Shown here: piece after piece, positions 1 through 64,000 of the stretch
Position numbering within the stretch: the stretch's first letter is position 1
Layout of the letters: the number at the start of each line of letters is the position of its first letter
DNA from: a virus
IMG/VR virus record: IMGVR_UViG_3300014202_001521
Location: 130,931 to 194,930 of that record
Direction: 5' to 3' (one strand)
Length of the DNA: 64,000 bases
Translations under genes and position numbers: made by a program
The notes under the pieces: model-generated
The model's input: the letters and a program-made list of their open reading frames with translations, nothing else
The model's database searches: none
What the model was told of the DNA's origin: nothing

Positions 1-42
1 ATGGTGGGATTCTGATATCTGTCTTTTAATGCTGCCACTTAT

Positions 43-267
43 TTACCCCTTATCATGAGCTTTCCTGCTGTTGATATATTTAGTGACAAATCTGGCAATC
101 TCATCAAGTTTAGCATCATGTTCTTTCAGTTGATCCTTACTCTCTTTCTTTTGAAGCCAGAAGTTCTTTAGACTTGCCTTTTTCTCGGCATATTGAAGTA
201 ATTTGTTAATCGTGGTTAAGTCCCAATGCAAGTGATATGCTAACATAAACCTAAGTTCAATTAGCAT
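43..267 (-). CDS. small protein, N-terminus resembles the upstream gp51-like ORF
   Basis: ATG at 267 directly after the stop of ORF 269..424. FMLAYHLHW resembles FFFLYHLHV of the neighbour. Also has KNFWL. Confidence 0.6.
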   Translation of the reverse strand: MLIELRFMLAYHLHWDLTTINKLLQYAEKKASLKNFWLQKKESKDQLKEHDAKLDEIARFVTKYINSRKAHDKG

Positions 268-268
268 A

Positions 269-424
269 TCACTTTCCGCGTTTCGCCTTCTCGATATATT
301 CATTTTCTTTTTCTTTCTGATCTATGAATTTCTTTATTAAGTATTTACGCTCGTTAATAGGATATTGTAGAAATTCAGGACGCCCAACATGAAGATGGTA
401 CAAGAAGAAGAATTGTTCATCCAT
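269..424 (-). CDS. T4 gp51-like baseplate/tail assembly protein, probably also the C-terminal part of a -1 frameshift fusion
   Basis: Not in the ORF track (51 aa): MDEQFFFLYHLHVGRPEFLQYPINERKYLIKKFIDQKEKENEYIEKAKRGK. TAATG overlap with the upstream stop. Pattern F-x-L-x-YH...P-x-x-ER...E-x-E. Confidence 0.7.
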   Translation of the reverse strand: MDEQFFFLYHLHVGRPEFLQYPINERKYLIKKFIDQKEKENEYIEKAKRGK

Positions 425-1515
425 TAAGTAGTACCAGAATCCGAGTCCGTCGTCATCGGTTCCTTCTTTTTCTTGTGCCGTGGGAAGAAAAAACCCGCTT
501 CAAGTGGTAGCTCAACCTCAAAATCATGATAACACAGCGAGCAAGTAATTCCACACTTCGTATCAACGCCAAATGGTGGATCAAGAGCTAAACCTCTTAA
601 ATAACTAACGTCTTGAATCGGCAGCTTCTTAAGAAGGATCATTAACTCAGTCTTATCTTTGACGCCTTCAATATTCTCTACCATCAACGCAATTCTGTAT
701 AACAGACTGTCATCTACACTCGCGTCATTGTATTCCTTAACTCGCTTTTCTCTGTATTCTGTTACCAAATTCTCATCTTTGCCCTTTGGCAGATGCCAAG
801 TGAAATTAAGACCAGATTTCGGCAGTACGTCTGTTAAAGGAGCCGCAAAATCAGGTGGACAATAATCAACCATCAATTGATCCAAACGGATTGTGTGGGA
901 GAATTTCTTGTCACAGTCTGGACATTTAATTTCTACTTCATATTCATGACCATAAGAAATGCTTCGTAATGCAATAAGGAGATAGGTTCTGTCTACAGAA
1001 AGAAGCTCGTCAGGCTTGATTGTTTCTCTAATACATCGCTGGAATATCATGTTGATAGCTGCACCCTTCTTGATGTAGCGAGGCGTAGCTAGAATTTGTT
1101 CTTCTTCGCCAGTCATGGGGCGAAGATGGAGAACGCCGTCCTGTGGAGCGTCATTACCATTGTAGAATACACCCAATGATGGAAGTTTAATTTCATCATA
1201 TGTGTAAGCCCCTGGTCGTAACTGCGCAAGCAATTCCTCTAGCTGTGGACTACCTACAGGACGTGGCCTGCCTTGTGGTCTTTGTGGTTGCGGCTGCGGC
1301 TGCTGTTGCTTCTTTCTTGGCTGTGGCTCAGTCTCTTCTTCCGCTCCTAAGTCAGCGAATGGGTCTTTCTGAGAAGCTAGCTTTGCTTCTACTGATTCAG
1401 CCTGCTTTTCTTGCTTCATTTGCTTCATTGCTTCATAAAATTGTGGTGGGGCTTTGCCCATGAATTTGATTGCATTATCATTAACCTGATCCTGACGAAT
1501 AATTTCTTCCGACAT
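424..1515 (-). CDS. T4 gp26-like baseplate hub/tail assembly chaperone with a Q/P-rich N-terminal extension
   Basis: LPSLG...LRPMTGEEEQIL, DRTYLLIALRSISYG, CPDC and CSLC pairs, C-terminal GFFFP. Confidence 0.75.
   Translation of the reverse strand: MSEEIIRQDQVNDNAIKFMGKAPPQFYEAMKQMKQEKQAESVEAKLASQKDPFADLGAEEETEPQPRKKQQQPQPQPQRPQGRPRPVGSPQLEELLAQLRPGAYTYDEIKLPSLGVFYNGNDAPQDGVLHLRPMTGEEEQILATPRYIKKGAAINMIFQRCIRETIKPDELLSVDRTYLLIALRSISYGHEYEVEIKCPDCDKKFSHTIRLDQLMVDYCPPDFAAPLTDVLPKSGLNFTWHLPKGKDENLVTEYREKRVKEYNDASVDDSLLYRIALMVENIEGVKDKTELMILLKKLPIQDVSYLRGLALDPPFGVDTKCGITCSLCYHDFEVELPLEAGFFFPRHKKKKEPMTTDSDSGTT
487..496 (-). other. putative programmed -1 frameshift slippery site (G GGT TTT TTC)
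   Basis: In-frame X XXY YYZ heptamers G GGT TTT and T TTT TTC. The -1 frame has a TGA at 500-502, then stays open into ORF 269..424. Confidence 0.7.
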
Positions 1516-1538
1516 AATTTCTCCTTTAACTTAAATAA

Positions 1539-1916
1539 TTGAGTATGATTACAATAAATATTAGAAACATAGAAGAGTTAATATTAAAGAATTTAGAAGC
1601 TAAAGCTTTATTCCCCGATTTGCGACCGTTGTTCGATCAATGGGCATTTAGCTACCGTTTTTCCGCTCTATCCGCCATTCGAAAACAAGCTGTCTTAGAT
1701 TTGTTAAACTCTCTCAATGGCCCGCATGTAGAGAAACTAGCGAGGTTGTTTGGTGATATGGTTTTTATCGAAAAACTAGACCACCATATTGTGAGGAATA
1801 TAAATTTCCCTACTGATAGCGATGCCATCGAGAGAGAATTGACAAATCATTCCAGTTATACTAATATTGCTTTGAGTAGAAGTGCGGACAAAGTTTATAT
1901 AACCATGTGGAGATGA
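1539..1916 (+). CDS. hypothetical protein
   Basis: 125-aa ORF, first of an overlapping + strand cluster. ATG at 1545 is an alternative start. Confidence 0.7.
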   Translation: MSMITINIRNIEELILKNLEAKALFPDLRPLFDQWAFSYRFSALSAIRKQAVLDLLNSLNGPHVEKLARLFGDMVFIEKLDHHIVRNINFPTDSDAIERELTNHSSYTNIALSRSADKVYITMWR

Positions 1917-2242
1917 TTTTTATGGAAATTCTTTTGTTTATTTTGGGCGTCATAGGAATGACGCATATCATTGTTGATGCATCTATTTTTCAGTGGCTGC
2001 GTAACGCTATTGACAAGTATCTGCCTGAAAAGGTAGCCGCTGGCATCCATTGCTATCAATGCACTGGCTTCTGGTGTGGCTTGTTCTGTGGTTGGATCAT
2101 GCTTTCTGATAGTCCTTTGAAAATGTTCGTCGCTGGTTGTGCTGGTAGTGTACTTGCTAACTTTGCAGCACTATATATGAATTACTTGGAAGCGAGAACG
2201 ATAATATCATTACCAGACATTAAGGAGGAAGATGGCAAGTAA
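1907..2242 (+). CDS. DUF1360-like small membrane protein with a CxxC motif
   Basis: Hydrophobic helices, DASIFQWLR, CYQCTGFW. Confidence 0.6.
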   Translation: MEMIFMEILLFILGVIGMTHIIVDASIFQWLRNAIDKYLPEKVAAGIHCYQCTGFWCGLFCGWIMLSDSPLKMFVAGCAGSVLANFAALYMNYLEARTIISLPDIKEEDGK

Positions 2243-2540
2243 ATATTACAGACTGCATTGCGAGATATGTGGATACAACACGATCACTGATGGAACCAAT
2301 ATGAATTTAGTTGAGTACAAACGTTCCAAGGTGCAGAAAGAAATACCGAGACTAGACCCAGCTACAAACAAGACAATTCCTTCGACATGGTTGACATTGC
2401 CAAAGAAGTATAAGTGCCCCAAATGCGGCAGATTAATCTCTGCTAGGAAGTTTAAGGAACCAGAAATTGAAGATAAAGCCAAAAATAATGATGACCAAAA
2501 TCTCGATCCAAGAAGTCAAGGAGGCTTTGAGAGACTCTAA
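2232..2540 (+). CDS. zinc-ribbon protein
   Basis: CEICG and CPKCG pairs. SD GAGGA upstream. Confidence 0.7.
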   Translation: MASKYYRLHCEICGYNTITDGTNMNLVEYKRSKVQKEIPRLDPATNKTIPSTWLTLPKKYKCPKCGRLISARKFKEPEIEDKAKNNDDQNLDPRSQGGFERL

Positions 2541-2862
2541 GTTTAGACTCTCTTTGCCACCTGAATTAAAAGACGATATCAGGAAGTATGAACAAAACCC
2601 AAATTGCCCATGCAACTTGGACGTTTATCGTAATATCCTGAAACTCGGTGCCAAGCAACTCAAAGAGTATTATCCCGACAAGGAGGTGGTTAATCCTGAT
2701 ACGGAGTTGCCACCTTTGCAGGAAAATTACTGGACTGTCATCAATTGTCCAGTAACCGAAATTGAAGCTCATTTGAAGAAAGCAGGACCAGGCCGCAAAC
2801 AAGTTTTCGTTGCACGCTACGAAGATCAAGCAACCGTTATTATCAATGACCTAGACGTTTGA
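2488..2862 (+). CDS. hypothetical protein
   Basis: ORF with NCPCN motif, overlapping the previous gene. Confidence 0.65.
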   Translation: MMTKISIQEVKEALRDSKFRLSLPPELKDDIRKYEQNPNCPCNLDVYRNILKLGAKQLKEYYPDKEVVNPDTELPPLQENYWTVINCPVTEIEAHLKKAGPGRKQVFVARYEDQATVIINDLDV

Positions 2863-3789
2863 TCGGTATGTTTCAGCACTTGTTAGAGCCTTTTTGCATT
2901 TCGTAATCATTTCATTGGGGTAGGCGTCATATTTGGATATATGCATGGGCCACAGGTCCAGATTCAGCCGTCTACTGCCCAAGATTATTGCATTTTCGTA
3001 AAAGGCGATAGCATCCTCAAGTTTCTCCGCTTTTACGAAAATGTCTCCTAATAGACACCAGAACTCAGCCATTAAAGGATTTTCCGAAAGACAGAGTATT
3101 ATGTTCTTGATAGCTTCATTTGTATTGTTTTCAACCACACCCTGGACCAATGCCAAATAATAGCGAGCTAATACACTTGGTATGTCCGCTTTACTAACAT
3201 TGAAAAGATATTGTGCCATAATCCTTTTGAAATCCATGAAGTTCTTATCAGCCAATGCATTAAAAGCTTTATAATATGATGCATCTACAGACAGCGGCAT
3301 AGCCCTTTTCCATGCTTCCAGTTTCTTTATAATTGTTGGATCGTCCACCTTGTTTTGATATAACATTACGTCTACGATCTTAGTCGGGTCTATATTTGGT
3401 TTCTCAAATATTGGATTCTTAAAAATCACTTTATTACTTTTTTTGTTCCAAAGTCTAGGTTCTTTCAGGATAACATCGTCTTGCAGGATTTGAAAACCAT
3501 ATATTTCTTTGTCTGTAATGAACAGGTTGGTTAGATTTTCGTTGAAGCTAAGCATAGTTTCGTTGTCTTTGAGGTATAAAATCCAGTCTGTTTGAGCAAT
3601 GTCTTGTAATTGGTTCAATGCATCGCTATAATTGTTACTCTTAAGCTCTATGACCGAAGTAATCTTGGAATCTGTTTGCAAGGGATGGTAAGTCCCTAAA
3701 AGGATTTGCTGTGGTTGGAGCGACAGCACTGACTTTAGCGTGTTAGTCGTGCTGGTCTTGTTTATCATGATTATTGTGAATGGGAGCAT
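2851..3789 (-). CDS. TPR protein with a degenerate glycosyltransferase-like N-terminus
   Basis: TDWILYLKDNE resembles the GT2 WIL.LDADE motif with DxD lost. TPR-like AEFWCLLGDIF...AIAFYENA. Confidence 0.6.
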   Translation of the reverse strand: MLPFTIIMINKTSTTNTLKSVLSLQPQQILLGTYHPLQTDSKITSVIELKSNNYSDALNQLQDIAQTDWILYLKDNETMLSFNENLTNLFITDKEIYGFQILQDDVILKEPRLWNKKSNKVIFKNPIFEKPNIDPTKIVDVMLYQNKVDDPTIIKKLEAWKRAMPLSVDASYYKAFNALADKNFMDFKRIMAQYLFNVSKADIPSVLARYYLALVQGVVENNTNEAIKNIILCLSENPLMAEFWCLLGDIFVKAEKLEDAIAFYENAIILGSRRLNLDLWPMHISKYDAYPNEMITKCKKALTSAETYRSNV

Positions 3790-3928
3790 ATTTTTTCTCA
3801 AGTAAATGAGCGAACGCTTCAGCAAGTTGCGGCATATTATTTTGGGCGAAATATGCTCTTAATTCATCGTAATTTTTAGAAGACTTAGGGTTTTCTACTA
3901 TTTTATATAAGATTTGAATTATCTGCAT
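3743..3928 (-). CDS. hypothetical protein
   Basis: 61-aa ORF overlapping the next gene. Confidence 0.55.
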   Translation of the reverse strand: MQIIQILYKIVENPKSSKNYDELRAYFAQNNMPQLAEAFAHLLEKKYAPIHNNHDKQDQHD

Positions 3929-3935
3929 AGGCTAA

Positions 3936-4820
3936 GTGAGTAAAATTATGAAAGAAGATATTGCACCCATTCGTGGCGATGACATGATCGGCCAAATCGC
4001 TTGGGAAGGTAGCGAAAAGAAAAAACCCTGGCATTACAGGGTTACTGCCGCGATACCTGTATTAGATACCTACGAAATTCTTGAAATTTGTCTAGAACTA
4101 CTAAAACTACAAACTGAAAAACCTTATATCATGGTAATCGACACGGGCAGCCGTGGCGAACAACTGGAGAAGATGAGAAAGCTGCAAGCGTCAAACATAG
4201 AAGTCCACTTCCTACAACTGAATGGCGTTCACCACCCGTCTGATTTCCCCGCAATGGCAATGGAAGTAGCATTTGCCGTTTGCAGAACAGAGTTCATTTT
4301 TGCTACTCATGCAGACTGCTTCCTTCGTAAAAGAACATTTTTGGCTGAGATGATGGAGATGACACAAAAAGTCTCACCTGTGGTTGGCTATGAAATGTCT
4401 CCGAGGGCACACAGCGATTGGGTTGGTATGGTTTCACACACTGCATCCATGTATCACATGCCGACAATGGACAAGATTAACTTCGGTTGGAGTCTACGCA
4501 AATTATGCAATATGTATAATATCAGAGATTATAAGCCTAATCCAATGCGCCCGAACTGGCCAGACACTGAGATTCTAGGAAATTACGTTCTGCGACACAA
4601 CAAAATCAAACCACACCTTATTGGCTCTGAAAAAAACTTCACAAGACAAGTTGACGATAATATTGACCACATAAGAAGCTACACTTCTGGCAAGCTCTAT
4701 AGTCCACCGTATTTTGAACAGGCACAGGAATGGCTGCAAGAGGCAAAAGAAGAAGCACTTGAAAGAATAGATGAATGGCGAATAGAAGATTATAAAAATT
4801 CTTTGGAACAGTTTACATAA
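3936..4820 (+). CDS. glycosyltransferase family 2 (GT-A fold)
   Basis: AAIPV, IMVIDTGS, ATHADC. Confidence 0.75.
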   Translation: MSKIMKEDIAPIRGDDMIGQIAWEGSEKKKPWHYRVTAAIPVLDTYEILEICLELLKLQTEKPYIMVIDTGSRGEQLEKMRKLQASNIEVHFLQLNGVHHPSDFPAMAMEVAFAVCRTEFIFATHADCFLRKRTFLAEMMEMTQKVSPVVGYEMSPRAHSDWVGMVSHTASMYHMPTMDKINFGWSLRKLCNMYNIRDYKPNPMRPNWPDTEILGNYVLRHNKIKPHLIGSEKNFTRQVDDNIDHIRSYTSGKLYSPPYFEQAQEWLQEAKEEALERIDEWRIEDYKNSLEQFT

Positions 4821-4844
4821 ATAGATTTCTAATAAAGGAGTGCT

Positions 4845-5381
4845 TTGAGTACGGAGTATTTAAACAATAAGATTTTTGAGGAAGTAATCGCCAGATTTCA
4901 ACAGTCCAAGAGGGAAAAAAGCAAATACGAGATTTGTATAGAAGATTTGAAGGGTGCGATTGACCGTGGTAACGATTGTGTGGATTTCATTTTGCGACTT
5001 GATAGGTTCGCAAACATGCACAAAAATGCCAGTTTGCTGTTTGTGGAAACACAACAACAACTAGCAATCGCGTTCTTGACGTTATCAGAAAATATAGTCA
5101 GATATGCAAAATTCAATTTAATTGACATAGATGACGCCATTCAGGAAGGGGTAATGATTTGTTTTGAGAAGATTGATCGCTTTGATCCACTGAAGGGCAA
5201 AGCGTTCAATTATATGACTACCTGCATACTTAATCACTATCGACAACTCTATCGAACCGCCAGAAATTATAATGAACTAAAGAAAAAATACCATGACTTC
5301 TTACAAAGCCAAGTGGAGAAGGTTTTGTTAAGACACAAACCACAAAATCCTAATAATTATGTTGTAAAAGGGCAATCTTAG
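4845..5381 (+). CDS. phage late sigma factor (T4 gp55-like, region 2 only)
   Basis: YLNNK N-terminus. DDAIQEGVMICFEKIDRFDP..GKAFNYMTTCI. SD AAGGAG before the TTG start. Confidence 0.8.
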   Translation: MSTEYLNNKIFEEVIARFQQSKREKSKYEICIEDLKGAIDRGNDCVDFILRLDRFANMHKNASLLFVETQQQLAIAFLTLSENIVRYAKFNLIDIDDAIQEGVMICFEKIDRFDPLKGKAFNYMTTCILNHYRQLYRTARNYNELKKKYHDFLQSQVEKVLLRHKPQNPNNYVVKGQS

Positions 5382-5398
5382 TAATATAATTCTAAACT

Positions 5399-5632
5399 AT
5401 GAGTAAAAATCTGACGGAAGTTTTAGAGCAACAGGAAGTTATTCAAAAACTTATTGATAAGGGTCACGGCCCATTAATTGATGCCCTCTTGATGAATGAA
5501 TCAAAGGTTTATACAAAAAAGGGCAGACTCAATAAGAGCGGAGCATGTCGCGTACTAGGATGGAAAACCAAACAACTAGAAGACGCTATTGAAGAATGCC
5601 GCTGCATCTTTCCAGACCTCTTTGAAGGTTAA
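5399..5632 (+). CDS. small putative HTH protein
   Basis: NKSGACRVLGWKTKQL resembles a Fis-type HTH. Confidence 0.55.
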   Translation: MSKNLTEVLEQQEVIQKLIDKGHGPLIDALLMNESKVYTKKGRLNKSGACRVLGWKTKQLEDAIEECRCIFPDLFEG

Positions 5633-6333
5633 ATTATCATCATAAAATCAGGCGTGTTAGGGTCAATCGCATTGAAGGTATTAGGTGATAAAAACGTCAT
5701 GCTAACTATAGGCCCACCGCCCTGATTTGGCGTACAATTTGGTGGATCAGTACAACTTACACAGGCTGTTGTTGTATACAGAGCATGATCCCCCGTTGGG
5801 TACGTCTGAAATGCCCTATCATATCTCAATGAAAAATCAACAGTAACGTATTCGTTACTATTCATGTCTAAGTCACCCCAATCAATGTTCTGCGGGTAAC
5901 AATGTTCCAATGTCCAACTTTCTAGGATGTTGCCGCAACCATCAAGTAAGACCAAGCTACAACATGCTTTGAACGATAATGGATCAATGCACGGATACCA
6001 GGCACTACAACCAGTTGGCGTTGGATCATACTGCTGTTTTAACCACGAAAATATAGGATTTTGAGCTGCAATGCAACGATCATATAGTGATATAGGAATT
6101 GGTTGCCATTCTGGTTTACTTGGATAGGAAATTGTTTCATTCAAGTGTTCAGCTTGCATTTCTCTGAAGTTAAGCTTAGGACGAGAAGCTTTGAAGCAAG
6201 GTAGAGCAGCGTTATTACCAAGAGTAATGTTTTCAATATTAAACAGCCATCGGAACTTTCTTTTTATAGTTCCAACGCTTCCAGTGCCGCCCCACTCAGG
6301 ACGGAAAAACCCCATAGGTACAGTACAAGCCAT
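5629..6333 (-). CDS. tail tube protein (T4 gp19-like), paralog 2
   Basis: KRKFRW, KASRP, W.PI.I..YD, LLDGCGN.LESW.L..CYP..IDWGDLD, LRYDRA. Confidence 0.85.
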   Translation of the reverse strand: MACTVPMGFFRPEWGGTGSVGTIKRKFRWLFNIENITLGNNAALPCFKASRPKLNFREMQAEHLNETISYPSKPEWQPIPISLYDRCIAAQNPIFSWLKQQYDPTPTGCSAWYPCIDPLSFKACCSLVLLDGCGNILESWTLEHCYPQNIDWGDLDMNSNEYVTVDFSLRYDRAFQTYPTGDHALYTTTACVSCTDPPNCTPNQGGGPIVSMTFLSPNTFNAIDPNTPDFMMII

Positions 6334-6351
6334 AAATCCCCTTAACTATAT

Positions 6352-6386
6352 AAAAAAAGAGGGGTTAAAAACCCCTCTTTTTTTTT
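6352..6386. terminator. bidirectional intrinsic terminator
   Basis: A7-GAGGGGTT-AA-AACCCCTC-T run. Confidence 0.8.
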
Positions 6387-6400
6387 CATTTTTATTTTGT

Positions 6401-7108
6401 TTACCCTTGCACAACTGGACATGGACCGCATGGGCACTTCTCGAATGGCTGCTCTGGACAGTAAGACTTGTAACTTACTTCACTATAACGCAATGTAAGT
6501 TCAACAGTACACTCTTCAGAACTTGACATATCCAAATCGCCCCAATTGACTGACTGAGGCCAAACGTGACGTAGTATCCAACCTTCAAGAGGATTACCGC
6601 AACCGTCCCACAAGACAAGTCTAGCAATGCCTTCATACTGCTCAGGCACACTGTTCATTTGCAAACAGATCGGGTCTTGGAAATCATAAATTGTTGCTAT
6701 CCAAGCTAAAACAGAAGTTGTGTTCAAACCCGCGTTAGTTGCACCAGCAACATCATAATATGTTACTGTCATTGTCTGCCATGTGCCCTTACCAGGAATA
6801 AACATCTTGCCGTTCAAATAGTTAATTTCGACTTCTTCGAAATCAATCTGTGGACGGGCACCTATCTTGACGAACTCCTTAGCTACACTCTTCGAAGCTA
6901 TAGGATTTCCCTGTTCGTCTACCGCATTACAGCAATATTCAATTTCAAAAGTCCAACGAAACTTCCTTTTGAAAATAACTTTACCGTTGCCTAACGATCC
7001 AAGACCCATTGCTAAACGCTGTGGGTTTCCGTCTAGGTCTAGATCGCAAGTTTCCAAGTCTCTAATACCGCCGAAAAAAGTGTTATCTAGATTTAAATTG
7101 CAGGCCAT
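6401..7108 (-). CDS. tail tube protein (T4 gp19-like), paralog 1
   Basis: KRKFRW, ARPQI.FEE.EINYLN, PGK.TW..MTVTYYD, WPQSVNWGDLD, LTLRY. Strong SD AAGGAG. Confidence 0.88.
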   Translation of the reverse strand: MACNLNLDNTFFGGIRDLETCDLDLDGNPQRLAMGLGSLGNGKVIFKRKFRWTFEIEYCCNAVDEQGNPIASKSVAKEFVKIGARPQIDFEEVEINYLNGKMFIPGKGTWQTMTVTYYDVAGATNAGLNTTSVLAWIATIYDFQDPICLQMNSVPEQYEGIARLVLWDGCGNPLEGWILRHVWPQSVNWGDLDMSSSEECTVELTLRYSEVSYKSYCPEQPFEKCPCGPCPVVQG

Positions 7109-7136
7109 TCTACTTCTCCTTAAATTTATTTATTCT

Positions 7137-8375
7137 CTACTTTGTAAATTTGAAACATATATTTACAAATTCGACACTATCCTTAATTGTCAATTCTATA
7201 TCAACCTCAAACTCTTCGGGTTTACAAAATTCATTCACGCGGATTACATAGTTATTAATCCCCTGATCGTCCTTTATCGGTTGAAGTATATATTCACTGC
7301 ATTCGATAAAATTATTCCTAAAGTTATTACTCACAGGATTATGCGCACTTAATAGCTCTCTGCCAAGCTTACTTATCTTGTTCTTGATATAGCCTAACAA
7401 TCGTCTATCGGATAGTTTACTTCCACCAAGCGTCAAAACTTTAGTGTCTAAAATTAAAGAATCATTCTTTTTATTTGCGATATTAATAAAATGCTCTTTC
7501 TTAGACAAATAAACCAACTCGTCATGATGAATGCTAAATGCAGCATCAGAGACACCCGCCAGCTTCGTCCTGACTGGATTCCAAACGAACGGCCAACTGA
7601 GAATTGCGGTAAGAACTGGACCCGATGGGGGCACACTCTTCTTGTCATAATTCATCCAAGGCCAAAACATAACGCCTTGGTCCGAAGGCACTAACTCTTT
7701 ACACCATTTGTAAGTCTGAAGAAGATCACATTCCCAAGGCGGATCAATTGCCAGCATTACATCTGGTCTTTCTTCTTCCAAATACTGTAAAACTTCGTTA
7801 ATTACCCCCGTAGAGTCACAATCTGGAATTGAAATAAACTCAATGTCACTGTCTTCCGTTGACTTGACAGCATTAAGAATTGCTCCTATACGTTTTTCCG
7901 CCTTTTGTTTGGGCGCAAAACGTAAATCAACCTTACAGGCTGTTGGCAAATTGGACTTTTTAACCGATAAGACAATCCACTTTGATGCTAAATTGACCGT
8001 ATCTTCAGCTTCATGAGGAGTTAAATTGCCCCAAAATTCCACCATCTCGCCATTATTCATGACAAGAAGATTGAATTTATCCGCTTCCCTTGTAACTTCG
8101 ACTATCGTTGAATTGCCACTAACACCTGGAGAATCAGCCTGAATAGTCATGCAAATTGTATCATTATCGTCTAGCAAGTAGGCGGAAGCCGTAGGCACGT
8201 CTTCTTCTACTCTGACTACCACTGGACTAAAATCACCAAACAGCAGTTGTTCCGCTACTGTTGTTAGCTTTGATTTCTTTCCAAAATTTGTATGTAAATC
8301 CTTTACACTTTCTATTTTTGTAGGCGTATTGAACAAACCTTTCCCTGCATAGCCTATTATTGCTGCTAATCTCAT
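7137..8375 (-). CDS. short, divergent tail-sheath-like protein (gp18-like)
   Basis: AIIGYA.KG..NTPT.I.S..DL...FG, A.SPG..GN, IDPP, F/W-PW, VPPSG, RRLL.YI. Directly upstream of the tube genes. Confidence 0.7.
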   Translation of the reverse strand: MRLAAIIGYAGKGLFNTPTKIESVKDLHTNFGKKSKLTTVAEQLLFGDFSPVVVRVEEDVPTASAYLLDDNDTICMTIQADSPGVSGNSTIVEVTREADKFNLLVMNNGEMVEFWGNLTPHEAEDTVNLASKWIVLSVKKSNLPTACKVDLRFAPKQKAEKRIGAILNAVKSTEDSDIEFISIPDCDSTGVINEVLQYLEEERPDVMLAIDPPWECDLLQTYKWCKELVPSDQGVMFWPWMNYDKKSVPPSGPVLTAILSWPFVWNPVRTKLAGVSDAAFSIHHDELVYLSKKEHFINIANKKNDSLILDTKVLTLGGSKLSDRRLLGYIKNKISKLGRELLSAHNPVSNNFRNNFIECSEYILQPIKDDQGINNYVIRVNEFCKPEEFEVDIELTIKDSVEFVNICFKFTK

Positions 8376-8377
8376 AA

Positions 8378-9424
8378 TTATTTCTTCATTGATTCTTCTA
8401 GTTCCATTACACTCTTCTTAAGCTCCTCAATAGAATCCTTGATTTCATCATCACTCATGGTCCCTGCCATGAAGTTAGGTCTTTCTATAGGTGCCGCTGG
8501 GTCACGCTCATCACAAATGCGATTCGGCAATTCTTTGAGTCTATAAATAGGTTGAGCGATATAACTTTTAGCTGTCATATTGAATTGATACTTCAAAACT
8601 CTGACCTTAGCATCACCAGGCTCAAGATCAATATTGTTCTGAGTGCTGTCTAATGTAACAATAACCTCCCACCATATGCCTTTTACCTGTAAGTATGCAA
8701 CTGGTGAGAATTTTTGGAACGCCTGCTCTAATATCTGATTCATGTCCTCTTCGTATAGAGTCCACATATACAATGTATAACTGATATTGACTGGAATGCC
8801 TCTAGTAACACCAAAGAACGTGTCTTTATAGTATTTCTCTTGCTTCCAAAACCCGACAACATCATCTGGTGCTAACCACGGCAATAACGAATAAGCCTTC
8901 TGATAAGTAAAACGACTCTGATCGAACTGCATCCCAGCATTCCAAATCGCTATAATCGGAAGCCTAATGCGATCAACAACCAATGAATTGTCCTTGCGGA
9001 CGTTATCCTGAAGAATTGCCGCTACCGCCTTCTCCTGACTAGCCCATATAATCGGCACCGTATGCTGTTTGCCCTGCTCATCAAGCACCATGACATTCCT
9101 AAACATATCCAACATAGCTTCATCACAAGCGCGTATCGACCTGGAATAACGGTAAATCACTTCCCGATTGGGCGTATCCAGGTCATTAATAATCTGGCCA
9201 GTTTGAATTGGGTCACATAGCCAATGTTGGCCTAAACCAAGCTTGTTGAAGGTTTTCCGTTTGTACCAGTCCTTCGGCGGCTGAATAGGAACTCGTTTTT
9301 GCGATGGCCAACCATCATCACAACATTGTGGTGGAACAGGGTCTATGTTTACTGAGTTCTTGTTGTCACGCGGATTGCAGTCCACTAATGACTTCTCAGC
9401 ATTTACATCCTTCATATTTGTCAT
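8378..9424 (-). CDS. tail terminator/sheath stabilizer (T4 gp15-like)
   Basis: VPIIWASQEK, IRLPII, P.NISY.L..WT.Y.EDMNQILEQ...F.P. Confidence 0.75.
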   Translation of the reverse strand: MTNMKDVNAEKSLVDCNPRDNKNSVNIDPVPPQCCDDGWPSQKRVPIQPPKDWYKRKTFNKLGLGQHWLCDPIQTGQIINDLDTPNREVIYRYSRSIRACDEAMLDMFRNVMVLDEQGKQHTVPIIWASQEKAVAAILQDNVRKDNSLVVDRIRLPIIAIWNAGMQFDQSRFTYQKAYSLLPWLAPDDVVGFWKQEKYYKDTFFGVTRGIPVNISYTLYMWTLYEEDMNQILEQAFQKFSPVAYLQVKGIWWEVIVTLDSTQNNIDLEPGDAKVRVLKYQFNMTAKSYIAQPIYRLKELPNRICDERDPAAPIERPNFMAGTMSDDEIKDSIEELKKSVMELEESMKK

Positions 9425-9450
9425 AATTGTATCTCCAATAACTATTTAAG

Positions 9451-10044
9451 TTATTGCTTGCAAGCTTTAGTATCATTACCACCCAATAAAGCACCTTCAT
9501 TAACATTAATCTGCCTTTGTAGATTTGATGTATTCTGTGTAACTCGGCCTTCACCTGTAGTAACAGACTCTTGGAATCTCTGAGCAATGATAGTCAATCT
9601 TAGCTCACCCCAAAGGAAGAAATCGCCAACATTACGCTGAATAACCACCCAATTCTCCCCCTTATGAGGAGTGTAAAGTCTAGAACCTATCTTTGGTGGA
9701 TGCCCAATAGCTTTTAATACCGCCCTATAGTTAAATTGAAACTGCACTTCATCAGGAGCATCTATACCAAACATGTTCATGTAGTTTTGAGATGGTATTG
9801 GCTCATAATAACCACTTAGGGTAATAGGATTGTTTGAAAACAACTTGCCACGGTCTTCACGATAAAGCGGGTCGATTGTCTGCCTTTGTATGAATACTTC
9901 AAAGTATAGTATGGGCGTACCCGCTATTTCTATCAACTCAGCATCAAAAGAATTAAGCAAAGCATGTTCTGGATTAGTCGGATCAAAGGTGTCTAACGAT
10001 CCTGAAAGCTTGTAAGGTGTTCCATCACAATTCCTAATAGTCAT
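9451..10044 (-). CDS. neck/head-closure protein (T4 gp14-like)
   Basis: IDPLYREDR.K.F, FGID.PDE..F.F. Start MTIRNCDG lies 5 nt after a TAAATA box. Confidence 0.7.
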   Translation of the reverse strand: MTIRNCDGTPYKLSGSLDTFDPTNPEHALLNSFDAELIEIAGTPILYFEVFIQRQTIDPLYREDRGKLFSNNPITLSGYYEPIPSQNYMNMFGIDAPDEVQFQFNYRAVLKAIGHPPKIGSRLYTPHKGENWVVIQRNVGDFFLWGELRLTIIAQRFQESVTTGEGRVTQNTSNLQRQINVNEGALLGGNDTKACKQ

Positions 10045-10096
10045 GATATTATTTATGCACGATGGAATAGATAAATGAAATAAGGGAGAAATAAAT

Positions 10097-10966
10097 ATGC
10101 CAGGTTTTACAAGCCAAGATGACCTAACAGCCGAAATGAGCGTAGCTGGAAAACGCCTTATTTGTCCATTTAACAAAACAGCAACAACCGCTCCTGTAGC
10201 TGCAAACTGGTATCACCTATGGCCAGTCGGCGGTATGCCAGGTGCTGGTGCCCTTTATACTGGCACAGCTTTAGCATTTCAGCAAACGATGGATACGACT
10301 CCAGGCTCCCTTTACACAGGCGGCGATAAGCTTCCTGATTTTAAAGATTTGATTTATATGAACGGTGCAACTACCGCTGGTGCCGTTCCGCCTACTATAT
10401 GGTTAGTTGATATGGTTGGTTATTATCCTTTAACGCAGGCCGCAGTCCCACAAGTATTTGATAATACAACCCCTCCTAACCGATACCAAACTAACGGAGG
10501 CTTACAAATGTCGTTAGTAGGTGCCGCCGCTGGTGGTGCAACTGCAAGCAACATCACAACATTGACTTACGTTGACCAAGACGGAAACCCTGGCGCTACA
10601 ATGCCAACCTCTCCTGCCGTAGCTGTCACTGTTTCCGTTGCCGCCCCAACCGCAACATTAGGTGCCCGTGTTCTAACAACCGTAGGTGGCCCATTTCTTC
10701 CATTGATGGCTGGGGACAGTGGAGTTCGAGAATTAACCAACATTACATTCTCCGCTGCTAACACTGGCTTGGAAGCAATAGCCTTGGTAAGACCATTAGC
10801 CGTTTTGCCATGTCCAACAGCTTTAACATACGGCGAGCGTGATCTGGTTAACCAGATTTCTAGCTTGGAACGTGTCTATGACGGTGCTTGCTTGATGTTT
10901 ATGGTATATTTTGGCTCAGCCACAGGTGCTAACATTATGGGGGAGGTGGATGTTGCATGGGGTTAA
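10097..10966 (+). CDS. putative virion structural protein (Gly/Ala/Thr-rich)
   Basis: Composition and location among tail genes. SD GGGAG. Confidence 0.6.
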   Translation: MPGFTSQDDLTAEMSVAGKRLICPFNKTATTAPVAANWYHLWPVGGMPGAGALYTGTALAFQQTMDTTPGSLYTGGDKLPDFKDLIYMNGATTAGAVPPTIWLVDMVGYYPLTQAAVPQVFDNTTPPNRYQTNGGLQMSLVGAAAGGATASNITTLTYVDQDGNPGATMPTSPAVAVTVSVAAPTATLGARVLTTVGGPFLPLMAGDSGVRELTNITFSAANTGLEAIALVRPLAVLPCPTALTYGERDLVNQISSLERVYDGACLMFMVYFGSATGANIMGEVDVAWG

Positions 10967-11751
10967 TAGTTAGGAAAGTCCTTGGAAGAATAATAGGTGG
11001 TGGAACCGCTGGCGTACTAGGCAAGGACAATCTCCCTGTCTGGTGGGATAGCCAATTTGCGCGCGGTACTATCAACCAAAATGGTAGACCAGCCGCTGGT
11101 GGTTCACCTAAAAATTCGATGAGAGTGATGACCACTCCCCAATTCGCATCAGGCTTTACACTTGATAGCGATAGAGATTGGGCTGCACCCTACCAAGATA
11201 TTACCGTGCATTTTGATGCTATGATGGAAGACCCTGCTTTGGTTGTAGATGGTGCAGCCACAGGACATACCATCAAAGTCAACGCTGTAGCCCAAACCAC
11301 CACTTACAGAAGTGGTTCTGGAGATAATAAATGGGTTTTTCGCATACCAACCTTGGTTCATAAAGACGATGTAATCACTTGGTCCTACGATTCGTCCATT
11401 GGTTCTACAGTAACTGTGTTCCTGCCAGCAGTAGAGTTGGCGACCGAAGTTGATAGACAAGTAGAGAATTTCTTATTCAAATACATAAGATTCATTCTCA
11501 TGGACTCCAACTGCTCTACTGTCAATAGTGAAACTATTAAAATAGCAATAGACGCTTATGATAGCGGAATAGCGACAAACAGTAATTGGATGTTGCGTCG
11601 TCAGTTTGGCACTACCACAACAGATGGGGTTGGACAGATTTCCTTGCTTTATACTGGTGTTGAGAATTATGGCGATACTGTTTATGTAACAGTAATTAGA
11701 CCTAATACACTGCCGACCCAAAGCATGGTCTGGACAACAACGGTGCAATAA
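10957..11751 (+). CDS. putative virion/fibre-associated beta-rich protein
   Basis: Coupled to the previous ORF. Beta-strand-rich composition. Confidence 0.55.
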   Translation: MGLIVRKVLGRIIGGGTAGVLGKDNLPVWWDSQFARGTINQNGRPAAGGSPKNSMRVMTTPQFASGFTLDSDRDWAAPYQDITVHFDAMMEDPALVVDGAATGHTIKVNAVAQTTTYRSGSGDNKWVFRIPTLVHKDDVITWSYDSSIGSTVTVFLPAVELATEVDRQVENFLFKYIRFILMDSNCSTVNSETIKIAIDAYDSGIATNSNWMLRRQFGTTTTDGVGQISLLYTGVENYGDTVYVTVIRPNTLPTQSMVWTTTVQ

Positions 11752-12776
11752 TGGCACATTTACTTACTCATGACCCCACAAGTTGTGGCGTCGGAACTTT
11801 ACATACCAATAGTCCCCCAACACAAGATTGCAGTAGCGCAACCCTAGCTTGCGTCTCCACCCTTACCGCCAATGGTACTGTTACCCGTGGTGGTCGAGCC
11901 AATTTATTATGCGTAGCAAATGTAGATGCCAGCGCCATGAAATCAGCTAACGCCCAAGCTAACTTACTCTGTGTAGCCAATGTCGATGCTAGTGCCATGA
12001 AAACTGTAGCTGGTGTTGCAAACTTACTCTGTGTAGCCAATGTAAACGCTAGTGCCATGAAAACTGTAGCTGGTGTTGCAAACTTACTCTGTGTAGGAAA
12101 TGTAGACGCAAACGCTATGAAGGTTGCCAATGCACATGCTGATTTACTTTGCGTGGTGAATGTAAACGCTAGTGCCATGAAAACTGTAGCTGGTGTTGCA
12201 AACTTACTATGCGTAGGAAATGTCGATGCCAACGCTATGAAGGTTGCCAATGCACATGCAAACTTGCTCTGTGTAGCCAATGTCGATGCCAACGCTACCA
12301 AAACAGTTAATGCTCAGGCCAATATTATATGTGTGGCCAATGTCGATGCTAGTGCCATGAAAACTGTAGCTGGCGTTGCAAACTTACTCTGTGTAGCCAA
12401 TGTCGATGCCAACGCTATGAAGACTGTTAGTGCGAGTGCGGGTTTAAGATGTATTGCTAATGCCTCTGCCAATGGTGGTAAATTTAAATTTGGTTCTGCT
12501 AGAATCACAGTTCGATCTGGCATCTTCGTTGGAAGAACGACGATCACCAGGATAATTCACGGTCCTGGCAAACCAGCGAATGCTTGTGCTAAGTCTGGCG
12601 GGTCTATACCAAGAACTGGCGGCTCCACTAGAGTACCTAAGCTTAACTCATCAACCAATGTCCCAACAACTGGAGGAACTACCAATATACCAAAGACTGG
12701 TGGTACTGTTAATGTTCCAAAGGTTAACTCGGCTAAGCCGATAGTATTAAGGATTAATAATGGCCGTAAGTGTTAA
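11751..12776 (+). CDS. 20-aa tandem-repeat protein, putative fibre/structural
   Basis: About nine repeats of ANLLCVANVDASAMKTVAGV, then P.TGG.T..PK repeats. Confidence 0.7.
   Translation: MAHLLTHDPTSCGVGTLHTNSPPTQDCSSATLACVSTLTANGTVTRGGRANLLCVANVDASAMKSANAQANLLCVANVDASAMKTVAGVANLLCVANVNASAMKTVAGVANLLCVGNVDANAMKVANAHADLLCVVNVNASAMKTVAGVANLLCVGNVDANAMKVANAHANLLCVANVDANATKTVNAQANIICVANVDASAMKTVAGVANLLCVANVDANAMKTVSASAGLRCIANASANGGKFKFGSARITVRSGIFVGRTTITRIIHGPGKPANACAKSGGSIPRTGGSTRVPKLNSSTNVPTTGGTTNIPKTGGTVNVPKVNSAKPIVLRINNGRKC
11897..12470 (+). repeat. 60-bp coding tandem repeat
   Basis: Recurring aacttactctgtgtagccaatgtcgatgctagtgccatgaaaactgtagctggtgttgca and variants. Confidence 0.9.
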
Positions 12777-13213
12777 GGACATACGCCGTCAATCTGTATA
12801 TCAAGCTGGCTAATTGCAAAGGCAAATATGTCTTGATCGTCTATGGTCTTAGGAGTGGTTAAAACTCCGTAGAATAGCATATTACCAGCACCATAAGTGG
12901 CACTGTCTACTATTGCAACGTAAGTGATTGTACCCCAGCTACCGCCGCTGGCTTGAGGGAATGTTATAGCTGTAACGTTTTGGGTTGTGCCATCACCAGC
13001 GATAGGGGCTGACCAATTAGCGTCGGCAGGACCAAATACAACTCTTGAATAACCAAAAGCGTTTGCTACTTCTGGTATCGTTGCGCCTGTACTGGCGTCT
13101 GTAGGGGCAGCGGTACAAAGAGCAATAGCTATGGTTGCTGGCTTTGAGTAGGTTGCTGTACGGAAAATAAGGTTTATAAGTTCACCTTCAAGATAATTGC
13201 TCATTGCGGCCAT
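12773..13213 (-). CDS. small phage tail-fibre-associated structural protein
   Basis: MSNYLE..L.N..FR...Y, IALCTAAPTD, GYSRV, I.FP.A.G.WGTITY....D....GNML.YG.L...K.I...D.F.F. Confidence 0.75.
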   Translation of the reverse strand: MAAMSNYLEGELINLIFRTATYSKPATIAIALCTAAPTDASTGATIPEVANAFGYSRVVFGPADANWSAPIAGDGTTQNVTAITFPQASGGSWGTITYVAIVDSATYGAGNMLFYGVLTTPKTIDDQDIFAFAISQLDIQIDGVCP

Positions 13214-13265
13214 AAAAATCCCCTTTCTTTATATATATTTTCGTACTTCATATTTAAATACTGAA

Positions 13266-13841
13266 ATGGCTATTAAAAATAAAGACGGTTCAGCATATGG
13301 TTTCACTAAGCCCGCACCCCAAATGGAACAACAAGTTTTTTGGGATAAAAAAGAAAAAATTGTATTCCATAACAAATTTGGTGAAAAACATCATCGAGAA
13401 GACATGAAAATTGTCGAGCCTGAACCTGTCCATAGGGAAATTAAAGTCGTAGACTTCAAAGAAGTTGCCAAACAACACGATGACGAAATTAAGATCGTTC
13501 AGGCAATAGAAGAGTCAAAGCCAAAACCAATTAGTGAAAGTATTGTGGAAGTGTGGTGTTTGCCCTGTCTTCAATACTCAGAAAATGTCGATCCTCTTTA
13601 TGACGAAAGCTATGCCAATGTTACATATGGAGAGAAATTCACGTTTAGAGCTAAATTGGCAGAATTAGAAGACCTTTATATTAAGTTCGTCACTGAAATT
13701 GATGTTAAATTAACCGAGGAATCAGTCATCTACCCTAAAATAAAGAACCGAAGATGGTGGAAAATTAAAGGCGTAAAAGAAGTGCAAGGCTACAATCTCT
13801 ATCTAGGTATGATTAGTGACTACCAACCAGCCTTCGTTTAA
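13266..13841 (+). CDS. hypothetical protein sharing motifs with the gp14-like neck protein
   Basis: MAIKNKDGSAY resembles MTIRNCDGTPY. VDPLYDE resembles IDPLYRE. TAAATA 5 nt upstream. Confidence 0.65.
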   Translation: MAIKNKDGSAYGFTKPAPQMEQQVFWDKKEKIVFHNKFGEKHHREDMKIVEPEPVHREIKVVDFKEVAKQHDDEIKIVQAIEESKPKPISESIVEVWCLPCLQYSENVDPLYDESYANVTYGEKFTFRAKLAELEDLYIKFVTEIDVKLTEESVIYPKIKNRRWWKIKGVKEVQGYNLYLGMISDYQPAFV

Positions 13842-14104
13842 TCTTTGGTTAATAAACTAACCTCTATGCCAAGCTTATTGAGTTGGTCCCTATAATCATC
13901 AACCGCTTTTTTATATCCAGTGCCTAAAATGTCATTAATCATTTCGCCAAATATCTTTAGGTCGTTGTCTGTTACGAGAGAAGCTGATATGCGGGTAAGA
14001 AGTTCATCATACACGCCAACTTTTGGCCCCATGACTTGGGACATGAATTTTTTAAGTGCAATACCCTTTGGGTTTTGCATGAATTGTGCCCACTGATTGT
14101 TCAT
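13838..14104 (-). CDS. hypothetical protein
   Basis: 88-aa ORF with an ATGA overlap. Confidence 0.65.
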   Translation of the reverse strand: MNNQWAQFMQNPKGIALKKFMSQVMGPKVGVYDELLTRISASLVTDNDLKIFGEMINDILGTGYKKAVDDYRDQLNKLGIEVSLLTKD

Positions 14105-14265
14105 TTTTTAGATTTCTTTCTAGGTTTTAAGTCGGTACAAGCACCTTGTACTTGAAAATCGGGACCACCTTTACAGCTACCGACTATGGCACCTGTATAG
14201 CCAGTCCCCATTTCATATAGTTTCTTGCACCATTCTTTAAAAGAAAGCTTAGGAATGGTGTGCAT
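14101..14265 (-). CDS. small protein with a CTS-like motif
   Basis: Not in the track (54 aa): MHTIPKLSFKEWCKKLYEMGTGYTGAIVGSCKGGPDFQVQGACTDLKPRKKSKK. Overlaps both neighbours. Confidence 0.6.
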   Translation of the reverse strand: MHTIPKLSFKEWCKKLYEMGTGYTGAIVGSCKGGPDFQVQGACTDLKPRKKSKK

Positions 14266-17200
14266 GTTCTAGCTCTCCCAATATTTCTGGCAATTGCTTG
14301 TTGAATAGCAAATACTCTTCCTTTGGCGGTAAACCTTTAGCAAACAACGGTCTACGCTGCTTGATTGTGTTTAACACCTGACGGAGTTGTTGTGCCGAAC
14401 CTGGAGTCGCCAACATCTCAGCCTTCTTACTTAATAAAGCATTACCAAGCTTTAACATGTCCTCTGTGCTGTTGATGGTGTTAGCCATGCCAAACAACTC
14501 AGGTAGAGGTTGTGAAAGAGCCTTCGCAGCCTGTGCCTGTGGCTGTGCCACCGCCTGTGGTTGTTGCGGCATTTGGGTTGGCTGCTGTTGCTGTTGTTGA
14601 GCCATCTTGCTCTCTTGTGAGAACTTAGATTCCCATTTCGACATTTCTGCTTGCCAATCAGCCTGTAGTTCCTCGTCTGTCTTGTCAATTTCGTCATGTA
14701 TGTCAACAACTTTTTGATAAGCCTGGAATCCCCACTGCTTCAATGCTCCCAATATTAATTTTGGCTCCTCAAAGAGCATGGCAATCATTTGGGCAACCGC
14801 ATGTGCAGTAGGTGGCAACTTCGATGGACCTACTTCGCCGCCAGTTTGAACCGCTTGCATCATTTGTGGATTCCATACTACAGCCTTCATAGATTCCTTG
14901 CTTGACAAGTGCATAAAGTCATCCATCCACTTATCCATAGTTTCTTTAAGCTTGATATCATGGGCACTTGGCTTATTGACTGAAGCAAGTGTCTTGGTTC
15001 GCTGTACTACGTCTTCAATTTCCATATCGCTAAACGAAGCGTGCTTCTTTAATGCTTCTGCAACATGCTTAAGCACTTCTGGCTCTCTCTTTTCTTCGTT
15101 AGGAATAGTGGCCTTTAATTCATCATCGTATTTCTGATATACTTCAATCGACAGTTCTATCGCATCTTGAATCTTTTTCTCCGCACTCTTTAGGTCAGCT
15201 TCTACTTGTGGGACTTTTCCAAGTCTCTGTAGAATCTGCCTTCTTCTCAAAGTGAAAAACTCAGGTGCCTGTGCCGACACCTTATGCAATTTCTGCCCAC
15301 GTCTTGCAATAGAAGTCTGGTCGGAGTGAAGCCAACGTCGTTTTGCGGGAAGGTCTATATGTTGAACCTTACCTTGAAGTTTTTGCGCACCTTCTTCTAC
15401 TTCACCTTCAGAACTTTTGCCCGATGCATTTGCTGCACTAAGTTCAGCAGTTGTACCGACACCGAAGTTTTTGCGGTGTCTTCTGGAAAGAACGTCATTA
15501 AAACCGATCTGTGCAGCACTTAACAAGAACCATTCGACTTTTTGACCTCTTCGAATGGCATTGCCTTCTTCGTCAATGTCCTCTGGTTTGTAATCTTTTA
15601 ATAGATTAAACCTATCGTCTTTGATGCCGTAACGTGGATCGTTAAGCCATGTAAGCAAATTATAAGCGGCAAACGTTGCTAACTCCGTGTCTTTGGCCCT
15701 TAGTGCCTTGATTACTTGCGGAGGATGCCTCCCGTTCCTTTGCATAGAATCTAGGAATCTATCTATCTTGCCCTTAGATTCATACCCTTCACCCGCACCT
15801 TCTGTTCTATCGCCAATTAGTTCGAACATCATTTTTGGATAGTATTCCTTAATGAACTCGCCCATCTTGTCTTCTGGAACATTCAAGGCACCTTGGCCTT
15901 GAGTTAGGAAGTTTGGACGAGGACCAGCCGCGTAAGTACGCAAAGGATCAGCATATGGATCATCTGTTCCATCTGACTTACCAAAGACGTGCCTCGCAAC
16001 ATGATGTAAACTTCTAGCATTCGCTTTAATGAAATCTTTCTGCTCCTGTGTCCACAAATCCCAATTTTTTAGGAAAGTCTTAAGTTCGCCTGGACGTGTT
16101 GCGTCCACGAAAGATGCACCTAGTTTTGGGCTTATTTTATTAAACCTAGCTTCCGCTTCATCCATTGTTTCCGTATCTGGATTCCAGTCGAAAGCAGGAT
16201 TGGTTCTTTTAGCCAATGCTGCTCTTTGAGCGTTAGTAAGATCAACAGGACTGCCCTTATGCAATTGTGGCAATACCTTTTGTGGGTTTAAGAAAGGAAT
16301 CGTATACTCTCCAGACTTATCCGTAATAGTATTGTTCTTATTATCAAGCTCAACAAAACTTAACTTCCTTTTAATGGTTGGGATACTGTGCTTTAGAGTA
16401 TATGTGCCTGGCTCTAAATGATCTTTCTTGACAGTAAGGCCATAGCCTGGATGTTTATTCAATTCTTCAGGCTTTGTTGAACCAATCACATGTACTCTTG
16501 GCTTCTTTGTTATGGGGTCTATATCCAGAGGATCAGCATAAGTAGGTGGATGAGTTCCAAAAAGCTCAAGTGCATTCGCAGTGATCCAATCCGACATATT
16601 CTTCTGTGATGTTGGTGTCTGTGGCACTGTATAAGAACTGAAAGTATGCTTTTTTACATCTTTCATCTTGCCACGGATTCTCTTGATAGCCGCCTGAACC
16701 TCGTCGCTATCAACAGGCGCATCAGCTAGTTTACCACCAAGATATGCTTGAATGTCCTGATCTGGAATGTTGTCAATATCCTCATCAGTAACTTCTGCCA
16801 TATCATTAAGGTCAAAGTTGTATAAACCATGCTTGTACTTGCTTGGGTGTGCAGGATGTTCAGGGTCAGTATGGCTTGGATCAATTTCCGACAAGCTTGG
16901 ACCATCCCCAGCCCAATGAGGGTGTAATTCGTCTGATCCTGGCTTTCTAGGATCATATGTTTTGGAATGTGGCTGGCCTTTCGGTGGGCTAGTAAGCTTT
17001 TTGGCCAAGTCAGTTAACCCTATGTAAATATTTCTTGGCCCGCCCTGCTTGCCAAAGATGTAAAATTTATGCTTTCTTGAACCTGGCAACACTAGCTTAT
17101 CTGTCCAGTTCCACCCATCAGGTATGTGAGTAATGTCTGTTGGGTCTTTTGACCGCATCATCTCTCGCAAACCTGCATTATATCTCCAGTTAATAGCATC

Positions 17201-17416
17201 TGACCACACATTGTATGGAAACTGGCTTAGAAATTTATAGTCATCGGCATCGTGCAAAATTGGCTGTTTCGGGTCATCCACTTCTTGCGTACCCATTGCC
17301 ATTTCAGAATAATTTTTATACAAATTATCGTAAAAATTTCTTCTTGCTTCAGCAGCTAATAAGTGGCAGAAGTTCTTGGCGTCCCAGGTTTTGTCAACGT
17401 ATTTGCTAAATCTCAT
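14249..17416 (-). CDS. large hypothetical protein, candidate internal virion/ejected protein
   Basis: 1055 aa. MRFSKYVD N-terminus, Q-rich linker near the C-terminus, next to a neck gene. Confidence 0.6.
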   Translation of the reverse strand: MRFSKYVDKTWDAKNFCHLLAAEARRNFYDNLYKNYSEMAMGTQEVDDPKQPILHDADDYKFLSQFPYNVWSDAINWRYNAGLREMMRSKDPTDITHIPDGWNWTDKLVLPGSRKHKFYIFGKQGGPRNIYIGLTDLAKKLTSPPKGQPHSKTYDPRKPGSDELHPHWAGDGPSLSEIDPSHTDPEHPAHPSKYKHGLYNFDLNDMAEVTDEDIDNIPDQDIQAYLGGKLADAPVDSDEVQAAIKRIRGKMKDVKKHTFSSYTVPQTPTSQKNMSDWITANALELFGTHPPTYADPLDIDPITKKPRVHVIGSTKPEELNKHPGYGLTVKKDHLEPGTYTLKHSIPTIKRKLSFVELDNKNNTITDKSGEYTIPFLNPQKVLPQLHKGSPVDLTNAQRAALAKRTNPAFDWNPDTETMDEAEARFNKISPKLGASFVDATRPGELKTFLKNWDLWTQEQKDFIKANARSLHHVARHVFGKSDGTDDPYADPLRTYAAGPRPNFLTQGQGALNVPEDKMGEFIKEYYPKMMFELIGDRTEGAGEGYESKGKIDRFLDSMQRNGRHPPQVIKALRAKDTELATFAAYNLLTWLNDPRYGIKDDRFNLLKDYKPEDIDEEGNAIRRGQKVEWFLLSAAQIGFNDVLSRRHRKNFGVGTTAELSAANASGKSSEGEVEEGAQKLQGKVQHIDLPAKRRWLHSDQTSIARRGQKLHKVSAQAPEFFTLRRRQILQRLGKVPQVEADLKSAEKKIQDAIELSIEVYQKYDDELKATIPNEEKREPEVLKHVAEALKKHASFSDMEIEDVVQRTKTLASVNKPSAHDIKLKETMDKWMDDFMHLSSKESMKAVVWNPQMMQAVQTGGEVGPSKLPPTAHAVAQMIAMLFEEPKLILGALKQWGFQAYQKVVDIHDEIDKTDEELQADWQAEMSKWESKFSQESKMAQQQQQQPTQMPQQPQAVAQPQAQAAKALSQPLPELFGMANTINSTEDMLKLGNALLSKKAEMLATPGSAQQLRQVLNTIKQRRPLFAKGLPPKEEYLLFNKQLPEILGELEHAHHS

Positions 17417-17485
17417 ATCTTCTTTACCTTTTAATTATATATTACCAACTTTAAAGTTTTAGCACTGGTTTGAATAAATAGAATT

Positions 17486-18394
17486 ATGTCAACTGTATGT
17501 AGTAATAACACTCTCTTTCTTAACCGTCCCAGCCAACAAGCCGCAAACGCCTGTTGTGCCAACAGTGGATGCTCCGATAACGGTTTAATAGCCCCACCTC
17601 CAGGCTGTTGTGGTAAAATTGGCAAGCGTCCCTGTCGTGAAAAAATTATAGAACAAATCAAAGACCTAGTGCTGCTAAGACTTGGCGCTCCCGTAATTAA
17701 AATAGAATTAGATGAACAGAATCTTAATGCCGCTGTAGAGCTTGCACTACTAGAATTTGAAGAGTTCGCTGGACGTGAGCATTTCACATACTACGTTTTC
17801 AGTACCCAAGCGGGCAAGAGCGTTTACACGATGCCACCTGACGTTGGCTTCATTCGTATGGTTTATTACCGCGAACAGCCACAAGTCACCTTCAATGGCT
17901 CTGACTTAGGTGGTGTTCTCCCTATCGAATATTATTACCCAGGTGGTAGCTATTCTTCTATCCAGGGCGGTATGATGGACCCAAATACACCAATCTATGG
18001 ACGTGCAGGCGAATGGGTTCTTTATAAGCAATACGAACAAATGTATAACCGATTGTCTAGTCAACTAGGTGGCTGGGAATGGATTGACGGCTATTGCAAC
18101 ATTAAATTATACCCAACCCCTTGCCGTTGCCACTCCGTTATGGTTCATTATTTGCCAAAGCTACCTGATTTCAAACGAGTTACAACCGTTATGATTGAAG
18201 GAGCTTTCTATCACGCAATGGCAATGCTAGGTCGTGTCCGTGGCAAGTGGACTAATATCCCAGGCCCAAGCGGTGGATTACAGTTGGACGGTCAGCAGTT
18301 ACTTCAAGAGGCTAAAGAAGGATTAACCAAGTGGCGTGAAGACTTAATATACAGATGGGGCGATGGTCCACAGGGCATTATTACTATGGATTAA
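17486..18394 (+). CDS. neck protein (T4 gp13-like head-tail adaptor)
   Basis: LRLGAPVIKIELDEQ.L, LGRVRGKW..IPGP.GG.QLDGQQLLQEA. Confidence 0.85.
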   Translation: MSTVCSNNTLFLNRPSQQAANACCANSGCSDNGLIAPPPGCCGKIGKRPCREKIIEQIKDLVLLRLGAPVIKIELDEQNLNAAVELALLEFEEFAGREHFTYYVFSTQAGKSVYTMPPDVGFIRMVYYREQPQVTFNGSDLGGVLPIEYYYPGGSYSSIQGGMMDPNTPIYGRAGEWVLYKQYEQMYNRLSSQLGGWEWIDGYCNIKLYPTPCRCHSVMVHYLPKLPDFKRVTTVMIEGAFYHAMAMLGRVRGKWTNIPGPSGGLQLDGQQLLQEAKEGLTKWREDLIYRWGDGPQGIITMD

Positions 18395-18396
18395 TT

Positions 18397-18834
18397 ATGA
18401 ATTTCAAACAATTTGTAGAAATGTATACCTTGGATGATGCTTATGGTACATTGAGAGACTTTCATGCTAAATTTGGAATTACGAAAGTTCCTACTTACGA
18501 AGAATTTAAGGCATCGGTTGCGAAAGCACCAGTTGTTCAGTTGCCCATGTCTATGTTGGCAAGAATAGAAAACACCACTGCCAATCCAAGCATTGTTGGA
18601 AAAGGATTGGAAGAAGATGAGTTGGAGAAAAAGGGATTAGCTGGTAAAGAAGACCCTACAAGACAATATACTGCTTATCAAAGTGTAAAGCATCATACAG
18701 ACATGGCATTAGGCAGTAAGACTGAGCCTATTATCATATTGAGGGTTGGCAAAAGACTGATTCTACTAGATGGCGACCATCGACTGTATGCTTACGCTTT
18801 AATGAACAAGCCTATCCCAGCAAAGATTGTTTAA
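18397..18834 (+). CDS. ParB/Srx-like domain protein with a CTS-like N-terminus
   Basis: PIIIL...ILLDGDHRLYA. Starts MNFKQFVE. Confidence 0.7.
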   Translation: MNFKQFVEMYTLDDAYGTLRDFHAKFGITKVPTYEEFKASVAKAPVVQLPMSMLARIENTTANPSIVGKGLEEDELEKKGLAGKEDPTRQYTAYQSVKHHTDMALGSKTEPIIILRVGKRLILLDGDHRLYAYALMNKPIPAKIV

Positions 18835-19139
18835 ATCTGTGTACCAGGCATTGCACCAATAACATTTGGCCCAAGGTTTGTATTCTGTTGTTGGTTAGGT
18901 TGATTCTTCTTCTTCTGCGCATCTAAGATGGCTTTAGCCTTCTCAGTTCCAGGGTCAGAAGCAATTGCTACCGCAAGGCCAGCGTCTTTCTTTGGTAGAT
19001 TACCACCAATTTGATTTATGTTATTTGCTGGAGTAGCACCTACCATTGATCCGATCATTGTACGCATTTGATCTGGAGAGATAGTTACCAACTCATCTAG
19101 CTTCTTATTCTTCAGCCATTCCATGAATGTTACAACCAT
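18831..19139 (-). CDS. hypothetical protein, CTS-like N-terminus
   Basis: MVVTFMEWL...LDE. TATATA 5 nt upstream. Confidence 0.65.
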   Translation of the reverse strand: MVVTFMEWLKNKKLDELVTISPDQMRTMIGSMVGATPANNINQIGGNLPKKDAGLAVAIASDPGTEKAKAILDAQKKKNQPNQQQNTNLGPNVIGAMPGTQI

Positions 19140-19183
19140 GTTATTATATAGAAGTCTTAAAAAGATTTCGCTATATATAAGTG

Positions 19184-19696
19184 ATGTTAAACTTCAAAGA
19201 TTATGCTGTCGAGCCAGACACAGGCGAATTTCTCGTCATGGTAAGACCGTTTATAGACCTTACAGAATCCGCCGACTCCACACGATATAGTGTTGAAGTA
19301 AACTTCCGTAGCAAACCAGAAGAAGTTTTAGATGCTTTTGCTAAAATAGCCTTGGGTTATGTCTCCGCTGGATTGAAACAGCACAATTTTCACGTTAAGC
19401 ACGTCTATACCGACAAACCTGTTCGCGTATTAGTATCAAGTAGAAATTGGGATGATGGAGAATGGGTTGTTGTCGTTACATGGAACCACGAACACAAATG
19501 CTTTATTGTCTCCAAGGGTTTCTATAACAAAGATAGAAATACCGTTAGTGTTCAGGGAAGTGAGAAATGCAAGGGCGAAAACGCTTTTGAAATCACCAAA
19601 CAAGTGTATAATATAATGCACGACTTAAAAGGTAAACCTGATCGTCACCTTGAAAAACTCAAGCCAGTTCCATTGAAGAGAGGTCCAAAAACCTAA
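19184..19696 (+). CDS. hypothetical protein
   Basis: MLNFKDY N-terminus. TATATA 4 nt upstream. Confidence 0.65.
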   Translation: MLNFKDYAVEPDTGEFLVMVRPFIDLTESADSTRYSVEVNFRSKPEEVLDAFAKIALGYVSAGLKQHNFHVKHVYTDKPVRVLVSSRNWDDGEWVVVVTWNHEHKCFIVSKGFYNKDRNTVSVQGSEKCKGENAFEITKQVYNIMHDLKGKPDRHLEKLKPVPLKRGPKT

Positions 19697-20115
19697 TGAA
19701 GCATCTAGGCGCTGGAATACTATACACTGATGGCAAAAAGATTCTTCTATTGCACCGATCCAAAGACGCAACTGATTTTCCCAGCACTTGGGCGACGGCA
19801 GGCGGCGGGATTGAAGAGGGGGAAGAGTCGCTTACTGCTGCGGAAAGGGAAAGTAAGGAAGAGGTAGGTGCCGTAAAAGGCAAAAGGATCACTGGATTTC
19901 TCAGTGACCCTTTCATCATGTATATCTATAAGGTTGATAGACCGTTCGATATAACGCTCAACAATGAACACACGGAATCAGCATGGGTAGACTTAGATAA
20001 AGTCATCGACTATAAGCTCCACCCAAACTTCAGAAAGGAATGGCCGAAATATCTACGGGCCATTGACAAAAACAATCATAGCTTCGGTGGTTGGCTAAGC
20101 AGTCGAGTTGATTAA
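19696..20115 (+). CDS. Nudix hydrolase
   Basis: Nudix box GGIEEGEESLTAAERESKEEVG. LNNEHTE..W, LHP. Confidence 0.9.
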   Translation: MKHLGAGILYTDGKKILLLHRSKDATDFPSTWATAGGGIEEGEESLTAAERESKEEVGAVKGKRITGFLSDPFIMYIYKVDRPFDITLNNEHTESAWVDLDKVIDYKLHPNFRKEWPKYLRAIDKNNHSFGGWLSSRVD

Positions 20116-20381
20116 CGTCTTCGCTGTGCTGCGGCTCTTGCCTGCTGGATTTGCATACTCTTAGCATACTGAGCGCCCATTTCTTCATCACTTACTGGTG
20201 CGCCATATGCTGGGCCAGATTGTGCCGCCGCATGTGCTTGTCTTCCTTGTGCCGCTTGTGCTGGGGAGAGACTAAGTGTAGCACTTCGACGTGCGGTTGG
20301 TCTTTGTCCTGCTGTTACAGGCTGTTGGTCCATCGGGGCCAACTGAGCTTTTGCTTCTATAAATTGGGTCCATGTTTTCAT
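20112..20381 (-). CDS. Ala/Gln-rich protein with a CTS-like N-terminus
   Basis: MKTWTQFIEA versus T4 internal protein MKTYQEFIAE. Confidence 0.7.
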   Translation of the reverse strand: MKTWTQFIEAKAQLAPMDQQPVTAGQRPTARRSATLSLSPAQAAQGRQAHAAAQSGPAYGAPVSDEEMGAQYAKSMQIQQARAAAQRRR

Positions 20382-20385
20382 GCCC

Positions 20386-20970
20386 TTATATAGCATTCTC
20401 TTCAATTTTTTTGACCAATGATTGCATATCCTCAGCAACGTCTTCTTTGGCGGCTGGATTTCTTAAAAGATAGGAAGGATGGTAAGTGCAAAGAACATCG
20501 GCATTTACATGGGCGTCTTCGTACTTGAACCACTTGCCACGCATATATCCCATTGGGTGTTGAACTTTGAGCAAATAACGGGATGCAGTAGCACCCAAAC
20601 AGACTATAAACTTAGGGTTTATAATCTGAATCTGGATTTTCAGGTATGGTTCGCAGTTCTTTGCTTCGGTTTCAGTTGGTGTGCGATTTTTGGGTGGACG
20701 GCATTTAAGGATATTGCATAGGTAAATATCCTTTTCACGATCCCACCCGCAGGCGGAAATGATATTGGTCAGAAGTTGCCCCGCTCTACCAACAAATACT
20801 TCACCTTGTTCGTCTTCATCTTGGCCAGGAGCTTCCCCTAAAAGTAGGATTTTAGCACCTGGATTACCAGAATGAAGGACGGTGTTGGTTCTATTTGCTA
20901 CTAGATCGGGGCACTTCTGACAATTACAGACTTTATCGTTTAACTTATTCAATAGTTCTAATCTAGTCAC
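20386..20970 (-). CDS. uracil-DNA glycosylase, family 4 (4Fe-4S)
   Basis: CQKCPDL, GEAPG..ED..G..FVGRAG, N.LKCRPP.NR.P, TYHPS. Confidence 0.93.
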
Positions 20971-21172
20971 TTATATCTGGCCTCCAACCTTTAGGTTTCC
21001 AGTAATTGACTGGATCATCCTCGTCGTATTCTTCATCACGTTTCTTCTTCTTGGGTGGTTTATGCCCCAAGAGTTTAAGAATACGATGGCCAAGCATATC
21101 TGTGAAGAAGAGACAGAAACCTATGCCGAGCAAAAACCCCAAAACCATTCCCATTATAAATACTATGTCCAT
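20963..21172 (-). CDS. small membrane-anchored protein
   Basis: N-terminal hydrophobic helix and charged tail. Confidence 0.6.
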   Translation of the reverse strand: MDIVFIMGMVLGFLLGIGFCLFFTDMLGHRILKLLGHKPPKKKKRDEEYDEDDPVNYWKPKGWRPDISD

Positions 21173-21181
21173 AATGTATAA

Positions 21182-21994
21182 TTAAGCGGGGATTGCTTGA
21201 TTTACCACAGGTTCTTCACCAAAAAATAGCACTCGCTCTCGATTGGTGACTTTCGAGAACGGGGGCATATCATACTTGATGAACTCATTTCTTTCAATCT
21301 CTAAATCAGCATTCACCCGATCCCTGTATTTTTCAGGCACTTTCGACAAATCAGGCTTGGCCATTACCTTACGACGAAGGATATATGTTCCTCTTTTGAA
21401 AAAGTTGGGGTAGTCATTCCAGTTAATCTGCTTTTCTTGGAACAACATTTCCTGAATCATCGAGCCATTGCGTCCGTGCAACTGTTTTTGACTAAAGCAC
21501 GCCTGTCCAGCCATCTGAATACTATTACGAGTAGCATCAAACTCCCTCCATAGGAACATATTAGCTGCTTCGACTGTGTTGGGCAGATTCATTACCCGCG
21601 CATCGAAGTACGCCTCTTCTTTTGCTTTTTCGGGCAAGAAATCAGGCAAAAGACGATTGAACTTAACCGAAGTTTTAGACGCTAAGTGAGAGTTCAGTTT
21701 AAGAATACGGCCATTGCAGAACATTTCACTTTCGTAGTCGTCAATGTTCCAACCTAAACTGATTTCATCGCTTTGAGTATAAGCTACGTTAGCATTAAAC
21801 TCTTTAGCTAGTTCTAAAGTTAATGCAACCATTAATGATGATAGTCGTTCATCATAAGGCCGCTTTAACTTACGGCAGAAGCTGTGGAAGCAAATGCCGT
21901 CCATGCGCGCAACAGCGGGTAAGAGCGGCATAAGTCGTCGCTCGGTTTCGAAGCTCTCATAGAACTTCATACGGTCGCCAAAGTTGTCTTTCAT
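21182..21994 (-). CDS. thg1: tRNA(His) guanylyltransferase Thg1-like protein
   Basis: GDRMK.YE, RMDG..FH, YTQSDEIS, FDAR, WR..DA.RNS, FKRG. SD CAGGAG before ATG 21994. Confidence 0.92.
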   Translation of the reverse strand: MKDNFGDRMKFYESFETERRLMPLLPAVARMDGICFHSFCRKLKRPYDERLSSLMVALTLELAKEFNANVAYTQSDEISLGWNIDDYESEMFCNGRILKLNSHLASKTSVKFNRLLPDFLPEKAKEEAYFDARVMNLPNTVEAANMFLWREFDATRNSIQMAGQACFSQKQLHGRNGSMIQEMLFQEKQINWNDYPNFFKRGTYILRRKVMAKPDLSKVPEKYRDRVNADLEIERNEFIKYDMPPFSKVTNRERVLFFGEEPVVNQAIPA

Positions 21995-22084
21995 TTTGGT
22001 ACTCCTGTGTAGGCGATCAGTGAAGACACCGCCCGCGATTGCAAGGTTCACAGTAAAAAATAAATTCCTGCAAATTTAATAAAA

Positions 22085-22113
22085 AGCGTACTCCTATTAA
22101 GATAATCTGTCAA
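22085..22113 (-). promoter_or_regulatory. sigma70-type (early) promoter for the thg1/UDG unit
   Basis: TTGACA-17 nt-TACGCT on the minus strand. Confidence 0.6.
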
Positions 22114-22132
22114 GTAACAAAAAGGTGGTAAT

Positions 22133-22867
22133 GTGATTAGACAATTATTGAGTTTCGTATTGTTACTAGGCTTGGCCCTTCCGTCATTTTCGCAAGTTCC
22201 AACCAGTGTTCCAACAACAACAGATGCAGTTGGAGCAAGTAGTAACAAAACTGATGGTATTGAGTTGCCAGCAGACCAGACTGTAAAGTTCGATGAAGGT
22301 TTCGTAACACTTCAAGCAAATTGTAAAGGCACTGTAAAGTGGCTAGTAATTAGTGCAACTAAGATTAAATACTTTACTTTGCCAACAGGCAATAGTATAA
22401 TAATCTCTGTTCCTCCGCAGGGTGGATTAATTACAGTATTTGCGGTAGGATTGGTAGATGGGAAATTAACGGATTTTGCCAGAACAAGTATCACTATAAC
22501 AAGTGGTGGACCAGTACCTAATCCCAACCCAACGCCCAATCCAAATCCTAACCCAAATCCTGCGCCCGTTTCGGCACATGTAACATTTGTGGTGGATTTG
22601 AATAACACAACTCCAGCACTAGGACAAATACTAAATTCTCAGAAAGTAAGAGAAGCAATTACAACAAGGGGTGCTTATTATAGGCTCTATGATGTTAATT
22701 CAGCAGTTCTTAAAGAGAAGGGTTTAGATCGTGTTGTAGCGGAGAAGGGTGGCCCGCCTATGATTATAGTGCAGGCGGCTAATGGAAATATAGTAGGTGC
22801 ATTGAAGATGCCAGGAACGGAAGCCGATGTTCTTCAATATTTGACTAAGATATTGGGAGGTCAGTAA
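22133..22867 (+). CDS. exported protein: signal peptide, beta domain, PN linker, thioredoxin-like C-domain without CxxC
   Basis: MIRQLLSFVLLLGLALPSFS. (PN)n linker. GGPPMIIVQ. Confidence 0.7.
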   Translation: MIRQLLSFVLLLGLALPSFSQVPTSVPTTTDAVGASSNKTDGIELPADQTVKFDEGFVTLQANCKGTVKWLVISATKIKYFTLPTGNSIIISVPPQGGLITVFAVGLVDGKLTDFARTSITITSGGPVPNPNPTPNPNPNPNPAPVSAHVTFVVDLNNTTPALGQILNSQKVREAITTRGAYYRLYDVNSAVLKEKGLDRVVAEKGGPPMIIVQAANGNIVGALKMPGTEADVLQYLTKILGGQ

Positions 22868-23712
22868 TGTATCCAATTGGAAAGTTATCTGTAAGTCGTT
22901 TGCCGTCTGTTAATTTCGATGGCAATTATTTTGTTCTAGGCTGCCTGCCAGAAACAGAAGAATCATGTGCGGCATTTCCGCCATTTTATACCTTGCGAGC
23001 GGCGGGAGCATTAGACCCTTCATTATGGCAAGAAATAGATTTGCAATGGTATAAGAATCCCATTTGGAATCAGGCAATGACTTCCTCTTGTGTGGGGCAA
23101 GGCGTCACAGCAGGTATGCAAATATGTTACATGCAATCTGGACGACCATTGATTGAGTTTAACCCATACTTTGCGTATGGGTTAATTAATGGTGGGCGTG
23201 ATGCGGGTGCAATGATTTCTGATGGGTTAAAGGCATTGATGCAGTATGGAACATGCCCCAAAGCTGATCTTCCACAGGGCGTAATGTTTCAGAGTCAGTT
23301 TCCGCAAAAAGCGTTTGAAAGTGCAAAGAGATTTAAGTTAGTGCAGGCGTTTAAGTGTGGGAGTTTCGAGGATATTTGTTCTGCGATTACTTTAGGATTT
23401 GTATGTCCTTTAGGAATTTATGTAGATCAGAATTTCTCTCGTCTTGATAGTGATGGTGTATCAGGTGTACCATCTGGAATGAATGGTGGTGGACATTGTA
23501 TTTTAGGCATGGGCCTTAAAAAGTCTAGTCGCTACGGATGGATGATTAAGACACAAAATAGCTGGGGTAGTAACTTTGGTAGAAACGGTTACTCATATAT
23601 TCATAAGGGACACTTCCAGAAAATGAATCCTGATGCTTTTGCGATCCAATCAGTTATGGATGATCCGCAAGACAATACACCAGTTGATGAGGTTCCAACA
23701 GTAACCAATTAA
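22867..23712 (+). CDS. papain-like (C1) cysteine peptidase
   Basis: NQ..TSSCVG (Q and C), GGHCI (H), QNSWG..FG.NGY (N). Confidence 0.9.
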   Translation: MYPIGKLSVSRLPSVNFDGNYFVLGCLPETEESCAAFPPFYTLRAAGALDPSLWQEIDLQWYKNPIWNQAMTSSCVGQGVTAGMQICYMQSGRPLIEFNPYFAYGLINGGRDAGAMISDGLKALMQYGTCPKADLPQGVMFQSQFPQKAFESAKRFKLVQAFKCGSFEDICSAITLGFVCPLGIYVDQNFSRLDSDGVSGVPSGMNGGGHCILGMGLKKSSRYGWMIKTQNSWGSNFGRNGYSYIHKGHFQKMNPDAFAIQSVMDDPQDNTPVDEVPTVTN

Positions 23713-23720
23713 GGAGCAAT

Positions 23721-24209
23721 ATGGCAAACGATGAATTGAAAATGAGTGCAGCAAATTTCGGCTTTGACGCGACGTGGATTGCCGACATTTTGCAAAAATA
23801 TGGCGCTGACGCCTTGGCCTTGGCTATCGAAGCCGCCAGGAATGGTTTTTCAGTGGCCTTTATTGTTGAGATTTTACAGAAATTCGGCCCAGCAATTTTA
23901 GAGTTCATACTTTCGTTATTTAACCAGCATCAAGCATCCTTGCGTATGCGTGGCATGGTAGGGACTGGTGACGTTATAACTGGAGATGTTCTTGAAGGGA
24001 TTGATGCTTCATTCTTGGATGTAATTATCCAGAAGTATCTTCCTGTTATTATCGAAAAATATCTGCCGACCATTTTCGCACAATTTGGTCCAATGATTAT
24101 GGAGTTCCTAAAGAATAATATGCAGTCCATTTTCGAGAAGTTTGGACCAGAAATTATTCAAATGATTCTCCAGTTATTCTTGAATAATCTTAAAGCGGCA
24201 AAGCAGTAA
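23721..24209 (+). CDS. amphipathic helical-repeat protein
   Basis: Repeats ILQKYGA, ILQKFGP, IIQKYLP, IIEKYLP, FAQFGP, FEKFGP. Confidence 0.65.
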   Translation: MANDELKMSAANFGFDATWIADILQKYGADALALAIEAARNGFSVAFIVEILQKFGPAILEFILSLFNQHQASLRMRGMVGTGDVITGDVLEGIDASFLDVIIQKYLPVIIEKYLPTIFAQFGPMIMEFLKNNMQSIFEKFGPEIIQMILQLFLNNLKAAKQ

Positions 24210-24210
24210 T

Positions 24211-26076
24211 ATGAAGAATGTTAGCATCGTAATGTCTTTTATCGCGGTATTAGCAGCAGGAGCCGTTTTCGGCTTGGCTGTTTACCGCGATAAAGGACAA
24301 CCACATGCGCCAGTAGAGCAAGCAGCGGAGACGAAGAAATTTGCCTCTGCCGCTTCTTCTATGGATATAAAGACAAACGTTCAAACTGGCCATGTTGTAG
24401 TTGAATCAAAGGAAGACCCTCCTTTCGTTGCTCCTAAAGCGGTGCCAATTGCACCAGCAGTACCAGCACAAGAACCAGTACAACAACCAGTTATGGGGCC
24501 ACAACAGCCCATTCAAACTCAAGCTCCAGAAATTCTATACACCGCTGATAGTTCTATCAAATTTGCTGTAGGCGACATTCTGACAATTCCAGAGGAAGAT
24601 CGCAAATACATGCGTTATTTCTCTCTATACAACATTCCTAAAGTAAAAAGACGAGACTATGCGGCGACATTCTCTTTCGTATGTAATTCTCTAAGCACCC
24701 GCAAAAAGATTTGTATACCAATCTTCTTAGGAGCATCAGATGAAACTGTTATGCGTGTCGATATTCGACACTATGGTTGGAAGCCTGAAATCCTTGAAAG
24801 ATTAGGGCTTAAAGGCAGCGGTCCAAAACCGTTCCCTGAACCCTACTTTCATTACGTTATTGATAAGCCAATTCTTGAAAAAGTAAAAGTGAAGAAAAAG
24901 GTATTGGAGAAGGTGCCTTGGAAAGATGAACGTGGTGTTCAATACGTTACTAAAGACGGTAAACCAGCTTTCAAAGAGGTCGAAAAAGAGGTCGAAGTTG
25001 AGGAACTTGTAGCCAATAAGAGGGAATATTGTCCAGAGAAAGCACCTTGGCTAGACCCTTTGGCCAACGGTACGCTTTATACCAATTGTTGTACCGCTTA
25101 TCCTATGTTTAGGGCCGACTGGTTTATGGCCAATGTAATCTTACCACCTTTTTATTATGACATATTGGGCCTGGGTAAGAATATCAAAGATTTTGAAAAA
25201 CTAGCTTTTGCAGATGAAGACCTGGCTAGGAAAGCTAGTTCACAGGATAAGGCTGTTGTTATAGCATCCATTGTAGCTCGTAATAATAGAACACTTACAA
25301 GAAGTCCTACATTTACGGGAGGTTATATATGGGGTAGCAAGGATTCATTAACCAGTGTTAATGATAGAGATTATGTTAAATACTTGCTCGATGAGAAATT
25401 CGACGCTACAGAAGACATTGCCAGCCTGCCCAATGGATTGCAATTTTATTTCCTAACTGATGGTAAGGGAGCAAGACTTGATTTCGCAAACCCCGACATT
25501 GCTATTGATAAAGAATCGGTTGATAAGATTGTAAGAACTGGCAGAAGTTGTATGATTTGTCATTCGGATGGTATTCGTCCAATTAATGATGAAATTAGAA
25601 GTTTAACTAGGAAGTTGCAAGACCCTAAACAGGTTCAGCTTCTTATAACCAGGAAGGAAGATGCTTTTCGCATAGAAGATTTGTTTAGTTCTGATTTAGA
25701 TGAACAAATAATTAAAGATCAGAACTATTATAGAGCAGCCGTCGCAAGGGCTACTGGATTACGGTCAGAAGTAGTCGCTAAGACGCTTAATGAAATATAT
25801 AACACTTATGTAGAACGCCTACTTAACATAGAGGATGTTTGTAGAGAAGTAGGTATAAATGTAAATAACTTAGATGCATATATAAAGGCAAGTAAAGACA
25901 ATGTGGTGTTAGGACTACTCAAAAACCCAACTCGTCCTATCAGACGTGACCAGTGGGAAACTTGTTACGGAAGATTCGAAATACTTATTGGTGCAAGGAA
26001 GCAAGGATTGGATCACGCTGATCCATACCCTGTTGGACCACTTATTGATTTACACTTGCCGAAATATCTGCCCTAA
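24211..26076 (+). CDS. membrane-anchored/exported protein with a c-type heme motif
   Basis: N-terminal hydrophobic segment. RYFSLYN, RADWF, LPNGLQ.Y, SCMICH. Confidence 0.75.
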   Translation: MKNVSIVMSFIAVLAAGAVFGLAVYRDKGQPHAPVEQAAETKKFASAASSMDIKTNVQTGHVVVESKEDPPFVAPKAVPIAPAVPAQEPVQQPVMGPQQPIQTQAPEILYTADSSIKFAVGDILTIPEEDRKYMRYFSLYNIPKVKRRDYAATFSFVCNSLSTRKKICIPIFLGASDETVMRVDIRHYGWKPEILERLGLKGSGPKPFPEPYFHYVIDKPILEKVKVKKKVLEKVPWKDERGVQYVTKDGKPAFKEVEKEVEVEELVANKREYCPEKAPWLDPLANGTLYTNCCTAYPMFRADWFMANVILPPFYYDILGLGKNIKDFEKLAFADEDLARKASSQDKAVVIASIVARNNRTLTRSPTFTGGYIWGSKDSLTSVNDRDYVKYLLDEKFDATEDIASLPNGLQFYFLTDGKGARLDFANPDIAIDKESVDKIVRTGRSCMICHSDGIRPINDEIRSLTRKLQDPKQVQLLITRKEDAFRIEDLFSSDLDEQIIKDQNYYRAAVARATGLRSEVVAKTLNEIYNTYVERLLNIEDVCREVGINVNNLDAYIKASKDNVVLGLLKNPTRPIRRDQWETCYGRFEILIGARKQGLDHADPYPVGPLIDLHLPKYLP

Positions 26077-26087
26077 TAAGGAGAAAT

Positions 26088-27005
26088 ATGAAGAAATGTT
26101 GGATTATAGCTATTATCGCAACAGCAGTTAGTTTATTTGTCACATCCGACGCACATGCGTTTGGGAGAAGGTGTGGTGGCGGTAGGGTAGTTTCACGCTC
26201 TTGTTATACACCTTGTTACACAAATTACTGTGCGCCATACGTCGCACCAGTAGTCGTTAAAGAAATTGTGCCAGTTCTGGCATATCCAGTTTTAGTTCCT
26301 GCCTTCCAATTCCAGTATGTCCCACAAGCCTACGCGACAGCAGTTCCAGTTGTTCCAGTAACAGGCTATCCCGTAGCAACACCAATTACTCAACCTTACG
26401 GCTATGGTACTCAACCTGTTGCCTATGGACAGCCAGGACAACCAGCTATGCCAGCCAACCCATACGGACAACCAGCTTATGGTCAGCCAAACGGTAATGG
26501 TTATGCTAATGGCAATGGTTATGCTAATGGCAATGGTTATGCTAATGGTAATGGTGGTAATGGATTGAACAATAATGATAAGATTCGTGAGCTTGCTAAG
26601 GCTTTACTAGAAGAAATGAATCGCCAGTCGCAGGATGGTCCAGTTGATAGTGGGCCACCAGTTGTGCCAGGAACACAGCCACGACAGCCACAGCAACCAC
26701 CAGTGGGACAAGGGCAAAACAATTTTTTTCCGCCACCGCAGCAACCGCAACCTAATGCTCAGTTAGCACAGTTTGCTATTGCTGCGATGAACAGAACATG
26801 CTCACAGTGCCACACGGGAGTTGGTTCCAAGGGTGATATGACTATCTTCACTCAGCCTGGTCTGCTTAATCAGCAGGTTAATTGGAGGAAAATTAAAGAT
26901 GAAGTTGCTAGTGGGAGAATGCCACCAAGGGATGTTCATTTCCAGTTAGGACAGCAGGAAAGGCAGGGCATTCTACAGTGGTTACAGTCTATTGGCGTAA
27001 ATTGA
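26088..27005 (+). CDS. exported protein with a low-complexity middle and a C-terminal cytochrome c domain
   Basis: Signal peptide ending AHA. CSQCH...GRMPP...L...ER..ILQWL (His/Met class I cytochrome c pattern). Confidence 0.8.
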   Translation: MKKCWIIAIIATAVSLFVTSDAHAFGRRCGGGRVVSRSCYTPCYTNYCAPYVAPVVVKEIVPVLAYPVLVPAFQFQYVPQAYATAVPVVPVTGYPVATPITQPYGYGTQPVAYGQPGQPAMPANPYGQPAYGQPNGNGYANGNGYANGNGYANGNGGNGLNNNDKIRELAKALLEEMNRQSQDGPVDSGPPVVPGTQPRQPQQPPVGQGQNNFFPPPQQPQPNAQLAQFAIAAMNRTCSQCHTGVGSKGDMTIFTQPGLLNQQVNWRKIKDEVASGRMPPRDVHFQLGQQERQGILQWLQSIGVN

Positions 27006-27061
27006 TAGAAATTTTACTTATTAAATGACTATATACGGATAGTCCTATCAATTGGAGGCAT

Positions 27062-27781
27062 ATGAAAATTTGGTTAACTTTGATCGCAGCGGTTGCTTTG
27101 CTGTTTGGAACAGTGAAGTCGGCTGAGGCAACAGTGGTTCGTGTTGGTCATGGATTTGGTTATGGTGGCGTTGGCTATCGTAGTTTTGGATACGGTTACG
27201 GTGGATACGGCTATGCCGCTTATCCGATTGCTGTAGCGGTTCCATATGCAGTACCTTATCCAGTTGCAGCGGCTTATCCTGTTGCGGCACCAGTCGCGGT
27301 AGCTCCTATTGCTTATCAGGCACCAGTCGCGGAACCTTATTGCCCACCAGTGGCAGCGGCTCCTATTTACGCGGCTCCAGTGGTGTATGCAGCACCAGTT
27401 TACAGCTATGGTTACGGCGTTAGCTCCTATGGAGTTGGCTTCGGTGGTTATGGTGTAGGCTTCGGTGGCTATGGCGTTGGTTTTAACAGAGGTTTTGGCT
27501 ACGGCAATAACGTAGTAGCTTTTAATCGTGGTTTTGGCAACACAGTAGTTGTAAACCGTGGTTTCGGTGCAAACGTTGTTGTTCGTAACGGTTTTGGCAA
27601 CAATGCAGTAGTTGTAAACCGTGGTTTCGGTGCAAATGTTGTTGTTCGTAACGGTTTTGGCAACAATGCAGTAGTTGTAAACCGTGGTTTCGGTGCAAAT
27701 GTAGTAGCCGTTAATCGCGGTAACGCAAATGTAGTTGTTCGCAACGGCGTTTTTGGCCGAACGGTAGTTCGCGTCCGCTAA
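27062..27781 (+). CDS. exported Gly/Tyr/Val/Asn-rich repeat protein
   Basis: Signal peptide ending AEA. GYG, YPVAA and NRGFG(A/N)NVVV repeats. Confidence 0.75.
   Translation: MKIWLTLIAAVALLFGTVKSAEATVVRVGHGFGYGGVGYRSFGYGYGGYGYAAYPIAVAVPYAVPYPVAAAYPVAAPVAVAPIAYQAPVAEPYCPPVAAAPIYAAPVVYAAPVYSYGYGVSSYGVGFGGYGVGFGGYGVGFNRGFGYGNNVVAFNRGFGNTVVVNRGFGANVVVRNGFGNNAVVVNRGFGANVVVRNGFGNNAVVVNRGFGANVVAVNRGNANVVVRNGVFGRTVVRVR
27480..27760 (+). repeat. coding tandem repeats (30/33-bp units, 63-bp higher-order unit)
   Basis: gtagttgtaaaccgtggtttcggtgcaaa recurs three times at 63-bp spacing. Confidence 0.8.
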
Positions 27782-27794
27782 ACGACCTATAAAT

Positions 27795-27834
27795 AAAAAA
27801 GCCAGTAAACACACAATGTTTACTGGCTTTTTTT
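27795..27834. terminator. bidirectional intrinsic terminator ending the 22.1-27.8 kb operon
   Basis: A6-GCCAGTAAACA...TGTTTACTGGC-T7. Confidence 0.85.
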
Positions 27835-27856
27835 ATGTCCTATTTCGAGTTGTGGC

Positions 27857-28330
27857 TTATCCCAATAAAATTTCAACACCCTCTAGAGGGTCTTCCGTGA
27901 TAAGTGTATCAACGGCTGGCTTGTGTGGCTGATTTTCGATCAATGGCTTTACCTTGTCAGTTGGCACGACATGCTCTGTCTGACCCTGGTTGGTAAATCT
28001 GCCTGGCTGATCGAGAATTAATTTCTTTTCTTCCATAATGCCTGTCCTTTCGCTTGCTGCGGGTTTGAGAGTTTCTATCAATCTAATTTCACCTGATCGC
28101 ATCATATTCAGGAAATAACTATCACCAATGAATGTCTGCCCCATCGGAATCATACATGGATTCATTGGAATAGGACTCTTGATTGGCTTCTTCAAAAGCA
28201 TCAAGTCACCTCTGGTGTTATTGACGAATAAATATTCACCATCACCTTTAAGCGAATCTTCACGCTTTTGCCTTTTCATTTCTCTAATTGTGTACTTGTC
28301 TACCTTCTTGATTTTTTTTCTGTAATTCAT
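27857..28330 (-). CDS. hypothetical protein
   Basis: 157-aa ORF. Confidence 0.7.
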   Translation of the reverse strand: MNYRKKIKKVDKYTIREMKRQKREDSLKGDGEYLFVNNTRGDLMLLKKPIKSPIPMNPCMIPMGQTFIGDSYFLNMMRSGEIRLIETLKPAASERTGIMEEKKLILDQPGRFTNQGQTEHVVPTDKVKPLIENQPHKPAVDTLITEDPLEGVEILLG

Positions 28331-28395
28331 ATTATAGCCTTTACTAATCTAACTTGTATATATATAATAGTTTAGATTTGAATTTTGGGGAAAAA

Positions 28396-28716
28396 ATGAA
28401 ACTTAAAAAATGGACAGAGCTTTATCCGCATGGAACTAAAGAGGGAGACGAAGAACTTGCATTCTTTGTATCGCTTGCACGCAGCCCGAAATATGTCTGG
28501 CGATCCACCTCTGGAATTGCAAATGACACTGGACTAACCAAGGAACGAGTAGAAGAGATTATCGACAAATACTTCAAAATGAATATAGTTTATCAGCATC
28601 CAAAGAACGACGACAATTGGGGTTATTGGGAAAGGCTACCTGCCGACATGCTTCCTAAAGATTATCAGAGCTTAGTTACCAAGGATCAAAAGGCTAGAAT
28701 GAAGAAAAGTAAATAA
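28396..28716 (+). CDS. putative winged-helix protein
   Basis: WRSTSGIANDTGLTKERVEEII resembles an HTH. Confidence 0.55.
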   Translation: MKLKKWTELYPHGTKEGDEELAFFVSLARSPKYVWRSTSGIANDTGLTKERVEEIIDKYFKMNIVYQHPKNDDNWGYWERLPADMLPKDYQSLVTKDQKARMKKSK

Positions 28717-28748
28717 AAAAAGCCCCCTTATTTCTAAGGGGGCTTTTT
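28716..28748. terminator. bidirectional intrinsic terminator
   Basis: A-run GCCCCCTTA...TAAGGGGGC T-run between convergent genes. Confidence 0.8.
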
Positions 28749-28755
28749 CGTGCCT

Positions 28756-28977
28756 TTAAGGTGCCTCGTCGCTAGGCGCTTTGTCTTTATACTGGTCAAA
28801 GTTCTTCAAGTCTAAGTCAGCAGTCGCTATACTTGGATTGAAATACTTGTGTGGATAATGAGCCTTTACATAACCTGTCGGCATTGGATAATGAATACCT
28901 GTCCTTAACCCACGCTCAGTTAAAAAGCTCAAGTCTCTTTTATTTGATTCGCACCACTGCATGAATGTTGTTACCAT
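28756..28977 (-). CDS. small protein, CTS-like N-terminus
   Basis: MVTTFMQWCE...LTE. Confidence 0.65.
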   Translation of the reverse strand: MVTTFMQWCESNKRDLSFLTERGLRTGIHYPMPTGYVKAHYPHKYFNPSIATADLDLKNFDQYKDKAPSDEAP

Positions 28978-29048
28978 AAATTTCTTCACTCCTCTAATCT
29001 TATTATTATATAGCCCACTGCTGTATTTTTTGTTCGGAAAAATTTATG

Positions 29049-29077
29049 TTGACAATTTTACCAAACCGTGATAGTAT
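29049..29077 (+). promoter_or_regulatory. sigma70-type early promoter
   Basis: TTGACA-17 nt-TAGTAT, followed by SD AGGAG and ATG 29101. Confidence 0.75.
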
Positions 29078-29100
29078 TATTGAATACTAGGAGATATTAC

Positions 29101-29340
29101 ATGAAACCTGTAATGAAAGTCACGGTTAAACAAGCTAACCCAAACGTAAAAAGCTATGAAGGTCTAGTTGATCTTCCAAATCTGAATGGCACTAAGTTGA
29201 AGAAGGAAAACGGCGGCACTCACTACACCACCGTATCAAACCTAAAGCAAGCCGCTTTAGCCGCCGCAAAGAAGTATAATGCTGTATTAAACTTCGTGGC
29301 ACCACAGCAAAAGGTGGCCGCAAAGCGATCCACTCGTTAA
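29101..29340 (+). CDS. small basic early protein
   Basis: Own promoter, SD and terminator. Lys-rich. Confidence 0.75.
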   Translation: MKPVMKVTVKQANPNVKSYEGLVDLPNLNGTKLKKENGGTHYTTVSNLKQAALAAAKKYNAVLNFVAPQQKVAAKRSTR

Positions 29341-29357
29341 TATTTCCCTACTTCCTC

Positions 29358-29395
29358 TTAAGCCACGGTAAATTTACCGTGGCTTATTTTTTTTG
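29358..29395 (+). terminator. intrinsic terminator
   Basis: TAAGCCACGGTAAATTTACCGTGGCTTA followed by T8. Confidence 0.85.
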
Positions 29396-29425
29396 TTGCA
29401 TATATACAAAAAGGAGGAGGTTATT

Positions 29426-29629
29426 ATGGGATGTGGATGTGGAGGTGGAGGACGTAGACAAGCGGCTGCTCCAAAATTACCGCAAAGCACTGGCAACGTT
29501 ACTGAAAATGTAGCAAAACTACATCCGAATGTTCTACATATGCAGAATATTCAGAAAATTGCTGAAGAACGTAGGAAAGTTGAGAAACTAAAAAGAGAAC
29601 AATTGCTAAAAGCTTTGGCAAGACCTTAA
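29426..29629 (+). CDS. small protein beginning MGCGCGG
   Basis: Very strong SD AGGAGGAGG. Confidence 0.7.
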   Translation: MGCGCGGGGRRQAAAPKLPQSTGNVTENVAKLHPNVLHMQNIQKIAEERRKVEKLKREQLLKALARP

Positions 29630-29679
29630 AAATAAATACGTTCAGCAGCATAAATAACTTATTAATGGAGAAATTAAAT

Positions 29680-30684
29680 ATGGGTATGTTATCTTATAAG
29701 CAGTATAAACTTCTACACGAAAATCTCGATAGTGTAATCGGCGTATCCACACCGAAAAGTATTGGTCTTCAGAACGAAGCCCCACAGCTATTTGGCATGA
29801 TGAGCAAAATGGCTAAGAAAATGGGCGGCGACGTACCTCCAGGTCTTGGCAAGAAGAAGCCACCAATGGGTCCAGATATGGGCGATGATATGGGTGGCGA
29901 AATGGGTCCAGATATGGGCGATGATATGGAAGACATGGGCGACGACGAAGAAATGGGAGATGAAGAAGGCGGCGACATGGAAGACATGGGCGACGACGAA
30001 GAAATGGGAGATGAAGAAGGCGGCGACATGGAAGACATGGGCGACGACGAAGAAGGTGACGAAGAAGATATGGGGGATGAAGATATGGGCGATGCTGGCC
30101 CGATGGGTGCTGGCAGTCCTCCTCCTGGCATGGGCGGGGCTATGGGTGGTCCTGATATGGCCGCTGGTCTAGGCGGGCCTATGGGCAAGAAGAAGAAGCC
30201 TATGCCTCCAATGATGATGAATAAAATGGGTGGTAGCATGTTTATGAAGAAGGAAGCCGCTGTTGATCCACAGGATGCCAAAATGAAGGCACAAAACAGG
30301 AAAAATAAGGCCAATGACCAGAAGGACGACGGTACAGGCACAGCACAAAAGAAAACCACAACTGTACGCGAAGGCAAGTGCTGCGACAAGTGTGGCAATA
30401 TGATGAATAAGAAGTGCAACAAGATGACCAAGGAACAGAACGAATTTAATGACAGCCTGATGCGTCAGGCTGGTGCCCTTAAATTCGCAAAGGATGAACT
30501 TGGTTTTTGGGTTCCTGTTACAGAAGATGTTCTTATTAAGAACCCTGAAGTAGAGGATAATGAGCCACAGCCAGGCGAAGTCGGCTTTGCCACACAGCAG
30601 AAACTTGGTATTAGTGGTAGCAACTTCACAGAATGGGCTAACTACCATGCCAAACAGGTAAAGAAGAATCGTAAGAAGAGATAA
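29680..30684 (+). CDS. low-complexity acidic Met/Gly/Asp/Glu protein, candidate prohead core/internal protein
   Basis: MLSYKQYKLLHE N-terminus. GDMEDMGDDEEMGDEEG repeats. TAAATA upstream. Confidence 0.7.
   Translation: MGMLSYKQYKLLHENLDSVIGVSTPKSIGLQNEAPQLFGMMSKMAKKMGGDVPPGLGKKKPPMGPDMGDDMGGEMGPDMGDDMEDMGDDEEMGDEEGGDMEDMGDDEEMGDEEGGDMEDMGDDEEGDEEDMGDEDMGDAGPMGAGSPPPGMGGAMGGPDMAAGLGGPMGKKKKPMPPMMMNKMGGSMFMKKEAAVDPQDAKMKAQNRKNKANDQKDDGTGTAQKKTTTVREGKCCDKCGNMMNKKCNKMTKEQNEFNDSLMRQAGALKFAKDELGFWVPVTEDVLIKNPEVEDNEPQPGEVGFATQQKLGISGSNFTEWANYHAKQVKKNRKKR
29866..30095 (+). repeat. coding tandem repeats (including a 51-bp unit)
   Basis: atggaagacatgggcgacgacgaagaa recurs at 51-bp spacing. Confidence 0.8.
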
Positions 30685-30701
30685 CATTAAGTATTTTAGG
30701 T

Positions 30702-30734
30702 AAAAAAGCTAGGTTAATTTAACCTAGCTTTTTT
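30702..30734. terminator. intrinsic terminator
   Basis: A6-GCTAGGTTAA-T-TTAACCTAGC-T6. Confidence 0.85.
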
Positions 30735-30758
30735 ATTTTCACTTGCTATAATTCTGCT

Positions 30759-30893
30759 ATGAGATATAAAAATTTTTGGACGCTTAAGAGAAAAGAAAAG
30801 CTAATGCTTAAGGTAATTCAATGGGCACAGAAGCATCGCAAAAAAGTCGAGCTTTTGACTAAAGAAGAGATAAGCATGGCTATAAAAGAATGA
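30759..30893 (+). CDS. small basic protein with a KNFW motif
   Basis: Not in the track (44 aa): MRYKNFWTLKRKEKLMLKVIQWAQKHRKKVELLTKEEISMAIKE. TGCTATAAT 6 nt upstream. Confidence 0.5.
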   Translation: MRYKNFWTLKRKEKLMLKVIQWAQKHRKKVELLTKEEISMAIKE

Positions 30894-30913
30894 CCTTACC
30901 CTAAATAGGGTAT

Positions 30914-31228
30914 ATGGAAAATTTCAGGGAATGGTTTGGGGAGAAACAAGGCTACTCAGATCAAGAGATAGTTAGTTTTTATACTCACAATCCAGACAAA
31001 AAGATCAAAGAAATCGCTCAAGTCACTGGCAAATCTGTTGGTGAAATCTATCGCATTTTACATAATTTCAATGTAACTCCGAATAGATTAAAGACAAATC
31101 ACCACAACGTAATTAATTTTGCAAATTTCGGCTATAATATACCACAGATAGCACAACTGACAGGCTATACTGAAAGAAATGTTCGTTATATTCTATCGAA
31201 ACTAACCACTGAAAGGAAACATGGGTGA
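30914..31228 (+). CDS. tandem HTH protein with a CTS-like N-terminus
   Basis: IKEIAQVTGKSVGEIYRIL and IPQIAQLTGYTERNVRYIL. MENFREWFGE. Confidence 0.75.
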   Translation: MENFREWFGEKQGYSDQEIVSFYTHNPDKKIKEIAQVTGKSVGEIYRILHNFNVTPNRLKTNHHNVINFANFGYNIPQIAQLTGYTERNVRYILSKLTTERKHG

Positions 31229-32465
31229 GTTACTCTGGCTGCATTCTGGTGGCGCATTCAACAAAGAACCTGAAAATGATCTAGGGAATTATCCCTCACG
31301 TTTTCAAGTCTCTGGTGAACCACCAGAAGAACCAAATACAATGAATAACCTGTACGATGACGTTATGCCAGAAGAAACTGGCATGGTTGATTATCGCTGC
31401 TTCTACCTATGGAATCCTAATACCGTCGTTGCAATAGAAGGCATTGAATTAGAACTTGAACAATGCACTACCTGCGGTTCTGATATTGAATATGGCTCAA
31501 AACTCCAGAATGATATCCAAGAGATTACCATTATCTGTTCGGGTGAAAGTGAGCCAGATGAAAACGGCTACGCAATCTTTGATACCGAGTTCGGCGTCCC
31601 TTTTACAATTTATTGGAAAGGCGATTGGTGTACCTTCGGGGCCGATATGCAAGCCGCACTCAACTTACAAGCATGGTGCGAAGAAGTTACCGTAACAGGA
31701 TGCAACCCCTTCACCATTGAGTTCAAAGGCGGCGTAGGCAACAGAAACGTAAGACTTATCAGAGTTGTCCAAAACAACTTAACAAATTACGGTCTGTGCC
31801 GCTATAACACACAAATTTATTTTTCGTGTGATGCGTGGAACGGCTTTCTCGACTCAATCATCTTAGTTGTTCAGCCTATTAGCGACCACGTTCCGCAGTC
31901 TGGTATTTTAAGAATATATAATCCACTAACTGGATTGTGGGATGTTTACCCATACAACAGCCATGATCTTTATACATTTGATCTTTCTAAACCACTGGAA
32001 TTTAACCTTGTTGGATTTTTAGGTAGTTGCCCGCCCGTTGGCATAGTTCCTAATCCAGCTAATCCAGCCCAATATATCAACCTATATAATGATCCTAAGA
32101 ACTGGCAACGCTGGTATCCTTCTCCAATTTATTACGGTGGCACCCCTGGAGAGCCTTTACCACTACCTGTGCCTTGGGGCGTAATTGAAGCTCCATGCGA
32201 TAAGAACTATTGCCAGATTTGTATAGTCAAAATACAAGAAGGCAGCCCTATTAACACTATTGCAAAGCCAATCCTTACTGAATTTACTGCACCTGATTCC
32301 GAGTTCTCAAAGCAAAATTACTTTGTTGGAAACCTAAGACCAAATGAAGGTTTTTATTGGTGGACAAAAAGAACCACTCCTTCAGTAATTAGCTGTTGCC
32401 TAAGAGACTATTTTGATATTCGTGTTGTAGGTGAGAAAGTAACTTGGCCGCTTATAACACCCTAA
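31221..32465 (+). CDS. putative structural protein, paralog A
   Basis: NNLYDDV...G.VDYRCFY..N, QEGSPINT.A, GNLRP.E...W.KRT.P. Cys-rich. Confidence 0.65.
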   Translation: MGELLWLHSGGAFNKEPENDLGNYPSRFQVSGEPPEEPNTMNNLYDDVMPEETGMVDYRCFYLWNPNTVVAIEGIELELEQCTTCGSDIEYGSKLQNDIQEITIICSGESEPDENGYAIFDTEFGVPFTIYWKGDWCTFGADMQAALNLQAWCEEVTVTGCNPFTIEFKGGVGNRNVRLIRVVQNNLTNYGLCRYNTQIYFSCDAWNGFLDSIILVVQPISDHVPQSGILRIYNPLTGLWDVYPYNSHDLYTFDLSKPLEFNLVGFLGSCPPVGIVPNPANPAQYINLYNDPKNWQRWYPSPIYYGGTPGEPLPLPVPWGVIEAPCDKNYCQICIVKIQEGSPINTIAKPILTEFTAPDSEFSKQNYFVGNLRPNEGFYWWTKRTTPSVISCCLRDYFDIRVVGEKVTWPLITP

Positions 32466-32474
32466 AGGAGATTG

Positions 32475-33449
32475 ATGGATTGTTTGCCAGTCTGTTGCGA
32501 TTCTAGTTGTGTGGCATTTAAACATTCAATGGGTCCAATTAATTGTGACCCTTGTGCTGATTTAGGCGGTATTATTTCAGCCTGCGATCTATCTGCTGGC
32601 TTAGATAATCTGTTTCACTCTATTGGACCAAAACTCAGTAGAAGAGGACACGAAGACTATCGTTGTTTTTATATACAAAACGTCCATCCAGTGGCAACTC
32701 TTCGCAACGTCATTATTTTCTTTGATGGTACAGGTAGACAAGTGCCTGGAAAAAGAGGCGGTACATACGTCGCTATTGGCGTAAAACTACAAGACGAAAT
32801 CCAACAAGTTGTAGTAACCAGCCCTGCCCCACCAAACATGGGCGAGTTCTTTGAACTAGAAGTGCCAGGCTATGACCCAACCTTTAAAGTATTCTACGAC
32901 CCCAATATCACTAAATGGATAGGAAACTTCCAAACCGCCATTCGTGCAGTAGAAGGAATGCCAGAGGTTGTAGTGACAGGTGAAGGCAGTATTGGTACAA
33001 CACTGGCCGATCCATCAGTCAATGTAACGTTTACAATTAATTATGGCGGGCATGTCAGCCGTAACGCTGGGCATAAAGGAATGGATGAACATTCCCGCTG
33101 GATGCAAGCTGCCAGACACCAAATTGACCTAGTAACCGTTGTAGATAACACTTTGTTATACGGCACAGCATCAGTTATTCCAGTCCCCGTTCAAGAAGGC
33201 AGCCCTGTAAACACTACGGCAGAAGTCATTCCAGATGAAATAACACCACCTTCAGGTATTGTATTCAACTACTATTTTCGTGGCAACCCTATAAGGATTG
33301 GTAGTTTACGTCCAGGTGAATATTTGCCAATCTGGATTAGAAGGACTTTGCCGATTGTCGATCCTTACTATGGGCCAATGGCTCGTAACGGGCAAATGTC
33401 AAAACTTTTAGACGAATTTGATATTGTGGTAGATGCAACTTCGCCGTAA
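32475..33449 (+). CDS. putative structural protein, paralog B
   Basis: DNLFH...G.EDYRCFY..N, QEGSPVNT.A, GSLRPGE...W.RRT.P. Cys-rich N-terminus. Confidence 0.65.
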   Translation: MDCLPVCCDSSCVAFKHSMGPINCDPCADLGGIISACDLSAGLDNLFHSIGPKLSRRGHEDYRCFYIQNVHPVATLRNVIIFFDGTGRQVPGKRGGTYVAIGVKLQDEIQQVVVTSPAPPNMGEFFELEVPGYDPTFKVFYDPNITKWIGNFQTAIRAVEGMPEVVVTGEGSIGTTLADPSVNVTFTINYGGHVSRNAGHKGMDEHSRWMQAARHQIDLVTVVDNTLLYGTASVIPVPVQEGSPVNTTAEVIPDEITPPSGIVFNYYFRGNPIRIGSLRPGEYLPIWIRRTLPIVDPYYGPMARNGQMSKLLDEFDIVVDATSP

Positions 33450-33478
33450 TCTACTATCTTAACTCAAAGGAGATTAAA

Positions 33479-34006
33479 ATGAAAAATCTACTCAAGACAT
33501 TTGTTGGAGTTACGGCACTATTGATGTTGTCAAGTATCGCTTTTGCCAGGGGCAAAGCAGATTTTGATAAGTTTTTGAAAGGTGCAACAGACAATGTTGC
33601 TAGCTATGGTACTGAAGCTCACTACGCTAAACAAGAATTTACCAATAAGCAAACTGGTGAGAAAAAGAAGTTCGCTGATTTTGATGATGTAGATAAGCAC
33701 GTCTATATGACTATGCAAACTGATATTCTTAGTCACCAACTGGAAGACTTGTATAACAAGTGGAAAGAAGAGTTGAAAAACGCTGAGGATACCCCCGACG
33801 ATGAGAACGAAGCCAGCAAGAAAGATGTAACCGCCTATATGGACAAACTGATGGCTTTACGCAAGAAGAATGCAGAACAAGTAGAGAAGATGGTAAACGA
33901 TTTATTCAGTAAGTGGCCCAATAAGTTTACCAAAGAAGAGAAAGACTACGTTCTAAAGAACGTTCAGGCTTATCACGATAAGCACAATTTAATTAAAAGG
34001 AAATAG
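33479..34006 (+). CDS. exported helical protein
   Basis: Signal peptide ending AFA. SD AAGGAG. Confidence 0.7.
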   Translation: MKNLLKTFVGVTALLMLSSIAFARGKADFDKFLKGATDNVASYGTEAHYAKQEFTNKQTGEKKKFADFDDVDKHVYMTMQTDILSHQLEDLYNKWKEELKNAEDTPDDENEASKKDVTAYMDKLMALRKKNAEQVEKMVNDLFSKWPNKFTKEEKDYVLKNVQAYHDKHNLIKRK

Positions 34007-34008
34007 TA

Positions 34009-34539
34009 ATGGATAAATGTCCTATTACTGGTTTGCCATGCGACCATAAGAAAAGCATTCATGTAACAGAGGTGGTAAACTATCAAGCTGTTGAAAGTAA
34101 GGACATGTGTGCCCTTTGTGGCTTACAGTATATAACCACAGAGGGCGGTCCTGCCTTTGATCCCACTGCTAATCAAGTCTTCCAGATAATCAACTCAGTG
34201 ATTAAAGACTCTGGAATGCAGGAAGGCAAGATTGTTCTAGGCCCATTCCAACCACCGAAAATAGAATGCCCTTCTTGCGGACATACACCAGAAGACATTA
34301 TGGCGTCTGGCAAAATTGGTTGTAGCAAATGCTATGAGTATTATAAGAAAGACCTACTGCCGCTCATAGAGAAGTGTCAAACAGGTGCTACAAAACACGT
34401 TGGTAAAGTCCCCAAAAATTTACACCCTGAATCACTTAGTAAGCTAGAAAATGAACTCAAAGCGGCAATAACAAAAGAAGATTATGAAAAGGCTGCCGCT
34501 TTGAGAGATGAAATCAAAAAGTTACAAAGTGGCAAATAA
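34009..34539 (+). CDS. mcsA: McsA-like protein (CxxC zinc motifs and UVR coiled coil)
   Basis: CPSCG.T.......GKIGC..CY..Y, H.GKVP, AI..EDYEKAA.LRDEIK.L. Confidence 0.85.
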   Translation: MDKCPITGLPCDHKKSIHVTEVVNYQAVESKDMCALCGLQYITTEGGPAFDPTANQVFQIINSVIKDSGMQEGKIVLGPFQPPKIECPSCGHTPEDIMASGKIGCSKCYEYYKKDLLPLIEKCQTGATKHVGKVPKNLHPESLSKLENELKAAITKEDYEKAAALRDEIKKLQSGK

Positions 34540-35556
34540 AGCGTCTATTTCCATTAGCCTTATCTGTGGCCATATATTATGATTAAGGAAAATGTAATCT
34601 GTAATGTCTTCGCCATATTTACGGTGGTTGCCATCCCATCTGGTTTCTACAACCGTAGTAGGAATATCACATAGTAAAGTGTAAGTCTTTAACCATGTGT
34701 CCATACTAATGACATGCTCCGCAGAGTTTATAATGCGGAGCATGTTCGTTAGGTTACTAGGCTGTGCATTGCCCTTCCCATCGTAGATCGTATCAGAATT
34801 TAGCCAAAAGAAATTGTCTCGATTAACAAGCCCAAAATGGTGCAAATCATTCATGGAGCCAGCCGCATAGACTTTGTACCCCTTGTCCAAGTAAATATCG
34901 ACTAGCCTTTTATACTCTCCATTATGGAGATATCTTTGCCTTTTAATATCCTTGTGGGAACCAGACGGACCTATGATGATGACAGGCTTGTTGGTCGGGG
35001 CTTTCCCAAAGTGTTGAACCCACCTTGTTCGTCCACGGATTCTACTAGCATATTTTTTCTCGTTCGCCCAATCGTTATAATCAAGTCCGTCTGCCAGATG
35101 TGCGGATTCCTTAAAGGTAGGGAGTTTCTTCATGTAATCAAAGATGTGCGCTGCCATCTTTGTGCCCATGATATTATCGTGGATGAACACGGAAATGCCT
35201 AATATGTCAAAGAAGTTTCTGATGAATGGTATTTGGTTGGCAAAAAAGACTACTTTTGCTTTGGGATTTTCCCAGCAAACTGCCATCAGGAGCAAGGCGT
35301 CACCCAATCCACCAAACCCTAAATAGTAGTGTTTGTCGGGGGATTTGGTGAAGGCGTTGATTTGATTTAACAGGTTAGTTGAGGAAAAAACAGGGAGCTT
35401 GGGTTGCTCCCTTTGTATGTTTTGTAGCTTATTTCTTTGTAGAACTTGCGGTTGGGGTGCTTGCGGAACTATCCTATGAACAACTTGATGTGGCATTGCC
35501 CCTTTTACTTCGGCAATGTTGTCTCGCGTATGTTTCTGGACAACTCGTTTAGCCAT
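34522..35556 (-). CDS. GT-B glycosyltransferase (GT9/heptosyltransferase-like)
   Basis: GGLGDALL, IIIGP.GS, II..A..VISMDT. Confidence 0.7.
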   Translation of the reverse strand: MAKRVVQKHTRDNIAEVKGAMPHQVVHRIVPQAPQPQVLQRNKLQNIQREQPKLPVFSSTNLLNQINAFTKSPDKHYYLGFGGLGDALLLMAVCWENPKAKVVFFANQIPFIRNFFDILGISVFIHDNIMGTKMAAHIFDYMKKLPTFKESAHLADGLDYNDWANEKKYASRIRGRTRWVQHFGKAPTNKPVIIIGPSGSHKDIKRQRYLHNGEYKRLVDIYLDKGYKVYAAGSMNDLHHFGLVNRDNFFWLNSDTIYDGKGNAQPSNLTNMLRIINSAEHVISMDTWLKTYTLLCDIPTTVVETRWDGNHRKYGEDITDYIFLNHNIWPQIRLMEIDALFATL

Positions 35557-35558
35557 GT

Positions 35559-35873
35559 TTACTGCTGGACCATGTTCGGATTTACCTGTGGCTGCTGGTG
35601 TTGCCTTGCTGCTTGAGTTAGAACATTGTAAGCATTGTTGAGTTGCTTGACCATCTCGGCTTCGTTCTGTTCGCCTCTAGCGGCTGTTTTTAGCAATGAG
35701 ACAATCCTCCTCAGCATTACATCTTTGTCAGCAGCCATGCCTATTATAATATCAACAATACCACTTAGTTTATTTGCGCCTCTTAAACCTAAGTCAACGC
35801 CGCTCTGCCTTAGATGCTGATAAGGGGTGGATTCCTGCAACTTATTTTCTTTAAATTCTCTATATGTTATCAT
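35559..35873 (-). CDS. hypothetical protein, CTS-like N-terminus
   Basis: MITYREFKENKLQE. Confidence 0.7.
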   Translation of the reverse strand: MITYREFKENKLQESTPYQHLRQSGVDLGLRGANKLSGIVDIIIGMAADKDVMLRRIVSLLKTAARGEQNEAEMVKQLNNAYNVLTQAARQHQQPQVNPNMVQQ

Positions 35874-36156
35874 TTTTAATTCCTGTATCTAATAGGTGCG
35901 TCTTCTCTTTGGACTCAGGGTTTTTGTGGGCCTTGGATTTATCCAAAACCTGTTGAATCATTGGAGGCCAAGATGCAATCTTCTCTGGACTAACGTTAAG
36001 GAGTGCCGCCAGGCCATCCTTATTGTTGCAGACTAGGATGAAATTATCCCAAAAGTCTTCAGCAACGTTAATTCCAGTGAAGATTGCACCAATCGCAGCA
36101 TCGTCGGCATCCTCTCTGATGCTGCGAATATTTTCCCAAGCCTCTAAAAAAGTCAT
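35860..36156 (-). CDS. hypothetical protein, CTS-like N-terminus
   Basis: MTFLEAWENIRSIRE. Confidence 0.65.
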   Translation of the reverse strand: MTFLEAWENIRSIREDADDAAIGAIFTGINVAEDFWDNFILVCNNKDGLAALLNVSPEKIASWPPMIQQVLDKSKAHKNPESKEKTHLLDTGIKNDNI

Positions 36157-36158
36157 AT

Positions 36159-36449
36159 TTAGCTCACAATTTCTAGAAGATCATCTGGACTACCATTCGC
36201 ATATGTTTTCTTCAAATAAATAGCCTGCTCACCGTAAGCAATAAACGATTGCTCAGATTGATTCTTCTGTGCGACGTTTGGACCTGGAAGATTGCTTGGA
36301 ATCCAGCTACTAAACGTTTTAGGAATATTAACTGATTCTGCTTCTGTTTCATTGCCTAGTGGCTGTGTATTGCTAGGTAACGACCAAGAGTTCCTTAAAG
36401 GACTCGCTAGCTTTACCCTAAAAACATATGTTGGCCAAGGATTACTCAT
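36159..36449 (-). CDS. hypothetical protein
   Basis: TAAATA box and SD AGGAGG upstream. Confidence 0.65.
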   Translation of the reverse strand: MSNPWPTYVFRVKLASPLRNSWSLPSNTQPLGNETEAESVNIPKTFSSWIPSNLPGPNVAQKNQSEQSFIAYGEQAIYLKKTYANGSPDDLLEIVS

Positions 36450-36482
36450 AAAAAAAACCTCCTGTATTCTTTATTTATGCAA

Positions 36483-36698
36483 TTAGACTCTTTTCTTCAT
36501 TCTTTTAATAACAAGAGGTGGTTTTAATTTATACATTTTTTCCACTCTGCCTAAATGACTCTGCGCACCATAGGTAGCCCCATGCCCATTGTAACGGCTC
36601 TGTGGACCAACATCACCATAGTCACCCGTGCCATCCTTGCCAGGCTCCCCTATGTGAGCATACCCTTCCCATTCGTTATACCATGATCTAAAATTCAC
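36483..36698 (-). CDS. small protein, CTS-like N-terminus
   Basis: (V)NFRSWYNEWE. TAAATA 5 nt upstream of GTG. Confidence 0.6.
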   Translation of the reverse strand: MNFRSWYNEWEGYAHIGEPGKDGTGDYGDVGPQSRYNGHGATYGAQSHLGRVEKMYKLKPPLVIKRMKKRV

Positions 36699-36706
36699 AT
36701 TTGTAT

Positions 36707-37501
36707 TTAGAAGTTACACCATAACAATTCCACCTTAATCGGTTTCACTTTTTGTTGTGATGCATGATTCGCTATCTTCTTCTTTTCACAACGCCAATTT
36801 TTGTATAATTTGTTGTAAAGTCTTGATGGATAACCACTTATCAAAACCTTGCCTTTGAAATTGTTTAACACTTCGGCAAGTGCCATATGGTCATCGACAA
36901 GCATTTCATGGGTATAGGCGTCTGGACTTTCCCTTGTTTCGTGTAAGTAAGGCGGGTCTGCGTAAACAAGAACATTAGGTTCATCGAATATCTTCAGTAA
37001 GGGAATAGCTGATTTATTGAAAATGAGAACGTTTTGCAGTCTTTGACTGATTTCTGGAATTAAATCAATGATTGTTTTCCAGGCATTGATTTCCCCTGGT
37101 TGACCACCACGCTTGCGATTGGACCATGCAAAAGCCTTCTTGAGTCCACCGCGACTCATTCTTCTAAGTATAAACTCGTTAATTGCCTTGTTTAAATCAT
37201 TGCTGTCAGTAGCTACATCACGTTTTAGGGCAGCTTCAAAGTTAGATTCTTTGTACCCTACTCGTTTAATTTTACGCATGAACTGAGTACACTGGTCCCT
37301 GATGATTCTCAACAATACTATTATATTGGCGTCAAGATCGTTGATTACCTCTTCTTTGGAGGGGTCTTTGTTTAATAAGACGTTGGCCCCACCACAAAAA
37401 GGCTCTAGGTAAACCATTTCTTGATAATTCTCAGGGAAATGCTCGATTATCCACTTGGCCAGATAGCTCTTACCGCCGTGGCATTTAAATGGTGGCCTCA
37501 T
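36707..37501 (-). CDS. DNA adenine methyltransferase (Dam/D12 family)
   Basis: GGK, Y.EPFCGG, INDLD, YADPPY, ISGY. Confidence 0.92.
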   Translation of the reverse strand: MRPPFKCHGGKSYLAKWIIEHFPENYQEMVYLEPFCGGANVLLNKDPSKEEVINDLDANIIVLLRIIRDQCTQFMRKIKRVGYKESNFEAALKRDVATDSNDLNKAINEFILRRMSRGGLKKAFAWSNRKRGGQPGEINAWKTIIDLIPEISQRLQNVLIFNKSAIPLLKIFDEPNVLVYADPPYLHETRESPDAYTHEMLVDDHMALAEVLNNFKGKVLISGYPSRLYNKLYKNWRCEKKKIANHASQQKVKPIKVELLWCNF

Positions 37502-37712
37502 CCTCTCCTTTTTTCTTCTTTTTCTTTTTTAACCGCTTGTATATTATAGTGTTACATAAATCACATTTAATCTCATAGACACCATATAAAAGGTTTCTTC
37601 CCCACATGAAGCCCTTCTTAGTCTTTTGGAAACACTCTTCGCACTGGACGTAGATTTTCTGGTCTTTTACCGTTTCATCGTCCCAATATATATAACAATT
37701 ATTTTTTTCCAT
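37485..37712 (-). CDS. small zinc-binding protein
   Basis: CEEC and CDLC, poly-Lys tail. Confidence 0.6.
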   Translation of the reverse strand: MEKNNCYIYWDDETVKDQKIYVQCEECFQKTKKGFMWGRNLLYGVYEIKCDLCNTIIYKRLKKKKKKKGEDEATI

Positions 37713-37753
37713 AATTCCCTAACTTAGTTTAGTTCTGATTTGCTAAATACTTT

Positions 37754-38524
37754 ATGCTAAAATTCATGACACGATCATTAATTCTTCTTTTTTTTTGCAC
37801 ATTATTAAGCTTTAGCTATGGGGGAGAAGTTGATAAGAAACTTCATCAAGAATGTTTGTATCCAACAGTTTATGTAGGACGTGCTGATGGAAGTGGATAT
37901 GGTAGTGGCGTGATAGTCAGAAGTGATAAAGTAAACGATACTCTTTACAAAAACGTATTTATATCTTGTGCCCATTTGGTAGATGATAGCACCCTAGACT
38001 ACGAAATCAAGCAATATATATACGAAGACTGGTCCCAAGTCAAAGACGTGAAAAGCTACCCTGCCGTGTTCTTTGCATACAACCGCGACATGGATATAGC
38101 AATCGGAGTTTTCTATTCAAATAAAGCCATGCCCGTAGCTAAGCTCGATTTTGAGCCAAAGCTGTTCATAGGAAATGAAGTTTTTCGAATCGGCTGTGGA
38201 CTAGGAGATGAACCTAGACTTGATTATGGCAGGCTAACATCCTACAAGAAATCCCCAAAACCTACATTCAGAACCTCGGTTATGACGGTTCCAGGTGACT
38301 CTGGTTCCCCACTCTTCCATGATTACAAAGTAGTCGGCATTATGGTTTCAATTCGTTCATTCCGTAATTTACCAGTATTCACTATTTCCTACGCAGTTCC
38401 ATTAGAGAGATTTAAACAGTGGAATACCGCTAATAATGATGATTTAGACTTCGGTTGGACAACGAAGCCATTGCCAGAAATGGCATTCAGATATCTTAAA
38501 TTTAAGCAGTATGAAATCAAATAA
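37754..38524 (+). CDS. exported trypsin-like (S1) serine protease
   Basis: Signal peptide. GSGVI, CAHLV, DIAI, PGDSGSPLF. Confidence 0.88.
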   Translation: MLKFMTRSLILLFFCTLLSFSYGGEVDKKLHQECLYPTVYVGRADGSGYGSGVIVRSDKVNDTLYKNVFISCAHLVDDSTLDYEIKQYIYEDWSQVKDVKSYPAVFFAYNRDMDIAIGVFYSNKAMPVAKLDFEPKLFIGNEVFRIGCGLGDEPRLDYGRLTSYKKSPKPTFRTSVMTVPGDSGSPLFHDYKVVGIMVSIRSFRNLPVFTISYAVPLERFKQWNTANNDDLDFGWTTKPLPEMAFRYLKFKQYEIK

Positions 38525-38555
38525 AAAAGGGGACTACTTAGTAGTCCCCTTTTTT
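38523..38555. terminator. bidirectional intrinsic terminator
   Basis: A-run GGGGACTACT-T-AGTAGTCCCC T-run between convergent genes. Confidence 0.85.
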
Positions 38556-38560
38556 GTTGC

Positions 38561-39370
38561 TTACTTCTTCCAACTTACAGGATTGTAGTTATTGAACGGG
38601 CTTGTAGACCCATCACAAGTAACCTTGTGTCCATCATCCAAGATATTCATATTGATGTTCTGCGGTGCAACCCATGTTGGTGTAGGCGTGGCAGGAACGC
38701 CCACTGGTGCATCCTCCGTGAAGTCAGCCAGCTTGAGTGAATCATCGCTGTATACGTTCGCCTGAGACGTTAAGCCTTCTAAGCGGGCACCATAGTAGGC
38801 TTTTTGACGGGTGCAGTTCTGGTGCATACCATGTCTTGCCAACTCTGGAGTGGAATTAGACCACTTGGCCACGTTAGAGATAGGGATATTCATTTGAGCG
38901 GCAACTTGCTTGAGATACTTGTCGTCGCAGCCCATGTAAGTGAATGTCCACTTCCCTAACTTATCGACAGAAGCCTTAAGTTCATTAAGAGCTTCCACGC
39001 TATAATGACGAGAAGCATTCTCGATGCCGTCAGAAATAATGACGACTAAATGCGCAACGTCGCCACTGGAATCTACGGTCTTTTGCAGCTTCTCAATCGC
39101 ATAACCTACCGCATCACGCATGGCGGTAGAACCTTCAGTACGATAATCTTCTTCTGTAGCTTCGGTCAGCTTTTCGGCTGGTTCGCACCACAAATGCTCA
39201 TATACTTCCCCGTTGAAAGTAATGAGTGAACAGAAGATATCCTGATCTTTAGAATTTAGTTTCATTTGCTGTACTTGTTCGTTATAGCCCTGTACAGCTT
39301 GGGCTTTTGTACCACACATCGACCCTGATTGGTCAAGGATGATGGTCACATAAGTCTTTGGCTTAGCCAT
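38561..39370 (-). CDS. von Willebrand factor A domain protein
   Basis: ILDQSGSM (MIDAS), T.MRDA.G, IISDG.ENAS. Confidence 0.88.
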   Translation of the reverse strand: MAKPKTYVTIILDQSGSMCGTKAQAVQGYNEQVQQMKLNSKDQDIFCSLITFNGEVYEHLWCEPAEKLTEATEEDYRTEGSTAMRDAVGYAIEKLQKTVDSSGDVAHLVVIISDGIENASRHYSVEALNELKASVDKLGKWTFTYMGCDDKYLKQVAAQMNIPISNVAKWSNSTPELARHGMHQNCTRQKAYYGARLEGLTSQANVYSDDSLKLADFTEDAPVGVPATPTPTWVAPQNINMNILDDGHKVTCDGSTSPFNNYNPVSWKK

Positions 39371-39416
39371 TTTATTATCCTTTTTCTTAGTCTTCATGAG
39401 AGAATTTCCTTAAATA

Positions 39417-39449
39417 TAGGGTGCTAGGCACAAACCTAGCACCCTAATC
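39417..39449 (-). terminator. stem-loop, probable terminator
   Basis: TAGGGTGCTAGG...CCTAGCACCCTA. Confidence 0.6.
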
Positions 39450-39451
39450 TT

Positions 39452-40414
39452 TTACTTGTTGTAGTATTCACGATATTTGTCTTGGACGACCCACTCTACC
39501 TTCTTAGCATTATCAAAAGGGCGGTTGGTCCTGCCAGCCCCCTTATCCTTCTTTAGAATCAGCTTTAGTGTCGGTAGTTTACCAACACTTTCCAACTTCT
39601 TAAACTCAACCGCTGCGGCAGGATAACGCTTGGAGAACTTGTTAAAAGCGTCAGCATCCATTGCCATATCCATGATATCATGGACACGCTCAAAGGAAAT
39701 ATCCTTTAAGCTACCATTGTCCATCGCAACTCGCATGAGTTGACGGACTTGCATGGTGACGCCATTCCATGAGCGGTTGGTTTGATCGCAGGTGCCGTCT
39801 GGACGGAGCGGACGGTTGCGGTAGAGTGGATTTTCTTCTACGAAGTTGTCAGGCAAGTCCCCAACGCGGTGAATTTCCTTAATCTCACCAGCTACTTCGA
39901 TGTTCTCACGGCCTTCATAGCCACCCTTGACTTCCGACAAGAGTTTTACCGTGGTTTCCACATCCACGGTACGCCCATTGGCAAATACAATGAATTTCTC
40001 ACCTCTGGAAATCTCCCTAAGTCTTTTGCCTACAGGATTTTCCGACTCTTCTGGATCGTAAGATTCTACTAGCTCACGCAGCGTCATCTTGTCAGCTTTC
40101 TTGGCTGACACTGGACGTGCTGTGTGGGTATTAGTAGAATCTTCTTTGCCACGAAAAATCTTGGCAATGTCTTTGGCTACGCCGACTGGCTTGATAGGTG
40201 GGCCACCCGCAGGATTAGCACGGGTTGGCAAACATTGGAGAATGTCTTCGTAAGACATGGCCTTGAGCCTGTCTTCCGTGGTTCCACCAGCGAGCTTAAT
40301 ACATTCGATGAATTGGTCGGGATTGACGTAACCATTAGCGGTTTCACCGCCAAGGACTGCGTTGTGCTGCTCGACCAGTGCGCGCACACCCTCAAACTTT
40401 TCTTGAATAGACAT
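39452..40414 (-). CDS. hypothetical early protein
   Basis: 320-aa ORF behind a TTGACA promoter. Confidence 0.75.
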   Translation of the reverse strand: MSIQEKFEGVRALVEQHNAVLGGETANGYVNPDQFIECIKLAGGTTEDRLKAMSYEDILQCLPTRANPAGGPPIKPVGVAKDIAKIFRGKEDSTNTHTARPVSAKKADKMTLRELVESYDPEESENPVGKRLREISRGEKFIVFANGRTVDVETTVKLLSEVKGGYEGRENIEVAGEIKEIHRVGDLPDNFVEENPLYRNRPLRPDGTCDQTNRSWNGVTMQVRQLMRVAMDNGSLKDISFERVHDIMDMAMDADAFNKFSKRYPAAAVEFKKLESVGKLPTLKLILKKDKGAGRTNRPFDNAKKVEWVVQDKYREYYNK

Positions 40415-40480
40415 GATCTTTTTCCTTCTTCGCAGCCGATTGCTGCAACTTCGATGGCCCTATTGCCATCAACACTATCT

Positions 40481-40508
40481 ACTATAGTTTGAATTTGTTT
40501 TTTGTCAA
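40481..40508 (-). promoter_or_regulatory. sigma70-type early promoter
   Basis: TTGACA-16 nt-TATAGT with an upstream A-tract. Confidence 0.6.
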
Positions 40509-40533
40509 GAACTTTTTTTATTTTGGCCAAGAA

Positions 40534-40788
40534 TCATTTCTTAGGCATCTTCTTCATACGCTTTGGCGGTTGGCCCATAGGCATTGCTGGCATGGCGGGT
40601 GATGCTGATATTCCACCAGGCATGGCACCACGGATAGGTGATACACTTCCACCAGAGCCAGTAAACTTGTGCAAATACAAGTCTTTGTTGGTTGACGGAC
40701 CTCTAAACACGTCGGGACTTTCGGGTTGACCAGGGTTCTGAAAGAGGCCACCCGCTTCGTACAGTTTCACAAATTCCCTGAAGTTCAT
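40534..40788 (-). CDS. small Gly/Pro/Met-rich protein, CTS-like N-terminus
   Basis: MNFREFVKLYE. TAAATA 4 nt upstream. Confidence 0.7.
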   Translation of the reverse strand: MNFREFVKLYEAGGLFQNPGQPESPDVFRGPSTNKDLYLHKFTGSGGSVSPIRGAMPGGISASPAMPAMPMGQPPKRMKKMPKK

Positions 40789-40865
40789 ATCGTATTTATG
40801 CATCTGGCATCTCATTTGCCGATTTATTGTCGCTGGCACTATCTGGAAAATTTCTGGAAAGACTC

Positions 40866-40893
40866 TTGACAATGGAAACTTTGGTGCTAAAAG
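40866..40893 (+). promoter_or_regulatory. sigma70-type promoter (weak -10)
   Basis: TTGACA-16 nt-TAAAAG with an extended TG. Confidence 0.45.
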
Positions 40894-40949
40894 TTATGTA
40901 TCGGTTCAGTTACAACCTTCTCACCAAAGTTCATGAAAGGTTCTCACTC

Positions 40950-41441
40950 ATGGAAACCACACAGGTTTCACAGGAATCGCAAGTCAAGGATGGCGTTGCA
41001 CTTAACGGCAAAGCCGTGACGAAACAACCTGAAGAAGTCCGCACTGATGGCGTGCCAAGTCCACTGGTTGGCACCTTGGAAGCGGCAGTCAAGGAAGCGG
41101 TTGATGAGATTCGTCATTGTGACGAACAGGCTGGCCTGTGGATGACGCGAAAGCAACAGCTACAGGCCAAGATGAACGAAACTCTGGAACGCATCCAGAA
41201 GCAGTTCACTGGCGGGGAACCCGAAAAGAAAGCACCACGCGCCGCCCGCGTTGATCGCAACGCTACCGTACCTGAATTGATCCGCGTATTCCTTGAGAAG
41301 AATGGTGCGCAGCGGACCAAGGAAATCCGCAAGTTCTTGCTGAATCATGGCCGCAAGACCAATCCTGGCGTTGCTCTGAGCCGTATGCTCAAGAACGGCG
41401 ACCTCAAGAGTACGGAACGGGGCATCTACAAGATTGCCTAA
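40950..41441 (+). CDS. coiled-coil plus winged-helix DNA-binding protein
   Basis: Coiled coil, basic linker, then TVPELIRVFL..NG...TKEI...L...ALSRM.K.G.L...ERG.Y. Confidence 0.7.
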   Translation: METTQVSQESQVKDGVALNGKAVTKQPEEVRTDGVPSPLVGTLEAAVKEAVDEIRHCDEQAGLWMTRKQQLQAKMNETLERIQKQFTGGEPEKKAPRAARVDRNATVPELIRVFLEKNGAQRTKEIRKFLLNHGRKTNPGVALSRMLKNGDLKSTERGIYKIA

Positions 41442-41457
41442 TTTCGTTCCGACTGTT

Positions 41458-41489
41458 AAAACGGGGTAGCAATTTGCTACCCCGTTTTT
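41458..41489 (+). terminator. intrinsic terminator
   Basis: AAAACGGGGTAGCAA-T-TTGCTACCCCGTTTTT. Confidence 0.85.
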
Positions 41490-41513
41490 ATTTTGTCTAC
41501 ACTAAATAAACTC

Positions 41514-41816
41514 ATGAAAACATGGGGACGATTCCTAGAAATGAAAGAGCCTTTCCTACAGTGGCGTACCACGATGGACAAAGTACACAAGAAACGCAAA
41601 ATTCCCGTGTGGCTTGATGAATGGGTCGAAAGTTTACTTTTACCTGCACTTCAAGCGGAGTCTCAGCCACCAATAGATTTTGAGAGTCTAAGAGCCGTCT
41701 GCCAAGAAGTTAGTCAGATGATCGAACATGGTCGTATCACGGAACCCTTGAAGGCGAAATTAAAGGTGGCATTAAATCAAGCAGAATCCATACTAATTAA
41801 CCTTGGGTATCGTTGA
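41514..41816 (+). CDS. hypothetical protein, CTS-like N-terminus
   Basis: MKTWGRFLE. TAAATA 5 nt upstream. Confidence 0.7.
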   Translation: MKTWGRFLEMKEPFLQWRTTMDKVHKKRKIPVWLDEWVESLLLPALQAESQPPIDFESLRAVCQEVSQMIEHGRITEPLKAKLKVALNQAESILINLGYR

Positions 41817-42182
41817 AATGCCTTGTTTCTTCCAATCCATGTCATACTCCCACCCATTGCCGACAATTCTGGCCGCTTCCACCCCTGTTGTGCGAAACGT
41901 TTTCCTGAACAGTGGGACGTAAAATTCCATATGCATTCCGTAGCCAATCCAGCCAATCTTCATCATCGACCCGCCAAATGTTGAGCCTGAAAAATTCACG
42001 CCAATAGGCTCATAAAAACGCTTCCCACCTTGGATAATAACATCATATTCGTCACGATCACCCTTAATAATCTTGTAAAGACTATTCCTAGTCACTGCTA
42101 AAACAGTTGTCCCAGGCTTTAAGGTGTGGACATTTATACCATAATCAAGACATTTAGAATCTTTTATATTGATAGACAACAT
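41793..42182 (-). CDS. hypothetical protein
   Basis: 129-aa ORF. T.NS.Y and GSTFGGSM. Confidence 0.65.
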   Translation of the reverse strand: MLSINIKDSKCLDYGINVHTLKPGTTVLAVTRNSLYKIIKGDRDEYDVIIQGGKRFYEPIGVNFSGSTFGGSMMKIGWIGYGMHMEFYVPLFRKTFRTTGVEAARIVGNGWEYDMDWKKQGISTIPKVN

Positions 42183-42184
42183 AT

Positions 42185-42760
42185 TTATTTAGGTAGTAAC
42201 TTAGAATGCATAAAGTCTGGCAAGCGATTCGCCAGAATCAGCAAGAACTTCTCTGTGGCTTCCTCAGTAAATGTTAGTCTGATATATTTTCGCTCTTTTG
42301 TCAAGGCAGTTTCACCAATGCCTGCCTCACGAAAGTAACTTGCGATTATTTCAGTACCATTTTCACCGAACTTGTTCGTGTTTAATACCACTTTGTTCTT
42401 TTTTAGTTTCCCGCAATCCCCATACCATATCGCCAACCCAATATCCCTTAAACTATCCAGAATTTCCATTTTTACCAATTTCTTGTTATTATCATAGAAT
42501 AGGTTATAGTATTCGGTAAAAATAGGATAGCAGTTAGAATGCCAACGAAGTGTATTTCCTTCATGAGTAAACGGACGTTGAGATGACAAAGAAGCAAGTT
42601 CTTCTGCCTTGTAATTAAGCCACTTCTTATCAGCAGACCTCATGAAAAGATAACAGTTTCTACCCTTCTTTGGCTTCACCAAAGACGAACCACCCAGGAT
42701 GGTTCCTATAATAACTTGCTTATGCCAGTCATTGATCTGCGGATTGTCATAGTACGTCAT
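42185..42760 (-). CDS. LAGLIDADG-family protein (two-motif type), catalytic residues apparently lost
   Basis: IIGTILGGSSL and GLAIWYGDCG, LNTNKF. Confidence 0.75.
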   Translation of the reverse strand: MTYYDNPQINDWHKQVIIGTILGGSSLVKPKKGRNCYLFMRSADKKWLNYKAEELASLSSQRPFTHEGNTLRWHSNCYPIFTEYYNLFYDNNKKLVKMEILDSLRDIGLAIWYGDCGKLKKNKVVLNTNKFGENGTEIIASYFREAGIGETALTKERKYIRLTFTEEATEKFLLILANRLPDFMHSKLLPK

Positions 42761-42888
42761 AATGCTCCTTTAATTGCAAACTAGCATAATTCTATATAGG
42801 CAAAGCAGTTAAAAATTTTACCAATACGCAACCAAATATTTTTTGCACTTTGTATATATCCTTGAATCTTTTATCGGAGGATTTTTTA

Positions 42889-43266
42889 ATGGGTGCAACA
42901 AGTGTAACAGGTGTTAGTGGACCAGGATCAGCGTCAGCGTATGGTGCTGGTAATAAGGGTTCAGAACATATGGCGTTGGGCGTTCATCGTTTGATCGGCC
43001 CAAGAGTAGTAGGTTGCGGCGACGTAGTATTGGATGCTTCTGGCTTCGGAATCGTAGTATTCCCAGCTTTGCCAGGTGGCCCAGGTCTATATTGCCCATT
43101 CCTGTCAACAGATAATGCAGTCGCTCCTTATTGGGGCAACTTCACTGTCACTTCCTTTACCGTAACTGGTGGAGATGATGCAGAAGTATGTTGGCAGATC
43201 GTAAAGAAGGGTCTATGGGGTTCTCTTGAGAACGATGGCCCAGCTAGCGTAATTGCAAACACATAA
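42889..43266 (+). CDS. putative small structural protein
   Basis: SD GGAGG. Gly-rich N-terminus, beta-rich C-terminus. Confidence 0.65.
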   Translation: MGATSVTGVSGPGSASAYGAGNKGSEHMALGVHRLIGPRVVGCGDVVLDASGFGIVVFPALPGGPGLYCPFLSTDNAVAPYWGNFTVTSFTVTGGDDAEVCWQIVKKGLWGSLENDGPASVIANT

Positions 43267-43297
43267 TGTAATGTAGTCCAAATAGCCTTTCTAATTA

Positions 43298-43380
43298 ACA
43301 AAATGCCTGGCACATCGGATGTGTGTCGGGCATTTTGTTGTATATAGACATAAAAAAAGCTGGCCAATGGCCAGCTTTTC
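43298..43380. terminator. two tandem hairpins/terminators between convergent genes
   Basis: ACAAAATGCCTGGCACA...TGTGTCGGGCATTTTGT and AAAAGCTGGCCA-A-TGGCCAGCTTTT. Confidence 0.75.
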
Positions 43381-43384
43381 ACGT

Positions 43385-43576
43385 TTACTCGTCTTCTTCG
43401 TCTTCGTCTTCCTTATCTGCGTTTTGAGGTGGAACCGCCTTGCCAAAGACCTTCTTCTTATGAGCCTGTGGCTCACCTTTTTCTTGGTCATTATCCAAGT
43501 CTTTGCCTAGCTTCTCTTCCATATCTTCAATATCGCAGCCCTTTTTCTCTAAAAAAGTTTTCCATGTTGGAAACAT
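43385..43576 (-). CDS. small charged protein, CTS-like N-terminus
   Basis: MFPTWKTFLE. TATAAATA and SD AGGAGG upstream. Confidence 0.7.
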   Translation of the reverse strand: MFPTWKTFLEKKGCDIEDMEEKLGKDLDNDQEKGEPQAHKKKVFGKAVPPQNADKEDEDEEDE

Positions 43577-43603
43577 AAACAACCTCCTTTAATATTTATA
43601 CTC

Positions 43604-43834
43604 TTATTCTGATTTTTTACCATGATTACAAACTGCATAATCAGTAAGAACAAACCCCGTTATTAACGAAGTTGTCCCCAAAAGCAAATCAGTCGTGGGA
43701 GCCGCAGCAATGCGCCAATCCCAAATTCCAGTGTCATACATTCCCCAAAAAGATATTATTGAAACAACAAGGTGAATAATACCTTCTGCGAAATTAAGCA
43801 ACGCCAATATCTTTATAACAAATTGTTTTAGCAT
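43604..43834 (-). CDS. small two-TM membrane protein
   Basis: Two hydrophobic segments. Confidence 0.6.
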   Translation of the reverse strand: MLKQFVIKILALLNFAEGIIHLVVSIISFWGMYDTGIWDWRIAAAPTTDLLLGTTSLITGFVLTDYAVCNHGKKSE

Positions 43835-43866
43835 TAATATATATATCAAAGTAAGAAGGAGTAAAA

Positions 43867-44283
43867 ATGGGTCAATTTAATGAATATCACCAATACAGAG
43901 AAGACGTTGACACGGCAATAGAAATCGTCAACTTCGAACAAGAACTTCTACAGTTAGCCGAATTTAAAAAAACACATCCAGGTAAAGGCATTCCTGAGAA
44001 AAAGAAGTCTGATATCGTTAAAAAGGCCCGACGTGGCGAAGACATGTTCGGCAAAGGCAAAGAATTTAAAGATATTGCTAAAAAAGCTGGAAAGAAATAT
44101 GGCGATAAAGAAGCTGGCAAACGTGTCGCAGGCGCTATTTTCTGGAAGAAAGCTAAAGGCAAAAACATGACCAAGGAAGACGTTGAGAATTTGATATGGA
44201 TTGTCGAAGATGATCTTGAAATTATACTAGATCACGCAATCAGATATCAAGAAGTAATGCTTAAAGAAAATTACAGACCATAA
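43867..44283 (+). CDS. Lys-rich protein, CTS-like N-terminus
   Basis: MGQFNEYHQYRE. IAKKA.KKYG.KEAGKRVAGAIFWK. Confidence 0.7.
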   Translation: MGQFNEYHQYREDVDTAIEIVNFEQELLQLAEFKKTHPGKGIPEKKKSDIVKKARRGEDMFGKGKEFKDIAKKAGKKYGDKEAGKRVAGAIFWKKAKGKNMTKEDVENLIWIVEDDLEIILDHAIRYQEVMLKENYRP

Positions 44284-45149
44284 ACCTCCAAACAGGCTCG
44301 GAACGTGTTGGTGTGCAGCTTAATAACATAGCTGCACCCACCGTCCTTATCCTTCTGATACCCGCCTGCCAATGTCCATGTAATAGGAATATTCAATTCC
44401 TTGGCAATTGTAAACATCTTAACATCACGTTCATACATTTGCTCCTCAGTCAATATGCCACCAAATGGATCATCTATATGAACGTCAGCACCAGACTGAT
44501 AAATGATAAGGTCTGGCTTAAAGTGTGCCAACTGTTGCTTGACGCTAGCGAAATAAAGCAGATAACTCTCGGCTGATGCGTAAGTACCAAAATACTTACC
44601 AAAACTAATGTTAGTATACCTATGAACATCAGTAATATGATTCAGGATATCATCAGTGCCATTACCCCAATGCATGTCACAATCTACAATACTGACACGA
44701 CTTACACCGTCTTCCGCTACCAACTTCGTAGCAGCAATCATTAAGCCATTAAAAGTACAGAAATAGCCAAGGTTTTCAAACCCCTTATAGCCCGCGTGGT
44801 GGAACCCAGCAACGATAGCACAAGTAGGCTCTTTAGTCTGATATGCTAGCTTAGCCGCTGTATACATAGCACCATTCGTCCACGGCAAACTATCTACTAC
44901 AGATTGGGACTTTGTGCCAAAGCCATTGGGTTTATTTAAACTCAAAATATCTTCTACATATTGCTTATCATGACAGCGTATAATGTCTTCAACGGATACA
45001 GGTTGTGGCTCCACAAACTCCACTAACTGGTTGTAATGCGGATCATTTTGAAGATATTCCGCCAGATATTTTGGCTTAATTGCGGAAGGGCTAATATTAC
45101 TACCACTCTCTGCTACGACTTTGGGGTTATAAACGACTTTAATTTTCAT
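44271..45149 (-). CDS. histone-deacetylase-family (Zn-dependent) hydrolase
   Basis: GFHHA, GYFCTFN, DCDMHWGNGT, GAD.H.DDP.G, AGGY. Confidence 0.92.
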   Translation of the reverse strand: MKIKVVYNPKVVAESGSNISPSAIKPKYLAEYLQNDPHYNQLVEFVEPQPVSVEDIIRCHDKQYVEDILSLNKPNGFGTKSQSVVDSLPWTNGAMYTAAKLAYQTKEPTCAIVAGFHHAGYKGFENLGYFCTFNGLMIAATKLVAEDGVSRVSIVDCDMHWGNGTDDILNHITDVHRYTNISFGKYFGTYASAESYLLYFASVKQQLAHFKPDLIIYQSGADVHIDDPFGGILTEEQMYERDVKMFTIAKELNIPITWTLAGGYQKDKDGGCSYVIKLHTNTFRACLEVYGL

Positions 45150-45504
45150 AGTAAACACCACTTCCTTTACAAATTATACAGCACTTCCCACCACCGAAGA
45201 ATTTATGTTCTTTGAAATTAGGGTCGGCATTGCAGCGTGGACAAACATCGCCGTCTTCATACTTTGGATCAATGTATTTTATATCTGTATCCCAGCCTGC
45301 CCTGGTATGCGAATAACCTGGATTTTCCAATCCACACGCTTGTCTCGTTTCCTTCTTCCACCAGAATATAGAATGACAAAAACCGCATTGAAATTCCACC
45401 CTGGATAAGTCCTCCCACGACCTCATCAGTGTAGTGAATTTATTTGAACCACCATTATGCATTCGGCATATCGGGCACGAAGACGGCTGCATTACTCTGT
45501 TCAT
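45139..45504 (-). CDS. Cys-rich zinc-finger protein
   Basis: CPIC, CGFC, CPRC and CIICKGSG. Confidence 0.65.
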   Translation of the reverse strand: MNRVMQPSSCPICRMHNGGSNKFTTLMRSWEDLSRVEFQCGFCHSIFWWKKETRQACGLENPGYSHTRAGWDTDIKYIDPKYEDGDVCPRCNADPNFKEHKFFGGGKCCIICKGSGVYYEN

Positions 45505-45908
45505 TTTAGGAAGATTCTTGAACCAGCTTGGAAACAACCACCGCAAGATACCACTACCCATATAACAAACACTATGAATAATACCCATACAACAAAATCC
45601 ACCACGGTTTGAAATATATCTTCTTGTTTGATTGGTTGCCTTGGCTTTCTTTCAACGCTCCAATAATCAAAGAAGATTTGGGGCATCATATCGTCAGGCA
45701 GTTGATCTTCGAACGGTGGCATGTCAAACCATTTGCCACTATTAATGAGTCGCTTAACAGCCTGTTCATAATCGTATTTGATAGAGCTAATAGCTTCGCC
45801 GCATAGAACACGATGTTTGTCACGCCAATGACTAGCGAGTTTACCTAGTAACTCAACATCTTCATCAAAACTATTCTTGTCATAAAGCTTCCATCGTTCA
45901 TCACTCAT
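45501..45908 (-). CDS. hypothetical protein with a C-terminal TM segment
   Basis: PPFEDQLPD..MP..FF..W, hydrophobic C-terminus. Confidence 0.6.
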   Translation of the reverse strand: MSDERWKLYDKNSFDEDVELLGKLASHWRDKHRVLCGEAISSIKYDYEQAVKRLINSGKWFDMPPFEDQLPDDMMPQIFFDYWSVERKPRQPIKQEDIFQTVVDFVVWVLFIVFVIWVVVSCGGCFQAGSRIFLK

Positions 45909-46167
45909 GTTTACAATTCTTCCTCTCCAGCCGCTTGTTTATCCCTTCATTCCAGAAGTCATACAAAATAGATGAAGTCCAGGCGTCGGCTCGCATGTCC
46001 GTGCCTTCTTCCCACCACTGATGACCACTGCCCCAATATCGAACAGTCTTTTCTTCTTTTGGCTTGTCGAAGATATCCAGTGTTTCGTACCAGCGGGGCA
46101 CTATATGAACCGTTATAACTTCATCATAATCATCTTTTGGATACATGCTACCAAATTCAATTTTCAT
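45901..46167 (-). CDS. hypothetical protein
   Basis: 88-aa coupled ORF. Confidence 0.6.
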   Translation of the reverse strand: MKIEFGSMYPKDDYDEVITVHIVPRWYETLDIFDKPKEEKTVRYWGSGHQWWEEGTDMRADAWTSSILYDFWNEGINKRLERKNCKHE

Positions 46168-46706
46168 GGTTCTACTTGTCCTCCACTCTTAGGTAATTTA
46201 TTGCTGAAGTCAATTAACATTGTGAACTCTGGAATAGTGAACGCAATCCAGAATATCATCATTCCCATAAAATAGGCTAGCTGGTCTACCCCTGGAAGAT
46301 TTACAGCGAATATTGACCACAAAAGTCCTACACCAAATCTTATCGGCATTGCACCAATAGTCAATGACATAAAGATTGGGAACTCTTTATCCCAAGCATA
46401 CCACGCTCCTACCATCCAGGTCGCCGCAATAAAAAGCATTGGCGGCAAACCCATCAACATGCTTCTACCAACGTCAGGATAGGCAACAAAGACAGGCAGC
46501 ACAAGCGTTAAAAGGAGAAGACCAAAGCAAATAATCAGGTTTTTACAATGCTTAAGCATTAAGGTATTTTTTTCCATAGTTCTTCTAGCCCAATCTACTT
46601 CTGGCAAAGGCGGCGGGGGCAGTGGAGGTGGTGGATTTCTAGCCAACTCGAAAGCCCTTGCCGTCTTGGTGTTACTCAGCGTTTCTAAAAGTTCCCTGTT
46701 AGTCAT
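46164..46706 (-). CDS. four-TM membrane protein with a poly-Pro N-terminus
   Basis: Four hydrophobic segments. Confidence 0.65.
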   Translation of the reverse strand: MTNRELLETLSNTKTARAFELARNPPPPLPPPPLPEVDWARRTMEKNTLMLKHCKNLIICFGLLLLTLVLPVFVAYPDVGRSMLMGLPPMLFIAATWMVGAWYAWDKEFPIFMSLTIGAMPIRFGVGLLWSIFAVNLPGVDQLAYFMGMMIFWIAFTIPEFTMLIDFSNKLPKSGGQVEP

Positions 46707-46751
46707 GAAGATATAACACCAAAAATTATGGAATTTGTCAATATATAAAAC

Positions 46752-47006
46752 ATGGAGTTAAGTTTCAGAATGTGGATGGAGAACAACGTCGATACACATG
46801 CAAATGTGGATGCGATCTATCCGCCATTATACACACAATACATGAACTATCCTCCACAGGTTATTGCCACATGGACCGCCGACGCTTTGGTATATCTTGA
46901 TCCTAGAGATGTAAGTTGCAAACCTTACGCCTACAATGGCAAGTTCAAGCCTTATTTTTGGAAGGGCGTCTACGGTGGTCGTGGTGCTACTGGCGGCGGT
47001 GATTAA
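46752..47006 (+). CDS. small protein, CTS-like N-terminus
   Basis: MELSFRMWME. TATATA 4 nt upstream. Confidence 0.65.
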   Translation: MELSFRMWMENNVDTHANVDAIYPPLYTQYMNYPPQVIATWTADALVYLDPRDVSCKPYAYNGKFKPYFWKGVYGGRGATGGGD

Positions 47007-48048
47007 CGAAATCCAAAAAGGCTTGCAACCAGAGTTGTCGAGATGGGCCTTGCCAGGAATATTTTTCGCGGATCAACTGCCTGGCATTCAAATTCAGGTT
47101 TCGCCTGTAACTTTCACTCAAAATAAGTTTTTCCAAAGCGTCATACCAACCCTGAGTATCCTTTGGTTTAACCAAGATGCCATTTTCCATATTTGTAATG
47201 CACTGGTAAGGTGGTAGGTCTGTTGCAATACATGCTGCTCCAGCCATTGACATTTCAAGGAACTTTAGGTTGCTTTTCGACTGATTAAACGGACAGTCAT
47301 CCAATGGCATGATGGCAATATCTGGTTTAAAGTCTTTTAATTTATAAAAATATTCACGGTGCGTAAACCAATCTCCAAAATATAAATTATCATACTTTGG
47401 AACTAAATTGGCGTATGGCAGTCCTGGCGATCTTTCAAAATTAGCAAACTGTGTAGGTAGATAACCCCAAAATATAAAAGCAATGTTATCTTTATATTTA
47501 TCTAATATCTTAATAACAGGCTCAACAACATCATTAAAATCATTTCCATGACTGGATGACCCACACCACAGTATCTTAATTGGTGTTTTAGTGTGATGAA
47601 TTTCAGTTTCAAATTGATTTAAGTCGATCAGATTGGGCAGTATTTTAGTTTTATTTGGGTGGGCCATTGTTTTTGCCAGGCTTTCCGTGCTAACCCAAAG
47701 AGATTCACATTTATCAATGTATAACTGTGTTGCGTTCAAGTCATTTTGATCTAATAGTATGTGTGCTGGGTTCCACTTTGGTATATTCCATAGGTCGTCA
47801 TCGCATTGCCAACAGAACTTTTTGCCTTGTTCAAGCAGAGGGGCTACGACATTCATATAAAATTCAGGACGTATTAAACGATTGAAGATGTATGCATCAA
47901 AATCCTCATATTTTAGGGTTTTGGCATCTCCTGTTACATGGATACCGTTTGCACTTAGGTCTGAATACAGGTGCAACATAGGCATTAAAGCTCTATAAGT
48001 TGTGCAAGCTTTGTCGTCTGGTATGTGGAAAAATATTTTAACTGCCAT
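46987..48048 (-). CDS. glycosyltransferase (GT-B, GT4-like)
   Basis: YR...P, DDDLW, DIAIMPL....FN..KSNLKFLE....G...IA. Confidence 0.85.
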   Translation of the reverse strand: MAVKIFFHIPDDKACTTYRALMPMLHLYSDLSANGIHVTGDAKTLKYEDFDAYIFNRLIRPEFYMNVVAPLLEQGKKFCWQCDDDLWNIPKWNPAHILLDQNDLNATQLYIDKCESLWVSTESLAKTMAHPNKTKILPNLIDLNQFETEIHHTKTPIKILWCGSSSHGNDFNDVVEPVIKILDKYKDNIAFIFWGYLPTQFANFERSPGLPYANLVPKYDNLYFGDWFTHREYFYKLKDFKPDIAIMPLDDCPFNQSKSNLKFLEMSMAGAACIATDLPPYQCITNMENGILVKPKDTQGWYDALEKLILSESYRRNLNLNARQLIREKYSWQGPSRQLWLQAFLDFVNHRRQ

Positions 48049-48077
48049 GAATTTAATGGAGTAAACTCTAATAATAT

Positions 48078-48338
48078 ATGGATGGAAAGAAAAAATTCGA
48101 AGTTAAGTTCAAAAACACAGGTGAAAAGGTAGTTAAGGCTATTTTCATTGATGGTGTAATGCTAGACTACTCGGTAGATGTAGAATCTTTAAAGAAGGTG
48201 TCGGCATTAGGACCAGAGTATAAAAAAGTGGCATTACTCGACATAGAAAAACATTTCATAGAGTGCGTTTGCGACATGGTTGGTCGTCAAGTAACTGCAC
48301 AAGAACTAGACAAAGCTTTTAGAACTGGTTGGATTTAA
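48078..48338 (+). CDS. hypothetical protein
   Basis: 86-aa ORF directly upstream of lat. Confidence 0.65.
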   Translation: MDGKKKFEVKFKNTGEKVVKAIFIDGVMLDYSVDVESLKKVSALGPEYKKVALLDIEKHFIECVCDMVGRQVTAQELDKAFRTGWI

Positions 48339-48339
48339 T

Positions 48340-49593
48340 ATGAAGAAAAACATACATAACAATCTAAGCAAATTCATACTTACAGATGGATTTGCTCATG
48401 TGGTAGACCTGAAAAAGAGTCAAGGGTCTTATTTCGTAGATGCCAACACTGGCAGAGAATACTTAGATTGTTACTCCCTGCACGCCAGTCAACCTTTAGG
48501 ATGGAATTATCCAAAGCTCAATGAACACAAGAAAAAACTCACCGATATTGTTTTCCACAATATTAGTAATTCTGATCTATATTCTAGTCCTTACGATGAC
48601 TTTGTGGCTAGTTTTGCAAATATAACTCCTGATTTCAACCACTACTTCTTTGTTTCGGGTGGAACACTCGGCGTGGAGAATGCGCTAAAAGCAGCATTCG
48701 ACTGGAAAGCACAGAAGTTAGGTTGGGATGACTACCATGATGACTATGATTTTGACAAACAACTAGACGTAATACACTTAAATGAAGCTTTTCACGGAAG
48801 AAGTGGCTACACACTTTCATTGACCAATACAGGCATCATTAAAACTAAATGGTATCCTAAGTTCAAATGGACTAGGATACTTAATCCTAAAGTGACGGAA
48901 GACCTAAATATCCAAGCTTTAGAAGCATTCAGCTTAGATCAAGCTGAAACGGCACTGAAAACCAATAAGGTCGCCGCAATTATTCTTGAGACTATCCAAG
49001 GCGAAGGGGGTGACAACCACTTTAGACCTGAATATTTTCAGGCGCTCAGGAATTTGGCTGACCGCTATGAGGCTATGCTCATATTAGACGAAGTACAGAC
49101 AGGCGTAGGCATGACAGGTAAAATGTGGGCCTACGAACACTTTGGCATTATTCCTGATATGATTTGCTTCGGCAAAAAAACTCAGGTTTGCGGCTTTTGC
49201 TCTACCCGCAGGATTGACGAAGTGCCTAAAAATGTCTTCACGGTATCAGGTCGTATAAACTCAACTTGGGGTGGCAACCTTGTTGATATGGCCCGCGCCA
49301 CTGCATATTTCAAGATCATCGAAGAAGATGACCTTGTTAATAACGCGGAAAAGGTAGGCCATTACTTTAAGCAGGAGCTAAGTAAATTGCCATTGAAGAA
49401 TGTGAGAGGTCGAGGGCTAATGTTAGCCTTCGACCTCCCTACTTCTGAAAAACGGGATGAATGCCTAGCTAAACTGAATGAACGTGTGTTTTGCTTGAAA
49501 TGTGGTACGAAATCAATTCGCTTCCGCCCACATCTTACATTCAGCAAGAGCGACGTGGAAGTGGCAGTCAATCATGTGAGGAATTGTATATGA
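48340..49593 (+). CDS. lat: L-lysine 6-aminotransferase (class III PLP enzyme)
   Basis: GG.L.VENALKAAFDWK, AFHGRSGYTLSLTNT, IQGEGGDNHFR, DEVQTG, FGKKTQVCG, RINSTWGGNLVDM. Confidence 0.93.
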   Translation: MKKNIHNNLSKFILTDGFAHVVDLKKSQGSYFVDANTGREYLDCYSLHASQPLGWNYPKLNEHKKKLTDIVFHNISNSDLYSSPYDDFVASFANITPDFNHYFFVSGGTLGVENALKAAFDWKAQKLGWDDYHDDYDFDKQLDVIHLNEAFHGRSGYTLSLTNTGIIKTKWYPKFKWTRILNPKVTEDLNIQALEAFSLDQAETALKTNKVAAIILETIQGEGGDNHFRPEYFQALRNLADRYEAMLILDEVQTGVGMTGKMWAYEHFGIIPDMICFGKKTQVCGFCSTRRIDEVPKNVFTVSGRINSTWGGNLVDMARATAYFKIIEEDDLVNNAEKVGHYFKQELSKLPLKNVRGRGLMLAFDLPTSEKRDECLAKLNERVFCLKCGTKSIRFRPHLTFSKSDVEVAVNHVRNCI

Positions 49594-49850
49594 TGAACAG
49601 ATACATAAAAGAGCCAGGACTTAAAAACTTCTGGCTCAATAGAAGGCACAAATTCGACAGAGGACTCTTAGAAGGAATAGACACGAAGTATTCCCGTGCT
49701 ACCTGTGCAGTATTATTGGAGTCTGTTAGACTCCAATATGAAGTTGGGAACGACGAAGAGTATGCTGTTTATCTAAAGGAATTTCGTGAGAGAACACAGC
49801 GGGCATTAGACGCTAACCACTCGCCAAAACATGACCAGCCTCATCAGTAA
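49590..49850 (+). CDS. small protein containing a segment like the major-capsid-protein N-terminus
   Basis: KNFWL then GLLEGIDTKYSRATCAVLLES. ATGA overlap with the lat stop. Confidence 0.6.
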   Translation: MMNRYIKEPGLKNFWLNRRHKFDRGLLEGIDTKYSRATCAVLLESVRLQYEVGNDEEYAVYLKEFRERTQRALDANHSPKHDQPHQ

Positions 49851-50022
49851 TGATATAATCAATCACGCAATTCATCTTTTCAGCCATTTCAGCCATGCCT
49901 TTAACATGGTCTTTTGCTGATGCAAGTGTATGAAATGGATTGCCTTTATCGCCCCAAGGCGAAGGCTTCTCGAATCCACCGCGACGAATCTGAACATAAT
50001 ATAATGTTAGCATTTCATGCAC
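49813..50022 (-). CDS. hypothetical protein
   Basis: Last ORF of a long minus-strand run. Confidence 0.55.
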   Translation of the reverse strand: MHEMLTLYYVQIRRGGFEKPSPWGDKGNPFHTLASAKDHVKGMAEMAEKMNCVIDYIITDEAGHVLASG

Positions 50023-50309
50023 TCCTCAATTATATCAATCCAGGTATTGCTGTATTCATAGTATGACCAAGTATTATTGGTCATATCGCGTACTTTATTT
50101 CTAACCTGCATACCTTCACGGAAATGAACAGGATGTGGTATATTGCCATCGTCTTTTATACAAGCATTTAATGTTCCATGTTCTTTCTTAACATTTCTAA
50201 AAAACATTAAACCAGCTTCACCCAACCATTCTTTCAATTCTGGAATAAGCTGTATATAATCTTCTCTATTCTTCTTTTCATATATATTAACTATTGGTTC
50301 ACCCTTCAT
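50007..50309 (-). CDS. hypothetical protein
   Basis: PHPVHFREGMQVRN motif. Confidence 0.65.
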   Translation of the reverse strand: MKGEPIVNIYEKKNREDYIQLIPELKEWLGEAGLMFFRNVKKEHGTLNACIKDDGNIPHPVHFREGMQVRNKVRDMTNNTWSYYEYSNTWIDIIEECMKC

Positions 50310-50469
50310 GACACCCCTCAGTTTCCAAATTTGGGACCGCCCACAATGGGAATCTAGTCCAATCTATCTTATTTCTATTTGGGGCTTGGTATAGTATTTT
50401 TAAGTCTTGGTGAAATCGACCATTAACACATGCCTCCAAGACCCGTTCACATATATCTTTAATTTCCAT
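50299..50469 (-). CDS. small hypothetical protein
   Basis: Not in the track (56 aa): MEIKDICERVLEACVNGRFHQDLKILYQAPNRNKIDWTRFPLWAVPNLETEGCHEG. Fills the gap and has an SD-like GGGG. Confidence 0.6.
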   Translation of the reverse strand: MEIKDICERVLEACVNGRFHQDLKILYQAPNRNKIDWTRFPLWAVPNLETEGCHEG

Positions 50470-50492
50470 AGTTCACCCCTTCTCTATTTATT

Positions 50493-50924
50493 TTACCCCG
50501 CTCGGATTTCCGATACAAGTTTTTTCACAGCATTTCCATCCACACTTATTTTATTTTCCTTGAAAAACTTCATAGCAATGCCCGTAGCCTGTCCCTCCGA
50601 CTTTGCGGCCCTTATTTCTTCTGCCTTTGCGGTCAAAGAAACCTTCAAGTCGTGAATGGACATTTCCTGTGGAAGTAATGCCTGCAAAGTAGTCTTTTCA
50701 GCCTCAAATTTAGGGTCATTAGGCTTATATGTAAGCATTTCTTCGACGCCCTGGAGTGTCTTACGAATGACACGGCAGCAGTCGTCATCGGTAAACGGCT
50801 TACCATTGCGGCTTTCTTGGGTGTCTATTTCACCCAACACCACTTTAAGCACGTTTTTCTGTGCCTCTAGTTTGGCCTTGGTCGCTTCCGTAATTTGCTT
50901 CCGAATTGTCTCTTTCAGTGTCAT
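50493..50924 (-). CDS. GatB/YqeY-domain protein
   Basis: LKE.I..QI..A.KAK....VLK.VLGEI, E...L..LLPQ.MS, G.AMK. Confidence 0.8.
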   Translation of the reverse strand: MTLKETIRKQITEATKAKLEAQKNVLKVVLGEIDTQESRNGKPFTDDDCCRVIRKTLQGVEEMLTYKPNDPKFEAEKTTLQALLPQEMSIHDLKVSLTAKAEEIRAAKSEGQATGIAMKFFKENKISVDGNAVKKLVSEIRAG

Positions 50925-51199
50925 GACTTTCCTTTCGTCATTTCTGTAAGTGGGATATAAAGTTTTCCAGCTTTACGACAGTCGTAATAGCGAGAACAGT
51001 TTAACATCATTAATTCTTTTTCAGGCAACTGTGGATCGGCGTCTGATGTTTCTGGCAATAGCCCATAGAGATAGAATTGGTCATCCAGCCAGCAGTTTTC
51101 GTCACCCTGCTGGTCACGATGGGTGCGAATCGCTGTCCGAATCTTCATTATTTCGTCTCTAAGCTCTTGCTCAGACATTTCAAGAAGGTCACTATCCAT
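50921..51199 (-). CDS. hypothetical protein
   Basis: IR.HRDQ.GD.NCWLDD motif. Confidence 0.65.
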   Translation of the reverse strand: MDSDLLEMSEQELRDEIMKIRTAIRTHRDQQGDENCWLDDQFYLYGLLPETSDADPQLPEKELMMLNCSRYYDCRKAGKLYIPLTEMTKGKS

Positions 51200-51506
51200 T
51201 ATGCACCTGAACTTTGCTGGTTTTCGTGTTGCCGATTATGTAGATACAGTCAGTCAATCCCTTATCTACATAGACTGGAAAACTAAACTGGTTATACCAG
51301 CCATAGAGATAGAAGTCTTGGTTTTCATCAAGCGGTTCTTCCGCTGCGAAATTCATCATCATATCCTTGAGCGTGGGTGGAATAATCAAAGAAATAATCA
51401 GACCACCGCTTTTATCCCTTATCCCATAAAGGAAGGTCTGAAATCCTTGCGCCTTGTCCACTTTAGCAACATCAAAAGTTTCTATCACAGGAATGCTCCT
51501 CTCCAA
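51192..51506 (-). CDS. hypothetical protein
   Basis: Coupled ORF. Confidence 0.55.
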   Translation of the reverse strand: MERSIPVIETFDVAKVDKAQGFQTFLYGIRDKSGGLIISLIIPPTLKDMMMNFAAEEPLDENQDFYLYGWYNQFSFPVYVDKGLTDCIYIIGNTKTSKVQVHNG

Positions 51507-51859
51507 TATCGCTTTAAGGTGGTTTTCCGTGTCTTCAGAACTTGCTTAGCTTCCTTCTTAAGCAACTTGGCTATTGTGCGGCTGGTTTCTTTCTGTATTC
51601 TCTCCAGAAGAACACGCACTTGATTGTGCCAGTCTTCTTGTGCAAAAGGGCAAGAGAAAGTATCATGTGCATGACCTTTACTCTTGCCATGAGCTACAGA
51701 CATAGCTTCTACCCAGCCCGTGGCTCCCATACAGCCTCTTTTTACATCCATTTTTTCTTTACAGACACGACAAAACATTTCCTTTTCTTTGCCAGGTTCG
51801 GGCGTAAAATGATCCCAACCTGCATGGAAATGCTTGGTCTTTTCTTTTGGCTTACTCAT
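51485..51859 (-). CDS. hypothetical zinc-binding protein
   Basis: CRVC, HD.F.CP, WH.Q. Confidence 0.65.
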   Translation of the reverse strand: MSKPKEKTKHFHAGWDHFTPEPGKEKEMFCRVCKEKMDVKRGCMGATGWVEAMSVAHGKSKGHAHDTFSCPFAQEDWHNQVRVLLERIQKETSRTIAKLLKKEAKQVLKTRKTTLKRYWRGAFL

Positions 51860-52890
51860 CCTAAAAACCTATGTAAGAGTTTGTGGAAATGGTAAATACC
51901 TTCTTCCCTTGGGTTATGATAGCGACCTACGCTATATCGACTACTATGCAATCCCTTTTGGACCCGCTCACAAACCTTTATGTCTTCTTCCTGAATTTGA
52001 TCCGATACAATCTTACTGTCGTGCTGTTGGTGCTTATCAAACTCAGGGGTAAAGTAAAAATCAAACGTAACCTTACACTCTTCTGGACCTACAGGCTCTA
52101 CCCAATTCGTGTCCATTGCACCTTCTGATACATTAATCATGAAGTTAGGGAATAGCCAAACATAGTAGGCCATCCCCTTGCGAACACCATGCATTTCCCC
52201 GTCATTGTCTAATGGAACTGTCTGACTTATGATGAACTCTTCCAGAGTCGTCTTATATTTAGAATAATCAGCAACAGCAGCCAAAGCTTTATGAGCATAA
52301 GGAATATGATAACCACCATCGACATAATTATCTATAAACACTTTCCAGTTGCATTTTATATGGAAGACTTCTCTCCATTTCCACTCAAACATGTCAAGCG
52401 GTGGCAACACAAGTCCCTTGGTGAACTTCTCCCAAGAGACACGATTTCTTTCGTTGGGATTGACGAAAATCCAAGGCCCAAGAGTACGGACCTCAAAAGC
52501 AGGCAAATTGTTCGCTTTTTTATCCAGTTTTTGCCAACCATCAGGCTCCGTACAACCGAGCAGATCACCATTTAAGTTGTAAGTCCAACCGTGGTAAGGA
52601 CATATGAATTTGTTCATATGTCCACAACCCTCGGCTAGCACAGTGCCCCGATGACGACAGACGTTAGAGAAAGCGGAAAATCCATCTTCATTCTTTACAA
52701 CTACAACAGGCTCATCGCCTATGGTGGCTGTAAAGAATGATCCTACATGTGGAAGTTGTTCTTTCCTGCCAACGTAATTCCACATGCTCCTAAAGAGCAT
52801 ATGTTTTTCATCGGTTAGAATCCTTGGATCATGATACCAATATGATTCAATGGATTCTGCTGTAGCTAGCGGGAGATTCGGGTTGAACAT
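51856..52890 (-). CDS. Rieske non-heme iron oxygenase, choline-monooxygenase-like
   Basis: NVCRHRG...CPYHGW.Y (Rieske). NWKVFIDNYVDGGYHIPYAH and ED...CE.VQKGL.S (mononuclear Fe). Confidence 0.9.
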   Translation of the reverse strand: MFNPNLPLATAESIESYWYHDPRILTDEKHMLFRSMWNYVGRKEQLPHVGSFFTATIGDEPVVVVKNEDGFSAFSNVCRHRGTVLAEGCGHMNKFICPYHGWTYNLNGDLLGCTEPDGWQKLDKKANNLPAFEVRTLGPWIFVNPNERNRVSWEKFTKGLVLPPLDMFEWKWREVFHIKCNWKVFIDNYVDGGYHIPYAHKALAAVADYSKYKTTLEEFIISQTVPLDNDGEMHGVRKGMAYYVWLFPNFMINVSEGAMDTNWVEPVGPEECKVTFDFYFTPEFDKHQQHDSKIVSDQIQEEDIKVCERVQKGLHSSRYSVGRYHNPREEGIYHFHKLLHRFLG

Positions 52891-52914
52891 TACTTAAAAC
52901 AACCTTAAGTTAAG

Positions 52915-53241
52915 CTATTCTGTAGGACTGCTCTTTTTTCTACCATATGTCTTTCCACTTTCCCTATAGGACTGGTGTGGAGTCTTGCCGTCGCAGAAGT
53001 TGTGCCAATACACATTGACAGGTTCTTCTTCAAGTTGATCGTCAAACTTCCTAACTTCAGCATACCAATTGTAGAAGTCCTTTTCCACTTTTTCTAAGAA
53101 GTCGGCAATTGTTCTTAGTTCGGCTGGGAAATACCAGCCGTCTAGCTGTGTGCTACCACAGCCGATCTTCGCGTATTGCTTAATTTCAGCAATCTCTGGA
53201 TAACGTTTTGCAAACAATTCTAGTTGCATGATTAAACCCAA
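52915..53241 (-). CDS. hypothetical protein
   Basis: Coupled ORF. Confidence 0.55.
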   Translation of the reverse strand: MGLIMQLELFAKRYPEIAEIKQYAKIGCGSTQLDGWYFPAELRTIADFLEKVEKDFYNWYAEVRKFDDQLEEEPVNVYWHNFCDGKTPHQSYRESGKTYGRKKSSPTE

Positions 53242-54128
53242 TACTTGTTAAGCCACTCGATAGTGTCGCCAATCGGATAGTCCATACCTATTTGTGCAAT
53301 GGACGACAAATCCTCAAAATTGTCCATCGGTCCATTGATTACTGGCTCCATACGATGATAACGTTCCCCTAACAGGAAATTCGTTATATAGTTTACTACC
53401 ATTGTATCACGCTCTGTAATCATATGAAAAACAGACCGTGACCACATGAAATAACCCCATTGGACAGTCTTTTGCTCAATGTAAATGTCCCTGATAGAGC
53501 CAATCGACAAAACTACTATTTCATCCTGTTTAGGACGAGGTTCTGTGTTCCTTTTATCCTGCGTTTGTGCCACCGCACATAATGCTGGATTATTCGCAAT
53601 CAATGCTCCGTCAACATACTTTTCATATGTTGGGAAGAAAACTGGCGCGGCTGACGTAGCCATCGCCAAGTCTACCAGTTTAGCATCTTTGTCGGAATCT
53701 TCACCCTCAAAATTGTGAAATATTTTAGCTCGCCAACGCCGATGGCTTGGAGCTTCATCATCCAGACAAAAAGTAGGTATAACTACCTTCTTTTGTAGCT
53801 CCCCAAGTTTAATTGGGCCATATAAGCTACGCAGAAACACCTTGAACTTACTGTTGTCGTATTTCGGACAAACGCCAGCATAGAAACCTAAGAGTCTAGC
53901 TGGGTTAGTATTAAATGCTAATGGAATGCCCTTAATGAAATTCTGATCTACCGAGTCTATGTCATGTCCCATCGCAAAGCCAAGGCCCAACACACCGCCA
54001 ATTGACGTTCCAGCAAACAAATCGACGCTCTGAAGAAGTGTTGGAAACTTTTTTATAATCCTTTTAAGGATCATAAGGTCTGCGTAGCCATGCATTCCAC
54101 CGCCGTCAATAGAGAGGATTTTGTACAT
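53232..54128 (-). CDS. patatin-like phospholipase
   Basis: ILSIDGGG, AGTSIGG, SAAP.FFP, VDGAL.ANNP. Confidence 0.92.
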   Translation of the reverse strand: MYKILSIDGGGMHGYADLMILKRIIKKFPTLLQSVDLFAGTSIGGVLGLGFAMGHDIDSVDQNFIKGIPLAFNTNPARLLGFYAGVCPKYDNSKFKVFLRSLYGPIKLGELQKKVVIPTFCLDDEAPSHRRWRAKIFHNFEGEDSDKDAKLVDLAMATSAAPVFFPTYEKYVDGALIANNPALCAVAQTQDKRNTEPRPKQDEIVVLSIGSIRDIYIEQKTVQWGYFMWSRSVFHMITERDTMVVNYITNFLLGERYHRMEPVINGPMDNFEDLSSIAQIGMDYPIGDTIEWLNKYWV

Positions 54129-55065
54129 TCGTTATATACTCGCTTTTCATTTTCCAAATATGTTTCCAGGTTATCTTATGGGCAATTTGGTACACAATAT
54201 GATTGTTAATACCAAGGCGATCCGCAATTTGTTTGTTAGTTTCTTCACCTATCATCAAAGCATCCCGAACGTCTAAAGCCGTTTCCAAAGTGATTACAGC
54301 CCTGCCATTGTCTTCCCCTCTTGGCTGCCGTTTATATTTGCCCAACAGTTTAGAGCAAGCCTTTCTATCCTTAGCAATCTTAAAATGCTCTGGATTAAAG
54401 CACGCTCGCATATTGCAAGTATGGAAAATAAACTTGCTACTGTCAAGTGGTAAATCCAACCAGATATACGCAGCCACATTCTGAACTAGATAATGCCTTC
54501 TGCTATAGGGTCTAGGAAGAGATAAGTAGCCGTAACCCCTCATATTCCAGCCCCCGACCCACATCCAACAACCTGTATTTGGGTCTATTTCTCTTTTCTT
54601 TAATAGACGCTTTTCCAAGTATTCTTTGGATGTAAGATGTATTCTAACTGGCCTGGGTTCACCATATGCTGCACTTAGATATTCGCCATTGACAATAGGA
54701 CCACGATTGTCCTTATCAACAAGGTTTAAATCTTTAGCCCAACGCTTGACAGTCTTAATATCAGAGCCAAGAGCTTTCTCTAAGGTCGTCCAGTTTGGAC
54801 GATCTTTATATCTGTGCTTGAGCATAGCCTCCACCAGTATTTCTACTGGTGGAGGTGGTACTTTAAAGGAATTGGTTTTACAAGTGGGTGAGCAGTAAAT
54901 CTGCGTAGCGGTTCTAGGCTTCTTAACCCGCTTTTCGCATACCTTGCATTTAAAAGGCGGAATCGTTCTTCTTGCCTTATACTTGCAACTATTACTGCAA
55001 TACTTCTGTCCCTTATACCGTTTGTTCTCTTCAAAAAACTTATTGCAGAAAGGACAGTCAGGCAT
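54106..55065 (-). CDS. HNH (His-Me finger) homing-endonuclease-like protein with N-terminal Zn fingers
   Basis: YCS..C repeats, GCWMW.G....GYG, HTCN.RAC.NP.H, RGEDNG, C-terminal HTH. Confidence 0.8.
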   Translation of the reverse strand: MPDCPFCNKFFEENKRYKGQKYCSNSCKYKARRTIPPFKCKVCEKRVKKPRTATQIYCSPTCKTNSFKVPPPPVEILVEAMLKHRYKDRPNWTTLEKALGSDIKTVKRWAKDLNLVDKDNRGPIVNGEYLSAAYGEPRPVRIHLTSKEYLEKRLLKKREIDPNTGCWMWVGGWNMRGYGYLSLPRPYSRRHYLVQNVAAYIWLDLPLDSSKFIFHTCNMRACFNPEHFKIAKDRKACSKLLGKYKRQPRGEDNGRAVITLETALDVRDALMIGEETNKQIADRLGINNHIVYQIAHKITWKHIWKMKSEYITNVQNPLY

Positions 55066-55076
55066 GGCTATGTTCC

Positions 55077-55919
55077 TTATAGCTTCTTTTTTCGTGGTCT
55101 GCCGCGTGGTTTCTTTTCCTTAGTCGCTGGTGGCTCTGTCGTAACAGTAGGAACATCACTGGTTGTGAGTTCCTCGATTACATCATACTTAGGGGACTCA
55201 GTACGCAAGGAGGCATTCAAAGACATAATAGACGGAGACATTGAAGTGCCTTCGTCAGCCAACTTCTTCTCATACGCCCTATAACGAGCAGAACCGCCCG
55301 ATGCGTGAGCATAGGAGCGAACCGCCAAGTGAGCTTCATCAAAGTTCTGGAGCTTCAGAAGCGGCGTGTCCATAAGCTCTGAGATAGCCGCCCAAAACTT
55401 GTTAGCTGCGGATTGGCCTGGATTATAAAGACACTGTAATGGGTAAACATTAATACCCATTTCCTGCAAGTCTTTGAGTTCCTTCTTCCACTCCAACTTA
55501 TCCGTGTTTTGCGGGTAATCCTTCTCATGTGGCTCAGCATCGCCAATCATAACAAGAACACCACGATTCTTCTTATCAACGGTCCAGCCTAGCGTCTTAG
55601 CTAGATTAAGAGCCAATTCATAGCATTCAGGCGCATCGCCACCGCTTGTATTCGGGGTATTGCGAATGAAACTATACACCTTCTTCTCATCATCAGTCAA
55701 CTTCTGAATGTTATAGCAATTCTTGCCATCACAGTAATCGCCGTGAGAGATAAACCCGATCTTTAGACCAGGGATATCCTTAAATAGTTCTTCGCAAGTC
55801 TTTTCTATATGCTTGCGAACGTTGGCTATGCAAGGCTGCATAGAACCAGTTGTGTCAAAGCAAAAAGCGATTTCTGTCGCTTTCGCAATGCTAGCCGTAA
55901 TATTAACTTCAGTAGACAT
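55077..55919 (-). CDS. von Willebrand factor A domain protein
   Basis: FDTTGSM, GDYCD, GGDAPECYELAL, IGDA.PH. C-terminal AT-hook-like PRGRPRKK. Confidence 0.88.
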   Translation of the reverse strand: MSTEVNITASIAKATEIAFCFDTTGSMQPCIANVRKHIEKTCEELFKDIPGLKIGFISHGDYCDGKNCYNIQKLTDDEKKVYSFIRNTPNTSGGDAPECYELALNLAKTLGWTVDKKNRGVLVMIGDAEPHEKDYPQNTDKLEWKKELKDLQEMGINVYPLQCLYNPGQSAANKFWAAISELMDTPLLKLQNFDEAHLAVRSYAHASGGSARYRAYEKKLADEGTSMSPSIMSLNASLRTESPKYDVIEELTTSDVPTVTTEPPATKEKKPRGRPRKKKL

Positions 55920-55971
55920 GGGAACTCCTTTGGTAGTAAGACATGTTACCGTTTAGAACAGAAAAAATCAA

Positions 55972-56178
55972 CTATGAAAGTGGGACGAAAGGGCAATAAA
56001 AATATCCCGCGTCAAAAAATTTAGGCTGGAAGTCGATTGGCAAGCCAAGATCACTTCTTAGTTTATATTTGTCACCACAATCGCAATGTGGATTGGTTGT
56101 GGTGACAAACGTGTGTCCACATCTACTGCAATACCAACACCACTGATCTTCAAGCTGCCAAAATAAAGTGTAAATCAT
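55972..56178 (-). CDS. small Zn-finger protein ending in a major-capsid-protein-like motif
   Basis: CSRCG...CDCG, then DAGYFYCPFVPL at the C-terminus. Confidence 0.65.
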   Translation of the reverse strand: MIYTLFWQLEDQWCWYCSRCGHTFVTTTNPHCDCGDKYKLRSDLGLPIDFQPKFFDAGYFYCPFVPLS

Positions 56179-56444
56179 TAATACATAATGGCAAAAGCCA
56201 TCTCTACGCTTTCGCCTTCATCATACAGCTTTCTGTAGGAATCTTTCAAGCCTACATTATTCCTAAAATCTTCCACTTCTTGAAGTGAAGGAACGTAAAC
56301 CTTATATTCGCCACGTTCGTAAGCCTCTTCATCAAACCCGATGATTGGTGCAGCTAACCATCCCTTGCCATAAACCATTAGAACATAGTCCCACCAATCA
56401 TCAAAATTACAGTCATTGTTATCATATTTTTCAGGTGTTTTCAT
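56178..56444 (-). CDS. hypothetical protein
   Basis: Coupled ORF. Confidence 0.6.
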   Translation of the reverse strand: MKTPEKYDNNDCNFDDWWDYVLMVYGKGWLAAPIIGFDEEAYERGEYKVYVPSLQEVEDFRNNVGLKDSYRKLYDEGESVEMAFAIMY

Positions 56445-56838
56445 TTTGCTCCATTAAGCTTTTATATTGCACTTCATCAAATACCAATCCTAACTTAACC
56501 GTTTTGTCTGGTTCATTGATTTCGCACTGAGTAATTTTACAATTACCAAGTCCCCATTCTTCATGGCAAGTGGTCAAAGTGGCCCGTCCTGGCTTCCTTA
56601 AGGTTGCCCCATTTTCTAATGTGCAACTAGCTTTCTCATCTTTATAATACTGAATAATCTTGTCCCTTACGATTTCAAATTCTTCATCGAACTCTTTGAT
56701 TTCTAACATTTCCCAATGGGCGTGCCAGGGGTGCCATGCATCATCAAAGAAAATTTCGCCTATTGTAATATTGGGTCTTACAGGCTTAATCGACAACTCT
56801 AATACATCATTCTTTATTGAGTACAATTTTAGTTCCAT
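56431..56838 (-). CDS. hypothetical protein
   Basis: Coupled ORF. Confidence 0.6.
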   Translation of the reverse strand: MELKLYSIKNDVLELSIKPVRPNITIGEIFFDDAWHPWHAHWEMLEIKEFDEEFEIVRDKIIQYYKDEKASCTLENGATLRKPGRATLTTCHEEWGLGNCKITQCEINEPDKTVKLGLVFDEVQYKSLMEQNENT

Positions 56839-57307
56839 TATTGGGTTCCTTTAAATATTCGGGGTCAAACCAACCCTCTTCCTTTAACTCTATACGTTTC
56901 TTGTTCGCTTCGCAAATTTCGATTTTTTCAAATTCGATGTCTATGTCACCGCCACAACAACATGTACATTCTGCGTGCTTTATTACGCCAGGAACCACGT
57001 TATACAATCTGAAAATGTGTTCAAGTGTATAAGTCTTCCTGTCATTTGTATGCCACGTTTCAATGACCACCTCCGAAAGATCGGGCGGTATGGCTTTCAC
57101 TCGCAGGTCTTGGCTACCACCATAGAAGAAAGTGGACAAAAGATCACAGCGAAAGACCATGCCCATTAGTGAGAGGCGACTTGCCGATAGCCCTGGCATA
57201 TACACCGCTGAAGTGGGCGAAAGAAGATCAAGATGGCAAGAACGAACCCATATCCGCACATCATCACGGGCCAAGAAATAGGTGTTGAAATTTTTTACTG
57301 TTTCCAT
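56807..57307 (-). CDS. hypothetical protein
   Basis: Probable start METVKNF. Contains CTCCCGG. Confidence 0.55.
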   Translation of the reverse strand: METVKNFNTYFLARDDVRIWVRSCHLDLLSPTSAVYMPGLSASRLSLMGMVFRCDLLSTFFYGGSQDLRVKAIPPDLSEVVIETWHTNDRKTYTLEHIFRLYNVVPGVIKHAECTCCCGGDIDIEFEKIEICEANKKRIELKEEGWFDPEYLKEPNNGTKIVLNKE

Positions 57308-57429
57308 AAAGTTCAATAGAGTAAGGAAATACGCACAAATTGGGCTAAAATCGGGGCTATGTGTTCGGGCTTTTGGCGCAAGAGTTGCAATGGTATATAG
57401 GCGTTGAGGAAATAAATTCAAAAATTCTG

Positions 57430-57457
57430 TTGACATTAGGTTTAGCATAACAAGAAT
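57430..57457 (+). promoter_or_regulatory. sigma70-type promoter (weak -10)
   Basis: AAAATTCTG-TTGACA context like that at 29049. SD TAGGAGATATAC downstream. Confidence 0.5.
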
Positions 57458-57497
57458 AGTCGTGTCTCGTCCCTGTTACTCGCTAGGAGATATACCA

Positions 57498-57698
57498 ATG
57501 CTGCTACGCACACCCCACAAGGATGACTTTTTTGAATCAAGGATTGAACCAAAACCCAAGCCTCAGCTTGTTGACCTCACGCAGGTCGTTGAATCTCTTG
57601 GCAAAGAGATATCTGAGTGCGATCAAGAGATTGAACGATGGAATTGGAAAAAGCAAAGAATCAAAACCATATTTGGCAAAATTAGAAATATTGCATAA
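57498..57698 (+). CDS. small coiled-coil protein, similar to the middle of ORF 40950..41441
   Basis: EISECDQEIERWNWKKQRI resembles EIRHCDEQAGLWMTRKQQL. Confidence 0.7.
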   Translation: MLLRTPHKDDFFESRIEPKPKPQLVDLTQVVESLGKEISECDQEIERWNWKKQRIKTIFGKIRNIA

Positions 57699-57704
57699 AG
57701 ACCT

Positions 57705-57741
57705 AAAACTAAAGCCCTGGCTAGCCAGGGCTTTAGTTTTT
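57705..57741. terminator. bidirectional terminator (perfect palindrome)
   Basis: AAAACTAAAGCCCTGGCTAGCCAGGGCTTTAGTTTT. Confidence 0.85.
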
Positions 57742-58031
57742 TACATGCACTTACCGCAAATGTCACACTCGTAATACGAGTCGCTATTGCCAGACGGGTC
57801 TGGATGATATGTCTTTGACCAGTGTTTGCACCGCTCTTGCAATTCAGTCATTCTTTGCTTTACATTCTTGACTTTAGCTTCATGCTTCTTGTTTTCTTCT
57901 TCTATTTCTTTATTCAAACTACGTTTAACATTTGCAATGTCTTCCACTTCTTTAAGACTACTATAGATGTATTCAGCATTACAGTTTGCCGCAGACGCCA
58001 TTATGCTAGCGATTAGCTGCTGTGTTATCAT
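57741..58031 (-). CDS. coiled-coil plus Zn-ribbon protein
   Basis: CKH...DPSGNSDSYYECDICG. Confidence 0.65.
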   Translation of the reverse strand: MITQQLIASIMASAANCNAEYIYSSLKEVEDIANVKRSLNKEIEEENKKHEAKVKNVKQRMTELQERCKHWSKTYHPDPSGNSDSYYECDICGKCM

Positions 58032-58326
58032 TTAAGCTCCTCAACACCTTCTTATATTCCAAACTATTCAATACGTCGCCCAATAAATTATTGCACATAA
58101 CATCAAAACAGTAGATTTGTGCCAATTTCAAAAGGTACTTTTCCGACTTGTTTGCCTTCTGCGGCAGGTTGATCTTTTCAAGCTTAATGGTCGGCTCAGC
58201 CTTGCCATCTTCTATCTTAACCAGAGCATGAATAGTAAAAGCATATACTGGATGCTTTACCTTAATCGTCTTTCCAACCCTCAACTGATCCCGTAAATTT
58301 ACCTTCATTTCACGTCTTCCTCTCAT
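58006..58326 (-). CDS. hypothetical protein
   Basis: 106-aa ORF. The start may be the internal MKVNL. Confidence 0.55.
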   Translation of the reverse strand: MRGRREMKVNLRDQLRVGKTIKVKHPVYAFTIHALVKIEDGKAEPTIKLEKINLPQKANKSEKYLLKLAQIYCFDVMCNNLLGDVLNSLEYKKVLRSLNDNTAANR

Positions 58327-58335
58327 AAATAAGAT

Positions 58336-58662
58336 GTGAATAAATTCAATCAGTGGTTAGAAACCGTGAATTACCGCATCAACAATGACCTCATCGCTTC
58401 ACTCAAACAAGCGCGTGACCGTATTGGCCAATATGGGTCTATGGACTTTAAAGCCGCAACAGACGCTGATGCCATGCTCCGTGGTGCCAGGGGCTTCTTA
58501 AAAATGGCTCACGGTGCCCAAGCGGATCAAGACATGGTTTTCAACCTAACCCGTCTAGCCAACGCCTGTAATCACCTAAGCCATCTTGATCCCCAAAAAA
58601 GAGAGAAAATCAGCCAAATCCAGACTGATATTGATGGAATTATTAACAAATTGCAAGGCTAA
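58336..58662 (+). CDS. hypothetical protein, CTS-like N-terminus
   Basis: (V)NKFNQWLE. TAAATA 4 nt upstream. Confidence 0.7.
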   Translation: MNKFNQWLETVNYRINNDLIASLKQARDRIGQYGSMDFKAATDADAMLRGARGFLKMAHGAQADQDMVFNLTRLANACNHLSHLDPQKREKISQIQTDIDGIINKLQG

Positions 58663-59060
58663 TCTTTCATTCTCGATTCATATTCTTTCTTGGTCAGATG
58701 CTCGACCTGAATATGAACGTAAGTAACCTCTGGTGATGTTTCAGTTTTGTTGAATTGACCAAGAATCCTACCGCCAATATACAGCCGCAACGTATGCAAG
58801 AACCGTTCCAACGCCTTTTGCGAGTATAACTTGCCAGGTTCTTCATGATTCTTGATAATAGCCAAGTTAAATGAATCCTGAAAGTCCTTGTCAGAAAACA
58901 TAGCCAAGACTTGCTTCTCTTCCTTGAGAGTCATCGGCTTTTCTGGCTTTTCATCAAGGTCGGTGCTTAATACACCATGCAGGATCAGTTTCTTAAGATC
59001 GTCGTCCTTCATGTCCATTGTAGTAGCCTCTAGGTTTAGATTATGTCCCACCCTATACAT
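58659..59060 (-). CDS. hypothetical protein
   Basis: ORF. The start may be the internal MDMKDD. Confidence 0.55.
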   Translation of the reverse strand: MYRVGHNLNLEATTMDMKDDDLKKLILHGVLSTDLDEKPEKPMTLKEEKQVLAMFSDKDFQDSFNLAIIKNHEEPGKLYSQKALERFLHTLRLYIGGRILGQFNKTETSPEVTYVHIQVEHLTKKEYESRMKD

Positions 59061-59081
59061 TTACTACAATTTCTTCGATTG

Positions 59082-59402
59082 TCAAATCACAACTTTGTCG
59101 TTAACAATTCCTGGCGTCTTAACACATACTATGCTGCAATCCTCTAAGAATATAGGGCCAGCAAGCTCAAATGGCCTAAGTATAAATATGTCACCACTAT
59201 TTAACTCCTGCCCCTGAATTATCATCCTGCCCTGGATCAACAAATTGATTTCCGTGACCTTTTCATGATAGTGATAATCCCACTTCTCGTCCTTCTTATG
59301 AATCTTATAAGATACCTCAAAGTCTTCGGTTTTATAAGCCGTTGGCTCAAAATTTCCTATAAACCATCCACCCTTCATATCCTTGAACTTAAATATTTCC
59401 AT
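59082..59402 (-). CDS. cupin-fold protein
   Basis: GWFIGNFEP, HYH...TE.NL...G.M, GDIF.L.P.E, VKTP. Confidence 0.8.
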   Translation of the reverse strand: MEIFKFKDMKGGWFIGNFEPTAYKTEDFEVSYKIHKKDEKWDYHYHEKVTEINLLIQGRMIIQGQELNSGDIFILRPFELAGPIFLEDCSIVCVKTPGIVNDKVVI

Positions 59403-60484
59403 TATACTCCCTTCCAATCCACGTTCTTAAATCCTTGATTGGTTATAACATTGATAGCCTTCGCCCTGTCTGGAATATTATCATTGATCTTATCATTTAT
59501 CATAACCCTTACCCCGCTAGTCAATCCCATCAATAAGATATCCCAACACAACCCAAGACGCTTCAGATGAGCCTCAGTCATCTCTCTGGCTGATTCCTTC
59601 CTAGCCGTACACAATACGATCTTATAGCCGTGTGAATCCCATTCGTTAAACTTCTCCAACACCCCATCCAAAAGCGTTTGATTATTGTTCTTCAAATCGC
59701 TGAATTGGTGTGCGTGCTTTAATATAGTCCCATCAATATCACAAAATATCGTCTTAGGCTTATCCGTGAAGAACTCCTTAATTTTACCTATGTAAATGTT
59801 CAAATCATAAGGAGTTCCGAGTGGAGTGTATGCATTCTCCTCTATCTTGTGTATCTTGATCCTTTTGCCATCCTTAATTAAGTAATTATAAGTCTCGGAA
59901 ATGTAGCACTCTTTAGTCCTAGCAAATTCTTCTAATAGTGCCTTTGCAGAAGACACAAAACTCTTGCCAAACTTCCAATAGTGAACTCCGACTAAGGCAT
60001 TGTTGGAAATAGGATTCTTTTCATGCAAACTTACAACAAAGTCATTTTCAACAACGGCATAACTGTGCTTAGGATTGCTAGAATTGTGGGTTACAACAGC
60101 CCCATCACAATCTTTTAAACTAGAAATGAACTTACTAGCATCCCACTCCAGTCGCTGATCGCAGTTAGTTATAATCAGACCCCTATCATTATCAATCAGA
60201 TGTTCAGCGTGTAGGCAAGTAGCCACACTGCCTTGCGTTGGCTTATCAATTGTAATCTCTATTGAATCTGGCTTTAGTCTTTTAAGTATAGAAGATAAAG
60301 CAATATTATCATTCTGATTATCATACTTCCTGGTTATAAATATGTATTTGCCATCAACTCCTAGAGACTCTACAGAATGCTCTATTAGGGTTTTGCCATT
60401 TACGTCTATTAATGGCTTCGGTAGCAAGAATCCTTCTTGGTAAAAACGAGTCCCTAGTCCCGCCATTGGAATAACTATATTCAT
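59402..60484 (-). CDS. sugar nucleotidyltransferase-like domain fused to a HAD phosphatase-like domain
   Basis: IPMAG.GTRF...PKPLI, NCDQ, LGTP.DL, then CDIDGT, TAR, INDK. Confidence 0.85.
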   Translation of the reverse strand: MNIVIPMAGLGTRFYQEGFLLPKPLIDVNGKTLIEHSVESLGVDGKYIFITRKYDNQNDNIALSSILKRLKPDSIEITIDKPTQGSVATCLHAEHLIDNDRGLIITNCDQRLEWDASKFISSLKDCDGAVVTHNSSNPKHSYAVVENDFVVSLHEKNPISNNALVGVHYWKFGKSFVSSAKALLEEFARTKECYISETYNYLIKDGKRIKIHKIEENAYTPLGTPYDLNIYIGKIKEFFTDKPKTIFCDIDGTILKHAHQFSDLKNNNQTLLDGVLEKFNEWDSHGYKIVLCTARKESAREMTEAHLKRLGLCWDILLMGLTSGVRVMINDKINDNIPDRAKAINVITNQGFKNVDWKGV

Positions 60485-60499
60485 ACCATATATAAGCTT

Positions 60500-61081
60500 A
60501 TGGAGTCATACAGCCAAGCTGGACAAGACATTTTTGTTCTAAAATGCCTTGAAAATAAACGTAATGGCGTCTTTTTAGACCTGGGTTGCAGCGACCCAAT
60601 CATTATTAATAACACTTACTTGCTAGAATATCAATATGATTGGACTGGTCTATCCGTCGATATAGACAAAACAATGACCGATCAATATAACCTTAGAAAA
60701 ACTACGGTTTGGAATGCCGACGCCACCCAACTAGACTTTGACAAAGTTATTAACGTGTGTGGTGATAAGATTGATTACTTGTCTTTAGACCTGGAGCCAG
60801 CGTCAGTCACCTACGAATGTCTAAGGACAATCCCCTTTGACGAAATAGAGTTCTCGGTCATTACCTACGAACATGATTTCTGGAGATTTGGGAATGAATG
60901 GCGAATCAAATCAAGAACTTTGTTATACAACTATGGCTACAAAATCATTTGTTCAAACGTTCTGTCATTTGATGGACTTGTTTTCGAAGACTGGTACTAT
61001 AATCCGAAACATATAGAGTATGACAAGATAAAGAGCCTTGAGAGTGAAGGAACCCGCTGGCAAAGTATTCTAGGACTTTAG
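60500..61081 (+). CDS. FkbM-like methyltransferase
   Basis: YSQAGQD.FV, G.FLDLG, NNTY.LE...W.G, IDYLSLD.E, TYEHD, FEDWY. Confidence 0.8.
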   Translation: MESYSQAGQDIFVLKCLENKRNGVFLDLGCSDPIIINNTYLLEYQYDWTGLSVDIDKTMTDQYNLRKTTVWNADATQLDFDKVINVCGDKIDYLSLDLEPASVTYECLRTIPFDEIEFSVITYEHDFWRFGNEWRIKSRTLLYNYGYKIICSNVLSFDGLVFEDWYYNPKHIEYDKIKSLESEGTRWQSILGL

Positions 61082-61641
61082 TTGTTGCGTGGGCCAGCAG
61101 GCAACATACTCATCTGTGGTATCCTTATTACCTCTACCCCTAGATGCTCAAGGGTATGCTTCAGGTATCTTTCGGGATGGAATATCTTCCCTTGGCTAAA
61201 GAACATCTGATGGGTCAAGTATACCGAGTAGTATTTTCGCATCGACTCATAATTGCCAAACGCCATCAAGTCATTTAACCCTTCACGCCAGTCAGTGCTT
61301 GTAGGAACATAAACACGACTGTCAGAAAACTCATAGCTTGCCAGGTCTATTGGCTCACTAAACGCTATGTCGTAACGCATTTTGACGTATATATCAAGCC
61401 CTGTAGGTGCCTTACTGAATGCCTGCCACATGTTATGCCACATGTTCAAGACACGGCATGGCACCGTTTCATCATACTTGTGAGACGAATAACCAAATGC
61501 GTCACTGTTATAGAAGTCTAAGTTAGCATTGTTTTCATTATAATGAACTTCTACAGCATCACCAAGAATGTCTTTATGGTGCTGTTTCTGTCTGGTTTCC
61601 CATTCACGGGTATATCCACTATAAATAAAACACTTAAACAT
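61078..61641 (-). CDS. glycosyltransferase-like protein
   Basis: SG..R, YVKMRYDI, ND..AFG....M.KY, HPE..L. Confidence 0.65.
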   Translation of the reverse strand: MFKCFIYSGYTREWETRQKQHHKDILGDAVEVHYNENNANLDFYNSDAFGYSSHKYDETVPCRVLNMWHNMWQAFSKAPTGLDIYVKMRYDIAFSEPIDLASYEFSDSRVYVPTSTDWREGLNDLMAFGNYESMRKYYSVYLTHQMFFSQGKIFHPERYLKHTLEHLGVEVIRIPQMSMLPAGPRNN

Positions 61642-62011
61642 CCTTACTCCTACACTTATTACATAGCGTTAAAATCCAACTGCCTTTTGTTGTTACATCT
61701 TCTTTAGTACCACAATGCTCACATATATGATATGATTCTTCTTCCGCTTTTCGAACTACCTTAGATATCTTTTCATTGCCGCCATCATAGTATAAGTTTA
61801 GACCGCCAAACTTCTCTTTAATCTGTGCAAAACAGAACGTCCCTTCCTTATCAAGTTTGGCAATCTTCTTACAGGTGCTATACAGGAGCTTAAACCAACC
61901 ATCGCCGTGAGCGCATCCCCAAGCCATACAGGTCTTCATGGGATCGCCATACATGTCTTTGAAAAAGGTTGGAAACTCGTCAATCAGTTTTTTCTCAAGT
62001 TCCTTATTCAT
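61634..62011 (-). CDS. conserved-looking phage hypothetical protein with a Zn ribbon
   Basis: GDGW..L, QIKEKFG.L..Y, CEHCG, W..TLC..C. Confidence 0.7.
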   Translation of the reverse strand: MNKELEKKLIDEFPTFFKDMYGDPMKTCMAWGCAHGDGWFKLLYSTCKKIAKLDKEGTFCFAQIKEKFGGLNLYYDGGNEKISKVVRKAEEESYHICEHCGTKEDVTTKGSWILTLCNKCRSKDV

Positions 62012-62367
62012 TATTCTTCCTTTTTAGACTTAAAATACCTTTTCATTTTGGCGTTCCACGCTTCAATAGCCTTTAAGTTATTATATATTGATATAATACT
62101 ATCGTAAAACGGGTGTCTTAACTTGAATTTAATTAAATTCCAGAGAAGAGTTTTAGGTTTGATCTTTTTAAGGCACTCGTAGCCGTAGAAGTTCCATTTA
62201 AAAGCACAACCACTACAGAGCGGGAATAACTCTGTAGTGGTTGTCCTAAGAACGGAATTTGATTTATCTGACCCACAAACCAGACATACTTTTTTCTTAC
62301 TGCCCATGAAGCAGTAGGTTTCAAAGAGAGGCTCTGGAAACTCAAATGTTGTGTTCATATAAGTCAA
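62011..62367 (-). CDS. hypothetical zinc-binding protein
   Basis: CLVCG and CSGC. Confidence 0.55.
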   Translation of the reverse strand: MTYMNTTFEFPEPLFETYCFMGSKKKVCLVCGSDKSNSVLRTTTTELFPLCSGCAFKWNFYGYECLKKIKPKTLLWNLIKFKLRHPFYDSIISIYNNLKAIEAWNAKMKRYFKSKKEE

Positions 62368-62845
62368 ACCAGTCCTTGTCTTCTTCTATGTTTGTGTCGT
62401 AGAGACACAATTCCATAGTGCAATCTCTGCTCACACCAGAATGCCGCCAAGACAAATCATCATACTTATCCTTATCATACTCTCTTGCTGTGCAAAGAAA
62501 AGAATCTTTTCCTTGGTTTTTACTCATTGGATAAGCATTACCCACGGCGTCGTAGTGAACTTCAAAGTAGATACTTTTGTCAATGTAGCTTGGGTAATAA
62601 GGACATTCGATTTTCACCCGCACTATATTGACGCCAGCCGTCATCAACTTCGCAACAACATCATCAACCCATTCCTTGCATTCGTCATAGCTGTCAAAAC
62701 GACAAACATGAGAAGTCATGTGTTCTGTGCGAAAGAACGACCTATCAGGTTTTACTAAGTCTATGACAATTGTTCTAATGTTAAGAGACTTAGCTGCTTC
62801 AATAATGCTTTCATCGCCAGTTATATGAACTTCAAAAAGTTCCAT
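62342..62845 (-). CDS. hypothetical protein
   Basis: FEVHITG, RVKIE, YFEVH, E..LYDTN...D..W. Confidence 0.65.
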   Translation of the reverse strand: MELFEVHITGDESIIEAAKSLNIRTIVIDLVKPDRSFFRTEHMTSHVCRFDSYDECKEWVDDVVAKLMTAGVNIVRVKIECPYYPSYIDKSIYFEVHYDAVGNAYPMSKNQGKDSFLCTAREYDKDKYDDLSWRHSGVSRDCTMELCLYDTNIEEDKDWFDLYEHNI

Positions 62846-62848
62846 TTT

Positions 62849-63127
62849 TTACCCCAATGTCAGACCTGGAGGTGCAACTACAATACCACCGAATTGTTGA
62901 TTATAGCCATTAACAACATCTTCGTCTGGCTCGACAGTAAACATAATGTCCCGCTTATGTATAGTTATTTTTGCGTTCTCTTTCATGAAAGGTGAAAGCG
63001 GGATCATTGCCACACCCTTCTGTTGTAACTGCAAACGTACTGGATTCTCCAATACGAGAGTATCCCCGACTTCCTCACACTTAGTCAATACCTCTTCACC
63101 AGTTACTAACTTGACTAACTTCATCAT
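62849..63127 (-). CDS. small Sm-like protein typical of T4-like phages
   Basis: KLVTGEEV, L.NP, P..PF, P.ED....Y...FG..IV.P. Confidence 0.7.
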   Translation of the reverse strand: MMKLVKLVTGEEVLTKCEEVGDTLVLENPVRLQLQQKGVAMIPLSPFMKENAKITIHKRDIMFTVEPDEDVVNGYNQQFGGIVVAPPGLTLG

Positions 63128-63128
63128 A

Positions 63129-63977
63129 TTAAAACTCCTTAGCTAAAAGCTTTTTATCTAGTTCAATGATATAATCTCTGCCATAAGTTCCATTCTCCAA
63201 ACCATCAATAAGACAAGCTGGAATATCACAGGCCAATTCTTCGCAGAAGCTCGCTGGTCCCATTGCTATTGCACAAATGGTATCAGTATCTCCAGCAAAA
63301 TTAACCCCATTAACAAGAACTTCCGACAGACTGTTACTTCGCATAATAGCATCAATCGCTGCGATCACACAAGGCCAACCTTCCACTGGAATGTGGTCCT
63401 TGTGTTTCTCCAAAACGCCTATATTGACCCTTACATGTTGGTTCAACCAATTCAACAATTCTGACTTTGGACCTATTTGATATCTGAAATAGTGAACCAT
63501 CAAAGCCGAACATAGACCTGAATTACGACCATTCTCTGTATTGTGAGTTGTATTGGATTGAATATTGCACTTATCTTTAAGTTCGTTTATGTCAGGTATT
63601 AAACCTAACGGTCCAGCGCGCATAGCAGCGCCCGAACGCTCGCTAGTTGGCTTTATATTATCAAGGAAATCCTTAGCAGACTTAGTTGACTCCATAAAGA
63701 GTTGAAATCCTGGTGCGTAGCCACGCCTTGGGTCACGGTGAAAGCACTGGCCGAACTTATGCACCAAGTTATATGGAGTCCATTCATCCCCTTCAACCAT
63801 CGCTTCTGCAATGGCCAAGGTCATTTGAGTGTCGTCGGTATAGTTACCTGGCTTAATGAGAGACGGATTCTCTTCTAAAGTAATGTATTTTAGCTTATTC
63901 TTGTTCTGTATAATCCACTTATCAGTCCACTCAAAGCAAGCTCCGTAAGCATCCCCTACAGCAATTTCTAATAGCAT
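63129..63977 (-). CDS. ADP-ribosylglycohydrolase
   Basis: AVGDAYG, YTDDTQM, SGAAMR, TH, GDTDT..A.A. The start could be further upstream. Confidence 0.9.
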   Translation of the reverse strand: MLLEIAVGDAYGACFEWTDKWIIQNKNKLKYITLEENPSLIKPGNYTDDTQMTLAIAEAMVEGDEWTPYNLVHKFGQCFHRDPRRGYAPGFQLFMESTKSAKDFLDNIKPTSERSGAAMRAGPLGLIPDINELKDKCNIQSNTTHNTENGRNSGLCSALMVHYFRYQIGPKSELLNWLNQHVRVNIGVLEKHKDHIPVEGWPCVIAAIDAIMRSNSLSEVLVNGVNFAGDTDTICAIAMGPASFCEELACDIPACLIDGLENGTYGRDYIIELDKKLLAKEF

Positions 63978-64000
63978 ATTATTTCCAAATCTTTTCAATA

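Follow-up and report, generated by a model that had tools for sequence, protein, structure and literature searches.

The mini-gene and its surroundings

The DNA analysed here (the window, 64,000 nucleotides) belongs to a huge uncultured T4-like phage whose virus record, 340,934 bases in length, is approximately 68% complete (CheckV). The window carries a small accessory gene, the mini-gene, whose product (P0001) combines a Cys/His-rich core, a variable linker and a C-terminal copy of a motif of the T4 gp23-type major capsid protein (MCP). The 68-aa ORF and its C-terminal capsid motif are as originally predicted from the sequence. The coordinates of the mini-gene, its parts and its neighbours are given in Table 1. 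The protein ends ...FFDAGYFYCPFVPLS, with a single Ser separating the motif DAGYFYCPFVPL from the stop codon.

Table 1. Features of the mini-gene region (window coordinates)
Feature	Position	Strand	Remarks
Mini-gene (P0001), 68 aa, accessory	55972..56178	-	Cys/His-rich core, variable linker, C-terminal MCP motif
Probable zinc-ribbon-like module, residues 2-35	56074..56175	-	C14, C17xxC20, H22, C32xC34
Linker, residues 36-55	56014..56073	-	Poorly conserved; 3/20 invariant
Motif DAGYFYCPFVPL, residues 56-67	55978..56013	-	Copy of own MCP 423-434 (T4 gp23 445-456)
Upstream gene, 88 aa, product uncharacterised	56178..56444	-	Stop overlaps mini-gene start; missing in G001
vWA-domain gene, downstream	55077..55919	-	Synteny anchor; PF25106, E = 1.6e-6
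HNH endonuclease gene	54106-55065	-	Between vWA and patatin genes; PHROG, E = 3e-13
Patatin-like phospholipase gene	53232-54128	-	Conserved
Rieske ring-hydroxylating oxygenase alpha-subunit gene	51856-52890	-	No match in syntenic LR756511 stretch
Second small gene, ~86 aa	49590..49850	+	Copy of MCP N-terminal residues ~22-55; tblastn to own MCP, E = 2.5e-6
Inverted repeat, perfect, 16 pairs	57705-57740		Flanked by convergent genes; probable bidirectional terminator

The ATG of the mini-gene overlaps the stop codon of the 88-aa gene (TAATG) and its codon adaptation (0.80) is similar to that of the neighbouring genes (0.75-0.81). A promoter and terminator scan remained close to the level of shuffled sequence (15 against 11.3 promoters) and no RNA holder is listed. 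The HNH gene is probably mobile, since it is absent at that place both in G001, a close relative, and in the sequenced phage LR756511.

The label 'Zn finger' for the core follows from its Cys/His pattern, and the module is probably a zinc-binding one. The Pfam zinc-ribbon matches of the mini-protein (E values of 0.01-0.2) are all under the cut-off, and an Atlas score of 0.89 against a Zn_ribbon_11 cluster serves as a lead only. A search of the phage's own genome for a paralogue of the zinc module found none. The AF2 model of the mini-protein (pLDDT 51) and a single-sequence model of the MCP (36) are too poor for placing the motif.

The motif and the capsid protein of the phage

The phage has a single gp23-type MCP (478 aa; PF07068, E = 1e-87), encoded beyond the 64-kb window at C1:201200-202636, at a distance of 14 kb from the mini-gene. 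Alignment with this protein, proposed as a check of the original prediction, places the motif in the true MCP: DAGYFYCPFVPL is identical at 10 of 12 positions to residues 423-434 (DSGYFYCPYVPL). In T4 gp23 the segment aligns with D445-L456 (the mature and full-length chains are offset by 65). By chance, matches of at least 10/12 identity would be expected 2e-6 times in the six-frame genome for this 12-mer, and 9e-4 times when all 467 windows of the MCP are taken together. When the 9,650 six-frame segments of the genome are searched with a profile built from 113 MCPs, the mini-ORF scores E = 2e-4, and the best E of the reversed control is 4.9.

The motif is not a fresh copy of the MCP gene, because seven of the ten codons for shared residues differ. 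The two DNA segments share 25 of 36 nucleotides and their third codon positions are saturated. The closest of 97 distinct MCP motif DNAs that we compared with the mini-gene matches it at 29/36 nucleotides.

The capsid segment D-x-G-x-(F/Y)-Y-(C/A)-P-Y-(V/I)-(P/A)-L is present in the mini-protein with Phe at the MCP-invariant Tyr. This residue, which follows CP, is Tyr in 113 of 113 MCPs and Gln, His or Asn in three other mini-ORFs; the two full-length homologues described below (P0002 and P0003) retain Tyr. The MCP set was chosen using a motif regular expression that allows Tyr, Phe or Trp at this position. That the motif ranks first in conservation among the MCP windows is therefore partly circular and, of the conservation figures, only the Tyr count is used here. 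In IMG/VR the pattern GYFYCPF(V/I)P has no match besides the mini-gene, while a pattern with Gln, His, Lys or Asn at the Tyr position occurs in three contigs, all of them mini-ORF contigs. The changed Tyr would fit a segment that has been released from capsid packing yet is still selected.

The mini-protein cannot be classed as a Gp23 capsid protein. The Pfam model PF07068 matches residues 54-67 only, at 12.3 bits (E = 0.11) against a cut-off of 24.4 bits, with no match across the HK97 fold. Compared with T4-type gp23 (PDB 5vf3, 6uzc and 8gmo), in which residues 445-456 correspond to residues 56-67 of the mini-protein, it has 12 of approximately 480 residues, no HK97 fold and Phe in place of the invariant Tyr, and its remainder is an unrelated Cys-rich module.

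Homologues and selection on the motif

A phmmer search of 1.84 billion representative sequences returned three matches, two of them full-length homologues: P0002 (98 aa, 62% identity to the mini-protein) and P0003 (85 aa, 67% identity), both unnamed singletons. A match to P0004 (4140 aa) has E = 8e-5. With the orthologue in LR756511 (see below) the family comprises four sequences, one of which is without the motif. C14, C17xxC20, H22 and C32xC34 are invariant in all four.

Invariance across P0001-P0003 is unevenly distributed: 25 of 34 positions in the Cys-rich part and 9 of 12 in the motif, against 3 of 20 in the linker (motif versus linker, Fisher p = 0.0017). This contrast between motif and linker shows that the motif has been under selection since the three homologues diverged. 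The original prediction required homologous mini-ORFs to conserve the motif. P0002 and P0003 do so and the syntenic LR756511 orthologue, which is without FYCP(F/Y)VP, does not; the resulting proportion (two of three) overstates motif conservation, as phmmer scores the motif itself and favours homologues that bear it. Since two of the three homologues conserve the motif and the phage's own MCP bears it, both chance and debris are unlikely explanations.

Other searches yielded no additional members. A word-indexed protein search with P0001 gave no match (a false negative, since P0002 and P0003 exist), and a search for longer proteins with the N-terminus of P0002 found none, which is weak evidence. 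In the locus search with P0001 the 80 loci kept of 151 were all MCP frames; with the family alignment it gave one locus in viral contigs (an MCP) and none of 189 in metagenome contigs. A pattern of motif plus stop codon matched twice (a truncated MCP frame and a chance match) and a pattern of Cys residues, gap and motif gave 2 + 34 + 30 matches, with no homologue among any of these.

Judged by these sequence comparisons, the mini-gene is a real, selected gene. The family is apparently undescribed: in the full-text literature, with subscription papers largely outside the scope of the search, we found no paper on phage capsid-fragment genes or capsid mimics.

Presence in related phages

In INPHARED (50,697 records) 590 records match the mini-protein. 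Among the matches listed, LR756511.1 is the sole near-full match; 55 of the 60 listed cover residues 55-68 only, and such motif-only matches mostly lie under annotated capsid genes. LR756511 (595 kb) has an MCP that is 92% identical and is syntenic over window 34.5-75 kb. Its orthologue of the mini-gene encodes 74 aa and lies directly upstream of the same vWA gene. It retains all Cys and His residues and PQYYDLSY, after which VRRSADR replaces FYCP(F/Y)VP; the motif was not found in the other two frames of the orthologue's DNA. Either LR756511 lost the motif or another branch gained it.

The vWA anchor gene was found in six of 32 related records. In five syntenic records (G001, G002, G003, G025 and G026, of which G002 and G025 look identical) there is no mini-gene beside it; in G008 the vWA gene lies in a different context. 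G001, with an MCP 98% identical, has neither the mini-gene nor the upstream 88-aa gene, and the mini-gene is missing from relatives whose MCPs are 92-98% identical. A family-profile search of 50 records, most of them fragments, matched the Cys-rich part only in LR756511. One contig, approximately 90% like the flanks (run X1), retains codons 1-19 of the mini-gene and has 155 unalignable letters where the mini-gene has 165 (codons 20-68). The four listed substitutions inside its mini-ORF are all synonymous, nine of the 18 differences of this piece being unlisted.

The motif is thus optional, being lost or never gained in the LR756511 orthologue while five closer syntenic records have no gene at all. 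The mini-gene itself is dispensable and fast-changing, since it is absent in syntenic relatives and altered in LR756511 and the X1 contig. In its distribution it behaves like an accessory gene engaged in an arms race, to judge from the genomes compared.

Other capsid-derived genes in the clade

A search of related phages for short ORFs with the same motif, also suggested at the outset, was productive. Related huge phages carry the MCP segment on at least four further small scaffolds, in frames of 76-157 aa. A 90-aa frame is shared as one sequence by G004, G005 and G023, and a related 157-aa frame is present in G006; in these four loci (L302-L305, in G023, G005, G006 and G004) the motif is accompanied by PLTQTPVVLDP and an acidic, Trp-ending tail. 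Frames of 76 and 89 aa carry the segment in G030 and G034. In LR756511 (L268, 588176-588304) a 100-aa frame fuses a different CxxC..CxxC finger to MCP 420-464, and this fusion arose independently of the mini-gene. Some motif-bearing scaffolds have no Cys finger.

Other parts of the MCP also occur as stand-alone genes in the same clade, both A-domain-like pieces (L269, L314 and L315) and insertion-domain-like pieces (L267, L270 and L271). The second small gene of the window (Table 1) has a start that overlaps the upstream stop. An orthologue occupies the corresponding position both in G001, where it is intact (69% identical), and in G002, where it is broken; no match was found in LR756511. Motif mini-genes belong, on this sequence record, to a design that recurs among huge phages.

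Outside the window, at C1:294383-294451 on the minus strand, there is a 23-codon frame (KGEGYMDNGYFYVPI*) that resembles the MCP segment minus three residues (profile E = 0.0025). This frame represents a remnant or, alternatively, a 10-aa peptide preceded by a Shine-Dalgarno-like run. A comparable frame of 30 codons lies at C1:293.9 kb in G003.

Comparison with known systems

In T4 gp23, A455 lies in the P-domain sheet and the substitution A455V makes the gp31 co-chaperonin unnecessary; the mutations T457A, R460C and G461S, which affect head length, lie in the P loop, just past the segment (PMC9546572). Because in T4 some of the segment forms a strand of this sheet, it may be accessible only when the MCP is unfolded.

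According to a preprint (bioRxiv 10.64898/2026.01.04.697583), Lit and CapRel detect the MCP via short motifs and, in its accessible text, are the only two systems so described; the STAND sensors Avs7, Avs8 and Avs10 wrap a broad A-domain interface of the capsid. Lit and CapRel, which had originally been named as defences triggered by capsid proteins, do not fit the motif directly. Lit is triggered by Gol, which belongs to the first quarter of gp23 (PMC3014915), and the known CapRel escape mutations are at Gp57 L114/I115 (PMC9712102). We therefore rejected the motif, which maps to gp23 445-456, as a Gol-type trigger of Lit. There is nevertheless a likeness to Gol, which is also a short, highly conserved gp23 segment read alone by a non-capsid protein. 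The differences are that Gol activates a defence from within the first quarter of gp23 (PMC3014915), whereas the segment in the mini-gene is C-terminal and has its own gene.

DSAD1 of phages phi3T and SPbeta competes with the tail tube for the sensor DSR2 and thereby blocks it (PMC11087589). The likeness concerns only the proposed logic, a small phage protein occupying the trigger site of a sensor. The action of DSAD1 is experimentally proven and directed at competition with the tail tube rather than the capsid, and DSAD1 is not described, in the accessible text of that source, as a sequence copy of its trigger. The mini-gene is small, accessory and patchy in distribution, as are DSAD1-like genes, a necessary trait that is not diagnostic. 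T4 gp24, the vertex protein and a paralogue of gp23, likewise goes back to the major capsid gene; it retains the whole fold and is part of the virion, whereas the mini-gene retains one strand and is dispensable.

Interpretation

The reading that we favour, tentatively and at somewhat less than an even chance, is that the mini-protein is a decoy that targets a host protein able to recognise this capsid segment, probably in nascent MCP. The motif would have been captured long ago by recombination from an MCP gene. Once expressed, the mini-protein would bind zinc through its core and carry the motif at a free C-terminus. A host sensor for the MCP segment would exist, and the mini-protein would occupy it without triggering it and so inhibit it. 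We prefer this reading because of the selection on the motif, the arms-race-like distribution, the reuse of the segment on unrelated scaffolds and the release of an MCP-invariant residue. It is also supported by the reading of short MCP motifs by Lit and CapRel and by the blocking of DSR2 by DSAD1 through competition, as far as these are described in the sources cited above.

Several points count against a decoy. The family is very small, with four sequences of which one is without the motif. We know of no sensor that binds this MCP segment. A 12-mer is unlikely to block the broad A-domain interface used by Avs7, Avs8 and Avs10, and a peptide resembling the trigger could switch a sensor on instead of blocking it. 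In addition, the recurrence of the segment may partly reflect its detectability, because other parts of the MCP have also been captured.

Such captures bear on another explanation, structural co-option, in which recombination added a scrap of an MCP gene to the end of a zinc-ribbon gene, and the scrap is retained because its aromatic strand or Cys gives the small fold stability; the function would then reside in the zinc module and be unrelated to capsid mimicry. Capture of MCP fragments is evidently common, since the clade holds many MCP-derived pieces (A-domain, insertion-domain and decayed), and the LR756511 orthologue has only P-x-Y-x-D-x-x-Y in addition to the core. We nevertheless consider it unlikely, if worth keeping in view: the same segment occurs on unrelated scaffolds, some without a Cys finger, and nine MCP-identical residues, including Gly, Pro and Pro, exceed generic packing needs. 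The segment might instead act on the phage's own head, pairing with nascent MCP or the chaperonin, tuning folding or head size, or bringing the zinc module to the prohead. The position of the T4 segment, which holds A455 (A455V dispenses with gp31) and abuts T457, R460 and G461 (PMC9546572), speaks for such a helper or docking tag. It becomes a distinctly doubtful proposition, however, given that the gene is absent from those relatives with 92-98%-identical MCPs, that it is surrounded by accessory genes at a distance of 14 kb from the head genes, and that P0001 ends before the P-loop residues.

Interference with competing phages was also part of the original prediction: the strand would poison the capsid folding or assembly of co-infecting T4-like phages (superinfection exclusion). 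The segment is common to T4-like phages, as the 590 INPHARED records indicate, and phage-borne assembly inhibitors exist (Tai and Tab). The proposal is weakened by the risk of self-poisoning, since the phage's own MCP bears the segment at 10/12, and it survives only as an improbable rival. Neutral recombination debris or a chance match is more improbable again and is largely refuted. Although the decayed-looking motif piece at C1:294383-294451 and similar remnants in G003 and G002 are what debris would look like, the chance expectation is at most 9e-4 and the motif has stayed conserved beside a linker that has decayed. Furthermore, the start of the gene is coupled to the upstream stop, its codon use is like that of its neighbours, and the four listed changes in the relative's contig are synonymous.

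The decoy reading can be extended to the clade, at a strength that we regard as rather unlikely. Huge T4-like phages might mine their own capsid gene, placing conserved epitopes one at a time on small scaffolds, frequently zinc-binding ones, that together form a modular library of decoys against immunity based on capsid sensing. The copied segments (MCP 423-434, 22-55 and the A domain) would then map the epitopes of undiscovered sensors.

Immune systems are commonly triggered by capsid proteins, which a phage can alter only with difficulty. A stand-alone copy of a capsid segment would let the phage evade sensing without mutating its shell, and the mini-protein would serve as a 68-residue bait for host proteins that read the segment. 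If it acts on folding or assembly instead, it would be a natural peptide modulator of the T4-type head, the strand concerned being the site of the T4 chaperonin-bypass mutation, with the head-length mutations just beyond.
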